From positions 15,866 to 79,865 of the forward strand of contig DAIDJN010000042.1 in assembly GCA_027451365.1 (NCBI GenBank): 64,000 bases of DNA, written 5' to 3'. Source of the stretch: Phycisphaerales bacterium. GTDB taxonomy: Bacteria > Planctomycetota > Phycisphaerae > WQYP01. The first letter of the stretch is position 1. Every line of letters starts with the position of its first letter. The notes below the pieces were generated by a model. The model was not told the origin of the DNA and did not search any database. It saw only the letters and a list, made by a program, of their open reading frames with translations. Below, piece after piece: positions 1 to 64,000 of this stretch. Made by a program: the position numbers and the translations under genes.

Positions 1-6
1 GCCACT

Positions 7-1014
7 ATGAAATGCGTTCAGGTCACCAAAGCCAAAGGGGCGTTTGAACTTGCGGAAAAGCCCGTTCCCCAGCCGGGCCTGCGCGATGTGCGGATAAAAG
101 TTCAAGCCTGCGGCGTCTGCCACAGCGACATGTTTGTGAAAGAGGGACTGTTCCCGGGCATTCAATACCCGCGTATACCGGGCCATGAAGTTATCGGCAC
201 AGTGGACGCCGTGGGGCCGCAGGTGAAAAATTTTACCGTTGGCCAGCGTGTCGGGCTGGGCTGGCACGGCGGGCAGTGTTTTGTATGCGATTCCTGCCGG
301 CACGGAGATTTTATTACCTGTGCCAACGAATTGATTACTGGAATTTCCTACGACGGCGGCTATGCGGAATATCTGATTGCGCCCCAGGAAGCGCTGGCTG
401 TCGTACCTGACGCATTGGATGCCGCCGATGCGGCACCCCTGATGTGCGCCGGCGTGACGACATACAACGCATTGCGGCACAGCGGCGCGATAGCCGGAGA
501 CCTGGTTGCCGTTCAGGGACTCGGCGGCCTGGGGCACCTTGGCGTGCAGTTCGCCCGCGCCATGGGTTTTCATACGGTGGCCGTTTCCGGCGGAGAGTCC
601 AAACGAGATCTGGCCGCCAAACTTGGCGCGCACGTCTATATTGATGCGTCGGCCCAATCGCCGGCACGGGAACTTAAGTCAATGGGCGGTGCCAAGGTGA
701 TTCTGGCCACCGCGCCCAACGCAAAATCGATTCAACCTCTCATTGAGGGGCTGGGTGTCGGCGGCAAGCTGTTGATTGTGGGGGCCGATGCACAGCCGAT
801 CCTGGTTTCCCCGCTGCAACTGATAGGCCAGCGGAAGTCGATTATGGGCTGGCCGTCCGGCGATGGCATGGATTCGCAGGAAACACTGGAATTTGCGGCG
901 TTAGCCAATATCCGGCCAATGGTGGAACGTTTCCCGCTGGCGCGCGCCGCTGAAGCGTATGACCATATGATGAGCGGCAAAGTCCGCTTTCGCGCTGTTC
1001 TGACCGTGGATTGA
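7..1014 (+). CDS. Zn-dependent alcohol dehydrogenase (MDR family, AdhP-like)
   Basis: CGVCHSD and PGHE catalytic Zn motifs; CxxCxxCx7C structural Zn site; GLGGLG Rossmann motif. Confidence 0.93.
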   Translation: MKCVQVTKAKGAFELAEKPVPQPGLRDVRIKVQACGVCHSDMFVKEGLFPGIQYPRIPGHEVIGTVDAVGPQVKNFTVGQRVGLGWHGGQCFVCDSCRHGDFITCANELITGISYDGGYAEYLIAPQEALAVVPDALDAADAAPLMCAGVTTYNALRHSGAIAGDLVAVQGLGGLGHLGVQFARAMGFHTVAVSGGESKRDLAAKLGAHVYIDASAQSPARELKSMGGAKVILATAPNAKSIQPLIEGLGVGGKLLIVGADAQPILVSPLQLIGQRKSIMGWPSGDGMDSQETLEFAALANIRPMVERFPLARAAEAYDHMMSGKVRFRAVLTVD

Positions 1015-1184
1015 GTTGCATGTATCCGCATGTATAATGCGATCCGACCGGTCAATAGTCCCGGATTGGATGCAATGCCACGGTTTGCGGCGTCCAGACC
1101 GTAATTCCGGTTCTGTGGCGCTGCGGAGCGGCTGAACCGCCAACGTGACAATGCAGGTTGTGTATTAACCCCAAAGGAGATTTT

Positions 1185-1688
1185 ATGGCCAGTATCACCT
1201 TTAAAGGAAATCCCATTCATACCAGTGGAAACCTGCCCGTCGCGGGCGGTGTAATTCCTTCATTTACCCTGACTAAAAGCGATCTGGGTGAACTGCAGTC
1301 CTCTGAATTGGCGGGCAAAGCGGTTATTCTGAATATATTTCCGAGTCTGGATACCTCGGTTTGCGCCAAGTCGGTGCGGCAGTTCAATCAGGATGCCGCC
1401 GCCCTGCCCAATGTCGCGGTACTTTGTATTTCACACGATCTTCCATTTGCCATGAATCGCTTCTGTACGGCCGAGGGGATTAAAAATGTGCAGGTTCTGT
1501 CCTGCTTCCGGCACACCGAATTTGGCGACAAACTGGGCGTCACCATCGCGGATGGACCATTGAAAGGCCTGCTGGCGCGTGCGGTGGTGGTCATCAACGC
1601 GCAGGGCAAAATTACTCATAGCGAACTTGTGCCGGAAATCGCCCAGGAGCCAAATTACGCCGCCGCGCTTGCCGCGGCGGGAAAATAA
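1185..1688 (+). CDS. tpx: Thiol peroxidase (atypical 2-Cys peroxiredoxin)
   Basis: FPSLDTSVC peroxidatic motif; DLPFAMNRFC; ELVPEIAQEPNY; AAGGAG RBS before ATG 1185. Confidence 0.95.
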   Translation: MASITFKGNPIHTSGNLPVAGGVIPSFTLTKSDLGELQSSELAGKAVILNIFPSLDTSVCAKSVRQFNQDAAALPNVAVLCISHDLPFAMNRFCTAEGIKNVQVLSCFRHTEFGDKLGVTIADGPLKGLLARAVVVINAQGKITHSELVPEIAQEPNYAAALAAAGK

Positions 1689-1821
1689 CGGTTCCACGCC
1701 TGGAATATCGTCCTTATCGTGACAGTTGATGCAGGTGCCACCGACAGGCGGCGGGTGCCGTCGGCGGACTCATTTGCCGTTTATTTTTCCATTCACCGGT
1801 ACAATGTTGCGGGTTGATTGA

Positions 1822-3468
1822 ATGCCGACGTTCATCCAACCTGGAATCGCCAAAAGTCATTCGGCCGGATGGAGGTCGCGTATGCCCCGTCATTTTAATT
1901 TGGCCAGAACTGCGATCGCTCTCTTGGCGGTGATTATTGCTTCAATCGCAGGTCGGGCGGCTGGCGCAATTGTCATGTCCCATCTGTTCACCGACCATTG
2001 CGTGTTGCAGCGGAATACCGAAACACCGGTATGGGGATGGGCCGCACCGGGCAAACGAATCAGGGTGCGGTTTGCCGGGCAGTGCGTTTCGGCCACCGCC
2101 GACCGCCATGGAAAATGGGTGGTTCGCCTTGCGCCACTTCATACCGATGCCATCGGCCGCCGGATGGTTATTTCCGGCGATGGTAAAAAAGTGATCCGCG
2201 ATATTCTTGTGGGCGATGTGTGGCTTTGTTCCGGCCAATCCAATATGCAGTTCCCGCTGGATGGCCACTGGGCGCGTGCACTGCATGCCCGGAAGGAAGT
2301 TGCCGCCGCCAGTTATCCCATGATTCGCCTGCTTAAAGTGCCGCGAACCAATACACCCGGACCACAGCGGGATATAAAGGCATCCTGGATGGTCTGTTCT
2401 CCGGCTACTGCGAAAGATTTCAGCGCGGTGGCTTATTTTTTCGGTCGCGACCTGTTCCAACGGCTGCATGTTCCGATGGGGCTGATTGATTCCTCGTATG
2501 GCGGAACGGTGATTCAGTCTTGGACGCCGATGTCCGCGTTGCGCCGGACGCCCGCGCTGCGTGGCGATGTGGAGTGGTTTAAGGTCGCTGCCCGCCGATA
2601 TAAATTGCAATTGGTCCATTACCGGAATGTGATCAAGGCCTGGGAGGCTGCGGCACGGCGGGCTCGCGCCAACGGACAATCCGCCCCGGCGCGGCCAGGG
2701 ATTCACCGGCCGCAGAATCCGTTTACCCTAAGCCGCCCTTCACCGGACATGGCACCCGTTTCCATTTACAACTCCATGATTCATCCACTGATTCCATTTG
2801 CGATGCGCGGCATTGTATGGTGTCAGGGTGAAAACAACGCCTGGGTGAATGACCTGCTTTATGGCATTCGCCTGAAGGCCATGATCAAGGGCTGGCGACG
2901 GAACTGGGCGGCACCACAATTGCCTTTTCTGATTGTGCAGATCGCGCCCTATTTTCATTACCCCCAGCCTGCCATTGGCGTGCCCGTGGTCTGGCAGGGC
3001 GAGGAACAGGCGGTTAAAACGCTTCCGGATGTCGGCATGGTCGGAACCATGGACATTGGCGATCTGCACAATATTCACTTTCGCAACAAGCAGGCCGTCG
3101 GCCGACGGCTGGCCGCCCTGGCGCGGGCGATGGTTTATCAGCATGCGCCGCTGCGAACGCTTGGCCCGATGTACTCATCCATGCGTGTGGAGGCAAACAA
3201 AATTGTGATCCATTTCTCCGATGCCTCGGCCGGTCTGGCCAGTCGCAACGGCAAGCCGTTGGACTGGTTTGAAATTGCCGGCGAAGACCGCAAATTTGTG
3301 CCGGCCGACGCGAGAATCCAGGGCGGACAGGTGGTGGTGTGGGCGACGGCGGTTCGGCATCCCATGGCGGTTCGCTTCGGCTGGAGCTGCATGGCGCAGC
3401 CCAACCTGATGGATAAAACCGGGCTGCCTGTTTTGCCATTCCGCACCGATAACTGGCCATTGAAATAA
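1822..3468 (+). CDS. Secreted sialate O-acetylesterase family (SGNH/SASA) protein
   Basis: VGDVWLCSGQSNM, CQGENNA, DLHNIH motifs; signal-peptide-like N-terminus; start may be 1882. Confidence 0.88.
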   Translation: MPTFIQPGIAKSHSAGWRSRMPRHFNLARTAIALLAVIIASIAGRAAGAIVMSHLFTDHCVLQRNTETPVWGWAAPGKRIRVRFAGQCVSATADRHGKWVVRLAPLHTDAIGRRMVISGDGKKVIRDILVGDVWLCSGQSNMQFPLDGHWARALHARKEVAAASYPMIRLLKVPRTNTPGPQRDIKASWMVCSPATAKDFSAVAYFFGRDLFQRLHVPMGLIDSSYGGTVIQSWTPMSALRRTPALRGDVEWFKVAARRYKLQLVHYRNVIKAWEAAARRARANGQSAPARPGIHRPQNPFTLSRPSPDMAPVSIYNSMIHPLIPFAMRGIVWCQGENNAWVNDLLYGIRLKAMIKGWRRNWAAPQLPFLIVQIAPYFHYPQPAIGVPVVWQGEEQAVKTLPDVGMVGTMDIGDLHNIHFRNKQAVGRRLAALARAMVYQHAPLRTLGPMYSSMRVEANKIVIHFSDASAGLASRNGKPLDWFEIAGEDRKFVPADARIQGGQVVVWATAVRHPMAVRFGWSCMAQPNLMDKTGLPVLPFRTDNWPLK

Positions 3469-3664
3469 CTGCCCGGTTCGTGTGCGGGTGACAGTGTCCA
3501 GATTCCCATGCCGATGGGCAGGCCGACCTTCCGGTTCTTGGGCGGCACCAGTCCGCTGCGGATAACGCCTCACACCATGGCCAGCGTAGCCGGGAATGCT
3601 ATACTCTGTCACGAGCGTAAAACGGCGCGGCAATGGATGCTCGCGTCATTCAGCGGAGATGTGC

Positions 3665-4747
3665 ATGGCGACAGATGCTACCAGAATATTGACAGTTGCG
3701 GATTTAGCCGCGCATGTCGGGGGTGTGGTACTGGGTGATGGCCAGAGGCCCATCCGCGGATGCCGCAGTTTGAATCTGGCCGGCCAGACCGATGCGAGTT
3801 TCCTGTCCAACATGAAATACACGGCGCAGCTGGCCACCACTATGGCCGGTTGTGTGATCGTGGGAAAGGACACCAAACCCGCGGACTTCGACCGTGGCAC
3901 ACTGCCACCGCTGACCTTCATTCAAACCGCTGATCCTTATTACAGCTTTCGGGAAATCGTGGTTTTGCTGCATGGTTTTCGTGTGCATCCGTCTATGGCG
4001 GTGTCACCGCTGGCGGTGGTGGCTAAATCCGCCAGAATCGGCGCGAATTGCCAGATACATCCTTTCGCGTCCATCGGAGAGAACGCGGTTTTAGGTGCTG
4101 GCTGTGTGGTCTACCCTGGCGCGGTGCTGATGGCCCGTACGACATTGGGCGACAACTGCATCGTGTACCCGAATGCGACTGTTTACGACGATTGCGTGCT
4201 GGGTAACCGCTGCATTCTGCAATCAGGCGCGGTGGTCGGGTCCGATGGATACGGATTTGCCACCCACCACGGCGTGCATCATAAAATTCCGCAAATTGGC
4301 AATGTCCTGCTGGAAGATGATGTAGAAGTGGGCGCCAATACCGTCATTGAACGGGCCGCAATGGAAAGCACGGTTATAGCAAAAGGAACGAAACTGGGAA
4401 ATTCGGTGGTCATTGGCCACAACTGCCAGATTGGTGAGCATAATCTGCTGGTAAGCCAGGTCGGTATTGCCGGCAGCACACAAACGGGGCATCATGTGGT
4501 GTTGGCCGGGCAGGTTGGAGTTGCCGGGCATTTGCATATTGGAAATCTGGTGCGCGCCGCAGCGCAGGCGGGAATCGCCGCCGATATTCCGGACGCACAG
4601 GATGTCGGCGGCACACCGGCGGTTGAAATGAAACAGGCTAAACGGGTGTATCTGCAACTTTATCAATTGCCGGACCTCGCCAAGCGGATTCGGGACTTGG
4701 AACGGACCGTGGCCAGCCTGAAAAAGCCTTCGCCCGATGAGGCGTAA
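3665..4747 (+). CDS. lpxD: UDP-3-O-(3-hydroxyacyl)glucosamine N-acyltransferase
   Basis: Hexapeptide repeats; GSDGYGF, KIPQIGNV, GANTVIER, SQVGIAGS, GQVGVAGHL. Confidence 0.95.
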   Translation: MATDATRILTVADLAAHVGGVVLGDGQRPIRGCRSLNLAGQTDASFLSNMKYTAQLATTMAGCVIVGKDTKPADFDRGTLPPLTFIQTADPYYSFREIVVLLHGFRVHPSMAVSPLAVVAKSARIGANCQIHPFASIGENAVLGAGCVVYPGAVLMARTTLGDNCIVYPNATVYDDCVLGNRCILQSGAVVGSDGYGFATHHGVHHKIPQIGNVLLEDDVEVGANTVIERAAMESTVIAKGTKLGNSVVIGHNCQIGEHNLLVSQVGIAGSTQTGHHVVLAGQVGVAGHLHIGNLVRAAAQAGIAADIPDAQDVGGTPAVEMKQAKRVYLQLYQLPDLAKRIRDLERTVASLKKPSPDEA

Positions 4748-4869
4748 CCTCTGCCCGGACGCTTCGCATAATATGACGCAATCCGTTATTATTCTGCCGC
4801 TGAACAGCGCGGATTCAGGCCGTCCAAGCACGGTTTGCGCTTACGCCGCGCGATAAACAGGAAGCAGCC

Positions 4870-5943
4870 ATGGGTCTGGTACGTGACAATATTCTTGCTA
4901 TGACCGGCTATGTGCCCGGTGAACAGCCACTGGATACGCAGGTTATTAAACTTAACACCAATGAAAATCCTTTTCCGCCTTCGCCGCGCGCAATGGAGGC
5001 GATCGCGGAGGTTACGCCCGAACAGTTGCGGCGCTATCCAAGTCCGGACGCGATGGCCTTCCGGCAGGCGGCGGCGCGGGTACACGGCATTTCACCGGAT
5101 ATGATTCTGGCCACCAACGGCGGCGACGAACTTCTGGCCATGGTATTTCGGGCCTGCGTGGGGGAAGGGCAGAATGTGGCCTGGCTTGACCCAAGCTATT
5201 CCCTTTACCCGGTGCTGGCGCGGATGCAGGCTGCCCGGCAGATCGTTCTGCCCTATAATATTTCCGGCACCAGGTGGGAACTGCCGGATGCCATATTCGG
5301 ACTGGACGCGAAATTGCTTCTGATTGTGAATCCCAACGCTCCATCCGGAACATTTATAGATATGGATACACTTTCACGAATTATTTCGGGCTTTTCCGGA
5401 CTGGTTCTGGTGGACGAAGCGTACGTGAATTTTGCGCCGCACAGCGCCTTGCAGTTGGTGGGCAAATTTCCGAATCTGGTGCTTTTGCGGTCTATGTCCA
5501 AGGGGTATTGCCTGGCAGGCTTGCGTTTCGGCTATGCCATCGGACAGCCGGATATTCTGCAACAATTGCACAAGGTACGCGACAGTTACCCGTGCGACGC
5601 CTTGGCCATCGCCGCGGCCACCGCCGCCATTGAAGACCAAGCCTACGCCCGCGGCACCTGGGAACGCGTGAAAACCGAAAGGCAGTGGCTGACATCGCAG
5701 CTTGCGGCCATCGGCTATACCATGCCCGAAAGTCATGCGAATTTTGTGCTGGCGCGCGTGCCCGTCGGTACAGATGCCCGCGGGATTTATGAACAGCTTA
5801 AGGCGCGGAATATTCTGGTGCGTTATTTTGCGCTTCCCCGTCTTACGGATAAACTGCGTATCACGATCGGTTCACCGGACCAGAACCGGGCACTCGTGGC
5901 GGCATTGCAGCCGATACCGGCACCGCCGGCGACGAACCACTGA
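4870..5943 (+). CDS. hisC: Histidinol-phosphate aminotransferase
   Basis: KLNTNENP, NGGDE, NPNAPSG, VDEAY, RSMSKGYCLAGLRFGY PLP motif; adjacent to hisB. Confidence 0.94.
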   Translation: MGLVRDNILAMTGYVPGEQPLDTQVIKLNTNENPFPPSPRAMEAIAEVTPEQLRRYPSPDAMAFRQAAARVHGISPDMILATNGGDELLAMVFRACVGEGQNVAWLDPSYSLYPVLARMQAARQIVLPYNISGTRWELPDAIFGLDAKLLLIVNPNAPSGTFIDMDTLSRIISGFSGLVLVDEAYVNFAPHSALQLVGKFPNLVLLRSMSKGYCLAGLRFGYAIGQPDILQQLHKVRDSYPCDALAIAAATAAIEDQAYARGTWERVKTERQWLTSQLAAIGYTMPESHANFVLARVPVGTDARGIYEQLKARNILVRYFALPRLTDKLRITIGSPDQNRALVAALQPIPAPPATNH

Positions 5944-6043
5944 ATCTGTCCCTGAACGCGGGATCAATGACGGGAACCGCATGCCTGCGGAAAATTCAAA
6001 GGCGGCGGATGAACTTAACCAGACCGGCAATGCGGAGCAGAAT

Positions 6044-6664
6044 ATGACGACCCAATCTTCAAACCAACCACCCGTCCAACAGCGGCAGACGAAGGTGACG
6101 CGAAAAACCAAAGAAACAGATATTTCCATGGAATTGAACCTCGATGGCGCCGGCCGCGCGGATATTCAGACCGGCGTCGGTTTTTTTGACCACATGCTGG
6201 ACCACTTTGCCCGCCACAGCATGTGCGACCTGACGATTTCCGCCAAAGGCGATCTGCATATCGACGCCCACCACACAGTAGAAGATGTCTCCCTGGTATT
6301 GGGCACCGCCCTTCGGGAGGCGCTGGGCGACAAACGCGGCATTAACCGCTACGGCTGGGCCAGCGTACCCATGGAAGATTCACTGGCCAACGTGGCGCTG
6401 GATTTTTCCGGCCGGCCCGCTTTCGTGTTCAACGTACGATTTCCAACGCCCAAAATCGGTGAATTTGATGTCGAACTGGTTCCCGAAGCACTGCGTTCAC
6501 TGGCCAATACCGCGGGAATGAATCTGCACGTCAACGTGCCATACGGTGCCAACAGCCATCACATTGCCGAAGGCATCTATAAGGCGTTGGCCAAGGCGGT
6601 GCGACAGGCGGCGGCGATTGATCCGCGCAATACCGGCATACCCAGTACCAAAGGTGTCCTGTAA
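6044..6664 (+). CDS. hisB: Imidazoleglycerol-phosphate dehydratase
   Basis: RKTKETDI, GFFDHML, DAHHTVED, NSHHIAE, PSTKGVL; start could be 5981. Confidence 0.96.
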   Translation: MTTQSSNQPPVQQRQTKVTRKTKETDISMELNLDGAGRADIQTGVGFFDHMLDHFARHSMCDLTISAKGDLHIDAHHTVEDVSLVLGTALREALGDKRGINRYGWASVPMEDSLANVALDFSGRPAFVFNVRFPTPKIGEFDVELVPEALRSLANTAGMNLHVNVPYGANSHHIAEGIYKALAKAVRQAAAIDPRNTGIPSTKGVL

Positions 6665-6758
6665 TAACCGTGCGGTCGGCCCAGTTGGCGGGAACCGTGG
6701 GGCAATCCCACCGCCTGACCGCCCCAGCCGGACGCTTCTGCGAACGCACTTTAATTGC

Positions 6759-8105
6759 TCACGCCGTCTGTGTAACCGACGCATTGGTGGCGGGCGATTC
6801 AATCGTTGTCGTTACCGCCTTTGGCCGCAGAACCGCCAGCAGCGCCAGGCACCCGGCACCCAGCACTGCGAACGCCAACATGCCATGGGCATAGGCCGCC
6901 GCTTTTTCCGCCTTGCTCTGCGAACGCACAATTTCACCCCAGATAGGTGGCAAAACAAATCCGCCCAAGGCCCCCAGTCCCCCCACGCAGCCGGCTGCGC
7001 CGCTAACGGCTTCGGGAATTATATTCGGCAATAATTTGAATACCGCGGCATTATTCAGTCCCATACCCAGCATGATCAATGATATGCCTGCGAAACTGTT
7101 CTGAAATGACAGAGAACAGCCTGCCACCAGCGCTCCCAAGACAATCAGGGACAAAGCCACCAGTCCTACCACGCGGCCACCCGATTTATCCGCCCACGTT
7201 CCGCCAAAAACGCGGACAAGCGAAGAAGCCAGACTAAGGCCACCGGCAATTCGCGCGGCGGTGGGAATTGGCTTTCCGAAAGCGGCATGCCAGTAATTTG
7301 GCAGCCAGACGGTCAGGGCCAGGAAGCCGCCAAAGCTTGTGAAATACAGCATGACCAATCCCCATGTTTCCCAGCGCGCTGCCGCCAATTGAAGCGATCT
7401 GACCGCCTTTCCAGTGGGCAGCAATTCTGCGCCGTGCTCCTGTGCGATGGTCGCGGACTGTTGCTCCGTCCGTCCAGCTTTGCGCAATTGGAAATACCAG
7501 GCGTTTCTGGCCAGTATTGCATACATGCCAGTTCCCGCTATCAGCATTGCCAGCCAGATCAGATACACTGTGCCCAGCGCAAAATGGGCGAGTGCCAGCG
7601 GCATTAACAGAACAAACAATCCCGGTGCCAGATTTCCAAAACCGGCATACGCCCCCAGCGCCCAGCCCTGCCGCTTTTTGGGAAACCAGAACGCAACCTG
7701 ACTTATGCCCGGTGAAAAAGTGGCGATTCCGCATCCACTTAATAACCCCAGAAATAGCAGCCACGGATACAACCCCGGCGTGATATGCTTCGGGTAATAC
7801 GCATGGGCGGTAAGAAAGACACCCAGCACACCCAAAATAGCCAGCCCCAGCAAAATTAAAATCGGCTTACGGCCGCCATTGCGATCCACCCATGCGGAAA
7901 AGGGAATACGCAGGAAAGACCCCGACAGAAGCGGCATGGCCATTAGCAGACCAAGCGTGGCGGCATTCAGGTGCATGGGGCCTTTGAATTTAAGCGCTGT
8001 GACGTTGAACAGACTCACAGATGCGAATCCGACAAAAAAGCCGAGGGTCGCGCCGCAAAGCGTCCGCGTGGCGGTGCCTTTAAGCATTGATACATTGATG
8101 GTCAT
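6759..8105 (-). CDS. MFS nitrate/nitrite transporter (NarK/NasA-like)
   Basis: About 12 TM segments; the two NNP-family Arg residues (FLRIP, LVRVFGG); GAYAGFGN, YFTSFGGF, GGLGALGGF signatures. Confidence 0.85.
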   Translation of the reverse strand: MTINVSMLKGTATRTLCGATLGFFVGFASVSLFNVTALKFKGPMHLNAATLGLLMAMPLLSGSFLRIPFSAWVDRNGGRKPILILLGLAILGVLGVFLTAHAYYPKHITPGLYPWLLFLGLLSGCGIATFSPGISQVAFWFPKKRQGWALGAYAGFGNLAPGLFVLLMPLALAHFALGTVYLIWLAMLIAGTGMYAILARNAWYFQLRKAGRTEQQSATIAQEHGAELLPTGKAVRSLQLAAARWETWGLVMLYFTSFGGFLALTVWLPNYWHAAFGKPIPTAARIAGGLSLASSLVRVFGGTWADKSGGRVVGLVALSLIVLGALVAGCSLSFQNSFAGISLIMLGMGLNNAAVFKLLPNIIPEAVSGAAGCVGGLGALGGFVLPPIWGEIVRSQSKAEKAAAYAHGMLAFAVLGAGCLALLAVLRPKAVTTTIESPATNASVTQTA

Positions 8106-8306
8106 GACATAACTCCATATTTTCCGGCGCTGCCGCCACAGTTGAACACCTTGCTGGCCAGGCTCTGGCTCCGAGAACGGTGCAATTGTCGTGCCGTTGG
8201 ACAGGTCGGAACCCCTTGCTTTGAATTACCCGTCGCGTTTCGGGCCTCACAATGCCCGTTTCTTAAGAAGGCGACCCAGCAGACCTCCATCCGCCCGGTC
8301 AACAGG

Positions 8307-9779
8307 CTAAAATTTCAACTGGAACTGGACTTCGCCGTAAATATCCTGGGTATTGGCAACCGAACCGACATTATTTGTCAGCGCTGCCTCATTGGGAATG
8401 TAATTGATTGCGGACTGAATTTTGGCATTTTCTCCAAACAGATAATAGTTCAAGCCAAGTGTATATTCCTCCATTTCATTGGGCAGACCATCCGTAAACA
8501 GTTGTCCCACGCGGGCCGCCATCTCCAGCTTATGCGGCAGCAGAAAACAGCCGGTCTGAACGTAGTAGCCATATTGCGCCACACTGGTGGTCGGCAGGCC
8601 GGGAATGACATCCGCGCCGCTGTTGATCTGCTGATAAAACACCGCCGGAAAAAAGGACCAGCCGCGATACTTGGAACGAAAGTCCAACGTGGCCCGGTAA
8701 ACATTTCCGTTAAGTGTGTAAGGAGAAGCCAGAAAACCGGTGGACTGGGTGGAAAGGCCGGCGATTTTAGTGGAAGACTGGCCGCCGGGGAATGCCGTTG
8801 CCGAACTGTTCTGCGATTCATATCCAAGGCCAACGCCCAAGGCCCAAACCAGCTTTTTATGCCATTGCAGGTCCGGCTCATCCAGAAAGTCGGTCGGCTT
8901 GCCGGAACCGAAAAATTGTTCACGCGTATAAAAGCCCATCCGATTGTCGCGTCCCGTTCCGGCAAGAGGAGAAGTGGAATCCACAAGGTTCTGAGAATTG
9001 CCGCCGTTGTCTATCATCAGGCTATATGTGAATTTCCCCTTGCCGATGACGCCATAGACATCGGCGCCAAGACCATAGCCGGGTAGAAAAGGCAGCGAAC
9101 TGGTGGCAAAGTCGGGAAATTCAGATCCGCCGTAATTGGCCATGGTTTTAATGGGCGCAAAGGGAACAATCATGGATCCTGCCCGCACATTCAGCCACGG
9201 GGCAAAACTGTAACCGGCCCAGGCGTCGATCAATTGAAATGTTCCGGTGGCGGCCGTGTTAAAAGAACTGGTGCTGCCGAAATTTCCACCGAATTTGAAC
9301 AGGACATGTTGAAAAAGTGTTCCACTGGCCCAAAGCATGGCGTTGGGCAGGCCGAAGCCGTTCATATCGCCGCTGTAATGCGTGCCCAGCGCGGTACCCG
9401 CGTCGCCGATGGTGTTTTCCACATGGGCATAGGTATAACGGGCCTGCAGAAGGCCATTGAATACAAGGTTGAAATCTTTGCCGCTTTTCAGATAGAAGCC
9501 TTGGTCATATCCGGCGCTGATCCGATTCATTGTCTGGCTTTGGCGGCGCGATTCGGCGAGGGTTTCATCCACAATTTTGCGGATTGCGGCGGTCTGCCGG
9601 GATTTAATCCGTACCACTTTGGCGTTCAAGGCACTGATCTGCTTTTGCAGATTCGCAAGCTGAGTCGTGACCGACTCATCTCCAGCTAAAGCTGGGCCGG
9701 CGGCACCGACGATAAGCACGGCCGCGGCTGTGGAAATAAGAAGCCCAAATGGATTCTGCCGATCGGAATTTTGAAACAT
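8307..9779 (-). CDS. Outer-membrane porin (phosphate-selective porin OprO/P-like)
   Basis: Signal peptide, N-terminal coiled coil, AGYDQGFYL motif, amphipathic beta strands, C-terminal FQLKF with terminal Phe. Confidence 0.8.
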   Translation of the reverse strand: MFQNSDRQNPFGLLISTAAAVLIVGAAGPALAGDESVTTQLANLQKQISALNAKVVRIKSRQTAAIRKIVDETLAESRRQSQTMNRISAGYDQGFYLKSGKDFNLVFNGLLQARYTYAHVENTIGDAGTALGTHYSGDMNGFGLPNAMLWASGTLFQHVLFKFGGNFGSTSSFNTAATGTFQLIDAWAGYSFAPWLNVRAGSMIVPFAPIKTMANYGGSEFPDFATSSLPFLPGYGLGADVYGVIGKGKFTYSLMIDNGGNSQNLVDSTSPLAGTGRDNRMGFYTREQFFGSGKPTDFLDEPDLQWHKKLVWALGVGLGYESQNSSATAFPGGQSSTKIAGLSTQSTGFLASPYTLNGNVYRATLDFRSKYRGWSFFPAVFYQQINSGADVIPGLPTTSVAQYGYYVQTGCFLLPHKLEMAARVGQLFTDGLPNEMEEYTLGLNYYLFGENAKIQSAINYIPNEAALTNNVGSVANTQDIYGEVQFQLKF

Positions 9780-9839
9780 CGCACACATCCTTCCCGTGGC
9801 CGGTGGCCTGGCCACCGGCAAATCCTCGCTTTTTGGATC

Positions 9840-9855
9840 GGCAAACCAATTGCCG
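9840..9855 (-). promoter_or_regulatory. Putative sigma-54 (-24/-12) promoter for the porin-NarK unit
   Basis: Minus strand CGGCAATTGGTTTGCC matches GG-N10-GC (TGGCAC-N5-TTGC), about 60 nt upstream of ATG 9779. Confidence 0.55.
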
Positions 9856-10161
9856 CATCGCACCAGTGAATAACATTTCCAACCGCCGCCGATATTCTGA
9901 TGGCATTTAATGTATGAAGCAAATTCATATAATAGATTTATATTATTAGTTTATATCATGTATAATGAACAGGATTCGGGCAGTCTTAGCGGGTTGAACC
10001 GCGGCTTGCACAGTTGATAACCGCTTGGGCCGCGTTCGGGGTACCGGCTTTCCGGTTAAGCCAATTTTCGGAACAATATTGACATTTTTAAGGCAGCCTA
10101 TTAGCGTAACGGGTCCGGCCTTTGAATGTGAAGAATTGTTTTCAATTTTGGAGTTGGATTC

Positions 10162-11565
10162 ATGGCGACGCTTGGCGTAATTGTTGGGAATCGAGGCTTT
10201 TTTCCTGCACACCTGTGCGAATCGGGGCGCAAAACAATCCTTCAGATTCTGGCGGATGAAAAAATAGATGTCGTGGCCATGCCGGTGGACCAGACCAAAT
10301 TCGGTGCCATTGAAAGTCATGCCGACGCCCGCAAATGCGCTGAACTTTTCAAACAGCATGCCGGCAAGATTGACGGAATTCTGGTAACGCTTCCCAACTT
10401 TGGCGACGAACGCGCCGTGGCCAACACCATCCGCTGGTCCGGCTTGAATGTGCCGGTGCTGGTTCACGCATTTCAGGATGATGGCGAAAAAATGACCATC
10501 AAGGACCGGCGCGACAGCTTCTGCGGAAAAATGTCCGTCTGCAATAACCTTAAGCAGTATGGCATTAAATATTCACTGACCAGCCTGCATACCATGAAAC
10601 CGGAGTCAGAGGAATTTCGAACGGACCTGCGGCGTTTTGCCGCCACCTGCAGTGTGGTCAACAAATTGCGCAATTGCCGCCTGGGTGCCATTGGCGCGCG
10701 ACCCGGTGCGTTTAACACGGTGCGTTACAGCGAAAAACTGCTGGAACGCGCGGGCATTACGGTGGAAACCCTGGACCTTTCCGAAGTGCTGGGCTGGACC
10801 GCCAAAATGACCGACCAGGAACCCGCCGTAAAGGCGAAACTTGCTGCCATTCAGAGTTATACAAACACTGGTTCAATTCCACAGTTGCCTATTATCAAAA
10901 TGGCCAAGCTGGGCGTGGCAATTGATCGCTGGGTCGCAGATAACGGATTGGTGGCCACGGCCATTCAATGCTGGACTTCGCTGGAGGAATTCTACGGCGT
11001 GGTTCCCTGCACCATCATGAGCATGATGTCCAATTCCCTTATGCCCAGTGGCTGTGAAACTGACATTGCCGGTGTGGTGGGCATGTATGCGCTTACCCTG
11101 GCCTCCGGCCGGCCGGCGGCACTCCTGGATTGGAATAACAACTACGGATCAGATCCCAACAAGGGCGTTGTGTTTCATTGTTCCAATCTGCCTAAAGATT
11201 TCTTCAGCAGCCAGAAAATGGACTACCAGGAAATTATCGCTGGAACTGTGGGCAAGGAAAATACCTTCGGAACCATTGTAGGCCGTGTGGCTCCCGGACC
11301 GTTTACCTATTGTCGCGTTTCCACCAACGATCTGGAAGGCCGTATAGCCGCGTATTTTGGTGAAGGTGAATTCACCGACGACAAACTCGACACATTCGGC
11401 GGCTACGGCGTCATTAAAGTGCCAAATTTCCAGAAGTTGCTGCATCATATCTGTGAACGTGGTTTTGAACATCATGTCGCCGCCACAAAGGCTCCCGTGG
11501 CTGCAATCCTGAAGGACGCTTTGGGAAATTACCTTGGATGGGATACTTACCTCCATTGCGGATAA
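10162..11565 (+). CDS. L-fucose/L-arabinose isomerase family protein
   Basis: NFGDE, RRDSFCGK, CETD, FHCSN, FEHHV motifs; directly upstream of araB-araD. Confidence 0.85.
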   Translation: MATLGVIVGNRGFFPAHLCESGRKTILQILADEKIDVVAMPVDQTKFGAIESHADARKCAELFKQHAGKIDGILVTLPNFGDERAVANTIRWSGLNVPVLVHAFQDDGEKMTIKDRRDSFCGKMSVCNNLKQYGIKYSLTSLHTMKPESEEFRTDLRRFAATCSVVNKLRNCRLGAIGARPGAFNTVRYSEKLLERAGITVETLDLSEVLGWTAKMTDQEPAVKAKLAAIQSYTNTGSIPQLPIIKMAKLGVAIDRWVADNGLVATAIQCWTSLEEFYGVVPCTIMSMMSNSLMPSGCETDIAGVVGMYALTLASGRPAALLDWNNNYGSDPNKGVVFHCSNLPKDFFSSQKMDYQEIIAGTVGKENTFGTIVGRVAPGPFTYCRVSTNDLEGRIAAYFGEGEFTDDKLDTFGGYGVIKVPNFQKLLHHICERGFEHHVAATKAPVAAILKDALGNYLGWDTYLHCG

Positions 11566-11609
11566 ATCGATTTTGCACAAGATTCTTTCGTTAATTCCGG
11601 AGGCTTTTA

Positions 11610-13298
11610 ATGGCCGGTAAATGTGTCATCGGGCTGGATTTTGGAACCAATTCCGTTCGCGCTCTGCTGGTGGATGTGAAACGGGGGACCGAGTTGGCCA
11701 TGAGTGTATGGAATTACGCCCATGGCGATCATGGCGTGATTCTGGATCCCCGTCAGCCGAATCTGGCCCGCCAGCATCCGCAGGATTACTTGACAGGCAT
11801 TGAAAAGACTGTCCGCGCAGTGTTGCGCCAGGCGGCAGGAATTCGCGGCTTCAGGCCGACCGATGTCATCGGCATCGGCGTGGACACCACCGGTTCAACC
11901 CCTCTGCCCGTGGATGCCATGGGCGAACCGCTCGCCTTTAATAAGGCTTTCGCCAAAGATCCCGCGGCCCTCGCCTGGCTGTGGAAAGATCACACCAGCC
12001 ACGTTGAAGCGGCGGAAATTACCGCCGCGGGAGGACAGTTGCGGCCGCAGTATCTGGCCAAATGTGGCGGCCGATATTCGTCGGAATGGTTCTGGGCCAA
12101 AATCCTTCGATGTGCTCGCGGCAATCCGAAAGTATTTGACGCCGCCCATACCTGGGTTGAAATTGCGGATTGGATACCCGCGCATCTTGCCGGCAACACG
12201 CATCCCTCCAGACTGCGGCGCGGCGTTTGCGCCGCTGGCCACAAGGCATTCTTTAATCCGAATTGGGGCGGTTATGGCGATCCGGATTTTTTCCGTTCAT
12301 TGGATGAACGGCTGGTCCGGATTTGGCAGAGTCTGCCCGCAAAAACATACAACAACGCCGATTCCGCGGGGCAGCTTAGTCCGGCCTGGGCAGTGCGACT
12401 GGGCCTGCCGGCGGGAATTACCATCGGCATCGGCGCCTTTGACTGTCATTATGGCGCAATTGGCGCCGGAATAACCGCCAACACGCTGGTTAAAATTATT
12501 GGCACCTCCACCTGCGATATTATGGTGGCCCCCATGAATCGCGATCTGCCGGATATTCCCGGTTTGTGCGGCATTGTGCCGGAATCTGTGTTGCCCGAAT
12601 TTTTTGGTTTAGAGGCGGGCCAATCCGCCGTCGGTGATATTTTCAATTGGTTTGTCAATGGCCTCCAGCCAGGCGGAGCAAAAAAAGGTTCTTATGCCGC
12701 TCTTACCGCTGGCGCTCAAAAGCTCAAGCCCGGCGAAAGCGGACTGCTTTCGCTGGACTGGCACAATGGCAACCGGACGATTCTGGTGGATCAGCGGCTT
12801 ACCGGACTGACACTGGGGCTTACACTGCATTCCACACCGGCCGAAATATATCGAAGCCTGATTGAATCCACCGCGTTTGGCGCGCGGGCTATTATGGAAC
12901 GCTTTGAAGAATTCGGCGTGAAGGTGGATCGCGTAGTCAATTGCGGCGGCATTGCAGCTAAAAATCCGCTGGTCATGCAGATTTATGCCGACATCATGGG
13001 CCGACCGGTCGCCATTTCCCGCAGCACACAAACCTGTGCCCTTGGCGCGGCGATTGGCGCGGCGGTCGCCGCTGGAAAAGAAAAAGGCGGGCACGCGCAT
13101 TTTGCCGGTGCGGTGAAGGCCATGACCGCCGATCAGAAAAAGGTATTCAAGCCTTCCACGGCGAATATGGAACTCTATAACCGACTTTATGCCCTTTACC
13201 GGAAAATGCATGATGCCTTTGGAATCAGCGGCCATGCGGCGGACCTTTCCGGTGTGATGAAAGACCTGCTGAATATTCGCGATGAGGTTAGAAAATAA
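11610..13298 (+). CDS. araB: Ribulokinase
   Basis: GLDFGTNSVRA, GVDTTGSTPLP, WKDHTS, YSSEWFWAK, LEAGQSAVGD, DWHNGNRT. Confidence 0.94.
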   Translation: MAGKCVIGLDFGTNSVRALLVDVKRGTELAMSVWNYAHGDHGVILDPRQPNLARQHPQDYLTGIEKTVRAVLRQAAGIRGFRPTDVIGIGVDTTGSTPLPVDAMGEPLAFNKAFAKDPAALAWLWKDHTSHVEAAEITAAGGQLRPQYLAKCGGRYSSEWFWAKILRCARGNPKVFDAAHTWVEIADWIPAHLAGNTHPSRLRRGVCAAGHKAFFNPNWGGYGDPDFFRSLDERLVRIWQSLPAKTYNNADSAGQLSPAWAVRLGLPAGITIGIGAFDCHYGAIGAGITANTLVKIIGTSTCDIMVAPMNRDLPDIPGLCGIVPESVLPEFFGLEAGQSAVGDIFNWFVNGLQPGGAKKGSYAALTAGAQKLKPGESGLLSLDWHNGNRTILVDQRLTGLTLGLTLHSTPAEIYRSLIESTAFGARAIMERFEEFGVKVDRVVNCGGIAAKNPLVMQIYADIMGRPVAISRSTQTCALGAAIGAAVAAGKEKGGHAHFAGAVKAMTADQKKVFKPSTANMELYNRLYALYRKMHDAFGISGHAADLSGVMKDLLNIRDEVRK

Positions 13299-14002
13299 TG
13301 GCCTATGATCAACTCAAGGCGGATGTCTGCCGCGTGAATCAGGAACTGGTGGCCGCGGGCCTGGTGGTGTTGACCTGGGGCAACGCCAGCGGAGCGGACC
13401 GTGCGTCGGGCGTCATGGCTATTAAGCCCAGTGGTGTTCCATACGACCGGCTTACGCCAGGTGATATTGTTGTGCTTTCTCTGGAGACCGGAAAACAGAT
13501 TGACGGCCGCGGACGACCTTCATCTGATACAGCTACACATCTTCATTTATACCGCCATTTTCCGGCGGCCAACGGCATCGTGCATACCCATTCCGATTAT
13601 GCCACCAGCTTTGCGCAGGCCGGCGCGGACATTCCATGTCTGGGCACCACCCATGCGGACAATTTTCATGGCACCATTCCATGCACGCGGGATCTGACCG
13701 GGCCGGAAATTCAAACAGAATATGAGCTTAATACCGGTCGGGTGATTGTCGAATGCTTCCAGACTCGCAAGATTGACCCGGCCAATGTGCCGGGAGTGGT
13801 GGTGAAAAGCCACGCCCCGTTTACCTGGGGTTCAACACCCGCCAAGGCGCTGGAAAATGCGATTGTGCTGGAATTCGCCGCCAAAATGTGCCTTCAGACC
13901 CATGCGATCCTTCCGGGTGTTTCGCCCATCGGCGGCACTCTGCTGGATAAGCACTTTTTCCGCAAACATGGCCCCACGGCGACCTACGGCCAGACCAAAT
14001 AA
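13298..14002 (+). CDS. araD: L-ribulose-5-phosphate 4-epimerase
   Basis: TWGNASG, IKPSGV, PSSDTATH, HTHS, GTTHAD, KHGPTATYGQ; overlaps the araB stop (TAATG). Confidence 0.95.
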   Translation: MAYDQLKADVCRVNQELVAAGLVVLTWGNASGADRASGVMAIKPSGVPYDRLTPGDIVVLSLETGKQIDGRGRPSSDTATHLHLYRHFPAANGIVHTHSDYATSFAQAGADIPCLGTTHADNFHGTIPCTRDLTGPEIQTEYELNTGRVIVECFQTRKIDPANVPGVVVKSHAPFTWGSTPAKALENAIVLEFAAKMCLQTHAILPGVSPIGGTLLDKHFFRKHGPTATYGQTK

Positions 14003-14217
14003 CCCGCGATGCCTCGGCAAATAACCGACGGCCCCCAATGCGCCAGCCAACTGATCGCACAAGAAGGCAACGCGGCCTTATCCCGGCCTGACCTGCCGAT
14101 TTATTAGTCGATTTCACCCTGTTTCTGACCCGCCATGAAAAATATGGTATTCTGGACTGGGGCGGAATTGGCCAACAGGCCCGGATTTTCTCCTCCATTA
14201 TTGCCGGGGGTTAAACC

Positions 14218-15495
14218 ATGCATTCCATTCGGAAGATCAAGCGATTGCCCGTTATCAAATCGACGCCGGCCGGGGCGGGTAAAAGCCCGCCGGTCATTTT
14301 AACCGTCAACGGTGGATCCTCCAGTATTAAATTCGCGGTTTATCCAGCCAAGAAGAAAAATTCCGACGACCGGCCGCTGCTTTATGGCAACATGGACGGT
14401 ATCGGCACAGACCGCGTTGAATTGCAAACCTTTGATGCGCGATCGCAATTACTTGATACCAAACAGTTGAGCGGACGGAACCACCAGAAGGCCGCGGCCA
14501 TTCTGACCGATTTTCTGCGTGCTACGCCGTATGGCGAGCGAATCGCCGCGGTGGGCCACCGGGTGGTGCATGGAGGCATTCGCCTGAACCGCCATACGGT
14601 CATTACCGCGAAAGTGATGGCGGAACTCGAAATAAGTGTGCCGCTGGATCTGGCCCATTTGCCACGTGAAATTGTGTTGATCCAAGCCATGACCAAAGCA
14701 TTTCCCGCGGCGATTCAGGTTGCGTGCCTGGACACCGCGTTTCATCGGAATCTGCCGCGTGTGGCGCGGTTATTGCCGATTCCGCGCAGTCTTGGCCGCG
14801 CGGGAATCCGCCGATTCGGGTTTCATGGACTTTCCTACAGTTTCCTGATGGAAGAACTGCAAAGAATCTCGCCCGCCCGCGCACGCGGACGGGTTATTCT
14901 GGCGCATCTTGGATCCGGCGCGAGCCTGGCGTCGGTAAATGCCGGAAGGCCGGTGGATACCACCATGGGATTTACGCCAACGGCCGGTTTGATTATGGCC
15001 ACCCGTCCGGGCGATATGGATCCCGGACTGCTGGTGCATTTAATGCGGCGGATTCCGCTGACACCGGCGGCCGCGGACAGATTTATCAATGAAGACTGCG
15101 GCTTGCGGGGAATTTCCGGCCGTACCGGCGACATGCGGCAACTGCATCAGTTGGCATCGCATAGCCCATCATGCCGGGATGCAATTCAGGCGTTTTGTCA
15201 GCGGGCGCGTGCGGCGATAGCTGGTTTGGCCGCGGGTATGGGGGGATTGGATGTTCTGGTATTTTCCGGCGGAATTGGTGAACACGACGCCGCGGTACGT
15301 CGCGATATATGTGCGGGATTGGAATTTATTGGTATTCGCCTGAATGCAGAGGCGAATCGCAAACACCGGCAGGCGATCTCCGCCGCCAATGCGGGCGTGC
15401 TGACTTTTATGATTCCCACCGACGAACAGAAGATGATCGCCCGAATTGTCCGCAAGCTGGCCGTAGCCGCCCTAAGCAACCGCCGTCGTAAATAA
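14218..15495 (+). CDS. ackA: Acetate/propionate kinase
   Basis: NGGSSSIKF, GHRVVHGG, DTAFH, FGFHGLSY, HLGSGAS, TTMGFTP, FSGGIGE, TDE. Confidence 0.92.
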   Translation: MHSIRKIKRLPVIKSTPAGAGKSPPVILTVNGGSSSIKFAVYPAKKKNSDDRPLLYGNMDGIGTDRVELQTFDARSQLLDTKQLSGRNHQKAAAILTDFLRATPYGERIAAVGHRVVHGGIRLNRHTVITAKVMAELEISVPLDLAHLPREIVLIQAMTKAFPAAIQVACLDTAFHRNLPRVARLLPIPRSLGRAGIRRFGFHGLSYSFLMEELQRISPARARGRVILAHLGSGASLASVNAGRPVDTTMGFTPTAGLIMATRPGDMDPGLLVHLMRRIPLTPAAADRFINEDCGLRGISGRTGDMRQLHQLASHSPSCRDAIQAFCQRARAAIAGLAAGMGGLDVLVFSGGIGEHDAAVRRDICAGLEFIGIRLNAEANRKHRQAISAANAGVLTFMIPTDEQKMIARIVRKLAVAALSNRRRK

Positions 15496-15746
15496 GTTCA
15501 GCCACCGGCTGCAAATTCGTAAGATTCAACGATTTGTCCCAGCACGATCCAGTACCACAGCAGTGCCTGTATGACGAACCGCGTCTTTACGGTGCTCTGA
15601 AAATTTGCGGATCTGTTGTCGTCACAAGCATATCAAGAATGATGATGACAATGGAACCAAATGCAATGCGGAAGGCGTTCGGACGGCATTGGCACACACG
15701 CGTCTGGTCGGCTGTTGCCACCGGCACCCAACAGCTTCGGGGGACA

Positions 15747-16250
15747 TTATTCGTCGCCGGAAGGACCATACATGCCCGGCACCGGGATGTCATTGAGACG
15801 CAAATAAACACACACTATCGCGCGATGGTGAATGATGTGGCTGATGACAAAGCCACGGATGACGGCGGCCTTTGGCATCGCCAGCATCGGTATTCCCGCT
15901 TTCAGCAGTGTCCAGGTGTCATTGATCCGCTCGTCTTTGACTGCCGCAATTGCATTCCGCGCCGCGGCGAGGTTATGGTCGAAAAGTTCGACGATTTCCT
16001 TTCGGCTGGCCAGTGACGGTACTTGGTAGCGTGGGCCGCCAACCGGGGCAATATCCAACTGCTGCATTGTCAACACCGGCACCGGCCAGTGCACCATATC
16101 CGCAATGTGATTGGCATTCCAGCCTATGGTGTGCGATTTGGGATGGGCCTGCCAGTTGAGTCTATCATCGGGAATGCGTTCAAGCGCTTTGCGCGTGTTG
16201 GCCATTTCCTGATCAAACTCCGGCAGAATGGATTGGGCGTAAGTCATCAT
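15747..16250 (-). CDS. DinB/YfiT family protein
   Basis: HIA...HIIHHRA His motif and C-terminal VPGMYGPS. Confidence 0.88.
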   Translation of the reverse strand: MMTYAQSILPEFDQEMANTRKALERIPDDRLNWQAHPKSHTIGWNANHIADMVHWPVPVLTMQQLDIAPVGGPRYQVPSLASRKEIVELFDHNLAAARNAIAAVKDERINDTWTLLKAGIPMLAMPKAAVIRGFVISHIIHHRAIVCVYLRLNDIPVPGMYGPSGDE

Positions 16251-16367
16251 GATCTCCAAAATAAACTCAGATTGCAGAACACTATTCTTGCGTCCACACA
16301 TTTTAAGGTGGCCTCTGAACCGGACCATGCGACAAGCGGGAATCCGGCCGGACGAAGGAACCCAGGT

Positions 16368-17225
16368 TCAATGTGTGTCACGCTGATATACACGCACATA
16401 TTTAATTTCATATTTAGCCGGCAAGGCATGGCCATCCAATGGGCCACCCCAGCCGCCCATTGCCAGATTCATAATCAGAAACATCGGTTTGCGAAACGGA
16501 TTGTCCGGGCCTTTTCCCGCGGCGTCGACATTGAAGGTGAAGTACTTTTTACCATCCACATACATTTTAATATGGCGGCTGGACCAGTCCGTTCGGTAGG
16601 TGTGGAATTTGGCGGCCGCTGAAGAACCAAGCTTAAATGTGTGATATGCGGATTGATGCCCCGTGGTTTTTGTTGCCCAGTGCACCGTTCCATGAATGAT
16701 TCGGGCTTGGCGTCCCAGCCATTCCATAATGTCAATTTCACCACAGCGCGGCCAGCCCACTTTTGAAATATCGGTTCCCAGCATCCAGAATGCCGGCCAC
16801 ATTCCACGACCCGCGGGCAATTTGGCGCGAATTTCAAAGCGGCCATATTTCCAGCTTTCTTTACCTTCGGTGGTTAAACTCGCCGAGGTGTACCGCGTCC
16901 ATTTGCGGTCATTTTGCCAGCCTTTGGCACCGGGCCGATAGGCCGCGTTGCGTACCCGCTGCCGGCGGGCTTCAATAATCAGCATGTCATTTCGTACCAC
17001 GGCGTTGGCGGGCCGGTAATATTGCAGTTCATGATTGCGGACGAATCCGTGTTCGTAATTCCATTTTGCCGCGTCAGGACGCCCGGGCTTGCGGAAGTTA
17101 TCCTGCCAGACAAGATGCCACCCGGCCGCCGCCGCGGTCGGTGCCGCAGTGGCGTGCTTGATGGTCATCAGTCGGCTTCCGCCAAGCAGTGCCAGCGCAC
17201 ACATGAAAGCAGGAAGCTTTTTCAT
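16368..17225 (-). CDS. Secreted glycoside hydrolase family 16 (beta-1,3-glucanase/laminarinase-like)
   Basis: GEIDIME catalytic motif, WPAFWMLG, NHELQYY, signal peptide. Confidence 0.93.
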   Translation of the reverse strand: MKKLPAFMCALALLGGSRLMTIKHATAAPTAAAAGWHLVWQDNFRKPGRPDAAKWNYEHGFVRNHELQYYRPANAVVRNDMLIIEARRQRVRNAAYRPGAKGWQNDRKWTRYTSASLTTEGKESWKYGRFEIRAKLPAGRGMWPAFWMLGTDISKVGWPRCGEIDIMEWLGRQARIIHGTVHWATKTTGHQSAYHTFKLGSSAAAKFHTYRTDWSSRHIKMYVDGKKYFTFNVDAAGKGPDNPFRKPMFLIMNLAMGGWGGPLDGHALPAKYEIKYVRVYQRDTH

Positions 17226-17268
17226 ACCGGTCCTTTCGGGCGTTGGCGCACATGAAAACGCGGGTATT

Positions 17269-17928
17269 TTACCAGTTCAAACTCGGCGGCCTGCCAATCA
17301 GGGAACGGACCCGTTTGTCAATAATCTGCATCCGCTTCTGCTGGCGGTCCTTCAGGTCGGCGCGCAGGGTGTCGATGCGGCGCAGCAGGCGGTTTAGCTC
17401 ATGCGTGCGTATTTTCTGCCGCACGTCGAACTGGTCGGTGACCACGCGCACCAGCCGGACGCGAAGTTTTTCAGATTCAGCCGCGGGCAGGCCGGGCTGG
17501 CGCAATTCACCGGCGATCCGGAACGACTTGTGGGTGTCGGCGATATCCTGAAGGGTCAGGTTGAAGAGCTTGGGGTCATGTTTCTGAAGGTGTTCAAGCC
17601 AGCGGAAATTGGGTGCAGCTTCGCTGATCAGTTTTACAAATTTATGGGGGTGCGAATGCCGAAGCGCGGTTGCCTTTTGATACACATCCGGCTGCGTTCG
17701 CTGAAGAAACTGCATGATCCGTTCTATCTGGTCAGGATTCAGACGAATGACCGGTTTGGAAGTATCGGTGGCCCGCGGATGGGCAGGTGGAATATTGGCC
17801 GACAAACACACGGGCAGCGTCAAAATTCCCGCGCAAGCGGCAACACCAACCAGCGCGATCTTTCGCGGCCATATAAACCGGTTACAGCGAATCGGGGAAA
17901 TCCATTTTGGGAAAGAAAATTGTGGCAT
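17269..17928 (-). CDS. Hypothetical exported helical protein downstream of ECF/anti-sigma pair
   Basis: Hydrophobic signal-like segment, Pro-rich linker, helical/coiled-coil body; AGGAG RBS before ATG 17928. Confidence 0.65.
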   Translation of the reverse strand: MPQFSFPKWISPIRCNRFIWPRKIALVGVAACAGILTLPVCLSANIPPAHPRATDTSKPVIRLNPDQIERIMQFLQRTQPDVYQKATALRHSHPHKFVKLISEAAPNFRWLEHLQKHDPKLFNLTLQDIADTHKSFRIAGELRQPGLPAAESEKLRVRLVRVVTDQFDVRQKIRTHELNRLLRRIDTLRADLKDRQQKRMQIIDKRVRSLIGRPPSLNW

Positions 17929-18259
17929 CGGGCTTCTCCTGTGGGCGAAATGTAACGCCAATTATAAATTGTGCAAGGCTGTTCAAAAATTCTGGAAATC
18001 ACCGCCGCCGAAAGCCGTTGCCATCCGGCCATCGGCGGAACGCCCAACGCCAGCAGGTATCCGCCGAAGGAAAAAAGGACGCCTGATTGCCCGTTTGAGA
18101 TTTCAGGTTTCAGAATTCATTTTTATTACAGCCGGCGCACAGCGTGCGGGGCAACCTTACAATTCACACTTGAAATATCAAATACCCAATCAACTGGTTG
18201 CCGGTGGCCAAATTAAACGGTTCGTCGCCGCGGGTGGCTTAAATGGGCCGTGGGGGAGA

Positions 18260-18886
18260 TTAATATCCGGAATCGCCCGGGGCGGGGACCGAATCGGTTG
18301 CATGCACGGAATCCAGGGCGTCCAGCAGATTCATCATGTGGGAATTGCCGACATTGCCTTCAGCTGAAATTCCGCCTGACTGTTCCAGACGCGAAATGCG
18401 CCGAGCCAGGGTATCCACACGCGATTTTCCTTCACCCGGCAGTTGCGTCTGGGCAACTTCCTGAAAAGTATTTTCCGCATCGATAATGCGCTGGCGGTGT
18501 GCCAACTGCCGCTCATGAACGATATAAACACCGGCGGCCACCACCAAGGCCGCGGCCACGCCGGAGGCGGCTGCCATAAAGCCGTAAAAGACACGAGCCA
18601 GCTTAGCCTGCCGCTGGGCCTTGCGCTGCTGGTCGAGGGATTGATGAATGCCCTTCTTGATATTGGCGGCAATGCGGGCTTTGGAAACCTGGTCGAGTTG
18701 ATCCTCAATCTTCGGCAGAGATTGAAGCATGGCGAAGCGGCCGCGCACCAGTTCATACTCCAAATGGGCCGCCGGGTAGGTTGCAACATGCTGTTGCAGA
18801 TGTTCCCGAGCCTTGGGTCCCAATTCCCCTGAAACATCAAGTAAACAGGTTTGGGACAGGCTTAAATGTTTATTGGGGCGTTTCAT
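18260..18886 (-). CDS. Single-pass membrane protein, probable anti-sigma factor
   Basis: Overlaps the ECF sigma 3' end; N-terminal anti-sigma-like domain (GEL...LQQHV), one TM helix, short C-terminal domain. Confidence 0.7.
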   Translation of the reverse strand: MKRPNKHLSLSQTCLLDVSGELGPKAREHLQQHVATYPAAHLEYELVRGRFAMLQSLPKIEDQLDQVSKARIAANIKKGIHQSLDQQRKAQRQAKLARVFYGFMAAASGVAAALVVAAGVYIVHERQLAHRQRIIDAENTFQEVAQTQLPGEGKSRVDTLARRISRLEQSGGISAEGNVGNSHMMNLLDALDSVHATDSVPAPGDSGY

Positions 18887-19460
18887 GGCCAACCTCCATC
18901 AGCACGCGTAATTTACCCAAAGCCCGATGCGCTCTGGCCAGCACGGTGCCCAACGGACAATCCAGTGTTTTGGCAATTTCCTTAAACGGCATATCTCCAT
19001 AGTGCCGCAACAACAATACCTGCCGATCCAGTTCGGGCAGTTTTTCCATGGCCGTATATAGACGGTCCAGATGCTCCTTGTGTTCCAGCGGAGCTTCGGG
19101 GCTGCCGCTTTTGCCGGGCATGGAATCTATCAGATCGACCATCTGATCGCCAACGCCGACATTTCCGGAACGCACCGGATGACGGGAAGCCGAGCGGCTG
19201 TTGTCGCGCACCAGATTTACCAGAATGCGGAACAGCCACGCCTCAAACTTTCCCTGATCCTCATAACGTTCCAGCTTTTGCACGACCCGCAGAAAAGTTT
19301 CCTGCACCAGGTCGTTGGCCAGTTCGTTGCTGCGCGTCGCCTGTACGGCATAGCTGTACAGCCGCTGCCAATATTGTTCAACCAGCGCGTCCCATGCGCC
19401 TCTGTCACCATTGCGGCACTGCAAAACCAGGGCGGCAAGGGTTCTGGCATCCATAACCAT
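18870..19460 (-). CDS. ECF-family RNA polymerase sigma factor
   Basis: Region 2 (DLVQETFLR, FEAWLFRI) and region 4 (FKEIAKTLDCPLGTVLARAHRA). Confidence 0.94.
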   Translation of the reverse strand: MVMDARTLAALVLQCRNGDRGAWDALVEQYWQRLYSYAVQATRSNELANDLVQETFLRVVQKLERYEDQGKFEAWLFRILVNLVRDNSRSASRHPVRSGNVGVGDQMVDLIDSMPGKSGSPEAPLEHKEHLDRLYTAMEKLPELDRQVLLLRHYGDMPFKEIAKTLDCPLGTVLARAHRALGKLRVLMEVGHETPQ

Positions 19461-19808
19461 TCCTGTTTCTTAACGCGGTTGATAACCGTCTATTGCCGAA
19501 ATTCGCGGGGATTCGGGCATCCGTGCCTGACGCGCCGTCGAATTCTCTATATTTGGTCGCAGAACGTTCCGCAGCCAACACTATAAAAAGCCATTCTCCC
19601 AGTTTTCCGCCCAATACGGCGTTAGACTGTTCGCTTTCCATATCAAGCAGCTCAATTATCGCGGATTTTGCACGCATTACAAACTCGTGCGCAAAAATGG
19701 ATTTTTTTCGTGAAAATGGAATGAGTGGTTGTATGATATTCGCGTTTGCGTTATGCCTGATCAATTGTAAATTGCCGGCAGAAGATAGCAGGAGTTTACT
19801 GGGAATTG

Positions 19809-20147
19809 TTAAGGTGCAAAGGCTGCGTAATCAGGGGGATAATAGATCAGTTCCAGCACGTTGCCCGCGGGGTCTGATAAATAGATGCCTTGTGTGCCAT
19901 CCCGATGTGTCTTAATTGTTAGATTATGACGTGCCGCAGCCGCCTGCAGGTCTTCCAGAGTGGCTCGCAGCGCCACATGAGCCGGATGCTGGCTCGGCTG
20001 CACCAGAGCAAGTTTGCCTTGACCCAGGCGTAAAAAGGCCCAGGTTTTGTCTTGGTAAAGAATTTCAGCTCCGAACTGGCGAACATAAAATTCCGCGGTT
20101 GCGGGAATATCCGTTGTTTGAATTGCGACATGGTCCAGCGCGAACAT
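19809..20147 (-). CDS. VOC/glyoxalase family protein
   Basis: LDHVAI, HVAL, YLSDPAGNVLEL; AGGAG RBS. Confidence 0.9.
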   Translation of the reverse strand: MFALDHVAIQTTDIPATAEFYVRQFGAEILYQDKTWAFLRLGQGKLALVQPSQHPAHVALRATLEDLQAAAARHNLTIKTHRDGTQGIYLSDPAGNVLELIYYPPDYAAFAP

Positions 20148-20423
20148 TTTACAATCTCCTGAAAAGGCCATACGAGTCATGAACATTTTAGCCGTTGAAA
20201 TGCGGATTCGGAAAGATGCGTCAATTTACACCGGGCAAAGGGCCGATTAAACTAAATGGATGAGAGCTTCTGATGCAGCCGACGGCTTGCGACTCTCTGA
20301 CCGCCCAAAGTTAGCCAGAGCAGCCCGGTCCGGCGTCGGCGAAATCCGGGGACTGCCTTTCGGCGGATATGGTTGGCGTGTTGTTCAGGCAACGAGTCCT
20401 GTTTTTTCTTGGCGGATTTCTTA

Positions 20424-21842
20424 ATGGTATTGACACTGCTTGCCAGCGAAAATCAGACGGCACTAAGAACCGGCCGCGACGTCTTTAATTATTTAGGTCC
20501 CCTGATCCATTGGATCAGCACGCCCACCGGCATAGTTGCTCTGTTTTTCATTGCGGTGGGGGGGTACTACTTCCTGTATGGTAAGCGCGGCGTGGAACTG
20601 ATGCTTTTCGTGGCATCTTTAACCGGAATGGTTGGATTTTTCCACAGCGTTTACCACAACAACACCCTGATTCCGGTGTTGCAGTCGTTTCGTTCCATCT
20701 GTAAACCGGCCTATGTCATCACGATAGGTCTGATGGCGGTGCGCTTTATCATTTCCTATGATTCGCTGCGATGGTCGCCCCCGCGAAAATCGGCGATGGC
20801 GTTTATGGCCTTGCAATTTATATTTTCGCTGCGACTTATTTTGGTGGCACCGGAACGGTCGTTTGGCACAATTTTACTCGACCTGATGCTCTTTTACGGT
20901 ATGTGGGAGCTGTTGCGGCGATCCATCACATCCGGCCGGGACATTGTCAATTATACCCTGGCATTGTTCGCCGGCGGCCTGGCTTTTTACGGCCTTTCGC
21001 TGATGGAAATTGTGCTTGGCAACATTCACCACATTGTTTTTGTGGGACGATTCTGCGGCATTTCCCAAAATCCGCAGTTCACCGGGGAAGTCACCGCCAT
21101 TCTTATTATTTGCGCCAATTTCATCATTATTTCCGGCTATTCACGTGCGTGGCAGAAGACCGTCGCATTAAGTGGTGCCTGTCTGATGCTTCCCTTCATG
21201 CTTTGGACCGGCTCGCGTACGGCAATGGGCATGTGTGCGCTTGGACTGCTGATTCTCTATCGGATTTCGATTCGCCGCTGGGCGGTGTTCGCAGTGGTGG
21301 GTGGTGTGACATACGAATTGTATACACACTATTTCCGCACCGGTGCCCAGGCTATAACCCACCTGATTTCCAGCGAAAACGACCGCAGTGCGGAATGGAG
21401 CAAGGGCCTGGCGGTTTTCTCGCAGCATCCGATTCTGGGTGTCGCATCGGCACAATCATTGGTGGAAAGCTCATTTATCGTAATCTTATACACTCTGGGA
21501 AGTGTCGGCATCATCATGCTGGTTGTGGTGGCCTATACCACCGCCCGCGAAGTAATCACCGTTTTTCGGCACAGGAACGTAGTGGACCCGGAATTGCAAA
21601 AAGCGGTGGAGTTTGCCTGCGCAATCCTGATCGCGTCGGCGGCGGGCATGACCTTCGATGCATATCTGATTGCGGCCGCCACCACGCAAGCGGTTATTTC
21701 CTGGTTCAGCCTTGCCCTGCTTTCCGTGGCATATGAAGCGGTACAGGCGCGGCTCACCGGCGTGATGGCGGCGGCTCCGAGCGCGGCAAGCCCCGCGGCA
21801 ATAGGCATTCCGGGCAATGCCGCCCTGCCTGGCGCAAGTTGA
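20424..21842 (+). CDS. O-antigen ligase/polymerase (Wzy_C-like) polytopic membrane protein
   Basis: About 12 TM segments; RFCGISQNP, TGSRTAM, and RSAEW...HPILGV loop typical of the family. Confidence 0.75.
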   Translation: MVLTLLASENQTALRTGRDVFNYLGPLIHWISTPTGIVALFFIAVGGYYFLYGKRGVELMLFVASLTGMVGFFHSVYHNNTLIPVLQSFRSICKPAYVITIGLMAVRFIISYDSLRWSPPRKSAMAFMALQFIFSLRLILVAPERSFGTILLDLMLFYGMWELLRRSITSGRDIVNYTLALFAGGLAFYGLSLMEIVLGNIHHIVFVGRFCGISQNPQFTGEVTAILIICANFIIISGYSRAWQKTVALSGACLMLPFMLWTGSRTAMGMCALGLLILYRISIRRWAVFAVVGGVTYELYTHYFRTGAQAITHLISSENDRSAEWSKGLAVFSQHPILGVASAQSLVESSFIVILYTLGSVGIIMLVVVAYTTAREVITVFRHRNVVDPELQKAVEFACAILIASAAGMTFDAYLIAAATTQAVISWFSLALLSVAYEAVQARLTGVMAAAPSAASPAAIGIPGNAALPGAS

Positions 21843-21996
21843 TCCACAGTTCCACGATGCGGCGATTCCGTATCGCCCGGCAGTTGCGAGTGAATGCAAC
21901 GGTCTGGCGGCTCTTCAAGGTCGACGATTTCGGCGGGCCGGTGTGCCACAACTGAATAGGTCATGCACCCCCCGCGGGGCGCAATTGGGGGACACG

Positions 21997-22027
21997 ATTG
22001 TAAAACTCTGATTTCCCGCGTTACAAT
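21997..22027 (+). promoter_or_regulatory. Putative sigma-70 promoter of guaA (TTGTAA-18-TACAAT), itself an inverted repeat
   Basis: ATTGTAA-N17-TTACAAT; the -10 ends 6 nt before ATG 22034. Confidence 0.5.
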
Positions 22028-22033
22028 TGCCCC

Positions 22034-23614
22034 ATGAAACAAGAACAGCCCATGACAGAACAAACCCTTCCCATACTGGACTTTGGTTCGCAATATGTCC
22101 AGCTTATAGCCCGTCGTGTCCGCGAAGCGGGCGTGCAGGCTCTGCTTGTGCCGCCTGATATTTCCGTCGATCAGCTTCGGACGATGAATCCCGTGGGACT
22201 GATTCTTTCGGGAGGGCCTTCCAGTGTGTATGAGGCCGGAGCCCCGCGCTGCGACCCAACTATTTTTAATTTGAACATTCCGGTTCTGGGAATCTGTTAT
22301 GGAATGCAGATAGCCGCCCAATTGCTGGGCGGGCAGGTGCGGCCGGGGCAGGCCGGTGAATACGGTGCCACACGGCTGAACACCGCCCGAGATCCGCAGG
22401 CCGCCGCGATGGTGGCGGATTTATTTGCCGGTGTGCCGGAACAGACCACCGTCTGGATGAGCCACGGCGACCAGGTACGAGACCTGGGGCCGGATTTTGT
22501 GCCGCTGGCATCCACCGATGTCTGCCCGCTGGCGGCGATGCGGCACAAAACCAAACCGTTTTTTGGAGTGCAGTTTCATCCGGAGGTCACGCATACCCCG
22601 TATGGCATGAAAATTCTTGAAAATTTTCTTTACCGGGTCTGTCATGCGGCGGGGACCTGGCGAATGGGAAATTTTGTGGAAATTGCCATGGACAAAATCC
22701 GTCGGCAGGTGGGAACGGGCCGGGTGGTCTGCGGGCTTTCCGGAGGCGTGGATTCGGCGGTGGCCGCGGCACTGCTGCACCGCGCCATCGGCAATCAATT
22801 AAGCTGTATTTTTGTGGACAACGGCCTGCTGCGGAAAAATGAACGGCAGAATGTGGAAAGCACTTTCCGCGATCATTTCCGAATTGACCTTCGCGTGGTG
22901 GATGCGACGGCCGAATTTCTGGATGCTTTGGCCGGTGTCACCGAACCGCAAAAGAAAAGAACGATTATCGGCAAAGCGTTCATTGATGTATTTAAACGGG
23001 CCTCCGCGGATATCCCCGATGCGCGATTTTTAGCCCAGGGGACGCTGTACCCGGATGTGATCGAAAGCGGGCATGGTTATGCCCGAACGGCGGCGAATAT
23101 CAAGCTGCATCACAACGTGGGCGGCCTGCCGGCGGAGTTGGGCTTTGAACTTGTTGAACCTCTGCGAGATCTGTTTAAGGATGAAGTGCGGCGGCTGGGC
23201 GAGGTGCTCGGACTGCCGGAGCATATGGTATGGCGGCATCCATTTCCCGGCCCGGGGCTGGCGGTTCGCATCATCGGCGATATTACGCGTGAGAAGCTTG
23301 AACTCCTTCGACAGGCGGATGAGATTTTCCTGGAGGAACTGATCGCTGCGGGACTTTACCGGTCCACGGCCCAGACTTTTGCGGTGTTGTTGCCGGTGCA
23401 AAGCGTGGCGGTGATGGGAGATGGCCGCAGTTATAAACCGGTAATTGGTCTGCGCAGCGTGGATTCCACCGATTTTATGACCGCGGACTGGAGCCGGCTG
23501 CCCTATGATGTTCTAGCGCGAGCGAGCGGTCGGATTGTGAACGAAATTCGCGGCGTAAGCCGCGTGGTGTATGATATCACCAGCAAACCGCCCGGAACGA
23601 TTGAATGGGAATAA
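22034..23614 (+). CDS. guaA: GMP synthase (glutamine-hydrolysing)
   Basis: [55 protein letters not shown]; alternative start 22052. Confidence 0.97.
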
Positions 23615-23733
23615 GCCCGGCAATCCGGGATGGTCCGGGTAAAATTGCCATCAAAGGTCGCGTGGAATAGAAGTTCGCGGGTGCGGCATCACAGCGTGGG
23701 CATCCGGAAAAAGGTTCACCCAATGCAGGCGTC

Positions 23734-24168
23734 ATGACCGACCATCATTTACAGATTCACCCGCATGATGTGGGGCTGCCTACCGCGCTGGTGCGCAAAC
23801 GCAAGCGTTTCAGATTCATCGGCTATTTGATGCTGGCGCTGGCGGTGCTGACTGGGTTGCCGGGCTGGTTTTTTTACGGCGTGTCAATTCTGGGCGCGTT
23901 TACCATCAGCAATTTTACGTTATGGCAGGCGATTGTGGCCTATTCACTGCTGATTGTTTCCAGCATGACACTGCTGCTGGGACTTTGGTACCTGCTGCTT
24001 GCGCAAATGCGCCGTCTGGCCCGGGTGGTGGAAGGCCATGAAAATCCGGATTCCCCGCCGCCGGATTCCCCGCCGCGGCGCTGCGGCAATTGCGGCTGGC
24101 CAATGGATGCCCCCGACCGCTTCTGCCGGCATTGCGGCAAACCCGGTTCCGGGGCGCCATCAGATTAA
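23734..24168 (+). CDS. Small membrane protein with C-terminal zinc ribbon
   Basis: Two TM helices, then CGNC-x9-FCRHCG. Confidence 0.72.
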   Translation: MTDHHLQIHPHDVGLPTALVRKRKRFRFIGYLMLALAVLTGLPGWFFYGVSILGAFTISNFTLWQAIVAYSLLIVSSMTLLLGLWYLLLAQMRRLARVVEGHENPDSPPPDSPPRRCGNCGWPMDAPDRFCRHCGKPGSGAPSD

Positions 24169-25176
24169 TCCGCTGGTTTCCGGCAATCCGAACATGATAT
24201 TCAAATTCTGCACGGCCTGACCGCTGGCCCCTTTTACCATATTGTCCAGTGCGGTAACGACCACAAACCGGCCGTTGTAAACTCGGACGGCAATATCGGC
24301 AAAATTGGTGTTTGCCACAAATTTTGTGCTCGGGAGATTGCCTTCGCGCAGCCGCACAAACGGTTCATTTTTATAGGCCGAGGCGAACGCGTGCTGAGCA
24401 TCCGCCAGCGCCATTCCGGGCTTGGGCTTAAGGTAAATGGTTTCCAGAATGCCCCGGTCCATTGGAATCAGATGCGGCACGAAAAGCAGCAGCACCGGCT
24501 GACCGGCGATGGCTTCGATGGTGTGCTGAATTTCCGGCGCATGCCGGTGGGTGCCAATGCTGTAGGCTTCAAACGCTTCGTTGCGTTCGGGAAAATGATG
24601 CTGTTGCGAAGGCGTTCGACCCGCGCCGGAAATGCCCGACGCGGCATTGATAATTATATCATCAGGTTCGACGATGCCCGTATTGACCAGCGGCGCAACG
24701 CCCAGTATGCCCGCTGTTGGATAACATCCCGGATTGCTCACCAGCCGGGCCGATTTTATGGCTGGTCGAAAGAATTCCGGCAGGCCGTAGACCGCATGCG
24801 TCAGGTTGGCCGCATCCACATGTGCGTGTTTGTACCATTTTTCATAGACCGCGGTATCTTTCAGCCGGTAATCCGCGGATAAATCAATCACACGCACGCC
24901 CGCGGCCAGCAGCGGCGGAACATGTTCCATGGCGGTCAGGTGCGGCAGGCAAAGCAGAGCCACATCGGCGTGCCGGGCAATCGCGGCGGGATCAAACGGA
25001 CTGATGGGCAGATCCAGCCGACCGAGGAGTTCCGGAAACAGATCGCTGATCGGTTGCTCGGCCTTGCGGCTGGCCAGCCAAGTGATGTGTGCGTGGGGAT
25101 GCCGCAGCAGCCACCGGATGCATTCCAATGATGTGTAGCCGGTGGCTCCAACAATTGCGACCCGTATTTCAGCCAT
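24160..25176 (-). CDS. argC: N-acetyl-gamma-glutamyl-phosphate reductase
   Basis: GATGYT, DLSADYR, NPGCYPT, SGISGAG, HRHAPE, DNMVKGASGQAVQN. Confidence 0.96.
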   Translation of the reverse strand: MAEIRVAIVGATGYTSLECIRWLLRHPHAHITWLASRKAEQPISDLFPELLGRLDLPISPFDPAAIARHADVALLCLPHLTAMEHVPPLLAAGVRVIDLSADYRLKDTAVYEKWYKHAHVDAANLTHAVYGLPEFFRPAIKSARLVSNPGCYPTAGILGVAPLVNTGIVEPDDIIINAASGISGAGRTPSQQHHFPERNEAFEAYSIGTHRHAPEIQHTIEAIAGQPVLLLFVPHLIPMDRGILETIYLKPKPGMALADAQHAFASAYKNEPFVRLREGNLPSTKFVANTNFADIAVRVYNGRFVVVTALDNMVKGASGQAVQNLNIMFGLPETSGLI

Positions 25177-25406
25177 GGGTGGTTCCTCGGTGATTCCTGC
25201 AAAAACTCCGGCGGCAGTCTGATGGCAGACCATCGGCGGGCCGACGCACAAAGTATACACGGGTCCGATGCCAGCGCGACGGACGCCTGTGGTGTTAATA
25301 ATAGCACGATTCCGAGCCGGTGCACCGCATAGGGGCCCGAATTCCATCCCGCCGCGCCGCCGATTAAGTGGACGCGGGTGGGCAACCTGGAATCGGGCGG
25401 AACATG

Positions 25407-26900
25407 TTACGGCAACGGAACATTTTTGAAGGTGAATGGAACATGCAGCGTTTTTTGTCCGGTTACCACGGTTATAATCAGGCGGGTCGGCTTCCCGATC
25501 ATGCCATTATTGTTAAAGAAGCCGAAGTTGTATTGAAATTGTGTCGGGCCACCACCACCACCGGCCATATTTCCGGAAAGCTTGTGTCCAGTCTTATCTT
25601 CCAGCGTATAGCAACTGGAATTTTCCAGCGAATTTACAATTGCCTGCTGGTTGGGCGCCAGAACATTGCCGGCAACGCTCCGGGCGGGGCCAAAGCTGAC
25701 CTGAATCTGATATTGATTCTGATTCAACAGCATGAAATTTCCGATTTTAATCCGGATTCCTCCAACGTCATGTTTCTGAGCTTTATGCAAATGGCTGAAA
25801 ACCAGCGATTTAGTGCCGATTCCCACAGTGACGGTAATTTTTCCTTTCAGCAATGCGAGTGTTTTGCCCATGTGCGGGACGGCATTCAGGTTTCCGGATA
25901 AATTGAAAACGCCGGAGTTTGCGTTCCAGTAGCCGCCATAATAAAAGGCCTGTCCACCCGCGTTGGGCACCAGCAGCGAATGGCCCAGATTGTCTTTGGC
26001 AACCGTCATGACGACCATATTGTTTACATTCATGACTCGCAGCGTCGGGTCGGCCGCCATTATCATGGATACCATTAACTGATGTGTGATCTGCGGACGG
26101 GAATTGTTAAAGCTGACCATTTTATGGTAATCGATCTGATCGATTGTCGTCAGAAATGAACCGTCAAAATCGACCGGGTTGTGCACGTTCAACCCGCCCG
26201 GTGCGGCCAGCACGTTGCTCATGTTGTTGTAGTTGAACTGTGAAGGGGAAATATTGGTCTGCCGGGCCAAAGACCACAGCACGCGCAGCAGCGGTTCATT
26301 GTGGGCGTGCAGTGTAACCTGGCGGCCCGCCTGCTGCTGAAATAAATTCGGTGGCCATTCGCTGAATGTGATTCCCGCAGTGCGGGCGACTTTGTCAAAT
26401 GCGGTTTCGGGAGAAACATGTTTGAGTTCCAGCGTAATCAGCTTGCCGGAAAGCAGCCGCTGGTTATTGAGGGCATAAATCACTGCCCGCATTTCATGGC
26501 GCATTTCCGGAGTTGTCAGGCCATTGAGCGCCTTTTTGACAGCTGGCCGGACGATTTCCCCGGCCGCGATCAACCGCTTTTTAGCGGATTGCCGCTTCCG
26601 GTATCGCTGCGAGGTCAGGTCTTCGATCCACTGGTGAATCTGGGCAGGTGTGGGTGGCGCACCGGAGCCAGCGGTGGCGACAACAGTTTTGACCGGTGCG
26701 GCGGATTCTGTTTTATCCCGATTGGAACCGCCAGTTTTGGCTTTTTCGGCCTCCATCACGGCTTTAGCCTGTTGGGCCGCCTGCGCTGCCTCCGTGGCTT
26801 GAGCAGGCACCGCGGTCTGCTGCGCGGCGGCGGGAATGGCCGCCGCACCGCTGATTATCAATAACGCAGCCACTGATTTAAAAGGTAATCTCAATCGCAT
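25407..26900 (-). CDS. Secreted hypothetical protein (HEAT-like helical segment, STN-like segment, beta-rich C-terminus ending PFTFKNVPLP)
   Basis: Signal peptide, Ala/Gln linker, long ORF with plausible RBS. Confidence 0.75.
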   Translation of the reverse strand: MRLRLPFKSVAALLIISGAAAIPAAAQQTAVPAQATEAAQAAQQAKAVMEAEKAKTGGSNRDKTESAAPVKTVVATAGSGAPPTPAQIHQWIEDLTSQRYRKRQSAKKRLIAAGEIVRPAVKKALNGLTTPEMRHEMRAVIYALNNQRLLSGKLITLELKHVSPETAFDKVARTAGITFSEWPPNLFQQQAGRQVTLHAHNEPLLRVLWSLARQTNISPSQFNYNNMSNVLAAPGGLNVHNPVDFDGSFLTTIDQIDYHKMVSFNNSRPQITHQLMVSMIMAADPTLRVMNVNNMVVMTVAKDNLGHSLLVPNAGGQAFYYGGYWNANSGVFNLSGNLNAVPHMGKTLALLKGKITVTVGIGTKSLVFSHLHKAQKHDVGGIRIKIGNFMLLNQNQYQIQVSFGPARSVAGNVLAPNQQAIVNSLENSSCYTLEDKTGHKLSGNMAGGGGGPTQFQYNFGFFNNNGMIGKPTRLIITVVTGQKTLHVPFTFKNVPLP

Positions 26901-27202
26901 CTGGCACCTCACAACGGGCTACCGCACTTCGAATAAATACCCCTGCATGCCGGAATATCGCACGGTTCGACTATTCCGCAGCATTCACTTCTGAATAAGA
27001 TGGCACCAGTTATAACGTGGGATTCTGGTTTTGTCTGCCATTGGGCCGGGCTTCTGCTTGAACGGCACCGTTGCGGTTCCCGACCCGGCTTTGTCACCAG
27101 TAGCCAGCGATTAAGCACGGCACGCCGGATTGTCATAAGTCCTGTTTGGCGTTACAACAGATTGCGGCGGTTGCGAGTGTCCGCAATGATTTGAGAAAAA
27201 CC

Positions 27203-27601
27203 ATGACTGAAAAGCCCCATCTGCTGGCCATCGTACTTTGCGAACGGGTCACGTTCGACATGCTTGCCCGGCGTTACGCCCTGTTTGGCGTTTCACCTGC
27301 GATTGCCTTTAACCGGTTTCCGGCGGTATTGCCCCCATTCTTCGGTTACGCCGCGGTATCCGATATTCGATCTCAGGCGCAGGCCACAATGCGCATAATG
27401 GATGCCGAAGGAAATGTGATTTTCGCGCCGCCGGTCAATGTGGCCCTCAACGATACCGACCCGCTGGCCGAGGGAGAAATTGTTGTTCCGTTCATGAATG
27501 TCCGGGTGGAAAAATCCGGTGATTATTTCGTGCAACTGGTGATTGATGGCGAACCAATCGGTGACCGCAGACTGCGGGTCCGCCATATTGTGACGCCGTA
27601 A
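27203..27601 (+). CDS. Hypothetical beta-sandwich protein (DUF6941-like)
   Basis: AIVLCE...GDYFVQLVIDGEPI pattern; family recognised by eye only. Confidence 0.65.
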   Translation: MTEKPHLLAIVLCERVTFDMLARRYALFGVSPAIAFNRFPAVLPPFFGYAAVSDIRSQAQATMRIMDAEGNVIFAPPVNVALNDTDPLAEGEIVVPFMNVRVEKSGDYFVQLVIDGEPIGDRRLRVRHIVTP

Positions 27602-27773
27602 ATTGCCATCGGGACCAACTGTCCGGCAACTGGCCCCGAACGCAGACGCGGATTGCACCGGTCAAATGCCCGCCGCGGGGAAATCGATCATGGCACGGAT
27701 GAAAGCAGCCGATAGCGGGGTATTCCGATTCAGCAAATTGAAAGGTACGCCCGAAAGTCCCGACCAATATAAT

Positions 27774-28643
27774 ATGGAAAGTCATGATTTCATATTTCCG
27801 ACATTGGCGGAACCATCCGTACCGCTGAGGTCCGGAAATTCGCGGCAAATCCGCCCGCTGCGGCTTGGCGTGGTCATTCCCTGTCACAGCGATGCGGATC
27901 TGCTGCATCCGTGCCTCGTCAGCTTGGGTGCTGAACTGGGCCACCAGGACCGGGTGGTGGTGGTGAATTCCACAGGCGACTGCTTTACCGCAGCTGTTGC
28001 GCGGGAATTGAATGTGCATTGCATGATTCCGTCAAGTCCGACTCGCGGGCTGGCGATTGCGGCTGGTGTACTGGAAATCTTTGGCGAACCTCGGTCCAGC
28101 CGCCCGGCGCTGGCGGGCCGTCTTAATCAAACAATGGCCTCGCCCCGGCCAGACCTGTTGCTGATAGCTCATGCGGATATGGTTTTTCCGCAGGGCTGGC
28201 GTGGCCGGCTTGAATCGGCCATCGCGGGGAATCCGGAGCTTGGATGGGGTGCCTTTGGCCATGTCATTGCCGATGCCCGAAGCCGTTTTCGACTGCTGGA
28301 AGCCGGCAACACATGGCGGGCCGCTTATTGGCACATTCCATTCGGCGACCAGGCGATGTTTCTGCGATCGCGTGTGCTGGAGTCCATAGGCGGATTTCCA
28401 GTTCAGGAAAAGTATGAAGACCTGGAACTTGCTCTGCGACTCAAGGCCATCGGACCGCCACTTATTCTCGATTGCCCGGTTACCACTGGCGCACGGCACT
28501 GGCGCAGCGGCTCGAGCCTGCGAACATTCCGAAACTGGTGCATTCTGGCCGGCTACCGGGCCGGCTGGTTGAAGGCCGGCTCAACGAAGCCAGGTGCTGT
28601 TCCACCGCGTGAATTGCCTGTTTTGAAAGACTGCCAAGCGTGA
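27774..28643 (+). CDS. GT2 glycosyltransferase, TIGR04283-like (rSAM/selenodomain-associated transferase 2)
   Basis: VVIP, LLIAHAD, PFGDQAMF, GGFP...EDLEL, TGARHW; start uncertain (ORF open from 27603). Confidence 0.8.
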   Translation: MESHDFIFPTLAEPSVPLRSGNSRQIRPLRLGVVIPCHSDADLLHPCLVSLGAELGHQDRVVVVNSTGDCFTAAVARELNVHCMIPSSPTRGLAIAAGVLEIFGEPRSSRPALAGRLNQTMASPRPDLLLIAHADMVFPQGWRGRLESAIAGNPELGWGAFGHVIADARSRFRLLEAGNTWRAAYWHIPFGDQAMFLRSRVLESIGGFPVQEKYEDLELALRLKAIGPPLILDCPVTTGARHWRSGSSLRTFRNWCILAGYRAGWLKAGSTKPGAVPPRELPVLKDCQA

Positions 28644-29482
28644 ACGATAGCGCTCGTGAACCTGATCTCTCCTGGCCGTGCGATCGGCCTATGCGCATCG
28701 CCCTGGTGCTGGTGGCCAAAGCGGCGGTAAGTGGCCGCGTAAAAACGCGGCTTATTTCTCCACTTGTTTCCGCCCAGCAGGCGGCAGATGTCCAGATCGC
28801 GTTTTTAAAATTTTTGCGCAACCTGGTGGAAACATTGGCAGAGTCCGGCTCACATCGGTTCCCACAAGCCGCGGTCGGGGCGGCACCGCAACTGTCCATG
28901 GCCAATACCGTCTGTACCGACGATTTCGTCATTCAACCGTTGCTGTTTATCGATCCCCTTGGCCAGCCGCGGGAACAGTTCGACTGGCCGGGATGGCGGA
29001 CCATTTTTCAGCCGCCGGGCGACCTGGGCGATCGCATGCGCTTTTGCGCCCAGGTGTGCCTTGCTGAAAAGGCGGACGCGATGATTTTTATCGGAGTGGA
29101 TTCGGTCCATCTGAATCTGGCCTTACTCCGGTGGATGGCGCAAGATCTGCTGAAATCCCAAGCCGTAATGCTGCCCGCCCATGACGGTGGTTATGTCGCA
29201 CTGGGCCTTCGGCCTGAAGCGTTACCGCTGCTGGATAATATTGCGTGGGGAAGCGCCCTGGTTTGTCGGCAAACCCTGGACCGGGCGGTCAACCTTCGCA
29301 TCGCGCTATCCATAGGCGATCAACTGCCGGATGTGGACACGCCGGACGATTTGCGCCTTGTCATGGCCGCCATGGCCTCCCGTCAGGACAACGCGGCCCG
29401 GGAACTCTATACTTGTCTGCGGTCAATGATGATTGCAACGCATTCAGGAGACACAGGACATGATGAATCCCGAAACGACTAA
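28640..29482 (+). CDS. TIGR04282/DUF2064-like transferase
   Basis: AKxxxxGRVKTRL, GDLGDRM, IGVD, PAHDGGY, DVDTPDDL; GTG start overlaps the previous stop. Confidence 0.85.
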   Translation: MNDSAREPDLSWPCDRPMRIALVLVAKAAVSGRVKTRLISPLVSAQQAADVQIAFLKFLRNLVETLAESGSHRFPQAAVGAAPQLSMANTVCTDDFVIQPLLFIDPLGQPREQFDWPGWRTIFQPPGDLGDRMRFCAQVCLAEKADAMIFIGVDSVHLNLALLRWMAQDLLKSQAVMLPAHDGGYVALGLRPEALPLLDNIAWGSALVCRQTLDRAVNLRIALSIGDQLPDVDTPDDLRLVMAAMASRQDNAARELYTCLRSMMIATHSGDTGHDESRND

Positions 29483-30266
29483 AGCTCCGGCGGAAATCGC
29501 GAATCCTGATCGGCCCCTGGCGGGCAAAATGGCTCTGGTGACCGGTGCCAGCGCTGGAATCGGAATGGCTACCGCGGATCGTCTGGCCCGTCTGGGCGCG
29601 GCGGTGGTGGTCAGCGCTCGCCGCAAGGATCGGCTGGCAGGGCTTGTGGCGCACATCGTGCGGACGGGCGGCGCTGCCCTGGCGGTGGAAGCGGACGCCG
29701 CGGACAATGCCGCCATAGACATGTTGCTGTCCACCGCGGACGAATGGGCAAAAAAGATCGGCCACCTGGCAGCCATTGTGGTGGTGAATGCGGGTCGCGG
29801 ACTGGTTGGCGGCCTGACCAACAGCGATGAATCGCAGTGGGAATATCTATATAAGCTGAATGTTCTGGGTGCCGCACACCTGATGCGGCGAGCCGCCCTG
29901 CAATTCATGGCGCAAAAACAGGGAGATATTGTGGTGGTGGGTTCTGTTTCCGGCCACAACATTTCGCCCTTCAGCGGTTTGTACGGCTCGACCAAATGGG
30001 CGATTGCGGGCGCGGCCGAGGCGCTGCGGCGCGAAGTTTGCGGGCATGGCGTGCGTGTGACCACCATTAAACCCGGAATTGTGGAAAGCGAATTTCAGAA
30101 TGTGGCCGGTTACACGGATGAAAATTTTACCAAACTCATCAAGCATTTCGGCCAGACACTAAGCGCGCCGGACGTGGCCAATGCCATTGGCTTCGTGGTA
30201 TCACAACCGCGGCACGTGCATATTAATGAGCTTGTGATACGTCCGACCGGACAGGATTATCCGTAG
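29460..30266 (+). CDS. SDR family oxidoreductase (YdfG-like)
   Basis: TGASAGIG, NAG, YGSTK catalytic motif, QPRHVHINEL. Confidence 0.92.
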   Translation: MMNPETTKAPAEIANPDRPLAGKMALVTGASAGIGMATADRLARLGAAVVVSARRKDRLAGLVAHIVRTGGAALAVEADAADNAAIDMLLSTADEWAKKIGHLAAIVVVNAGRGLVGGLTNSDESQWEYLYKLNVLGAAHLMRRAALQFMAQKQGDIVVVGSVSGHNISPFSGLYGSTKWAIAGAAEALRREVCGHGVRVTTIKPGIVESEFQNVAGYTDENFTKLIKHFGQTLSAPDVANAIGFVVSQPRHVHINELVIRPTGQDYP

Positions 30267-30944
30267 CGCCGCGGAACGGCATCAATCACTTGCGAGTTAC
30301 ATCATGCGCAATCTGGTCATGATTTTATTTTATGCGGGGCATGCCCTGACATGAAGGATCGCACGCGGAGAGGAAATCTCCTGCCGTGGATCCCAAGGTT
30401 TTCTCTGCTTAAGTGGATGGCATTCGTGATAGTTCCTGGACTTCCGAATATCGGGACCGTGGATTTTGTCCGTGAGGATATTGTTCCGCCACCTGGTTTC
30501 CCGCCTTATCAGCGTGGCATGATGACATCCAGCGATGGTGCGAACTTCAGCAAGGCAATGCCGGCGCGGGTTTGTGCGGTGATTGATGGTCTGGAGATGG
30601 CTTTCGCAGGCCGTGAATTGCCGATTCCGAACAAAACCGCATCCGGTCCGGTGATTCCATAATACGGTGTTATGGGACGAACTCGTAATGCCTACGGATT
30701 GCGCTAATATATATATGTTTTGCGCTATTTTATACTTGTGTCTGTAATTTGTTTAGATTATTTTAAAATGTCGTCGGTTGGGTCATCCGGCCAACTTAAG
30801 GTTCGTTGCCTTAGGAGTCGGGTGCCCCTTACGCGGGTGTTGTTTGGGCGGAAACGCCGTCCGCGGCTGACATTGAGCGGCGAAAAACAAATCATTTGAG
30901 CAGCGGATACGTAAGATCGGCAACGATCGCGATACGTAAGGAGC

Positions 30945-31877
30945 ATGCTCATGGAAACTCGCCGGTGCAACGATCGCGGCTTTACACTTGTTGAGCTATT
31001 GGTCGTGTTGGCCATCATTGTGCTGCTAATTTCACTTCTGCTGCCCGCATTGGCAGCGAGCCGTGCTGCGGCCAACCGGGTGCGATGTGCGATGAATCTG
31101 CATAACGATGGTGAAGCACTGCAGGTTTACGCAACAATGAGCCACAGCTATTTTCCATACATATACACACGAAACGGCCAAAACAACACGCCAAATTACG
31201 GCGAAAATGGCGGAACATGGCTTTGGGATCTCAATTTTGGAACACGCTACGCGCTTACACAGTGCGGCGCATCAGAGGGGACCATGTATTGCCCTTCAAG
31301 TCCGGAGATAAACACGATTACTCCAGCGACAATGTGGGGCGGTTTTCCGGTGGGTAACCCAATCCCCAGCCAGCCATGGGACACCAACCCCACTCGCGTA
31401 TTTGGCTCCGGCCTTGGCTGCTGTGAAACGACCTATACATGGCTTTTTACGCATGGTCCGACCAATCAATTGCCTCCACAAAGCTGGTTCCAGGGAGAAG
31501 TCTGGAACGGAAGTACGATGACAAGTTGGAACGGTAGAGGACCGCCACCCGGCTATCAGCCACGTGCGAATCAGCCCGCCAGCTTTGATTCCGGCTATTC
31601 GCCGTCGTCAATACCCATCGTTACCGATGCCGTCGTGTATGTTCCTGCTATCAACAGCTTCACTCAGGCCAGCGGATTTTACAGTGGTTTAAGTTCCAAT
31701 CACTTGAATCTGGCCGGAATTGCCGAGGGTGGAAATGAATGCTATATGGACGGTCACGTCAAGTGGGTACCAATTGGCAATCTGGCAAACCTGTCCAATC
31801 TTCAAACACCCGGAGCAATGAAATACCGGATTCAGATGTACGGAAGCGGGTGGTGGGCACCAATATTTATCTATTAG
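30945..31877 (+). CDS. Prepilin-type N-terminal cleavage/methylation protein with C-terminal H-X9-DG-like motif (DUF1559-like)
   Basis: [15 protein letters not shown] class III signal, CAMNL, YCPS, NH...[10 protein letters not shown]. Confidence 0.9.
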
Positions 31878-32143
31878 CGAGCACCCACTGCAGATGCTAT
31901 ACAGACCGGATTTTTTTTCCGACATCGCAACTAACCGTCCTTTTCCATGGCATGGAAATCACGATTTAGGGAATTGACCACTCAACAGTAATTTTGTGGT
32001 AAACCACCAGTCGGATGAAACGCACCGAGGGACCCCGCAATACGCTCCGGCACATAAAATAAATCATGCCGCGCAATCGGCCTCTCCCCAGAATAGCCTT
32101 GATCCAACTGGGGCGTACCACACTCATGGACGCGCGATTACCA

Positions 32144-32344
32144 CTAATGAATGCGAGGTTCGGTCGCGGCCGTTGCGCCGCTGGCATTAAGATACGGGCA
32201 GGCCGAAATGGCCGTACTGCCCGTGCCGCTGCCATAAAGCGTACCGAATGCGACGCTATCGGCGTGGACCGATCCGCCCTGTGGCAACAAGCCCAGCGCG
32301 ACGAACGCGGCCGCAAGAAGCGTGAAAGCAGAACGATTGGTCAT
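32144..32344 (-). pseudogene. Possible truncated secreted-protein gene (signal peptide then early stop)
   Basis: MTNRSAFTLLAAAFVALGLLPQGGSVHA|D signal peptide followed by only about 38 residues. Confidence 0.35.
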
Positions 32345-32466
32345 CTGAAATATTATAAAAAAGCTCGCTGTTTTGCTAAGGTTTCCAAAGATTTATACTG
32401 CGTTCAAATCCTGATCAAATATTTCTGCATATCCGGTGATTAAACATCACCCAGCGGAATCAAAGT

Positions 32467-33417
32467 TCAAATGCTCTGTGAATCCACCTGCCGCTTCCGC
32501 AGCAATATTCCCGTGCCGGCAACAGCCATAATCGCCAGCGCCGACGGTTCGGGCACTGTACTTGAATATGTGAAATTGCTGATTGTTTGCGTGGAATACC
32601 CGCCGCCGGTTCCCCCGGTAAAGCCAACAAAAGCGGAGTCTCCCCCCAGTATTTGGGGCAGATTAATGGCACTCGTGGAAGCCGCAAACACCTCCGAAGG
32701 GTTATTTAAGTCGGTCAATGTTTCCGTGAGGGTTGTACCGTTATAACTTAGCACAACCCCAATCGGGTCACCCGATACCAGCGAAACCGATCCGGTGGTA
32801 ATGCCGGAGTTCGGATCGATAGTCCCGCTGTTTTCAGTACTAACCGCACCGTTGCCATTGCGGAGAAAAAATTCCGCCGCTGCGCTGGGTGTGATGGCCG
32901 TTAAAACCGGCGATCCGGAAGGCGGCTGATTGTTGTTCATCAGCCCATAGCCCAACCCGGCACCTCCTCCACCAATGGCCAAGGTTCCGCGGGAGTCATT
33001 TTGCAATACGAAAGCGAACCCATCAGATGGTCCCAGCGGCGCGAATGAGGTTGGGTCCGTCTGAAACGTGAAGCCAACGGTGAAATGGCTAATGGACTGG
33101 AGCGTATTGAAGAACGCCGCGCGGGCTTCGCCGGCGGCGGCGGTAGTGAGGGTTAATGTCCCGCTGTTGATGGCAGGGTCGTTGTTGTCGGTAATATTAC
33201 CCGAAGAGTCCTGTGTATAGCCGGTCAAGGTGAAGCCCGCGCCATCACCAAATCCTGAAATATCGGCAAAACCGGTACTCGCAACGCTCAGCACGGCTGC
33301 CACCGCTGCACATGCCGCAATAGCCAGACCACGCGGGGGCTTAACCGCTTTCTTAATGACATTCCGATCTGCTGTGCAGACTCCCGAGCTGTCCAGCGCA
33401 ATTTTCTCTTTGGCCAT
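32467..33417 (-). CDS. PEP-CTERM surface protein with legume (L-type) lectin-like domain
   Basis: Signal peptide; LTLT...AAF, DGFAFVLQN, FVGFTGGTGG; C-terminal VPEP + TM + RKR. Confidence 0.9.
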   Translation of the reverse strand: MAKEKIALDSSGVCTADRNVIKKAVKPPRGLAIAACAAVAAVLSVASTGFADISGFGDGAGFTLTGYTQDSSGNITDNNDPAINSGTLTLTTAAAGEARAAFFNTLQSISHFTVGFTFQTDPTSFAPLGPSDGFAFVLQNDSRGTLAIGGGGAGLGYGLMNNNQPPSGSPVLTAITPSAAAEFFLRNGNGAVSTENSGTIDPNSGITTGSVSLVSGDPIGVVLSYNGTTLTETLTDLNNPSEVFAASTSAINLPQILGGDSAFVGFTGGTGGGYSTQTISNFTYSSTVPEPSALAIMAVAGTGILLRKRQVDSQSI

Positions 33418-34164
33418 GATTCTTGCTCCGTAAGACTAGCAATGAAAACTCTCCATCCCTGAATACGCGTCAGGTGATAAAGCAAAGCATATCCCGCCTG
33501 AAAAGTTATGCAATACGTAATTTTGCGTAGTGCTGATCGGAATCGCATTACAAAAACATCGCTTCTGCTGGGATTTTTTGATGGGGCTGGGAAGCGAAAA
33601 AAAAAACTTTTCAGTCAAAAATGCAGATTTTTCTGACCGCCAATTGGACCCGAAATAGGATATATGCACGCATGAGAAGCTCGCCACTTTTGCTACCGCG
33701 TCAGCAGGACGCTATTGTTTTCTACGGTCGCTCCGATTAGCTCACTTTCCAGGCGTCCGGCAGCCAGGTGGCAAGCCGGCCTTTGCAGTATTTATAGATC
33801 GTGGTCTGCTGGCCACATTAAAGATGCGCACGCGGTTAGAGGCCCCAAGGTTCTCGCCACGCGCGGTTCTGGATTAACTTCGCGCGATTCAGATGATTGA
33901 CGCATAGTTTCCGATGACGGACGGTTGACGCCAAGTGATGCCACGCCGTCAAGGGATGATTTGAGCCAAGGGGATGCCTCATTATGTGGCGGGGTACCGT
34001 ACAATTAATCCGCGAAAAGGATATTTCAGGGTGGCCGTCTGGACGTTTTTGCGCAGAATACCTACTATATAGGTCTTACCCAAGGGTCGGGTGCGGATGT
34101 CCGCCCCGTCCGGACTGCGGTGAATCAGGAATTTGAGTCTATTTAACAGGTGCAGGAAGAAATT

Positions 34165-35037
34165 ATGGCGGAAATAAATGCAAAAGATGTAATGGCTCTT
34201 CGTGTGCAAACCAACGCCGGGCTGATGGATGCAAAAAAGGCACTTCAGGAAGCCAATGGCGATATGGCCGTGGCTGTTGAATTACTGCGTAAATGGGGTG
34301 CGGGCAAGGCCGACGCGAAAATGTCCAATGAAATGAAGGAAGGCCTGGTGGCAGGCAAAATAAGCCCGGATGGCTCACTAGGTGTGATGCTTCGTCTAGG
34401 CTGCCAGACCGATTTTGTAGCCCGTAACGATGGCTTTCAGAAATTACTTAACAATCTGGTGGAACTGGCTTTCAGCAACCCGGTTACCACGCCGGCCGAG
34501 CTAGGCGAATTGCCCTATTCAGACGGTTCCGGCCGCACTGTGGCGTCTGTCATAAAGGAACTTATTGGCGGAGCCATCAAGGAAAATATGGCAGTTACCG
34601 GGTTGGCGCGGTTTCAGACCACCACCGGTCAGGTTGGCATGTATGTGCATCACAATTCCAAGGTCGGCACGCTGGTTCAGGTGGATGGCGGCAAGGGACC
34701 GGCCGTACGCGCGCTGATCGGGGAAGTTGCCATGCATGTGACCGCGGGTATGCCCGCGGTGCCTGCGGCGATTTCGCGTGACAAAATAGATCCGGCGATA
34801 GTGGCTCGCGAGAAGGCGGCGGCGGCCGAATCCATTACGGGTAAGCCGGCGAATATTGTGGAAAAAATTGTGGCTGGTCGTCTGGATAAATTCTTTGCGG
34901 AAATTATTCTGCTTGAACAGCCGTTTGTTAAAGATGAGAAAAAGCGGGTCAGCGACCTTCTGAAGGAAACTGGCAAGGCGGCTGGTTGCGAACTGACCAT
35001 CAGTCATTTTGCCCGGTTTAAAGTAGGCGAAATTTAA
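34165..35037 (+). CDS. tsf: Translation elongation factor Ts
   Basis: LRVQTNAGLMDAKKAL, CQTDFVARN, GKPANIVEKI, LLEQPFV. Confidence 0.96.
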   Translation: MAEINAKDVMALRVQTNAGLMDAKKALQEANGDMAVAVELLRKWGAGKADAKMSNEMKEGLVAGKISPDGSLGVMLRLGCQTDFVARNDGFQKLLNNLVELAFSNPVTTPAELGELPYSDGSGRTVASVIKELIGGAIKENMAVTGLARFQTTTGQVGMYVHHNSKVGTLVQVDGGKGPAVRALIGEVAMHVTAGMPAVPAAISRDKIDPAIVAREKAAAAESITGKPANIVEKIVAGRLDKFFAEIILLEQPFVKDEKKRVSDLLKETGKAAGCELTISHFARFKVGEI

Positions 35038-35268
35038 GACCGCGAGAAGCGGAAAACCGCGTAAAAATCCGCAGTTTGTGCCGGCTGACGGATGGCTATT
35101 CTGGATAGAATATGGCGTTTCCGCGGATGGCCGCAGGCCGACATGGGGCGATGCGGATTGGATGTGACGCGGAAAAAATGGCGCTTAACAATGGGCGCGG
35201 TTCGGGAAGCGGTTAATTGTTTTTGGCAGTGCCGCACCTGGCGGTTGACATGCTTTGCGGAGCTTTGA

Positions 35269-36018
35269 ATGTCTGGACCGAAGTACAAGCGCATTTTATT
35301 GAAAATATCGGGTGAAGGGCTTTGCCAGGAAGGCGGCTTCGGGTTCGACAATCAGGAACTTCACGCGATTGCCCACCAAATTGTGCAGGTTGCCCGCAGT
35401 GGCGTGCAGGTGGCTGTGGTCATCGGTGGCGGAAATTTTGTGCGCGGTGAATCACTTGCGGCCAGTGCCCAGGTGCAGCGGTCCACCGCTGATTACATGG
35501 GTATGCTGGCCACGGTTATTAATGCCATGGCCCTGCAGGACACTCTGGAACATCTGGGCCAGCCCACGCGGGTGGCCAGTGCGCTGGCGGTGGTGCAGGT
35601 TTGTGAGCCGTTCATTCGCCGCAAGGTCATCCGTCATCTGGAAAAAGGTCGGGTGGTGGTGCTGGCCGCGGGTACGGGTAATCCATTTTTTACCACTGAT
35701 ACCTGCGCAGCTTTGCGGGCCACGGAACTCCAGGCCGATGTGCTGCTAAAGGCGACCAAGGTGGATGGCGTGTATGACAGTGATCCGAAAAAGAATCCGG
35801 CGGCCAAACGGCTGGATCGGCTAACCTACCGGCAGGTTATCACGGACAATTTACGCGTGATGGACATGACGGCCATATCTCTGGCCATGGAAAGTAAAAT
35901 TCCAATCATTGTGTTCAACTTGAAAAAGAACGGCAACATTGCGCGGGTCGTGGCCGGGGAGTCCATTGGCACGCTTATTTACGATGAGGGTCGAACATTA
36001 GGCCCGGTCGCGGTCTGA
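35269..36018 (+). CDS. pyrH: UMP kinase
   Basis: LLKISGE, GGGNFVRG, DYMGMLAT, GNPFFTTD, KVDGVYDSDP. Confidence 0.97.
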   Translation: MSGPKYKRILLKISGEGLCQEGGFGFDNQELHAIAHQIVQVARSGVQVAVVIGGGNFVRGESLAASAQVQRSTADYMGMLATVINAMALQDTLEHLGQPTRVASALAVVQVCEPFIRRKVIRHLEKGRVVVLAAGTGNPFFTTDTCAALRATELQADVLLKATKVDGVYDSDPKKNPAAKRLDRLTYRQVITDNLRVMDMTAISLAMESKIPIIVFNLKKNGNIARVVAGESIGTLIYDEGRTLGPVAV

Positions 36019-36106
36019 CGGCAAACACGTGGTGTTGCCGGTGATGGGCGGCGATGGAACAGGTTTTGCCGCCGGCAACATAAACGCGATATACAGGAGA
36101 ATAAAC

Positions 36107-36667
36107 ATGCCTATAGATGAAATACTTTTTGAAGCCGAAGCAAGCATGGAAAAGGCGATTGACCATTTGCGCCACGAATTGCGCGGCCTGCGCACCGGAC
36201 GGGCAAGTACATCGCTGGTGGAATATATAAAGGTGGATTATTACGGAACTCCAACGGACCTTCGCGCATTGGCTTCGCTGACCACTCCGGATGCCAGTTC
36301 GATTATCATTAAGCCGTTTGATCCGGGAAGTTTAAAGGATATTGTGAAAGCATTGGAGGCGGCCAATCTGGGAATTAACCCGATCAGTGACGGCAAACAG
36401 GTGCGACTGGTATTGCCGCCGCTGTCGGGTGAACGTCGCCAGCAGTTGCTGGGCAAGGTCAAAGAGGTGGCGGAGCATTGCCGCATTGCGATGCGCAATA
36501 TCCGTCGCGACGCCAATAAAGGTGTGGAGGCCGAGGAAAAGGAATCATCGCTTCCAGAAGATCAGGTCAAAAGTGCCCGCGATGATATTCAGGAACTGTT
36601 GAAGAGATTTGAGGTTAAGGTGGATGAAATTGTGGCCACCAAACAGACTGAAATAAGTTCAGTCTGA
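36107..36667 (+). CDS. frr: Ribosome recycling factor
   Basis: LRTGRA, VDYYG, PPLSGERR, RNIRRD; AGGAG RBS. Confidence 0.96.
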   Translation: MPIDEILFEAEASMEKAIDHLRHELRGLRTGRASTSLVEYIKVDYYGTPTDLRALASLTTPDASSIIIKPFDPGSLKDIVKALEAANLGINPISDGKQVRLVLPPLSGERRQQLLGKVKEVAEHCRIAMRNIRRDANKGVEAEEKESSLPEDQVKSARDDIQELLKRFEVKVDEIVATKQTEISSV

Positions 36668-36754
36668 ACAGGCTCTGTACCGGAAGTGTAGCCGGGTGCG
36701 CACCTGGTTCTCCCGTTGGAAACAGAACAAAAGAAACTGACTCGGTTGATCCAG

Positions 36755-36997
36755 TCAGGGCGGATCATGAATTTCGGGATTCAGTTGAATCTGGCGATCT
36801 TCAATAGATTGATCATCCGACGGATCCAGCGGGCGCGACGTGTTGTATTTTCCATCCAGCCAGTTGCCGAGGTCCAGGAGGCGGCACTTGTCTGAACAGA
36901 ATGGAAACGCGGGTTCCTGAACGTTGGCAACCGCCTTTTTACAGATGGGACAGCGAAAGCCACCGGAATGCTGGGAAGGACCGGCCTGTTTCATCAT
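36755..36997 (-). CDS. yacG: DNA gyrase inhibitor YacG
   Basis: CPIC...FPFCSDKCRLLDLGNWLDGKY; GAGG RBS. Confidence 0.9.
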   Translation of the reverse strand: MMKQAGPSQHSGGFRCPICKKAVANVQEPAFPFCSDKCRLLDLGNWLDGKYNTSRPLDPSDDQSIEDRQIQLNPEIHDPP

Positions 36998-37411
36998 AAC
37001 CTCTTTTTTATCGAACTTTGCCGCCTTTCGCGAGTGTTTTGGCAACCATCCATAATCCGCCTCAGGCGTGGCATATTTTACCAAAATCAACGGGTAGCGC
37101 AATATGGCGGGGCATTTTTAATTTGCGGACGATCGCGACCGCCTGATCGTTGGAAAATCACTCCTCAGGAATGGTACCGCAATTACCTCCCGATTTGCAC
37201 TGCAATCGGATGGTCTATTGTGAGGGTTCTACCACTGACAAGCTGGCGGCTATGTGAAATATAGCGCTCCATTTTTGACGCCTCGTGGTTCCGGCCTATT
37301 CCAATTGGAAAAATTATTCCGGCCCGGTTCCTTGGCGCCTTAGGTGCGACAGCAGAAGGTCAAAACTAGGGGAACACGCCCCTTTATGTCGCCGGTTGAA
37401 GCGTGCGTAAT

Positions 37412-37440
37412 AAAAAAAGTCGGCAGTATAAGGCCGACCT
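37412..37440 (-). terminator. Rho-independent terminator
   Basis: Minus strand GTCGGC-CTTATACT-GCCGAC followed by T7. Confidence 0.75.
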
Positions 37441-37458
37441 TGAATGGGGCAATAATAA

Positions 37459-37640
37459 AGCCACCGCGTGTGTGGAAAGCGACCGTGAGCCGCCTGTCTG
37501 CACCGCCAACCGTATGGGCGCTTGTCATAGCGACTCAGGGCCACTTAGCGGTCGCGTTCGGATTGGCCAATCAAGGCCGCGTCAAAGACGCATCGTACGA
37601 ACCCGTACAAGACAATCCACAGATGCGACCTGCGGTGGCT
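37459..37640 (-). ncRNA. Candidate structured ncRNA of about 180 nt (6S-like size, ends pair)
   Basis: AGCCACCGC/GCGGTGGCT terminal stem plus nested TGTGGA/TCCACA and TTGTCT(T)GTAC/GTGCAGACAG helices; TTGCTT-16-TACACT promoter upstream and terminator downstream. Confidence 0.55.
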
Positions 37641-37849
37641 ACATTTATCAGTGTATCCATAAAATCTGACAAAGCAAGAAAAAAGAATAATTTTTTTTCG
37701 GGTCCAATTTCGGTGGCCGAAGTGACCGGAATTCCGTCAATTGATTGCAATGAAAAAAGGCTTTTGCAGTCGCCACCCCCGATCCCGGGGGCGGCTAAGC
37801 AAGTGGATAATTTTTAATTTTCGTTCAGCAGGGCACGGCAAAGTGAAAC

Positions 37850-38737
37850 TCAGTCGCAATTCGACGATTCCGGCGGCAGGCGGATATCGTGACCATGGGC
37901 CGCAATGTCGGAATCCAGATCGATGGCCGGAGGTTGATCAATCCGGGTAAAGGCAAGATACCGCACCAGGCAGGCAATGGTGACCAGGAACAGGGCGCTG
38001 GTTTTGACGGTCCCCAAGCCGAATCCGCCGACCGAGTGATGCTGGGAAAGCAGGTCACCAAGGGATGCGCCCAGCGGCCGGGTGAGGATATAGGCAATCC
38101 AAAACGCCGCCACGGCGTTGAGTTTGAAAAAATAATGAGCGATTGCCACCAGGCCGATGGCTCCGGCGAAAATGAATGTGGAATTCAAATATCCCCATTT
38201 TAAACCTTCTGAAAGCAGGTCCCCGCCGGACGTTCCCAGCGCAAAGGTGAAAAGAATGGTCAGCCAGTAAAATGTTTCACGGCGTGTGGTAAAAATGGTG
38301 TGAATGGAAAGCGTTCTTTCGCGAAAATACCAAATGCTGAACGTCGCGACCAGAGCGATAGAAAACAGAGTTGTGGTTACCTGCAGGGGAACGCCAAGAT
38401 TGTCCACCAGGTTATCGCTGATAAGCGTTCCGACGATGCTTATCAATACCACAACCAGCCAATAGATGGATGGAATATATTTTTTGGCGCGAAACTGGAA
38501 GAACATGACAACCAGCAGCACCATCGCCATAACCAGTCCTGTGTACCCTTCCCCAAGCTTTAATTTTTCACTAAGCAGGTCGGCCGCGGTTTCGCCCACA
38601 GTGGTGGCCAGTACCTTAATAATCCAGAACAAAATGGTGACCTCGGGCACCTTGTTCAACATGTGTTGGCCGTTGGCGGGCCTCATCGGGGCCCGGGTGA
38701 TTTCATGGTGTTTTTGTTGAATTCTATGCAGATTCAT
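37850..38737 (-). CDS. COG4705/DUF347-repeat membrane protein
   Basis: NKVPEVTILFWIIKVLATTVGETAAD; repeated YW...GT..D units; LTRPLGASLGD. Confidence 0.88.
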   Translation of the reverse strand: MNLHRIQQKHHEITRAPMRPANGQHMLNKVPEVTILFWIIKVLATTVGETAADLLSEKLKLGEGYTGLVMAMVLLVVMFFQFRAKKYIPSIYWLVVVLISIVGTLISDNLVDNLGVPLQVTTTLFSIALVATFSIWYFRERTLSIHTIFTTRRETFYWLTILFTFALGTSGGDLLSEGLKWGYLNSTFIFAGAIGLVAIAHYFFKLNAVAAFWIAYILTRPLGASLGDLLSQHHSVGGFGLGTVKTSALFLVTIACLVRYLAFTRIDQPPAIDLDSDIAAHGHDIRLPPESSNCD

Positions 38738-38974
38738 GCGACAGCATCCTTTTTGGGATGAAAAAAAGCAGTGGGCCGGGCGTCAACGAAATAACTGGCA
38801 CCTTACTGCGGCTTCCATGTCGTTTAACCCATCAGGGCGGCATATTACCGGTCAAACATGAAATGCCGATGAAATTAAGTCAAATTTAGAAAAATATTTT
38901 TCGCGGACACCAAAAGGCATGGGGCTTCAAGGGCCGGAATGCGGCATAAAAAGGCAAACGATTGGGCGGGCAGA

Positions 38975-40444
38975 TTAAAATTCGCGTCGGCGGCGGGCGG
39001 GAGCTATTTTGCAGAGTTTGCGGTATTTGGCTACGGTGCGGCGCGCGAGCGTGATTCCCTGTTCCTTCAGTTTGTCTACAAGGTCATCGTCGCTGAGTGG
39101 ATTTTTTTTATCTTCGTGTTCAATCAGGTCGAGCAGGCGGGCTTTTACCGCATCCCAGCTCATGGATTCACCCGCGGCGTTTTCCATGCCACCGGTGAAA
39201 AACTGGCGCAGTGGAAATACACCACGGGGCGTCTGGATATGCTTTTCCGCCACCGCCCGGCTGACGGTCGCCACGTGAATGCCAAGCTGGTCGGCGACAC
39301 TGGTCATGGGCAGAGGTTTAAGGTGTTCGGGACCAAAGTCGATAAAATCCCGTTGCCGATCCACCACAACGCGCAGCACCCTTAACAGGGTATTGCGCCG
39401 CTGGGCGATGGAGTCAATCAGCCAGCGGGCATTGCGAATATTTCCGGAAAGGAACTGTCGTGTTTTGGTGTCGACAGCTTTGGTACGGGCCATTCTGGTA
39501 TAGACGTCGTTTATGCACAGGCGTGGAATGCGGTCGTCAGTCAGCCGAATGGTATATTCGCCGGTCTGGTCGTCAAGTTCGATAATCGCATCTGGCGTGA
39601 TTGCGGGCACTGGGGCACTGACCAACAGACGACCGGGGCGCGGGGTTAAATGTCGGGCCATAAATGCCCGCGCCTGGTTGATCTGTTCCAGCGAATAACC
39701 GGACTTGCGGGCAATCTGCGGCAGCCGGTTCATTTCCAGGTCTTCTAAATGATGACTCACCAGTTCCCGTGGAATAGTCAGGTCCGGAGCACCATTCTCA
39801 CGCGCCAGGGCGTCCAACTGCAACAACAGGCATTCCTGCATGTTGCGGGCACAGATTCCAGGCGGTTCGAGCCTTTTTTGTAGAAGTGTAATCGCCATCT
39901 CCACATCATCCCGGCGAACGCCAGCAGGTAGCTGTCGGCATATCGTATCCATACTGTCGCGGATGAATCCATCCTCATCTACCCAGTCGATCAGGACGCG
40001 GCCGGCGGCCATAGTGGCTTCATCCATGTCCAGCAGGTTCCATTGGCTTAAGAGTTCTTCCTCCAGGGAAGCACTGCGGGCGGCGGCATTGGCCATCGCT
40101 TCCATTTTGGGGTCGCGGCCATCTTCGCCGCGATTTATTTTGCCAATACGATTGCCGAACAGCCCATCTTCCCAGCCCAGGTCGGGTGGTGTTTCAATGC
40201 TGGCGGGTGCTTCTTCAGTTGGGGGCGAGGATTCGGCAGGCATCCCGGCGACGGTGGTATTGTCTGGTCCGGAGTCATAGGGGGAATCGAGTTTTTCCAG
40301 AACCGGGTTCGCGGAAAGTTCTTCATCGATCCGTTCTTCGAGTTCCATGATGGACAACTGCAAGATTTCCATGGATTGAATCATCCGCGGGACCAGCTTC
40401 ATCTGCTGGTTCATTCGCATGTTCATGGACGAGTCAAAACGCAT
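38975..40444 (-). CDS. rpoN: RNA polymerase sigma-54 factor
   Basis: Gln/Leu-rich region I, NPVLE, LEPPGICAR, HVATVSRAV HTH, ARRTVAKYR RpoN box. Confidence 0.97.
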   Translation of the reverse strand: MRFDSSMNMRMNQQMKLVPRMIQSMEILQLSIMELEERIDEELSANPVLEKLDSPYDSGPDNTTVAGMPAESSPPTEEAPASIETPPDLGWEDGLFGNRIGKINRGEDGRDPKMEAMANAAARSASLEEELLSQWNLLDMDEATMAAGRVLIDWVDEDGFIRDSMDTICRQLPAGVRRDDVEMAITLLQKRLEPPGICARNMQECLLLQLDALARENGAPDLTIPRELVSHHLEDLEMNRLPQIARKSGYSLEQINQARAFMARHLTPRPGRLLVSAPVPAITPDAIIELDDQTGEYTIRLTDDRIPRLCINDVYTRMARTKAVDTKTRQFLSGNIRNARWLIDSIAQRRNTLLRVLRVVVDRQRDFIDFGPEHLKPLPMTSVADQLGIHVATVSRAVAEKHIQTPRGVFPLRQFFTGGMENAAGESMSWDAVKARLLDLIEHEDKKNPLSDDDLVDKLKEQGITLARRTVAKYRKLCKIAPARRRREF

Positions 40445-40485
40445 CAGGCGTACCCATGTCTCTAAAAACCGTGGCTCCGCTGGCA

Positions 40486-40501
40486 AGCAACTGGCGTGCC
40501 A
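40486..40501 (-). promoter_or_regulatory. Consensus sigma-54 binding site upstream of rpoN
   Basis: Minus strand TGGCACGCCAGTTGCT is an exact TGGCAC-N5-TTGCW match about 42 nt before the rpoN ATG. Confidence 0.75.
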
Positions 40502-40745
40502 AATCTGTCGTAAGTATAACGTACATTCGAAAATTTTGCAGATTTCCGGGATTAGATCGTCAGATTTTTAATCAATATGGCGGTGCGACAGGCGATATTC
40601 GACCGTATTCGGGGCCACGCTGGCCACCGGCAGAACGGGCGGCATTTTTCTTTTGCGCCCAGAAGGTAGAATATGCCACGCTTCGGCCGTCGCGGCCGGA
40701 CGATAGCTATTGGAATCTGACAGGTGATTCCGACTGAACAGGCAG

Positions 40746-41711
40746 ATGAACCGACCTTTTATGATCGATAATTCGCGTGAACACCATACTGTTACAACCC
40801 GAACCGGCCAGCGATTAACCACCCTGCCGAATGGCAGCTTGCGTATTTTTGCGCCGGCAAAGCTGAACCTGGGACTGATCGTGTATCCACCCCGTCCCGA
40901 CGGGTTTCACGATATCGATTCCTGGTTCGTGCCGATTTCGCTTTACGATACGCTGACTATTTCTCCGGCGGCGGAATTGTCGCTTCAGGTGACGGGAGTT
41001 TGCGGGAACATATCTGCCGATCTTCATGACAATCTTGTCGGTCGGGCGGCACTGTTGCTCGCCGCGGAAACCGGTCACGCGGCGGGGGCGAACATTCAGT
41101 TGCACAAAGTGGTGCCTGCTGGCGGAGGTCTGGGCGGGGGAAGTTCAGATGGGGCGGCTACGCTATTGGCCTTGAACCGGATGTGGCGAACTGACCTTTC
41201 GGACGATGCCTTGGCCAATCTGGCGGCCCGCTTGGGCAGCGATGTGCCCTTTTTTATTCACTGTGAATCGGCGGTATGCCGCGGCCGGGGGGAAAAAATG
41301 ACGCAGTTGCCGTTTTATGACTGGCTTTACGTGGTCCTGTTTATGCCACCAATGGGGGTGGCGACCAAGGCTGTCTATCAGCGTTTTGACCAGCGCAGGC
41401 CGACCCAACCGCATCAGTTGCCGGACTGGATGGCAATTAGCCGCCTTAAACCGCATGCGATGGCCGCTCTGTTAACGAATGATCTTCAGGCTCCAGCCTA
41501 TGATGTCGAACCGCGGTTGGAGGTGCTAAGTCGGCAACTGGCACAATTAACAGGTCGAAAAATTCAGATGAGCGGAAGTGGTTCCACACTGTTTATTCTG
41601 GCGGATTCCGCCGCTGACGCCCAACACGTTCGCGACGCGGCCCAGGCACAGGCGGACGGGATGTTTACCGCAGCGGCGGCGCGGGTATATCGGACTGGCG
41701 AATGGGGGTAA
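40746..41711 (+). CDS. ispE: 4-(cytidine 5'-diphospho)-2-C-methyl-D-erythritol kinase
   Basis: APAKLNL, DGFH, PAGGGLGGGSSDGA, GSDVPFF, NDL, MSGSGST. Confidence 0.95.
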   Translation: MNRPFMIDNSREHHTVTTRTGQRLTTLPNGSLRIFAPAKLNLGLIVYPPRPDGFHDIDSWFVPISLYDTLTISPAAELSLQVTGVCGNISADLHDNLVGRAALLLAAETGHAAGANIQLHKVVPAGGGLGGGSSDGAATLLALNRMWRTDLSDDALANLAARLGSDVPFFIHCESAVCRGRGEKMTQLPFYDWLYVVLFMPPMGVATKAVYQRFDQRRPTQPHQLPDWMAISRLKPHAMAALLTNDLQAPAYDVEPRLEVLSRQLAQLTGRKIQMSGSGSTLFILADSAADAQHVRDAAQAQADGMFTAAAARVYRTGEWG

Positions 41712-41729
41712 ATCAGATTGGTGGGGCGG

Positions 41730-42281
41730 TCAGATAGCCTGAACAGATTCAATCGCAAACCCGCTTTGCTCTATGCATTGTTTGACGGCCTGCTCGCATG
41801 AAGCATCGGCGGAAATCGTGAATTCCCTTGTATCAAATGCGCTGGTGGCGATATAGGCTGTACAGACGGCAAAAGCGATGCTGTTTTTTATTTCCAGACT
41901 TTTCCGGTTGATCCCGGGAACTCGATTCAGCCGCAGGCGAAGATTGGTCAATTCTTCTGTGGCAAAAGTTCCAGATTGAATCTTAAACCGCACGCGGCGT
42001 GGGGTGCCTGTGAACAGCGCAAGTTTCTCTTCAATAAGTTTTTCCACGGGCATGTTTTCGGATATTTCTTCTGGCGAAAAATGCTGATGGAGATGCGACC
42101 ATGCGTCATGCAGGCAGAAGTGGTAAAGGTTATGGCCGTCCGGCAACTGGCGGACGTCCCACACGCCAACGGCGTTGGGCGAAAGCGGTGAAATAATTCG
42201 GTCAATGGCGGGATTAAGGCGACGGGCGAATGCGGCGGCTGCCGGCTGGGCTTGCAATCTGCTGGTAAGGAATAAATCCAT
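41730..42281 (-). CDS. Hypothetical protein
   Basis: Protein-like ORF filling the gap; no motif recognised; start uncertain (open from 42350). Confidence 0.5.
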   Translation of the reverse strand: MDLFLTSRLQAQPAAAAFARRLNPAIDRIISPLSPNAVGVWDVRQLPDGHNLYHFCLHDAWSHLHQHFSPEEISENMPVEKLIEEKLALFTGTPRRVRFKIQSGTFATEELTNLRLRLNRVPGINRKSLEIKNSIAFAVCTAYIATSAFDTREFTISADASCEQAVKQCIEQSGFAIESVQAI

Positions 42282-42729
42282 GCCACGCGTCTTTCCATGT
42301 TCGGGCCAAACTATTAAATGAATCATGCCAAAAAACGTCCCGTGGGGCAAGCGCGTCGGCTGAGTTTGGCGATAACCATACTTTCACGAAGCTCATATTT
42401 TGGCGAAAACGAAGGGCTACCGGGGTTAAAGCGGGGGTTGCCGCCGACACAGCCTGCTGCATAATCGATACCGGCATCTTTTCACTGTATCGTTTCTTCT
42501 TCCGTAATCTTTTATTCTCATTTTATTGGAAGTCTATACGACGCCAAAGGCGTTATTTTGGGGGCAAAGTACACTGGGCGGAGGATCGTTTGATATCCAC
42601 AATCCCACAAATTTAAACATATTGCAATTTTTCGATGTCGTATGACTATCGGATAATCGCAAAAATTCTCATTATTAAGAATATGAACAACATCACAATT
42701 GGCTGCGCGGGTGAACGTGGGGCGTATTG

Positions 42730-43506
42730 TTATCGGGTGGCGGCAATCTGATACGCGGGAATAGCCAAGGCCTCCTGAAGGGACAGGCTGCACAAATTCA
42801 AGGCGACAATATGTTCAAGAATCCGGGGCAGCGCCTCTATCGTGCGTTGTTGCGACAAATGGCGTCGCGATGGTTCCAGCCCGTCATGCAGGGTGACAAT
42901 ATGACCGGGACGCATCCGGCGGTTGATAAAGGTTGCAATGGTGGGCGATGGAATGGGAAGTGTGTCAAAGCCGCGCTGCCGCCAGCCGATATAGTTCATG
43001 CCCAAGGCGCGCACGGCCCATGCCTGGGAGGGCGTTTTAAATCCCATCGGGGCGCGAAATAGCGCTGGACGTTTGCTGGTGGCGGCAAAAATAATGTCGC
43101 TGGTCCGTGTTAACTGGTTCAGCCAATAGCCTGTTCCGCGCATTGTCCCATTGTGATGATGGTTGAAGGTGTGATTTCCAATAGTATGGCCGCGATCCGA
43201 TATTTCCTTGGCCAGCGATTTTTCCCGTTCCACATTTTCGCCGATCAAAAAGAATGTTGCCTTGGCGGAGAACCGGTCCAGAATATCCAGAACAGGCGGC
43301 GTAAATTGTGCGGTCGGCCCATCATCAAAAGTGAGCGCCAGCGCCCTGGCGATCGGAATGCGGCTTATCACCGGTGCAAAAAGCGGGCTGGTGTTGCAAA
43401 GCACGCCGTAACCGAGTGTTGCCGCCACGCCCACGGTGGCGGCAGCCGCCGGCAACCATGGATTCACCGACGCGGATATGAGTTGATCAGCGATGCAAGT
43501 CGGCAA
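42730..43506 (-). CDS. Polysaccharide deacetylase (CE4/NodB) with N-terminal membrane anchor
   Basis: LTFDDGP, ATFF, GNHTFNH, FRAPMG, TLHDG. Confidence 0.92.
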   Translation of the reverse strand: MPTCIADQLISASVNPWLPAAAATVGVAATLGYGVLCNTSPLFAPVISRIPIARALALTFDDGPTAQFTPPVLDILDRFSAKATFFLIGENVEREKSLAKEISDRGHTIGNHTFNHHHNGTMRGTGYWLNQLTRTSDIIFAATSKRPALFRAPMGFKTPSQAWAVRALGMNYIGWRQRGFDTLPIPSPTIATFINRRMRPGHIVTLHDGLEPSRRHLSQQRTIEALPRILEHIVALNLCSLSLQEALAIPAYQIAATR

Positions 43507-43616
43507 TGCGAGTGTCCTTATTCTGGTTTCCGCAATTTCCGTGTCACGTCTGCGCTGTCGGGCAAAAGTGAGGGCCTTACGTCAGTCCGTGCATGCGGAC
43601 GGTTGCGCGGTTGAGG

Positions 43617-44507
43617 TTACAGTTGGTTAGATGCATGATAGGCCCGGATTCCATCCAAAAGACCACTGATGGGAGAGTAGCCTAAAACGGCACGGGTCTG
43701 CGATATATCCGCTTCCGTATGCACCTGGAAAAAGCTGTACGGATTTTCTATGTAATCCGGTTCCAGCCGCGTGTGCAGAACCGAATTAAGTGCGGCAATA
43801 ATGGCATTGAATGATTCCGATTCGCCGCTTCCCACATTAAATACACCATGGGTGTCGGTATTCATCGCCTTAAGATTGGCATTTATGACATCACCGATCC
43901 AGACAAAATCCCGCCTCTGGGAGCCGTCCCGGAAAATGCGAGGCCGCTTGCCCGCTTTTATCTGCTGAGCAAGCTGGTAAATCATCGAGGCAAATTTCCC
44001 TTTATGACCTTCGCCCGGGCCATACACATTGAAATATCGCAGACCGATGATCGGCAGGTGGGTTTCGGCATGCCAACGGGCGGCCAGATGTTCCATAGCC
44101 AGTTTGGAATAGCCATATACGTTCAAGGGATGCGGTTCCATATTTTCACGCATCGGGGCCGGGAGGTTGCCATAAACCGCCGCCGACGACGCCCATACCA
44201 CGCGGGCACCATAATCTGCCGCCCAGGAAAGAACATTGCGGAATCCTTCCACATTGTTCTGCATCATGTGGAGTTGGTCGGTGACCGTGGTATCGGTAAT
44301 GGAAGCCTGATGAAAAATAATATCGAAGCGATCGGCCGGCTTCGCCGTGCATCCGCCGGAAATAACCTCGCCCGTAAATTTAACCAGATTGCGAAAATCT
44401 CCGGATGAAAAATTATCCAAAATGGTAACCTGATGGCCCGCCCCGGCCAGATGTCTGGCAAGATTGGACCCGATAAATCCCGCACCGCCTGTTACCAGAA
44501 TTCGCAT
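43617..44507 (-). CDS. hldD: ADP-L-glycero-D-manno-heptose 6-epimerase
   Basis: TGGAGFIGSN, ASSAAVYG, PLNVYGYSK, RYFNVYGPGEGHKG..AS, RDFV. Confidence 0.88.
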   Translation of the reverse strand: MRILVTGGAGFIGSNLARHLAGAGHQVTILDNFSSGDFRNLVKFTGEVISGGCTAKPADRFDIIFHQASITDTTVTDQLHMMQNNVEGFRNVLSWAADYGARVVWASSAAVYGNLPAPMRENMEPHPLNVYGYSKLAMEHLAARWHAETHLPIIGLRYFNVYGPGEGHKGKFASMIYQLAQQIKAGKRPRIFRDGSQRRDFVWIGDVINANLKAMNTDTHGVFNVGSGESESFNAIIAALNSVLHTRLEPDYIENPYSFFQVHTEADISQTRAVLGYSPISGLLDGIRAYHASNQL

Positions 44508-44574
44508 GATGGCTCCTGTTAAAACGCCTTTGTGGAATTGGTCCGTATCGAATTATACCGGGTAGCAACCGCAT

Positions 44575-45711
44575 TTACCGGGTTCCAGCGGCGGGGCCAT
44601 CGCCATTCCGGCGCACTGCGGGCTGCTGCTGTGTCATACAGTGTATCGTGCCAAGCCCCCAAACCAAGTCACGGCAGTAAATCGGGATAATGGTACGAGG
44701 CGCAAATGCCTGTTCAATTACCTTAAGGGCCATCAGATCCGCCGGGTCGTTAAAGACCGGAACCAGCACGCCCGCATTGCAGATATAAAAATTTGCGTAG
44801 CTGGCGGGCAACCGTTGCTTTTCAAATACCACCGGTGCCGGCATGGGCAATTCCGCGATGCTAAACTGTTTGCCGCGCGCATCTCGCATGGCGGTCAGCC
44901 GCCGAAGGTTTTCCCGAAGCGGCAGGTGGTTGGGGTCGCGACGGTTGGGTTCGGTGCAGGCTAGAATCAGGTTGGGGGTTGCGAAACGGGCGGTATCATC
45001 AATATGGCCGTGGGTGTCATCTCCGGCAATACCGCGGCCCAGCCAAAGCACTTTCTGAATACCCAGGTAATTCCCCAGAAATTCCTCCACCATTTTCCGC
45101 GTAAATCCGGGGTTCCGCTGCTGGATTCGTGACAGAAGACATTCTTCCGTTGTCAGCACACATCCTGCCCCGTTGACATCAATGCTGCCGCCTTCCAGAA
45201 CCAGCCGGCGATTTCTACCTTTCTGGTCCTTTTCAACAGGTTGCCAAAGCGGAATGGCATTCGCTTTTGCGGCCAATGTCGGCAGCCTTTCGTCCATGTG
45301 GTAATTGGGATATTTTGCCCAGCCGTTAAACTGCCATCCGACTGCGGCAAGCGGATCTTTAGGACCGGCGCGGCGTACGAAAATGGGCCCGGAATCGCGC
45401 GTCCAGATGCGGTCGGTCTTCTGAATATGAAAGGTGACGCTGGACAGATTCACGGCAGATTTATTTAAAATTCTGGTCACGGCCCGCTTTTCCGCAGGGG
45501 TTTGTACCAGCAGATCTACGCGCTCGGCCGATGCTATATGCCGCAGAATATCTGCAAATATCCATGGAACTGGTCCGAATTTTCCAGGCCAGTCCGGTTC
45601 ATGGTGAGGCCAGGCCAGCCAAGTGGAAGCGTGCGTGTCCCATTCGGGTGGCATGGCATATCCTAATTCCCGCGGCAGTGGGCGTGGTGGTGTCAGAGGC
45701 ATTTGTGTCAT
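44575..45711 (-). CDS. aguA: Agmatine deiminase
   Basis: MPPEW, WTRDSGP, EGGSI, DDTHGHID, SYANF, GTIHCMTQQ; adjacent to aguB. Confidence 0.9.
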   Translation of the reverse strand: MTQMPLTPPRPLPRELGYAMPPEWDTHASTWLAWPHHEPDWPGKFGPVPWIFADILRHIASAERVDLLVQTPAEKRAVTRILNKSAVNLSSVTFHIQKTDRIWTRDSGPIFVRRAGPKDPLAAVGWQFNGWAKYPNYHMDERLPTLAAKANAIPLWQPVEKDQKGRNRRLVLEGGSIDVNGAGCVLTTEECLLSRIQQRNPGFTRKMVEEFLGNYLGIQKVLWLGRGIAGDDTHGHIDDTARFATPNLILACTEPNRRDPNHLPLRENLRRLTAMRDARGKQFSIAELPMPAPVVFEKQRLPASYANFYICNAGVLVPVFNDPADLMALKVIEQAFAPRTIIPIYCRDLVWGLGTIHCMTQQQPAVRRNGDGPAAGTR

Positions 45712-45765
45712 AGAAGGCTCATTGGCTGGTGCATTGTTAGGACATTTCTGCGACTTACGCAGGCC

Positions 45766-46653
45766 TTAGCGAAAATTGAACCGGTTAAGAATCGGGCCGT
45801 AGGCATCAACCCTCCGATCGCGCAGGAATGGCCAGTTTCGTCGGACTGTCTCCAGATGGCGCGGGTCAATGACCGCGGTCAGAATTTCTTCTTTATCAAC
45901 CGATCCTCTGGTCAAGAATCTTCCAAACGGGTCGGCAATAAATGAGTTGCCAAAAAATTCCAGTCCGCCGTCCTTCGGCCCTTCATGCCCAATTCGGTTG
46001 GCGGAGGCCACATAGACCCCATTGGAGATGGCGTGCGAACGCTGAATGGTTTGCCAGGCATCCACCTGGGCGGCGCCGAATTTGTTCTTTTCCGAGGGAT
46101 GCCAGCCGATTGCCGTCGGATAAAACAGGACGCTGACATCCTGGAGTGCCGTGAGGCGGGCGGCTTCGGGAAACCATTGATCCCAGCAGATCAGAACGCC
46201 AATGCGCCCGAATCGGGTATCAAACGCTTTAAAGCCGGTATCTCCGGGCGTGAAATAATATTTTTCGTAAAACAGCGGGTCGTCCGGAATGTGCATTTTC
46301 CGGTAGATACCCAGCAGAGTGCCATCGGCATCCAGCACGGCGGCGGTGTTGTGGTACAGCCCGGCTGCGCGGCGTTCAAACAGCGACACGATAATTGCAA
46401 CCCCAAGCTCCCTGGCCAGCCGACCAAATAAATCCGTGCTGGGGCCTGGAATTTCCTCCGCCAGATCAAATAATTCCGTGGCCTCACGCTGGCAGAAATA
46501 TTCACTGCCGAAAAGTTCCTGGGTACAGATCACTTGTGCCCCCTGATGAGCGGCCTGGCGGATCATGGTAGCCGCCCGTTCTCTATTATCCTGGGCGTTG
46601 GCCGTGCATCGCATCTGCATAATGCCGACTGTGAATTCTTGTGTGGTGCCCAT
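45766..46653 (-). CDS. aguB: N-carbamoylputrescine amidase (carbon-nitrogen hydrolase)
   Basis: E-K-C triad: QELF, YRKMHIPDDP..YEK.YF.PGD, ICWDQWFPE, YPTAIG. Confidence 0.9.
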   Translation of the reverse strand: MGTTQEFTVGIMQMRCTANAQDNRERAATMIRQAAHQGAQVICTQELFGSEYFCQREATELFDLAEEIPGPSTDLFGRLARELGVAIIVSLFERRAAGLYHNTAAVLDADGTLLGIYRKMHIPDDPLFYEKYYFTPGDTGFKAFDTRFGRIGVLICWDQWFPEAARLTALQDVSVLFYPTAIGWHPSEKNKFGAAQVDAWQTIQRSHAISNGVYVASANRIGHEGPKDGGLEFFGNSFIADPFGRFLTRGSVDKEEILTAVIDPRHLETVRRNWPFLRDRRVDAYGPILNRFNFR

Positions 46654-46757
46654 TTGAATCTCCTGTTTCCATTTCGTCAGCCGCCACGGCCGTCGAATTT
46701 TTGAAACGCGGGAATTATATCCGTTTGTCCGGCTTTTGTCTGATGATTGAAGCAGCG

Positions 46758-47759
46758 TTATCGGAGGAAGTGTGAAGCATCGGTGACAGGGTTGAGTTTC
46801 AAAGGCGGCAATGCTCGCTCAATTTCACTTCGTCGGCTTTCCAGCCATTGTGGAAGTTTGAGTCCGCTTCCCAGTTCGCCTGCAGGTTCGTCCACGGCAA
46901 AACCCGGACCGTCTGTGGCAATCTCACACACCGCTCCACCTGGTTCCATAAAATAGATGGATTGGAAATACAATCGTTGCATGATTTCCGTGGGCCGGTA
47001 TTTTGCCGTGGCAAGGCCTTGTTGGAACATTTTCTGCTGGACCATATCGCGGGCGCGAAATGCGACGTGATGAATTTTGCCCGGCGCAAAATGTCCGGCG
47101 GCCAAACTGCTTCTTTCCTGAATCGTCACGCAGGGGACCGGGCAGTCGGGCACGGACAGGGCAATTGTGGCGGGATGTAAATCGGTGGCGGCAATTTCCT
47201 GGGCACGGAGGCCGAGTTCGGATGAAAACAAAAATGCCGATTCCTGTACTCGGCGACTGGCCAGTGTCACCCCGGCGATTCCAGAAATGGCGGCGTGGTC
47301 CGGCGAAGGTCCGCCCGACAGGGTTGCCGTTGCCGGATGATCGCCGCACAAAAGCTCAATGTGAATCCCGTCAGGGCCGGTTACCTCCACACCCGTTCGT
47401 CCGTCGACCGAAGTCATGAGTCGGCAGGGGGTTTGCGTGCCGGCAAGCCGCGAAAGCCAGAAATCCGCCGCGCCAGGAGGAATGGAAAATTGAACTCCGG
47501 CAATCGCGGCCGGAGAAATAATCGGCGATACCCCAGGCCATACAAAGAACGTCATGATTGTTCCGGGCGTGCCGCTGACGTCGCCATAATAAAGGTGATA
47601 ACTCAACGGGTCGTCAAAATTGACCGTCACCTTCACGAGCCGCAAGCCCAGAACGCCGCTGAAAAAGTCGATATTCTGTTGAGCATCGCTGCATATTGCC
47701 GTGACGTGGTGAATGCCTGCGGTGGATGGCGGTGGCAAGATTGTCTGGTCCATAGTCAT
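46758..47759 (-). CDS. Ring-cleaving dioxygenase/glyoxalase (MhqO-like)
   Basis: GIHHVTA, KVTVNFDDP..YHLYYGD, HHVAF, YFQSIYF.EPGG...EIAT. Confidence 0.9.
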   Translation of the reverse strand: MTMDQTILPPPSTAGIHHVTAICSDAQQNIDFFSGVLGLRLVKVTVNFDDPLSYHLYYGDVSGTPGTIMTFFVWPGVSPIISPAAIAGVQFSIPPGAADFWLSRLAGTQTPCRLMTSVDGRTGVEVTGPDGIHIELLCGDHPATATLSGGPSPDHAAISGIAGVTLASRRVQESAFLFSSELGLRAQEIAATDLHPATIALSVPDCPVPCVTIQERSSLAAGHFAPGKIHHVAFRARDMVQQKMFQQGLATAKYRPTEIMQRLYFQSIYFMEPGGAVCEIATDGPGFAVDEPAGELGSGLKLPQWLESRRSEIERALPPLKLNPVTDASHFLR

Positions 47760-47761
47760 GC

Positions 47762-49084
47762 TTAAAGTATAGGCACAATGTTCAGAAAAGGTTCATCCCG
47801 CATGGACTTCATTTGGCGTAACAGTTGATCGAGGTCTTCATCGGTATGGGTGGCCATCAGACTGATGCGCAGGCGGGCGCTGTTCGGCGGCACCGTGGGC
47901 GGACGGATGGCGGGTACAAAAATTCCACGGGTTTTAAGCCATTCAGCGGCAGCCAGTGCAGTTTCCGCTCGACCGAGTATGACCGGAATGATGGGCGTAC
48001 AGGACCGGCCGCAATTATAGCCCATCATTTCAAGTGCTGATTTGACGCGTTTGGCTGCGGCCATCACACCCAACCGGCGATGTGGCTCACTTTTTACAAT
48101 ATTCAAGGCGGCTATGGCCGCGGCGCTGCAGGCGGCGGGCATGGCGGTTGTATAGATTAGGCCACGGGCTTTCTGTACCAGTGTTTCAATCACTTCGGCC
48201 GGCCCGGTGACGAATCCGCCCACGCTTCCCAGCGCCTTGGAAAGCGTGCCGACCGTTGCCGCTATCTGAGATTCCACCTGTTGCATGGCCGCGAGTCCGC
48301 GGCCATCGGGTCCAAGCAGACCGGTGGCATGGGCTTCATCAAGCACGATCAGCGTTCTGGTATTGCCGGCTGCGGCGCACAATGCGGGCAGGTCGGCAAT
48401 ATCGCCATCCATGGAAAACACGGTATCGGTTACCACAAATCGCTTCACCTCCGCATCGGGATGGCCGCCGGCTGAAGCTTCCGCGGAGTCCGTTGATTCA
48501 GAGATGTCGTCCGCTTTGAATATCGCGTTTTTGCCACGGCCGGGTTTTGCCAGCAACGCCGCGGCGCGGCGATAATTAAGATGCGGAAAAACCCGATGTT
48601 CCGCACCACTGTATTTGGCTGCATCCAGCAGGCTGGCATGGTTAAGCTTGTCGGAAACAATGCGGTCGCCTGGCCCGGCAAATGTGGTGAGCACCGCAAG
48701 ATTCGCGGTATATCCGCTTGAAAACAGCAGGGTGGCCGGCGTTTGCTTGAACGCGGACAATGCCGCTTCAAGTGCATGGTGCGACTCCATAGACCCCGCC
48801 ACAAGGCGCGATGCGCCTGCTCCCAAACCGTAACGGCCTATGGCGGTGCGGGCCGCATCTATCACGCGTTCGTCGGCGGCGAGTCCCAGATAATTATTGG
48901 TGCAGAATTGGAGGTAGCTGCGCGAATCGATCGTCATGCGGGGGGCCACGGCATTGCCCACCACCGGTAGCCGTCGCCAAAGATGATCGCGTTTGCGCGC
49001 TGCGATATCCGTGGCCAGTCCGGCAAGCCACGCTCGAACGGCGGGAGGTAAAGTGTGATCGTGCGAATGGTCGATTGAAGTCAT
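47762..49084 (-). CDS. bioF: 8-amino-7-oxononanoate synthase
   Basis: NNYLGL, GAGASRLV, SSGYTAN, NHASL, VFSMDGD, DEAH, GTLSKA, IRPPTVP; start uncertain. Confidence 0.92.
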   Translation of the reverse strand: MTSIDHSHDHTLPPAVRAWLAGLATDIAARKRDHLWRRLPVVGNAVAPRMTIDSRSYLQFCTNNYLGLAADERVIDAARTAIGRYGLGAGASRLVAGSMESHHALEAALSAFKQTPATLLFSSGYTANLAVLTTFAGPGDRIVSDKLNHASLLDAAKYSGAEHRVFPHLNYRRAAALLAKPGRGKNAIFKADDISESTDSAEASAGGHPDAEVKRFVVTDTVFSMDGDIADLPALCAAAGNTRTLIVLDEAHATGLLGPDGRGLAAMQQVESQIAATVGTLSKALGSVGGFVTGPAEVIETLVQKARGLIYTTAMPAACSAAAIAALNIVKSEPHRRLGVMAAAKRVKSALEMMGYNCGRSCTPIIPVILGRAETALAAAEWLKTRGIFVPAIRPPTVPPNSARLRISLMATHTDEDLDQLLRQMKSMRDEPFLNIVPIL

Positions 49085-49280
49085 ACGCGGCCATTTTAAC
49101 CGAAAGTCATTTTCTGCAACGGCTGGACAATCGTTCAAGAGGTGGGCAGATTTCATCTTCAATTTCTAAAATAAGATACGCGGCATACTTTATGATTTTA
49201 CGGTAATATAATGTCGGTGTGACCCTCGCGTACCCGACGGGCGCGGTGGCGGCGGACAAATCAGATTAAGCGAGATAAGA

Positions 49281-51350
49281 ATGGCCAAATCCACAAAAGC
49301 AACGTCAGCGGCTTCGCCGAATCTGGATATTATTCATGCGGATCCATGGTTAAAACCGTATGCGGATCAGCTTCACCGGCGTCAGCGGATGTTTATGGAC
49401 GCTTGCCAGCGGCTGGAAAAGGCGGGTGGTCTGCTGGGCGCTGCAAGTACGGGCTATAAATATTTCGGATTTAACCGCGGCGAAAATAAGGGCACCGCCG
49501 GTCTCTGGTATCGGGAATGGGCGCCCGGAGCCACGGCTTTAAGCCTTGTCGGAGACTTTAACCGATGGGACCGAACCGCCAACCCGCTTTCGCGCGATGA
49601 GTACGGCGTCTGGAGCCTTTTTCTGCCTGATGATCCGTACGCAAGCCTGCTTGTCCATGGCGGTATGTTGAAGGTGCATGTGATTTCCGCGCTTGGCGGC
49701 ATGGATCGAATTCCCGCCTACATTCGCCGTGTGGTACAGCGCCCGGGGTCACCGGAATTCGTGGGTCAATATTGGAATCCGGAAAAGCCATACACCTTCA
49801 GGAATTCCTCTCCCAAGCCGCAAGATCGGCACGGCGGACTTCGCATTTACGAGGCGCACGTGGGAATGGCGCAGGAACATGGTGGCGTGGGAACGTTCGC
49901 GCAGTTTACGCATGATGTTCTGCCGCGCGTGCGAGACATGCGTTACAACGCTATTCAGTTGATGGCGGTGATGGAGCATCCCTATTATGGATCATTTGGT
50001 TACCATGTGAGCAGTTTTTACGCCGTATCGTCACGGTTTGGCACGCCGGAGGAACTGCAGCAGTTGATTGATACCGCGCATGGGATGGGGCTGAGTGTTC
50101 TTCTGGATGTGGTGCACAGTCATGCGGTGAAAAATATGCAGGAGGGGCTTAATCATTTTGACGGCACCGATCATCAATATTTTCACGCCGGAGCGCGCGG
50201 TGAACATATCGCCTGGGATTCGCTCTGTTTTGATTATCGTGTGTTCGAGGTTCAGCGTTTCCTCCTGGGAAACCTGCGGTTCTGGCTGGAAGAATTTCAC
50301 TTCGACGGCTTCCGCTTTGATGGCGTGACGAGCATGTTGTACCTCGACCATGGTCTGGGCGCAAAGTTCACCAGCTATGACAGCTATTTTGGCCCGAATG
50401 TGGATGAAGACGCGTTGGTGTATCTGCGCGTGGCCAATGAGCTTGTCCATTCGCTTAAACCAGATGCGATTACGATTGCCGAAGATGTGTCCGGAATGCC
50501 CGGCATGGCGGTGCCCGTCAGGCAGGGCGGCATCGGCTTTGACTACCGACTGGCGATGGGCGTCCCGGATTATTGGATTAAACTGCTGAAGGAACAGCGC
50601 GATCAGGAATGGAATCTGGCGGGCCTGTATCACACACTGATGAACCGCCGACATGGCGAAAAGCACATCGGATACGCCGAAAGCCACGACCAGGCGATGG
50701 TCGGCGACAAAACGCTGGCGTTCTGGCTGATGGATAAAGACATGTATGAAAATATGAGCAAATTTACCCACAGCATTGTGGTGGAACGGGGAATTGCTCT
50801 GCATAAACTGATCCGACTCATCACCTTTTCCCTTGCGGGCGAGGGCTACCTGAACTTTATGGGCAATGAATTCGGCCATCCGGAATGGATCGACTTTCCG
50901 CGCCCCGGCAATAACAATTCCTATCATTATGCCCGGCGTCAATGGTCGCTGGCGGATCGCGACGATTTGCGCTATGGCGGTTTGCGGGAATTCGACCGGG
51001 CCATGCAGATGCTGGACGAAAAATTCAATCTTCTGCCGGATCCGTTCATTGAGCAACTTCTGGTGCATGAAGATACCCGGCAGTTGGGGTATCGTCGTGG
51101 TCCGCTGGTCTTTATTTTTAATTTTCATCCGACGGAAAGTTTTGTGGATTTGCGCATTCCGGTGCCGGACCCGTCCGACTACCGCGTGGTGCTGCAAACG
51201 GATGCGCCGGAATTCGGCGGATTCGATCGTGTCAAAACCGGTCAGATTTATCCATGGCAGAAGGTGGAAATGTATGGCCGCGGGCAAAGCGTGCAGATAT
51301 ATCTGCCCGCGCGTACGGCTCAGGTGCTTTGTCCGGCGGGAATAATCTGA
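49281..51350 (+). CDS. glgB: 1,4-alpha-glucan branching enzyme (GH13_8 type)
   Basis: YEAHVGM, EHPYYGSFGYHV, DVVHSH, FDGFRFDGVTSMLY, AEDVSG, ESHDQ, FMGNEFGHPEW. Confidence 0.95.
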   Translation: MAKSTKATSAASPNLDIIHADPWLKPYADQLHRRQRMFMDACQRLEKAGGLLGAASTGYKYFGFNRGENKGTAGLWYREWAPGATALSLVGDFNRWDRTANPLSRDEYGVWSLFLPDDPYASLLVHGGMLKVHVISALGGMDRIPAYIRRVVQRPGSPEFVGQYWNPEKPYTFRNSSPKPQDRHGGLRIYEAHVGMAQEHGGVGTFAQFTHDVLPRVRDMRYNAIQLMAVMEHPYYGSFGYHVSSFYAVSSRFGTPEELQQLIDTAHGMGLSVLLDVVHSHAVKNMQEGLNHFDGTDHQYFHAGARGEHIAWDSLCFDYRVFEVQRFLLGNLRFWLEEFHFDGFRFDGVTSMLYLDHGLGAKFTSYDSYFGPNVDEDALVYLRVANELVHSLKPDAITIAEDVSGMPGMAVPVRQGGIGFDYRLAMGVPDYWIKLLKEQRDQEWNLAGLYHTLMNRRHGEKHIGYAESHDQAMVGDKTLAFWLMDKDMYENMSKFTHSIVVERGIALHKLIRLITFSLAGEGYLNFMGNEFGHPEWIDFPRPGNNNSYHYARRQWSLADRDDLRYGGLREFDRAMQMLDEKFNLLPDPFIEQLLVHEDTRQLGYRRGPLVFIFNFHPTESFVDLRIPVPDPSDYRVVLQTDAPEFGGFDRVKTGQIYPWQKVEMYGRGQSVQIYLPARTAQVLCPAGII

Positions 51351-51506
51351 CGGGTCCGGCGCATTGCACAGCGGCTCCGCAGGTCCCCGTCGGCAGGTGT
51401 CGCGGGATTCGGGAAACCAGTCATACGGAAGACCGCGACAAATAATTTCGCTACAATATTGACGGTCAGCCGCTTTGCGGCGTTTTAGTTTGTAAGGATA
51501 AGGCCT

Positions 51507-53105
51507 ATGACGAATATTGAACTATGGACAAAATATAAACAGCATCTGTGTGTTTGCCCGCGGATCGGGCTTACGCTGGATATCAGCCGCATGAATTTCC
51601 CCGAGACGTTTCTGAAGGACATGATGCCGGCCATGAAGGCGGCCTTTGCGGCCATGGAAAAGCTGGAAGCCGGCGCGATTGCCAATCCGGATGAAAAGAG
51701 AATGGTCGGTCACTATTGGCTGCGCAGTCCGGAAAAGGCACCCAATCCGGAACTTTCCCAAATGATCACCCAGACCGTTGCGGACATCAAGGCGTTTGCC
51801 GCGGATGTTCGTCGCGGCACGGTGCGTGCCGCCAATGAAAAGAAATTTTCAGACCTTCTGGTCATCGGCATCGGCGGTTCAGCTCTTGGGCCGCAATTTG
51901 TTGCCGAAGCTTTGGGTGTGGCCAAAGACCGCATCAAAATACACTTCTTTGACAACACTGATCCCGACGGCATGGAAAGGGTGTTAGAGACCATAGGGCG
52001 GGATCTTTCGCGTACGCTAACGGTTGTGATCAGCAAGTCCGGTGGCACCAAGGAAACCCGGAACGGCATGCTGGTGGCCGCGGCGGCCTACAAGGCGATG
52101 GGTTTGAATTTTTCAGAGCATGCCGTCGCCGTCACCGGGGCTGGGAGCGAACTGGATAAGACCGCGGAATCACAGAACTGGCTGAAACGCTTTCCCATGT
52201 GGGATTGGGTGGGGGGGCGAACCAGCGAACTGTCGGCGGTCGGGCTTGTGCCGGCGGCTATCTGCGGCATCAACATTGATGGCATGCTTAAGGGCGCCCG
52301 CGATACGGATGCACTGACGCGGCGCCCGGATGTCAAGAAGAACCCGGCGGCCTTAATGGCTCTGATGTGGTATCACGCGGGGCGGGGCCGAGGCGCCAAG
52401 GACATGGTCGTATTGCCATATAAAGATCGGTTGGCGCTTTTCAGCAAATATCTTCAGCAGCTTGTCATGGAATCCCTGGGTAAGGAACTGGACCGCGCGG
52501 GTCAGGTTGTTCACCAGGGAATCGCTGTTTACGGCAACAAAGGGTCTACCGATCAGCATGCGTATGTGCAGCAGTTGCGTGAAGGCGTCAATAATTTTTT
52601 TGCCACCTTTATCGCTGTGCTTGGCGACGCGGCGAGTCTGAAAGCAGGCCGTGCCGCTTCGGAACTGGAAGTTGAGCCGGGCATCACCAGCGGTGATTAT
52701 CTGAATGGATTTTTCCAGGGCACGCGACGGGCCTTGTTTGAAAATGGCCGCGAAAGCATGACCATTACGGTGGAAGATATTTCACCGCGCACCATTGGTG
52801 TTCTGCTGGCGCTGTTTGAACGGGCCGTCGGGTTGTACGCGGAACTGGTGAACATAAATGCCTACCATCAGCCCGGTGTGGAAGCGGGCAAAAAAGCCGC
52901 CACCGCGGTCGTCGCTCTTCAGGCCAGAGTCATGGCGCATCTGAAATCCGGCGGGCGGGGCACGGCGGACGAAATTGCGCAGGCTCTGGGCGCGGCGGAT
53001 GAGGCCGAAACCGTGTTCCATGTCCTGCGCCATCTGGCCGCCAACGACCGTGGAATTAAAGCAACCGATTCCCCGGACCTGACCGCGGCCGTGTTCTCCG
53101 CGTGA
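51507..53105 (+). CDS. pgi: Glucose-6-phosphate isomerase
   Basis: [49 protein letters not shown]. Confidence 0.96.
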
Positions 53106-53191
53106 CGGTCCGGCCAGTTCGCTGGATCGTGCCATTTCAGACTCGCGCACCTGCGGCGAGGACTGCCGGCAGTCTGTGATTTTGGCCGTGC

Positions 53192-53827
53192 ATGGGTGAT
53201 TCCGCAAAGGAGATTGCCATCTTTTCCTTTCGCTTAACTCAGGTGTGCTTCTGGCTGGGGATCAGCGCGTGGTTCGGAGGGCTTCTGGTGTTGGGGCCGG
53301 TGGTGGCCTGGCAGTTGTTTGCCACCATTGCCCATGCCCATGTCCAGGTTGCGGGCATGAATACACATTTGGATCAGTCGCGGGAACTGGCCGGACTGGT
53401 ATTCGGCAATATTCTCCACATTTTTTACTGGATTGAACTGGTCTGTCTCGGGCTGATTCTTGGCGCAGTGGTCGGTCAGATGCTGCTGCATCTGCATTTG
53501 TGGAATGCCGGTGTCTGGTTGCGTCTTTTGGTCATTGTGCTGCTGGCGGCGGTTACGCTGCATGATGTATTTTTTATCGCACCGCAGGTCTTCGCCCAGC
53601 ACAGCCAATGGCTGGCCAGCCTGACGACCCGGCCGGCGGCGGCCAAGGTTCACGAAAAACTGTTCAGTCAGTATCATCTGGCTGCCGAACATGATGGTGT
53701 TATTGAAACCGTCTTGTTGCTGGCGCTGCTTATAATTTCGGCCTGGTGTGTCAACTATCCGACGCGCAACGCCTATATCCGCAAGATAACGGGAGCCGCC
53801 GCCGAGGCTCCCGCAAAGCACGGATAA
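53192..53827 (+). CDS. Membrane protein (DUF4149/TMEM205-like)
   Basis: 4-5 TM helices; W.GG, AG..F, F...H pattern. Confidence 0.7.
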   Translation: MGDSAKEIAIFSFRLTQVCFWLGISAWFGGLLVLGPVVAWQLFATIAHAHVQVAGMNTHLDQSRELAGLVFGNILHIFYWIELVCLGLILGAVVGQMLLHLHLWNAGVWLRLLVIVLLAAVTLHDVFFIAPQVFAQHSQWLASLTTRPAAAKVHEKLFSQYHLAAEHDGVIETVLLLALLIISAWCVNYPTRNAYIRKITGAAAEAPAKHG

Positions 53828-53875
53828 ACCGGCGGCATTGCGGGCCTCCACCAGACACCGAATTCAGGAGCACTG

Positions 53876-54589
53876 ATGGCGAAGGAATCGTTCATTCAGA
53901 AAAAACAGCGGGCCGCGCGGATTGTCGGACAGTTGAAAATATTATATCCCGATGCCCATTGCGCCCTGAATCATGACAATCCATTTCAGTTGTTAATTGC
54001 CACCATTCTTTCGGCACAATGCACGGACGATCGGGTCAATAGGGTGACGCCGGCCCTGTTCGCCCGCTTTCCGGACGCCCCTTCGCTTGCCCAAGCTGAA
54101 ATGACGGACATCGAAAATATTATTCGTTCCATTGGATTTTTCCGGGCCAAGGCGAAAGCAATTCAGACAACCGCTCGGCAACTGACTGAACAATATGCCG
54201 GCGAAGTGCCGCAGACGATGAACGCCTTGATACAATTGCGTGGTGTCGGGCGAAAAACCGCAAATGTCGTGCTTGGAAACGCCTTTCGTAAAAATGTGGG
54301 CGTTGTGGTCGATACGCATGTCGGCCGGCTGGCGCGGCGTATGGGCCTGTCCGCGCATCTGGATCCGGAAAAAGTGGAACGCGATATGATGCGACTTATA
54401 GATCAGCCGGATTGGACGCTCCTGAGCCATTTGCTGATATTCCATGGCCGGCGGGTGTGCGCAGCTCGCAAACCGAATTGTGCTGGCTGCGTATTTGGTC
54501 CTGCGGCGGCTGCTGCCCGTCGGCTCTGCCCGCAAAGGGGTATAGTCATTCGGCGGCAGTTGTCGAAGGTGAATGTTCGCGCACGTTAA
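53876..54589 (+). CDS. nth: Endonuclease III
   Basis: LSAQCTD, HhH LRGVGRKTANVV, VDTHV, C-terminal Fe-S cysteines. Confidence 0.95.
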   Translation: MAKESFIQKKQRAARIVGQLKILYPDAHCALNHDNPFQLLIATILSAQCTDDRVNRVTPALFARFPDAPSLAQAEMTDIENIIRSIGFFRAKAKAIQTTARQLTEQYAGEVPQTMNALIQLRGVGRKTANVVLGNAFRKNVGVVVDTHVGRLARRMGLSAHLDPEKVERDMMRLIDQPDWTLLSHLLIFHGRRVCAARKPNCAGCVFGPAAAAARRLCPQRGIVIRRQLSKVNVRAR

Positions 54590-56643
54590 TTCGAATGCGT
54601 GGTCGCGGCCTTAGCGGCGCGCATGTGGTTCGCCGCGGGTTGGCTGAAATCGTTCCGGCCTTTTGGCTCATGCCGTTCATAGATCGCAATGGGAAGAAAG
54701 CCAAATCGGCGGGCGCACGTGTAAATTGTACCAGTGTCTTTATGTATCATGGTGTGTGCTCCGATATGGGCAATAACGACATCGGGATCCACCTCAGGCT
54801 TTCCTTTGACACCATACGGGGCGTTAAAGCTTACAAATACAGGCTTTTCCGGAAGGCCCCGTAAAAGCGATGAAAGAATGGCGTAGGTATATGGCATATA
54901 GCCGCGGATGTGCAGCCCGATGATCTTTGGCGGATGTTTCATTTCCCGTAAATAGGTGCAAATCTGTTCTACATTTCGCGTGGGCTGGTCGCTGTCCCGG
55001 CAAAGCAGGTAATCGCGTGAATGAAACTCAACGCCCTGGCCGCCCACCAGCGTGCGCGGAAACAGAAGCATGGTAGGCACAAGCCACGCAAACAGGCCAA
55101 CGAGTACCAGTGGCGTCATCCAGCGGAATAATCTGCTGTTCAGAACAATTGCGGCTACTGGCGCCGCCATAGCCGGAATAGCCGGCAGCAGATGGTTTGC
55201 AATGGCCTGCCACCGCAGGAATGCGGCCGCCATAATCAGACATGCCACGGGCAGCAGTAAAAACTTCCAGCTTAGGGCGCTGATCGATTGATCGCGCAAA
55301 AATATCAGGCCTGGTGGAATAAGCAGGAACAGAAGCATCTGAAAAGGCCATCCCACTCTATCTTCATTTCCTGCGTGATACGTTGCGCCGTCAAAATATA
55401 TCCGTACGCCGGGATAGACATACATGGTTTGCGGATCTTGAATATCCAGATGCAGAAATCCGGCGATTCCAAAAATGACCTTGTCCACGCCGATATTCAA
55501 CAAATGGCTCGGGCCGGAAAACATGGATGCGGTGGTGCGCAATACATTTACTGGAATGGTCTGGATATTAAATTCGCCATTCAACAGGACCAGCCGGGGA
55601 TCTTTTGAATGAAGGGGACCCAATGGAGCGCCAAACTGCCGCATATTGCGAATCAGGTATCCGGAATTGATGATGAGTGTCACGATTGCAATCATCAGAA
55701 GCCATGGCACCACTCTTGACCGGTTGGTGCGCCAAAACGCCACCGCCGCAAAAATGGCAATCGGCACGCCGAAAAGGTACCCCGTGCCATGCGTCAGAGG
55801 CATCAGCGAAATCGCCCCGGCCAGACAAAGAAATGTGATGGGGCCGCACTGCCGGTTCCGACTGATCCGCAACAACAGCAGTGCGGCGAAGGTGGTCCAC
55901 AATGCCTCCAGAATTTCCGGTGTAAATGTGCTTGCAGAGCAGAACACCATCGGCATGGAAACCACCATCAGTCCGCATAGCGCTTCGGAATCCTTGTTGC
56001 CGCCGATTTCCCGACTGATAAGACTTGCCGCAAAACCCAGGAATAACGCGGTCAGCCAGCCGATAAGATTGATCGCCCAGTCATTGCCGTGGGCCAGCAC
56101 CATCAGTTGCAGGCCGATCATTTCCAGTCCCGGCGGCATGCAAAGCTGCAGAGGATCGGATGTTGGATAGCTGGCCAGGCTGTGCTGCTGCATCCAGAAA
56201 ATAATCCGCGGCATGTGGTACGCCAGTGAATCAAAATTATTGGGAGGGCTGAACAACGCGCTGCCCAGAGCATACGCCATGATGACCACGGCTGCGGCCA
56301 GGGCGCTTTTGCCGCGCCAGGTTAGCTTCGATGAATTCATAGCCGCACCCTCCGGCCTCTTTTCCGAGGGGTTAAGTGACGCGTTACCGGCTTGCGGTGA
56401 ATGCTTTTTAATCAGATAGAAGCTGAATAATGGGACAAGCCACCACAGCAGTACGGGCCAGAACCGAATTTCCCCCATCAACCCTAAAACTTCGCTTCCC
56501 GCGGCGGACCAGATTGCACAAAACAGTGCGCCCACCAGCATTGCCTCGCGCCGGCTGGTACCGGAACTGGCAATGTGCCTGCCCAGGGCCGAGTATCGCT
56601 TTGCGACCAATAGCAGTATCAGAAATGGCAGCAATGCCAGCAT
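54586..56643 (-). CDS. Polytopic membrane glycosyltransferase (GT-C/ArnT-like)
   Basis: Many TM helices; PPNNFDSLAYH.PR first-loop motif; immediately downstream of a DPM1-like GT2. Confidence 0.72.
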   Translation of the reverse strand: MLALLPFLILLLVAKRYSALGRHIASSGTSRREAMLVGALFCAIWSAAGSEVLGLMGEIRFWPVLLWWLVPLFSFYLIKKHSPQAGNASLNPSEKRPEGAAMNSSKLTWRGKSALAAAVVIMAYALGSALFSPPNNFDSLAYHMPRIIFWMQQHSLASYPTSDPLQLCMPPGLEMIGLQLMVLAHGNDWAINLIGWLTALFLGFAASLISREIGGNKDSEALCGLMVVSMPMVFCSASTFTPEILEALWTTFAALLLLRISRNRQCGPITFLCLAGAISLMPLTHGTGYLFGVPIAIFAAVAFWRTNRSRVVPWLLMIAIVTLIINSGYLIRNMRQFGAPLGPLHSKDPRLVLLNGEFNIQTIPVNVLRTTASMFSGPSHLLNIGVDKVIFGIAGFLHLDIQDPQTMYVYPGVRIYFDGATYHAGNEDRVGWPFQMLLFLLIPPGLIFLRDQSISALSWKFLLLPVACLIMAAAFLRWQAIANHLLPAIPAMAAPVAAIVLNSRLFRWMTPLVLVGLFAWLVPTMLLFPRTLVGGQGVEFHSRDYLLCRDSDQPTRNVEQICTYLREMKHPPKIIGLHIRGYMPYTYAILSSLLRGLPEKPVFVSFNAPYGVKGKPEVDPDVVIAHIGAHTMIHKDTGTIYTCARRFGFLPIAIYERHEPKGRNDFSQPAANHMRAAKAATTHSN

Positions 56644-56700
56644 TCCAATCCTTTGTTAAAACGGTCGCGAGCCTGAATAACGGACGCCAAACCGGTGATA

Positions 56701-58155
56701 TTAACCGGGCGTGACATCTGTTTTTATGTCGGCTGCGAACCGCAGTGGCTTGCGCCCAATCGCCACAAGGCTTAGGCCCTGGCCGATTCGCGCGGTTTCC
56801 ATAAGTCTTGCGGCAGGTAACAGCCGCTGGAACCAGCCCAGTTGGCCCGGGGAAATTGAATCGCGCCTTAGAAATTCGTTGATCCGCCAGCCCAATGCAC
56901 CCAGCCGGTTGAAATCATTTATTGAAACCACTTCAAGGCCCGCGGCGGAAAGCAGAGTCCTAAGCCGATCAGAATCATAACGCCGCAAATGTCCCAGTTT
57001 ATCATCAGACCGGCTCATCAGGCGCTGGTGTGCCGGAGCCAGAACCACCAGATAGCCTTCGGGGGCCAGTATTTTCGCCAGCGCCGGCAACACAGGCTGG
57101 TCGTCGGGCAGGTGTTCCAAAACGTTGTGACAGATAATGCTGTCCAGTCGTTCGTCGGCCAGAATCTGGAGGTTCTCTGGCGCCAGCAGATCGCCCTGAA
57201 TGACCCGCACATTTTCCAATTGCCCGAAGCGGCGGCTGGTCATTTCTGTGTAAAATTCATCAGTATCTATGCAGATCAGCCGCGGCTTATGCAGCAACTG
57301 CTCGGCGAAATTGCCAATGCCACACCCGGTTTCAAGCACACGAGCGCCGATGTACCGCTCAAATTGCGATAAGATCCAGCGGTTGATTTTTTTTCGTTTC
57401 CGCAGACTTGTCAGCAGGTAATACCCATCGTGCGTGGTGAATCGCCGGTCCCACCAGCAGCATTTAACCAATGTCCATACCGCCTCGAACGCATCCTTAA
57501 GACCGATTTTTTTCCCTTCGGCCACTGTGCGGCCATGGTAACTGATCGGGACTTCATAAATCCGGATATTCCACTGGGCCAGCCGCGCGGTAATTTCCGG
57601 TTCAATGCCGAAGCGTTCGGCCTTCAGTGGAAGCCGACGGAAAATATCGGATCGAATCGCTTTGTAGCACGTTTCCATGTCGGTCAGATTCAGGTCCAGC
57701 ATCATGTTGGAAATGCCGGTCAGAACCCGGTTGGCGGTTGCATGCCAGAATCGCAGCACACGCCGCTGACCGGAAAATACGAATCGCGATCCGAACACCG
57801 CATCCGCTTTTCCTTCCAGAAGGGGGGCAAGAAGGGCCGCGTAATCCCGCGGGTCGTATTCCAGGTCCGCATCCTGAATCAGGGCGATATCGCCGGTCAT
57901 CTGTGCGATGGCGGTGCGAATGGTTGCGGCTTTCCCCTGGTTGAACGGATGCTGAAACAGACGAATCCGGCTGTCCTGTGCCGCAAGGTCCTGAAGTATC
58001 CGCCATGTATCATCGCCGCTGGCATCATCCACACAGATCAGTTCAATGGGCAACGGACAGGGCGCGGAAAGAACCCGTGCAATAATCGTCCGAAGCGTGC
58101 GCGATTCATTAAATATCGGCATCAACACGCTTAAGAGTCGATATTGTGCAGGCAT
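56701..58155 (-). CDS. Fused DPM1-like GT2 glycosyltransferase + class I SAM methyltransferase
   Basis: VDDASGD, QDADLEYDP, GSRF, DMETCYK; C-terminal VLETGCGIG, HNVLEH, GHLRRY. Confidence 0.9.
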   Translation of the reverse strand: MPAQYRLLSVLMPIFNESRTLRTIIARVLSAPCPLPIELICVDDASGDDTWRILQDLAAQDSRIRLFQHPFNQGKAATIRTAIAQMTGDIALIQDADLEYDPRDYAALLAPLLEGKADAVFGSRFVFSGQRRVLRFWHATANRVLTGISNMMLDLNLTDMETCYKAIRSDIFRRLPLKAERFGIEPEITARLAQWNIRIYEVPISYHGRTVAEGKKIGLKDAFEAVWTLVKCCWWDRRFTTHDGYYLLTSLRKRKKINRWILSQFERYIGARVLETGCGIGNFAEQLLHKPRLICIDTDEFYTEMTSRRFGQLENVRVIQGDLLAPENLQILADERLDSIICHNVLEHLPDDQPVLPALAKILAPEGYLVVLAPAHQRLMSRSDDKLGHLRRYDSDRLRTLLSAAGLEVVSINDFNRLGALGWRINEFLRRDSISPGQLGWFQRLLPAARLMETARIGQGLSLVAIGRKPLRFAADIKTDVTPG

Positions 58156-58217
58156 GGTGCTTTCCGGATCAACCCCAGTGGCGGCTGCCGGCCAATTCTG
58201 CCGGCAGGCTGGCGGAT

Positions 58218-58700
58218 TTACAGCCGCGTTATTGTCTTGATTTTTGGCGGTTGCACGGGCGAATCCGTTCCCGGGCGGCGCGGTACCGATACTATTTTAT
58301 CGATGACTTCAATACCGGAAGTCACCTGGCCAAAACAGGTATACTGGCCATCCAGATGCGGGGAATCCGCGTGCATGATAAAAAATTGCGAACCGGCGGA
58401 ATCCACATCCATCGATCGCGCCATGCTGATGACGCCGCGCAGATGTTTTCTTTTGCTGAATTCAGCTTTTATTTTATAACCCGGGCCGCCGGTACCGGTG
58501 CCTTGGGGGCAGCCGCCCTGAATCATAAAGCCCGGAATAAGCCGATGGAATCCCAGTCCGTTGTAAAAGCCCTTGTCCGAAAGAGTCAGAAAGTTTTCCA
58601 CGGTTTTTGGAGCCACGTCCGGCCATAACTCCAATTCAATAATTCCCTGATCAGTTTCAATTCGAATGCGGGGTGCCAGTGCCTGAGTCGTTTCCGCCAT
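58218..58700 (-). CDS. Cyclophilin-type peptidyl-prolyl cis-trans isomerase
   Basis: APKTVENF, FHRLIPGFMIQGG, SMAR, AGSQFFI, LDGQYTCFG. Confidence 0.95.
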   Translation of the reverse strand: MAETTQALAPRIRIETDQGIIELELWPDVAPKTVENFLTLSDKGFYNGLGFHRLIPGFMIQGGCPQGTGTGGPGYKIKAEFSKRKHLRGVISMARSMDVDSAGSQFFIMHADSPHLDGQYTCFGQVTSGIEVIDKIVSVPRRPGTDSPVQPPKIKTITRL

Positions 58701-58878
58701 GATCATTTAACTCCTGTTTTTGGGGCTGCAGCCCCAGAAAATTCAGCGGGCAATCCCGCCGTCAGGTCAGCTATCATATCGCAAGAGACCGCATTGACCA
58801 ATTCAAGTAATCGCGTGCGCCGCCGAAGACCGCCGAATCCGTTATTCTTTTGTCCGACCAGCCCACAACCTGCACCCT

Positions 58879-59814
58879 TTACGGCAGAGTGATATGCGAA
58901 AAATGAAAATGCACGATCCGCTTTTTTTGTCCGACCATCAGTTTTAATTCCAATGATGTTTCCGCCGTCGGCGGCCGCTTCAATGGAACCGTAATGCGGG
59001 TGGATCCATTGGCCAGCAGCGTGGAAAAATATCCGGGCGACTCAAATATCTTTCCCCGCAATATCCGCAACGACCTGAAGCAATCCGGCGGACCGTGCAG
59101 AAGTACCGCTAGAAATGTCCGCTTATTCGCTGTTTGCAGCGGAAGTATGCTGATCTGAATATGCCACGCCCTAAGCATCGGGTTTTCAAGCGTTTTGCCG
59201 ATTCCCGCGGCGATATCGGGAATCCGTATGGTTTTAGTCTGACCGCCGTACAGCACTGTGAACGCCCCGGTCAGATGCCTTATTTGTTTGGCGGTCGGCG
59301 GAGTCGGAGCAAAGCGGAGAATCGCCGGGAAGCCGATCGCGCCTTCCTGCTTCATTGTGGCATACAGCGGCTGGTTGATTTTTTCGGCAACCGGGCCGAT
59401 AGGTGAAAGCAACCGCAGTCGGCCGCCGCCATCCAGCCCTGTGGCATAAAGATGGACATTCGAAATTCCCGCCGGGCGGACAAATTCGGTTCCACTGACC
59501 GCCAGTACAATTCGCAGTCCCAGGCGGGAGTTGAGCGCATCAATGTAGGGCGTCTTGAATTGCGACAGTATGACACCGCGGGTTTGCAGGATCGCCGCTA
59601 TTTTTACCGTCGGCGGCAACACCACCGGTTGGGACTTTCCTGTACTGGAATCTGGCGTAGCCGCATAAATATTGCCCAATGGGCAAGTCCATCCGCATGC
59701 CGCCAGAACGCCCACTATCGCGGCCAATGACGCGGATGTTCTGGCGCGGTGCACGCTGGCAATCGCCGCTTTTATGCGATTGCATCCGAATTGCATCCAG
59801 TTGGCGGCCGACAT
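58879..59814 (-). CDS. Secreted/anchored hypothetical protein ending HFHFSHITLP
   Basis: Hydrophobic N-terminal segment, beta-rich body; C-terminus resembles the 25407-26900 protein. Confidence 0.65.
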   Translation of the reverse strand: MSAANWMQFGCNRIKAAIASVHRARTSASLAAIVGVLAACGWTCPLGNIYAATPDSSTGKSQPVVLPPTVKIAAILQTRGVILSQFKTPYIDALNSRLGLRIVLAVSGTEFVRPAGISNVHLYATGLDGGGRLRLLSPIGPVAEKINQPLYATMKQEGAIGFPAILRFAPTPPTAKQIRHLTGAFTVLYGGQTKTIRIPDIAAGIGKTLENPMLRAWHIQISILPLQTANKRTFLAVLLHGPPDCFRSLRILRGKIFESPGYFSTLLANGSTRITVPLKRPPTAETSLELKLMVGQKKRIVHFHFSHITLP

Positions 59815-60107
59815 GTGCGCTTCCCCCGGGAAAAAGCCCAACGAAGAATAAATGGTCACGACCAGAGCATGATAATCATTGTGGGCTGCGCATGCGAGAG
59901 CCTGCCTCTGCCGGCGGCATTCCGCATTCCAGAAAGGGTTGTGGGGCGGCAGAATTCATTGGACAAGTGGCTGCCAATCGGCCAATTTTATTTCAGCGAC
60001 GAAGCATAAAATGCCAGGGCTTTACGTGCCCGGATCGGAATCAATCAGGCTGGATCAAACCGGGTCAAACCGGCAGTCAGTATATTGCGATACAGAATAT
60101 TGAAGGC

Positions 60108-60371
60108 TTAGCCGTTGACCGTTGCCGTCACTTCAGGCTCAACCGAAACTTTACGGTTGGCGGCAAAATGCACAAGCCCATCAGACAACGCAAACAGGCT
60201 GTCATCACGGCCCAGACCGACATTCTTGCCCGCGCGGAATTTGGTGCCGCGCTGCCGGACAATGATCGAACCCGTCGTCACATGTTCGCCGGCATAGGCC
60301 TTAATGCCCAGATATTGCGGATTGCTGTCCCGGCCATTGCGGGTGGAACCTTGACCTTTTTTATGCGCCAT
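60108..60371 (-). CDS. rpmA: 50S ribosomal protein L27
   Basis: [24 protein letters not shown]. Confidence 0.98.
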
Positions 60372-60819
60372 GACAAACCTCTGTCAAAAAATGATTTCTT
60401 CCAATGCGGTGCAATTCTTCACCACATGTGTCTCGTTTCTATCGAGCCAAATAGTGTACAATAATCTGATTACAACATCAACTCGCCAACGTTTATCATA
60501 TTCGCAAAGCATTGTTAAATAATACCTATAAGCAAGAATTAAATTCGTAATAATAAATATTCACATTTAAGTACTGTTCGTGGCGCGCGGCCCTGTAGTT
60601 TATCTCTTGTAATTGGGCGCCAGGCCGCGCAATGTCAGGCTCAGCTTTGTTCGTAGACAAGCAGATTTGCCCATGGATGGCCAAGCGGCCCCGGGGCTTT
60701 TTTCGCCTTATTTCGATCTCGGCTTTTCAGGATATGCCAAACCCCACGCCCGGAACCGGCAATTCTGTCTAATTGACCTGTTTACCCGGTGTCCGCAGAC
60801 GGTTAAAAATCGGCCGCCA

Positions 60820-61294
60820 AGGGGCGGGTCAAAACCGGAGCATGGTCTGGGTACCAGGATAAATGGCGGGGGGACTGCATGCCGGTAACATGCTTTCTGG
60901 TCTTGAGGCGGTGCGGGCGTGGATCAGGCTTGTATCATCAGGTCTTCCGCCGGCCGGCCCACGCCGCCCTGGCCGGGAGGAGCCGATAACGAAAGGCCAG
61001 TCATTTTATATTTCCAAACAACCGGAACGCCGTGCGTGGCTGAAGGTACGCGCCAATCGGGGGGCCGCGGGCATCGATGATATAACGATAGCCGCGCTTG
61101 AACGCAGACTGAAAATCAACCTGTATCACATCTTGAATCGCATCCCGTCGGGGTTGCATTTTTCCCCACCGGTTAAACGGAAGATGAATTCGGAGGCCGA
61201 TGGAAACAAAATACGATCGGTGCCCAATGAGTCAATAGGCTCGCGTCCGGTTCCACCAAAGCGCGGAGGGTGCAAGTTTCCCGCGCCACTTCTC
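60820..61294 (+). mobile_element. Degenerate, internally deleted group II intron (class D/RmInt1-like) remnant
   Basis: RT0 peptide KVRANRGAAGID...LKINLYHILNRIPSGLHFSPPVKR after GGGAGGAGCCG-ATA, followed directly by DV-like and DVI-like RNA sequence; 5' limit approximate. Confidence 0.8.
60986..61220 (+). pseudogene. N-terminal fragment of group II intron reverse transcriptase/maturase
   Basis: Apparent start codon decayed to ATA at 60986; similarity ends before the RT1/RT2 LGIPT motif; no YADD. Confidence 0.8.
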
Positions 61295-61380
61295 CTGATT
61301 CAGTTCACTTGCGTTCAAGGCTGCCCTGTGTGATGATTCCAACTGCGCCAATCGAGTGTTATTCCGCGGGAAGGGTACGC

Positions 61381-62517
61381 ATGGCTACGGTAGAGCTTGA
61401 AAATGTATCCAAAGTCTATCCAGATGGCGTACAGGCTGTGCGCAGCATTTCCCTGTCCATTCAGGACCGTGAATTTATTGTGCTTGTGGGGCCGTCGGGT
61501 TGTGGAAAAACCACCACCTTGCGCATGGTCGCCGGACTTGAGGAAATTTCCGGTGGTACATTATCCATTGATGGGCGGGTGGTCAATTCGGTTGCTCCCA
61601 AAGACCGGGACATCGCCATGGTTTTTCAAAATTACGCTCTTTACCCGCACATGAGCGTTTATAAAAACATGGCGTTTTCACTGCATATGCGCCGGCGCGA
61701 ACTCAAACTTACCAAACAGCAGATCGACCAGCGCGTCCGAGAGGCGGCCGCCATTCTGGGCCTGACCGACTATCTGGATCGTCGGCCCAAAGCCCTTTCC
61801 GGCGGCCAGCGCCAGCGCGTGGCGGTGGGGCGGGCAATTGTCCGCAATCCCAAGGCGTTCCTTTTTGATGAGCCATTGTCCAATCTGGATGCCAAGCTGC
61901 GGGTGGAAACCCGCGCGGAAATTAAACGATTGCATTTGCGACTGAATACCACCACGATTTATGTCACCCACGATCAGGAAGAAGCCATGACTTTGGGCGA
62001 CCGGATTGTGGTCATGAAAGATGGCCTCATTCAGCAATGTGCGCCGCCCCTGGAGGTTTATGACAGGCCGCTGAATATGTTTGTCGCCGGTTTCGTCGGC
62101 ACTCCGCCGATGAATTTCTTTTGTGGCCACGTCGATGCCTATGGAGATTTTGTCATTCAACAGGCCGATGGCCAGCCGCAGCGACTTCGACTGCCACCAC
62201 GTCTGGCCGCCGTGGCCGGTGCCCATGCCGGGCAGGACCTGGTTCTGGGCGCGCGGCCGGAAGCTCTTTCGCCGGACTGCGCCGGTCGTTTTGCAGGCGG
62301 GCAGAATAAGCTTGAGGCCCGCACCGGCGTTATTGAGCCGCTGGGCGACAAGGTGGATATCCACTTTTCCGTGGGCGGTCAGGATCGATTTGTTTGCCGA
62401 ACAGATTCTACGCATGCCGAGCTTATTCGTCCGCAGGAGGCCATCACCTTGTATCTGGCAACAGACCGTTGCCATCTGTTTTTACCCAGCAAGGGCGGGC
62501 GGAATATTTCACTTTAA
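61381..62517 (+). CDS. Sugar ABC transporter ATP-binding protein (MalK/MsmX/UgpC family), stand-alone
   Basis: GPSGCGKTT, VFQNYALYPHM, LSGGQRQR, DEPLSNLDAKLR, YVTHDQEEA, C-terminal OB/TOBE region. Confidence 0.95.
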   Translation: MATVELENVSKVYPDGVQAVRSISLSIQDREFIVLVGPSGCGKTTTLRMVAGLEEISGGTLSIDGRVVNSVAPKDRDIAMVFQNYALYPHMSVYKNMAFSLHMRRRELKLTKQQIDQRVREAAAILGLTDYLDRRPKALSGGQRQRVAVGRAIVRNPKAFLFDEPLSNLDAKLRVETRAEIKRLHLRLNTTTIYVTHDQEEAMTLGDRIVVMKDGLIQQCAPPLEVYDRPLNMFVAGFVGTPPMNFFCGHVDAYGDFVIQQADGQPQRLRLPPRLAAVAGAHAGQDLVLGARPEALSPDCAGRFAGGQNKLEARTGVIEPLGDKVDIHFSVGGQDRFVCRTDSTHAELIRPQEAITLYLATDRCHLFLPSKGGRNISL

Positions 62518-62520
62518 CCC

Positions 62521-63066
62521 CCGCGGATGACCCGCCGCCTGGGGTGCAGGCGTCTCGCCCGCCATCGTTTCAAATCAAACCTCTCGCAAAGAGGCAAATG
62601 ATTCTCACCTTGTGGTGCAGGCGTCCCCGCCTGCCGGCGTTCCAACTCGGCCACGGCAAGAAATTGCGGATGACCCGCCGCCTGGGGTGCAGGCGTCCCC
62701 GCCTGCCGGCGTTCCAACTCGGCCACGGCAAAACTTTGGGGATGACCCGTCGCCTGGGGGGCGGGCGTCTCGCCCGCCGGTGTTTCAAATCAAACCATCT
62801 TGCAAAGAGGCAAATGATTCTCACCTTGTGGTGCAGGCGTCCCCGCCTGCCATCGTTTCAAATCAAACCATCTTGAAAAGAGGCGAATGATTCTCACCTT
62901 GTGGTGCAGGCGTCCCCGCCTGCCGGCGTTTCAACTCGGCCGCGGCAAGAAATTGCGGATGACCCGCCGCCTGGGGTGCGGGCGTCTCGCCCGCCATCGT
63001 TTCAAATCAAACCCTCTCGCAAAGAGGCAAATGATTCTCACCTTGTGGTGCAGGCGTCTCGCCCGC
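62521..63066. repeat. Mosaic tandem array, period 71-73 bp: 8 REP-like hairpins alternating with two kinds of CRISPR-repeat-like units (order A,B,B,A,A,B,A)
   Basis: Hairpin copies start at 62541, 62612, 62684, 62756, 62828, 62901, 62973, 63045; GTT(T/C)CAA units start at 62567, 62639, 62711, 62782, 62855, 62928, 62999. Confidence 0.9.
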
Positions 63067-63083
63067 CAAGTCCGTTGTCCCGT

Positions 63084-63979
63084 GCTTCAATGGGGCCGCA
63101 GCATTTCTGCTGCGGAAAGCGCGACAACGAGGTGGTGCTGCCATCCGGTTGCCGGCGCTTCAATGGGGCCGCAGCATTTCTGCTGCGGAAAGCTGTGGAC
63201 CGCAGAGGATGGCGTTCAGCTTTGGCGGCTTCAATGGGGCCGCAGCATTTCTGCTGCGGAAAGCCGGCCGAATCTTCTCCTTGTACCGTGCGTAAACGTA
63301 GCTTCAATGGGGCCGCAGCATTTCTGCTGCGGAAAGAATGGTGTTAAATCGCTTTTCATCATCTACAGCAGGCTTCAATGGGGCCGCAGCATTTCTGCTG
63401 CGGAAAGTCTTTACATTTTCAAAATGTGCCAGATATTATAATAGCTTCAATGGGGCCGCAGCATTTCTGCTGCGGAAAGACCAGTTCCTTGATATTCACC
63501 CGTTCCATCGACCAGCTTCAATGGGGCCGCAGCATTTCTGCTGCGGAAAGCATCCTGCGCCGCGAGCCATGGTGCCAGACTCCACGCTTCAATGGGGCCG
63601 CAGCATTTCTGCTGCGGAAAGAACACGTTGAGGTCGAAATTTTCCTGCATTTCGAGGCTTCAATGGGGCCGCAGCATTTCTGCTGCGGAAAGGCGGGCCT
63701 GTACAATGTGAACGTGGTAGGTACTACGCGCTTCAATGGGGCCGCAGCATTTCTGCTGCGGAAAGTGAAAACTCCTTAGGAAAATAGGGCCAAAATGCCC
63801 AGCTTCAATGGGGCCGCAGCATTTCTGCTGCGGAAAGAGTAGACGCCTGGGCCGGCAAAAATGCTCATTTGGCTTCAATGGGGCCGCAGCATTTCTGCTG
63901 CGGAAAGTTTAGGAGTGTTTACCATGACCGATCGTCAGATTGAGCTTCAATGGGGCCGCAGCATTTCTGCTGCGGAAAG
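63084..63979 (-). CRISPR. CRISPR array with 13 identical 36-nt repeats (+ strand GCTTCAATGGGGCCGCAGCATTTCTGCTGCGGAAAG) and 12 complete unique spacers of 34-37 nt; continues beyond the window; type I-G (I-U)-like repeat
   Basis: Repeats start at 63084, 63157, 63228, 63301, 63372, 63444, 63515, 63586, 63657, 63730, 63802, 63872, 63944; 8-bp stem CCGCAGCA/TGCTGCGG; reverse complement ends ATTGAAGC, so minus orientation is inferred. Confidence 0.97.
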
Positions 63980-64000
63980 TAAGCCAGAGTTGTGCCTCCG

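What the first reader, a model, noticed from the sequence alone, without database searches (positions are those of the whole stretch)
62521..63083. Inverted-logic CRISPR-like array: repeats of two families flank a near-constant REP-hairpin 'spacer', fused to the end of a real CRISPR array
Seen in the sequence: seven complete units plus a partial one, with a period of 71-73 bp, matching the adjacent CRISPR array (70-73 bp). Each unit begins GTTTCAA or GTTCCAA, in the same orientation as the array's GCTTCAA repeats. There are two repeat-like types (A 42-43 nt, B 36 nt) in the order A,B,B,A,A,B,A. The intervening 30-36 nt are not unique spacers but near-identical GC-rich hairpins. Established knowledge: Cas6-processed repeats typically end in a (A/G)TTGAA(A/G)C-like handle, and both A and B read this way on the minus strand (..ATTTGAAAC, ..GTTGAAAC or ..GTTGGAAC). 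Inference: read-through of the minus-strand pre-crRNA would continue into this block and could give multi-copy crRNA-like RNAs with a shared structured guide. These might target genome-wide REP/MITE copies, act as decoy or regulatory RNAs (compare Racr solitary repeats, CreA, scaRNA), or link two co-resident Cas systems. The neutral alternative is that a REP element invaded old arrays and was tandem-amplified like a BIME. I know of no described element with this architecture.
Basis: partly seen in the sequence, partly recalled or inferred. Interest (0 to 1): 0.88.

Follow-up and report, generated by a model that had tools for sequence, protein, structure and literature searches.

The report
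REP hairpins amplified with CRISPR-repeat relics
At the old end of a CRISPR array, a worn-out CRISPR repeat and a common chromosomal hairpin repeat were copied together seven times; this is probably a relic with no guide function, but related bacteria often carry their own chromosomal repeats at that same end of their arrays, which needs explaining.

Summary
The block is real: seven 71-73-bp units (A,B,B,A,A,B,A) plus a partial one, abutting the trailer end of a type I-G array, 12-13 bp out of register. The constant 'spacer' is a REP-type hairpin (117 copies at 57 loci genome-wide). A sister block on contig C41, with no array beside it, also holds unit C, matching a relative's real I-G repeat; B is a decayed homologue of C, A resembles no repeat found. 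In the window A and B score at noise level against an I-G repeat model (at most 5.3 vs 51.4 bits), no slot has a TTN+seed self-target, units are recombinant mosaics, and the same hairpin forms tandems with non-CRISPR linkers. So a BIME-like amplified relic is likelier than a guide or decoy factory; no RNA data exist. The unexpected part: in the family, a host dispersed repeat lies at the trailer of 6 of 15 I-G arrays but in 0 of 98 internal spacers (patterns partly post hoc; none seen in 7 arrays outside the family). Self-acquired, locked anchor spacers are my favoured origin. The scan noted similar trailer repeats on other DNA (unchecked notes).

The parts
61381..62517 (+). Sugar-type ABC transporter ATPase gene, convergent on the block/array
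   Evidence: ORF; best NCBIfam matches UgpC/MalK, below their cut-offs. No array or such block after the orthologue in 7 of 7 relatives inspected.
62523..62566 (.). Partial unit: 9-nt B remnant + 35-nt hairpin slot
62567..62638 (.). Unit A1 (36-nt A linker 62567-62602 + 36-nt REP slot)
62639..62710 (.). Unit B1 (36-nt decayed I-G repeat 62639-62674 + 36-nt REP slot)
62711..62781 (.). Unit B2 (36-nt decayed repeat 62711-62746 + 35-nt REP slot)
62782..62854 (.). Unit A2 (37-nt A linker 62782-62818 + 36-nt REP slot)
62855..62927 (.). Unit A3 (37-nt A linker 62855-62891 + 36-nt REP slot)
62928..62998 (.). Unit B3 (36-nt decayed repeat 62928-62963 + 35-nt REP slot)
   Evidence: closest B to the real repeat, 17 of 36 ungapped, 4.2 bits
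62999..63067 (.). Unit A4 (37-nt A linker 62999-63035 + 32-nt REP slot)
63068..63083 (.). 16-nt unique remnant, probably a cut spacer; makes the junction out of register
   Evidence: no second copy in the genome; the remnant reading is inference
63084..64000 (-). Genuine type I-G CRISPR array, trailer end, 13 identical 36-nt repeats, cut by the contig end
   Evidence: Rfam RF01330; same repeat beside csb1, csb2, cas3g, cas4/cas1, cas2 on contig C29; none of its 12 spacers hits the genome elsewhere

Best explanation
A BIME-like tandem relic made in three steps. (1, inferred) An earlier I-G array with C-type repeats took up a spacer-length piece of the host's own REP hairpin through Cas4-Cas1/Cas2. 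(2, inferred) The repeats flanking this self-spacer decayed (B, D, probably A), which both disarms it and stops repeat-to-repeat recombination from deleting it, so it became the array's fixed anchor end. (3, pattern shown, enzyme inferred) The repeat+REP unit was then amplified, shuffled and copied to a second locus by the process that amplifies this hairpin with any flanking DNA in this genome (slippage/recombination, perhaps a REP transposase no longer found), and was rejoined to the present array by a deletion inside a spacer. The window block most likely makes no working guide RNA.
For: C is a true I-G repeat (42.4 bits; real array in G028) and B is its homologue. Slots are spacer-length (35-36 nt; real spacers 34-37). 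In G028 the trailer slot is a 35/35 excerpt of a dispersed element with different flanks. The C41 block keeps one unique 35-nt slot and one slot holding a second REP type in the opposite orientation. Host dispersed repeats lie at 6 of 15 family trailers vs 0 of 98 internal spacers and 0 of 10 leader sides with at least 122 nt visible; one of two family arrays fetched after the idea was formed is a hit, a 94-copy repeat. Units are mosaics: 206 of 703 column pairs fail the four-gamete test. The same hairpin forms tandems with non-CRISPR linkers at periods 52-66 and about 250-345 in this genome and 39, 51, 55 in relatives. A and B score at most 5.3 bits. Trailer retention and REP tandem growth are described (PMC8047081, PMC3733652, PMC3333891; passages).
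Against: No PAM supports Cas uptake except one: C41 slots match C86:9284 over 28 nt from the seed with TAA upstream, and C75 more weakly; the system's own PAM is unknown. The G028 source copy has no TTN/TAN flank. No RAYT gene found in G000 (93% complete). A cannot be tied to C beyond weak colinearity (20 of 37; 25 of 680 anchored nulls as good). The handle-like heptamer and the 72-nt period are kept in all unit types, which decay alone need not do. The trailer tally uses five patterns drawn from the trailers themselves, in related genomes.
Confidence: 0.45

Rival explanations
2. One reading: read-through pre-crRNA is cut into multi-copy crRNA-like RNAs that act as Csb2/Cas7 decoys or as guides that bind REP sites without cutting.
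For: Block is on the trailer side and in sense with the array; all units keep a handle-like end; on C41 three C units keep the full stem and handle, lie in sense with the crude flanking ORFs and have seed-perfect TAA-flanked sites; TAN-type PAMs occur in a Bifidobacterium I-G system (PMC9335239, passages).
Against: Csb2 binds the hairpin, not the handle, and cuts 4 nt beyond a 7-bp stem (10.1101/2022.08.08.503147, passages); A and B lack that geometry. The REP hairpin starts at about guide position 5 and folds at -13 to -20 kcal/mol vs -2 to -8 for 11 of 12 real spacers. No window slot has a TTN+seed site. Junction motif in 0 of 400 other class genomes. Hairpin orientation relative to the crRNA strand varies between loci. 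No leader likeness near C41.
Confidence: 0.12
3. Selected RNA-end structure: the hairpins stop or protect the 3' ends of the convergent pre-crRNA and ABC mRNA, so trailer hairpins are kept whichever family supplies them.
For: Convergent layout; different hairpin families and both orientations at trailers; four terminator-like sites on the minus strand within A and B, 5 found in all vs 1.4 +/- 1.2 in shuffles; REP roles in mRNA stability are cited in PMC3184786 and PMC3733652 (passages).
Against: One copy would do; 9 of 15 family arrays show none (several cut by contig ends) and none was seen at 7 trailers outside the family; the REP itself has no U-tract hit.
Confidence: 0.1
4. Misassembly of repeats in a metagenome-assembled genome.
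For: 88-contig assembly; no read set spans the block.
Against: Both junctions are bridged in contigs of strains that differ by SNPs; units differ from one another and between the two loci.
Confidence: 0.03

Closest known systems
GTAG/GTGG-tagged REPs, head-to-tail REP clusters and BIME-2/atypical BIMEs (PMC3733652, PMC3333891, PMC3116915, PMC6006769)
   Same: Short GC-rich hairpin with a GTGG foot, multi-copy and mostly non-coding, reiterated in tandem together with flanking DNA, mosaic linkers, RAYT-like genes beside the hairpin in relatives.
   Different: Linkers descend from CRISPR repeats; all REPs point one way (no REP/iREP pair); period equals the CRISPR period; no RAYT found in this genome. 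The numbered GTAG family could not be assigned (figure not held).
Degenerate terminal repeats and anchor spacers of CRISPR arrays (PMC8047081)
   Same: Trailer position, decayed repeats, retention and duplication of the oldest unit.
   Different: The anchor slot is a host repeat, amplified 8-10 times and present at a second locus without an array.
False-CRISPR tandem repeats (PMC5294841)
   Same: Repeat-spacer look without spacer diversity, called by Tandem Repeats Finder.
   Different: True CRISPR ancestry and contact with a real array in a genome with cognate cas genes.
Regulatory mini-arrays / CreA-type guides (10.1101/2023.03.03.530964) and Racrs (PMC10651486)
   Same: Degenerate repeat-like units outside canonical arrays.
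   Different: No cas-promoter or PAM-flanked target for the window slots, not solitary, no sign of a phage or acr context, found in one species only.

Membership tests
Type I-G CRISPR array (the block itself) | Near-identical direct repeats matching the system's repeat | tested here: not met
   A 12 of 36, B 15-17 of 36 ungapped to the adjacent repeat; C (C41 only) 26 of 36
Type I-G CRISPR array (the block itself) | 7-bp stem, 4 nt, 8-nt handle at the repeat 3' end | tested here: not met
   Model from 13 real repeats: A and B at most 5.3 bits, real 51.4; met by 3 of 11 units on C41, 28.7-42.4 bits
Type I-G CRISPR array (the block itself) | Unique spacers | tested here: not met
   8 of 8 window slots are the same hairpin; on C41 10 of 12, plus one inverted second REP and one unique slot
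Type I-G CRISPR array (the block itself) | Cognate cas genes in the genome | tested here: met
   csb1, csb2, cas3g, Cas3-extension, cas4/cas1, cas2 on C29 with the same repeat as the window's real array
Type I-G CRISPR array (the block itself) | Transcription and Csb2 processing | not testable with these tools
   No RNA holder listed
REP (GTAG/GTGG-tagged) | GT[AG]G foot plus short GC-rich hairpin | tested here: met
   7-8-bp stem; GTGG foot in the 4 A slots, a G-run variant in the 4 B-type slots; foot definition from PMC6006769
REP (GTAG/GTGG-tagged) | Multi-copy, dispersed, extragenic | tested here: met
   117 copies at 57 loci by a fuzzy pattern; 34 of 2181 crude intergenic gaps carry one; gene calls were crude
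REP (GTAG/GTGG-tagged) | Cognate RAYT/TnpA-REP flanked by the hairpin | tested here: inconclusive
   None in G000 or G001; Y1 genes in 4 of 5 relatives searched, hairpins within 1.5 kb in 5 of 12 loci fetched, on both sides in 3
BIME / REP cluster | Tandem reiteration with flanking DNA and mosaic linkers | tested here: met
BIME / REPIN in the strict sense | Inverted REP pair per unit | tested here: not met
   All 8 window copies are direct
Regulatory mini-array / CreA-type guide | PAM- and seed-matched target, usually a cas promoter | tested here: not met
   0 sites with TTN and at most 1 seed mismatch for 17 slots tested; seed-perfect TAA sites at C86 and C75 for C41 slots only. Shorter partial matches and the system's own PAM not tested.
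Racr / solitary repeat unit | Solitary repeat on a phage or plasmid, often near acr genes | tested here: not met
   Tandem, beside a chromosomal ABC gene and an array; no relevant hit in viral contigs or plasmids. acr genes not searched.
Racr / solitary repeat unit | Binds Cas6/Cas7 and inhibits immunity | not testable with these tools
   needs biochemistry

The most novel reading that the evidence does not exclude
Host repeat elements are a regular source of the founding or anchor spacer of I-G arrays in this lineage, and repeat+REP cassettes then spread as units of their own; where the repeat stays intact (C units on C41) they yield crRNAs that load Cascade and bind the cell's own REPs or soak up Csb2/Cas7, i.e. 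a selected chromosomal REP-CRISPR hybrid element.
Probability: 0.2. Interest if true: 0.75.

Novelty: new variant of a known kind. Interest (0 to 1): 0.45.

Why it matters
The block itself is probably a relic, but it is a clear snapshot of REP and CRISPR repeats recombining into one amplifying unit. The bias of host repeats to the trailer slot, if it holds in an unbiased survey, bears on open questions: how arrays are founded or refilled, why anchor spacers persist and terminal repeats decay, and which self-spacers a cell tolerates. It is directly testable on public genomes. It also warns annotators that such blocks can pass as arrays or regulatory mini-arrays.

Tried and rejected
No RNA holder listed; contigs only, so no expression, ends or copy number. 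Joints from hairpin ends to internal repeats have sides under 30 nt at likeness 85 and were not used. Junction motif scans: 86 stretches in GTDB contigs (80 fetched and read) and 26 in JGI metagenomes; none is a CRISPR-repeat/hairpin tandem, most are REP dimers or chance. Whole-block search: 14 of 60 relatives match only the hairpin. B-type real arrays: 0 in 45 family genomes, scattered single hits only, 11 of 23 non-self hits read. A: 0 of 44 other family genomes, one chance-like viral hit; weak likeness of A to inner sequences of REP dimers in Blastocatellia-like bins (best p 0.014 among 93 comparisons) is not significant after multiplicity. No further solitary A, B, C, D or E copies in the genome. 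Plasmid BLAST of A, B, C and phage BLAST of the array gave nothing useful, so the PAM could not be derived. Weak plus-strand Rfam CRISPR-DR29 matches to the hairpin (13.9-16.7 bits vs cut-off 39) rejected. 'Two co-resident systems' rejected. Stem length alone does not separate trailers from background (77 of 600 intergenic windows have a 7-bp stem); dispersal does (3 of 600). In G024 the trailer REP was the only match to the pattern used, so its dispersal there is not shown; in G001 and G003 only 2 and 1 looser copies lie elsewhere. Literature searches for REP-derived or REP-filled trailer slots listed no paper describing it; the library lacks most subscription papers and no supplements were read.

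Full report
Observation. The block is as described. Splitting 62521-63083 at the handle-like heptamer gives a 46-nt partial unit, six units of 71-73 nt and a last stretch of 85 nt. Each unit is 36-37 nt of repeat-like linker (A or B) plus a 35-36-nt slot holding the same hairpin. The last slot is 48 nt, of which 16 nt are unique, so the block meets the real array 12-13 nt out of register, at a perfect repeat. The array (13 repeats, Rfam CRISPR-DR16 on the minus strand) runs to the end of contig C42. The same repeat lies beside a type I-G cas cluster on C29, with cas genes and leader-side sequence to its right, so the block is at the trailer (oldest) end. The genome also has an I-C-like and a V-B system. 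Contigs from four mine-drainage DNA runs of one study, with SNP differences, bridge both junctions but none spans the block.

The slot. The hairpin (7-8-bp stem) belongs to a family with 117 copies at 57 loci in this genome by a fuzzy pattern. It has the GTGG foot that PMC6006769 (passages) uses to define REPs, or a G-run variant. It forms tandems with non-CRISPR linkers elsewhere in the genome (periods 52-66 and about 250-345) and in relatives (39, 51, 55). It lies near Y1 transposase genes in 5 of 12 loci fetched from relatives; two of three domains scanned match the REP-associated family best, as partial domains below cut-off. No such gene was found in this 93%-complete genome. PMC3733652 (section 5 read) states that large REP clusters are mostly reiterated in tandem with flanking DNA; PMC3333891 (passages) shows TnpA-REP linker cleavage and assembly of multiple REPs in vitro; PMC3116915 (passages) describes tandem REPIN clusters with flanks.

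The linkers. A second block of the same kind lies at C41:63007-63819 with no array beside it. It has 11 repeat-like units (2 A, 5 B, 3 C, 1 D) and 12 slots: 10 hairpins, one second REP type in the opposite orientation with a 27-nt perfect match on C63, and one unique 35-nt sequence. C matches at 36 of 37 positions the repeat of a real six-repeat array in relative G028. Against 1251 genomic 37-mers that share the same starting heptamer, B is homologous to C (p 0.001-0.007), while A is not distinguishable from background except towards D (p 0.006); ungapped, A matches C at 20 of 37, reached by 25 of 680 nulls. Neither resembles the I-C-like or V-B repeat in the sense needed. A covariance model of 13 real I-G repeats scores the real repeat 51.4 bits, the C units 42.4, 42.4 and 28.7, and all A and B units 5.3 or less. 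Csb2 binds the repeat hairpin, not the handle, and cuts 4 nt past a 7-bp stem (10.1101/2022.08.08.503147, passages), so the window units have lost what the enzyme reads (inference). The 16 hairpin units aligned from both loci are mosaics: 206 of 703 informative column pairs fail the four-gamete test, and A units at different loci can be closer than A units within one (70 of 72 vs 64 of 72).

Guide function. For 17 slots, no genomic site outside the blocks has a TTN PAM with at most one seed mismatch; C41 slots have seed-perfect sites with TAA upstream on C86 (28 nt perfect) and C75. TTN is the PAM cited in the Csb2 paper; TAT/TAC work in a Bifidobacterium I-G system (PMC9335239, passages); this system's PAM could not be derived. 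The hairpin begins at about guide position 5 and slots fold at -13 to -20 kcal/mol against -2 to -8 for 11 of 12 real spacers. The hairpin-to-handle junction motif occurs 16 times in this genome and in 0 of 400 other class genomes; collection scans found no comparable block. Regulatory mini-arrays target cas promoters (10.1101/2023.03.03.530964, passages) and Racrs are solitary units of viruses and plasmids (PMC10651486, abstract); neither description fits.

The wider pattern. Reading I-G arrays of family members showed other dispersed repeats at trailer ends: a 58-nt tandem of truncated repeat plus hairpin in G001, two hairpins with decayed repeats in G003, this same REP reversed as last spacer in G024, a 35-nt slot between decayed C repeats in G028 that matches a dispersed element at 35 of 35. 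Of two family arrays fetched afterwards, G220:C148 has a trailer slot from a 94-copy repeat and G220:C91 has none. In all, 6 of 15 family arrays examined (6 of 12 with at least 87 nt of flank; 5 of 14 without the finding's own) carry one of five repeat patterns within 150 nt of the last good repeat, against 0 of 98 internal spacers and 0 of 10 leader sides with at least 122 nt (Fisher p 2e-6 and 0.015). Background in this genome is 3 of 600 intergenic windows for any dispersed hairpin and 7 of 376 convergent gaps for this REP. Caveats: the patterns were drawn from the trailers, the genomes are kin, dispersal is weak or unshown in G001, G003 and G024, and no hairpin other than a repeat remnant was seen at 7 visible trailers outside the family, where dispersed repeats were not searched. 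A further hairpin unit follows the I-C-like array's last repeat on C56, in the opposite orientation. Unchecked notes of this scan report REPs or dispersed elements at trailers in five other genomes; they are leads, not support.

Mechanism. Shown: CRISPR ancestry of C and B, REP identity of the slot, mosaic tandem amplification, loss of the I-G repeat structure in the window, trailer bias in the family sample. Inferred: a REP-derived self-spacer was acquired, its flanking repeats decayed and so locked it at the anchor end (terminal units are retained because they have fewer recombination partners, PMC8047081, passages), and the unit was amplified like any other REP flank (0.45). Close rival: REP-driven joining to the trailer without Cas uptake (0.30), which explains the out-of-register junction well but not the recurring spacer-length slots. 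Processed decoy or guide RNAs (0.12) are more plausible for the C units on C41 than for the window. A 3'-end structure role (0.10) and misassembly (0.03) remain.

Verdict. It works like a BIME-type REP cluster whose linkers are CRISPR relics; it fails the tests for a CRISPR array, a mini-array and a Racr, and for a strict BIME (no inverted pair). It also fits the false-CRISPR tandem class in look (PMC5294841, passages) but has true CRISPR ancestry. Six literature searches listed no description of REP-filled trailer slots; PMC3184786 (passages) treats REPs and CRISPRs separately. New variant of a known kind; interest 0.45, carried mostly by the trailer bias rather than by the block.

Noticed in passing
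L182:655-772 (G024:C190) and L193:729-845 (G010:C134): Two-repeat mini-arrays in two genera whose first repeat has a lengthened stem, followed by similar downstream sequence; candidates for a conserved regulatory mini-array.
   Followed up: no
L004:1-126 (G000:C29 start): 126 nt before the first repeat end in a repeat-tail remnant plus a 35-nt spacer and have no second copy in the genome; the C42 and C29 arrays may be one array split by an insertion.
   Followed up: partly
L008:440-515 (G000:C56): Hairpin plus an I-G-shaped repeat with a different but intact 6-bp stem right behind the decayed last repeat of the I-C-like array, reversed relative to it; a related repeat variant occurs in G019.
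   Followed up: partly
L107, L058, L112 and other Blastocatellia-like loci: REP dimers of the same hairpin family whose inner sequence starts with a CRISPR-handle-like heptamer; in L107 it adjoins what looks like a fragment of a type I-C repeat (likeness recalled, not tested).
   Followed up: partly
window 63120-63156: The oldest real spacer weakly resembles the REP slot (score reached by 64 of 3000 GC-matched random sequences) and folds more strongly than the other 11 spacers; it may be a decayed slot.
   Followed up: partly
L192:620-2150 (G028:C38): The decayed repeat-hairpin-repeat cassette and about 200 nt of flank occur twice; only the first copy is followed by an array and leader.
   Followed up: no
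window 60863-61333: Short ORF whose middle looks like the start of a group II intron reverse transcriptase, probably a remnant (likeness recalled, not tested).
   Followed up: no
L006:554-7074 (G000:C48): Cas12b (1490 aa) with a Cas4-Cas1 fusion and a short array: a type V-B system beside I-G and I-C-like systems in one genome.
   Followed up: no
L260:303-520 (G503): Two identical neighbouring spacers near the trailer end of a long I-G array.
   Followed up: no
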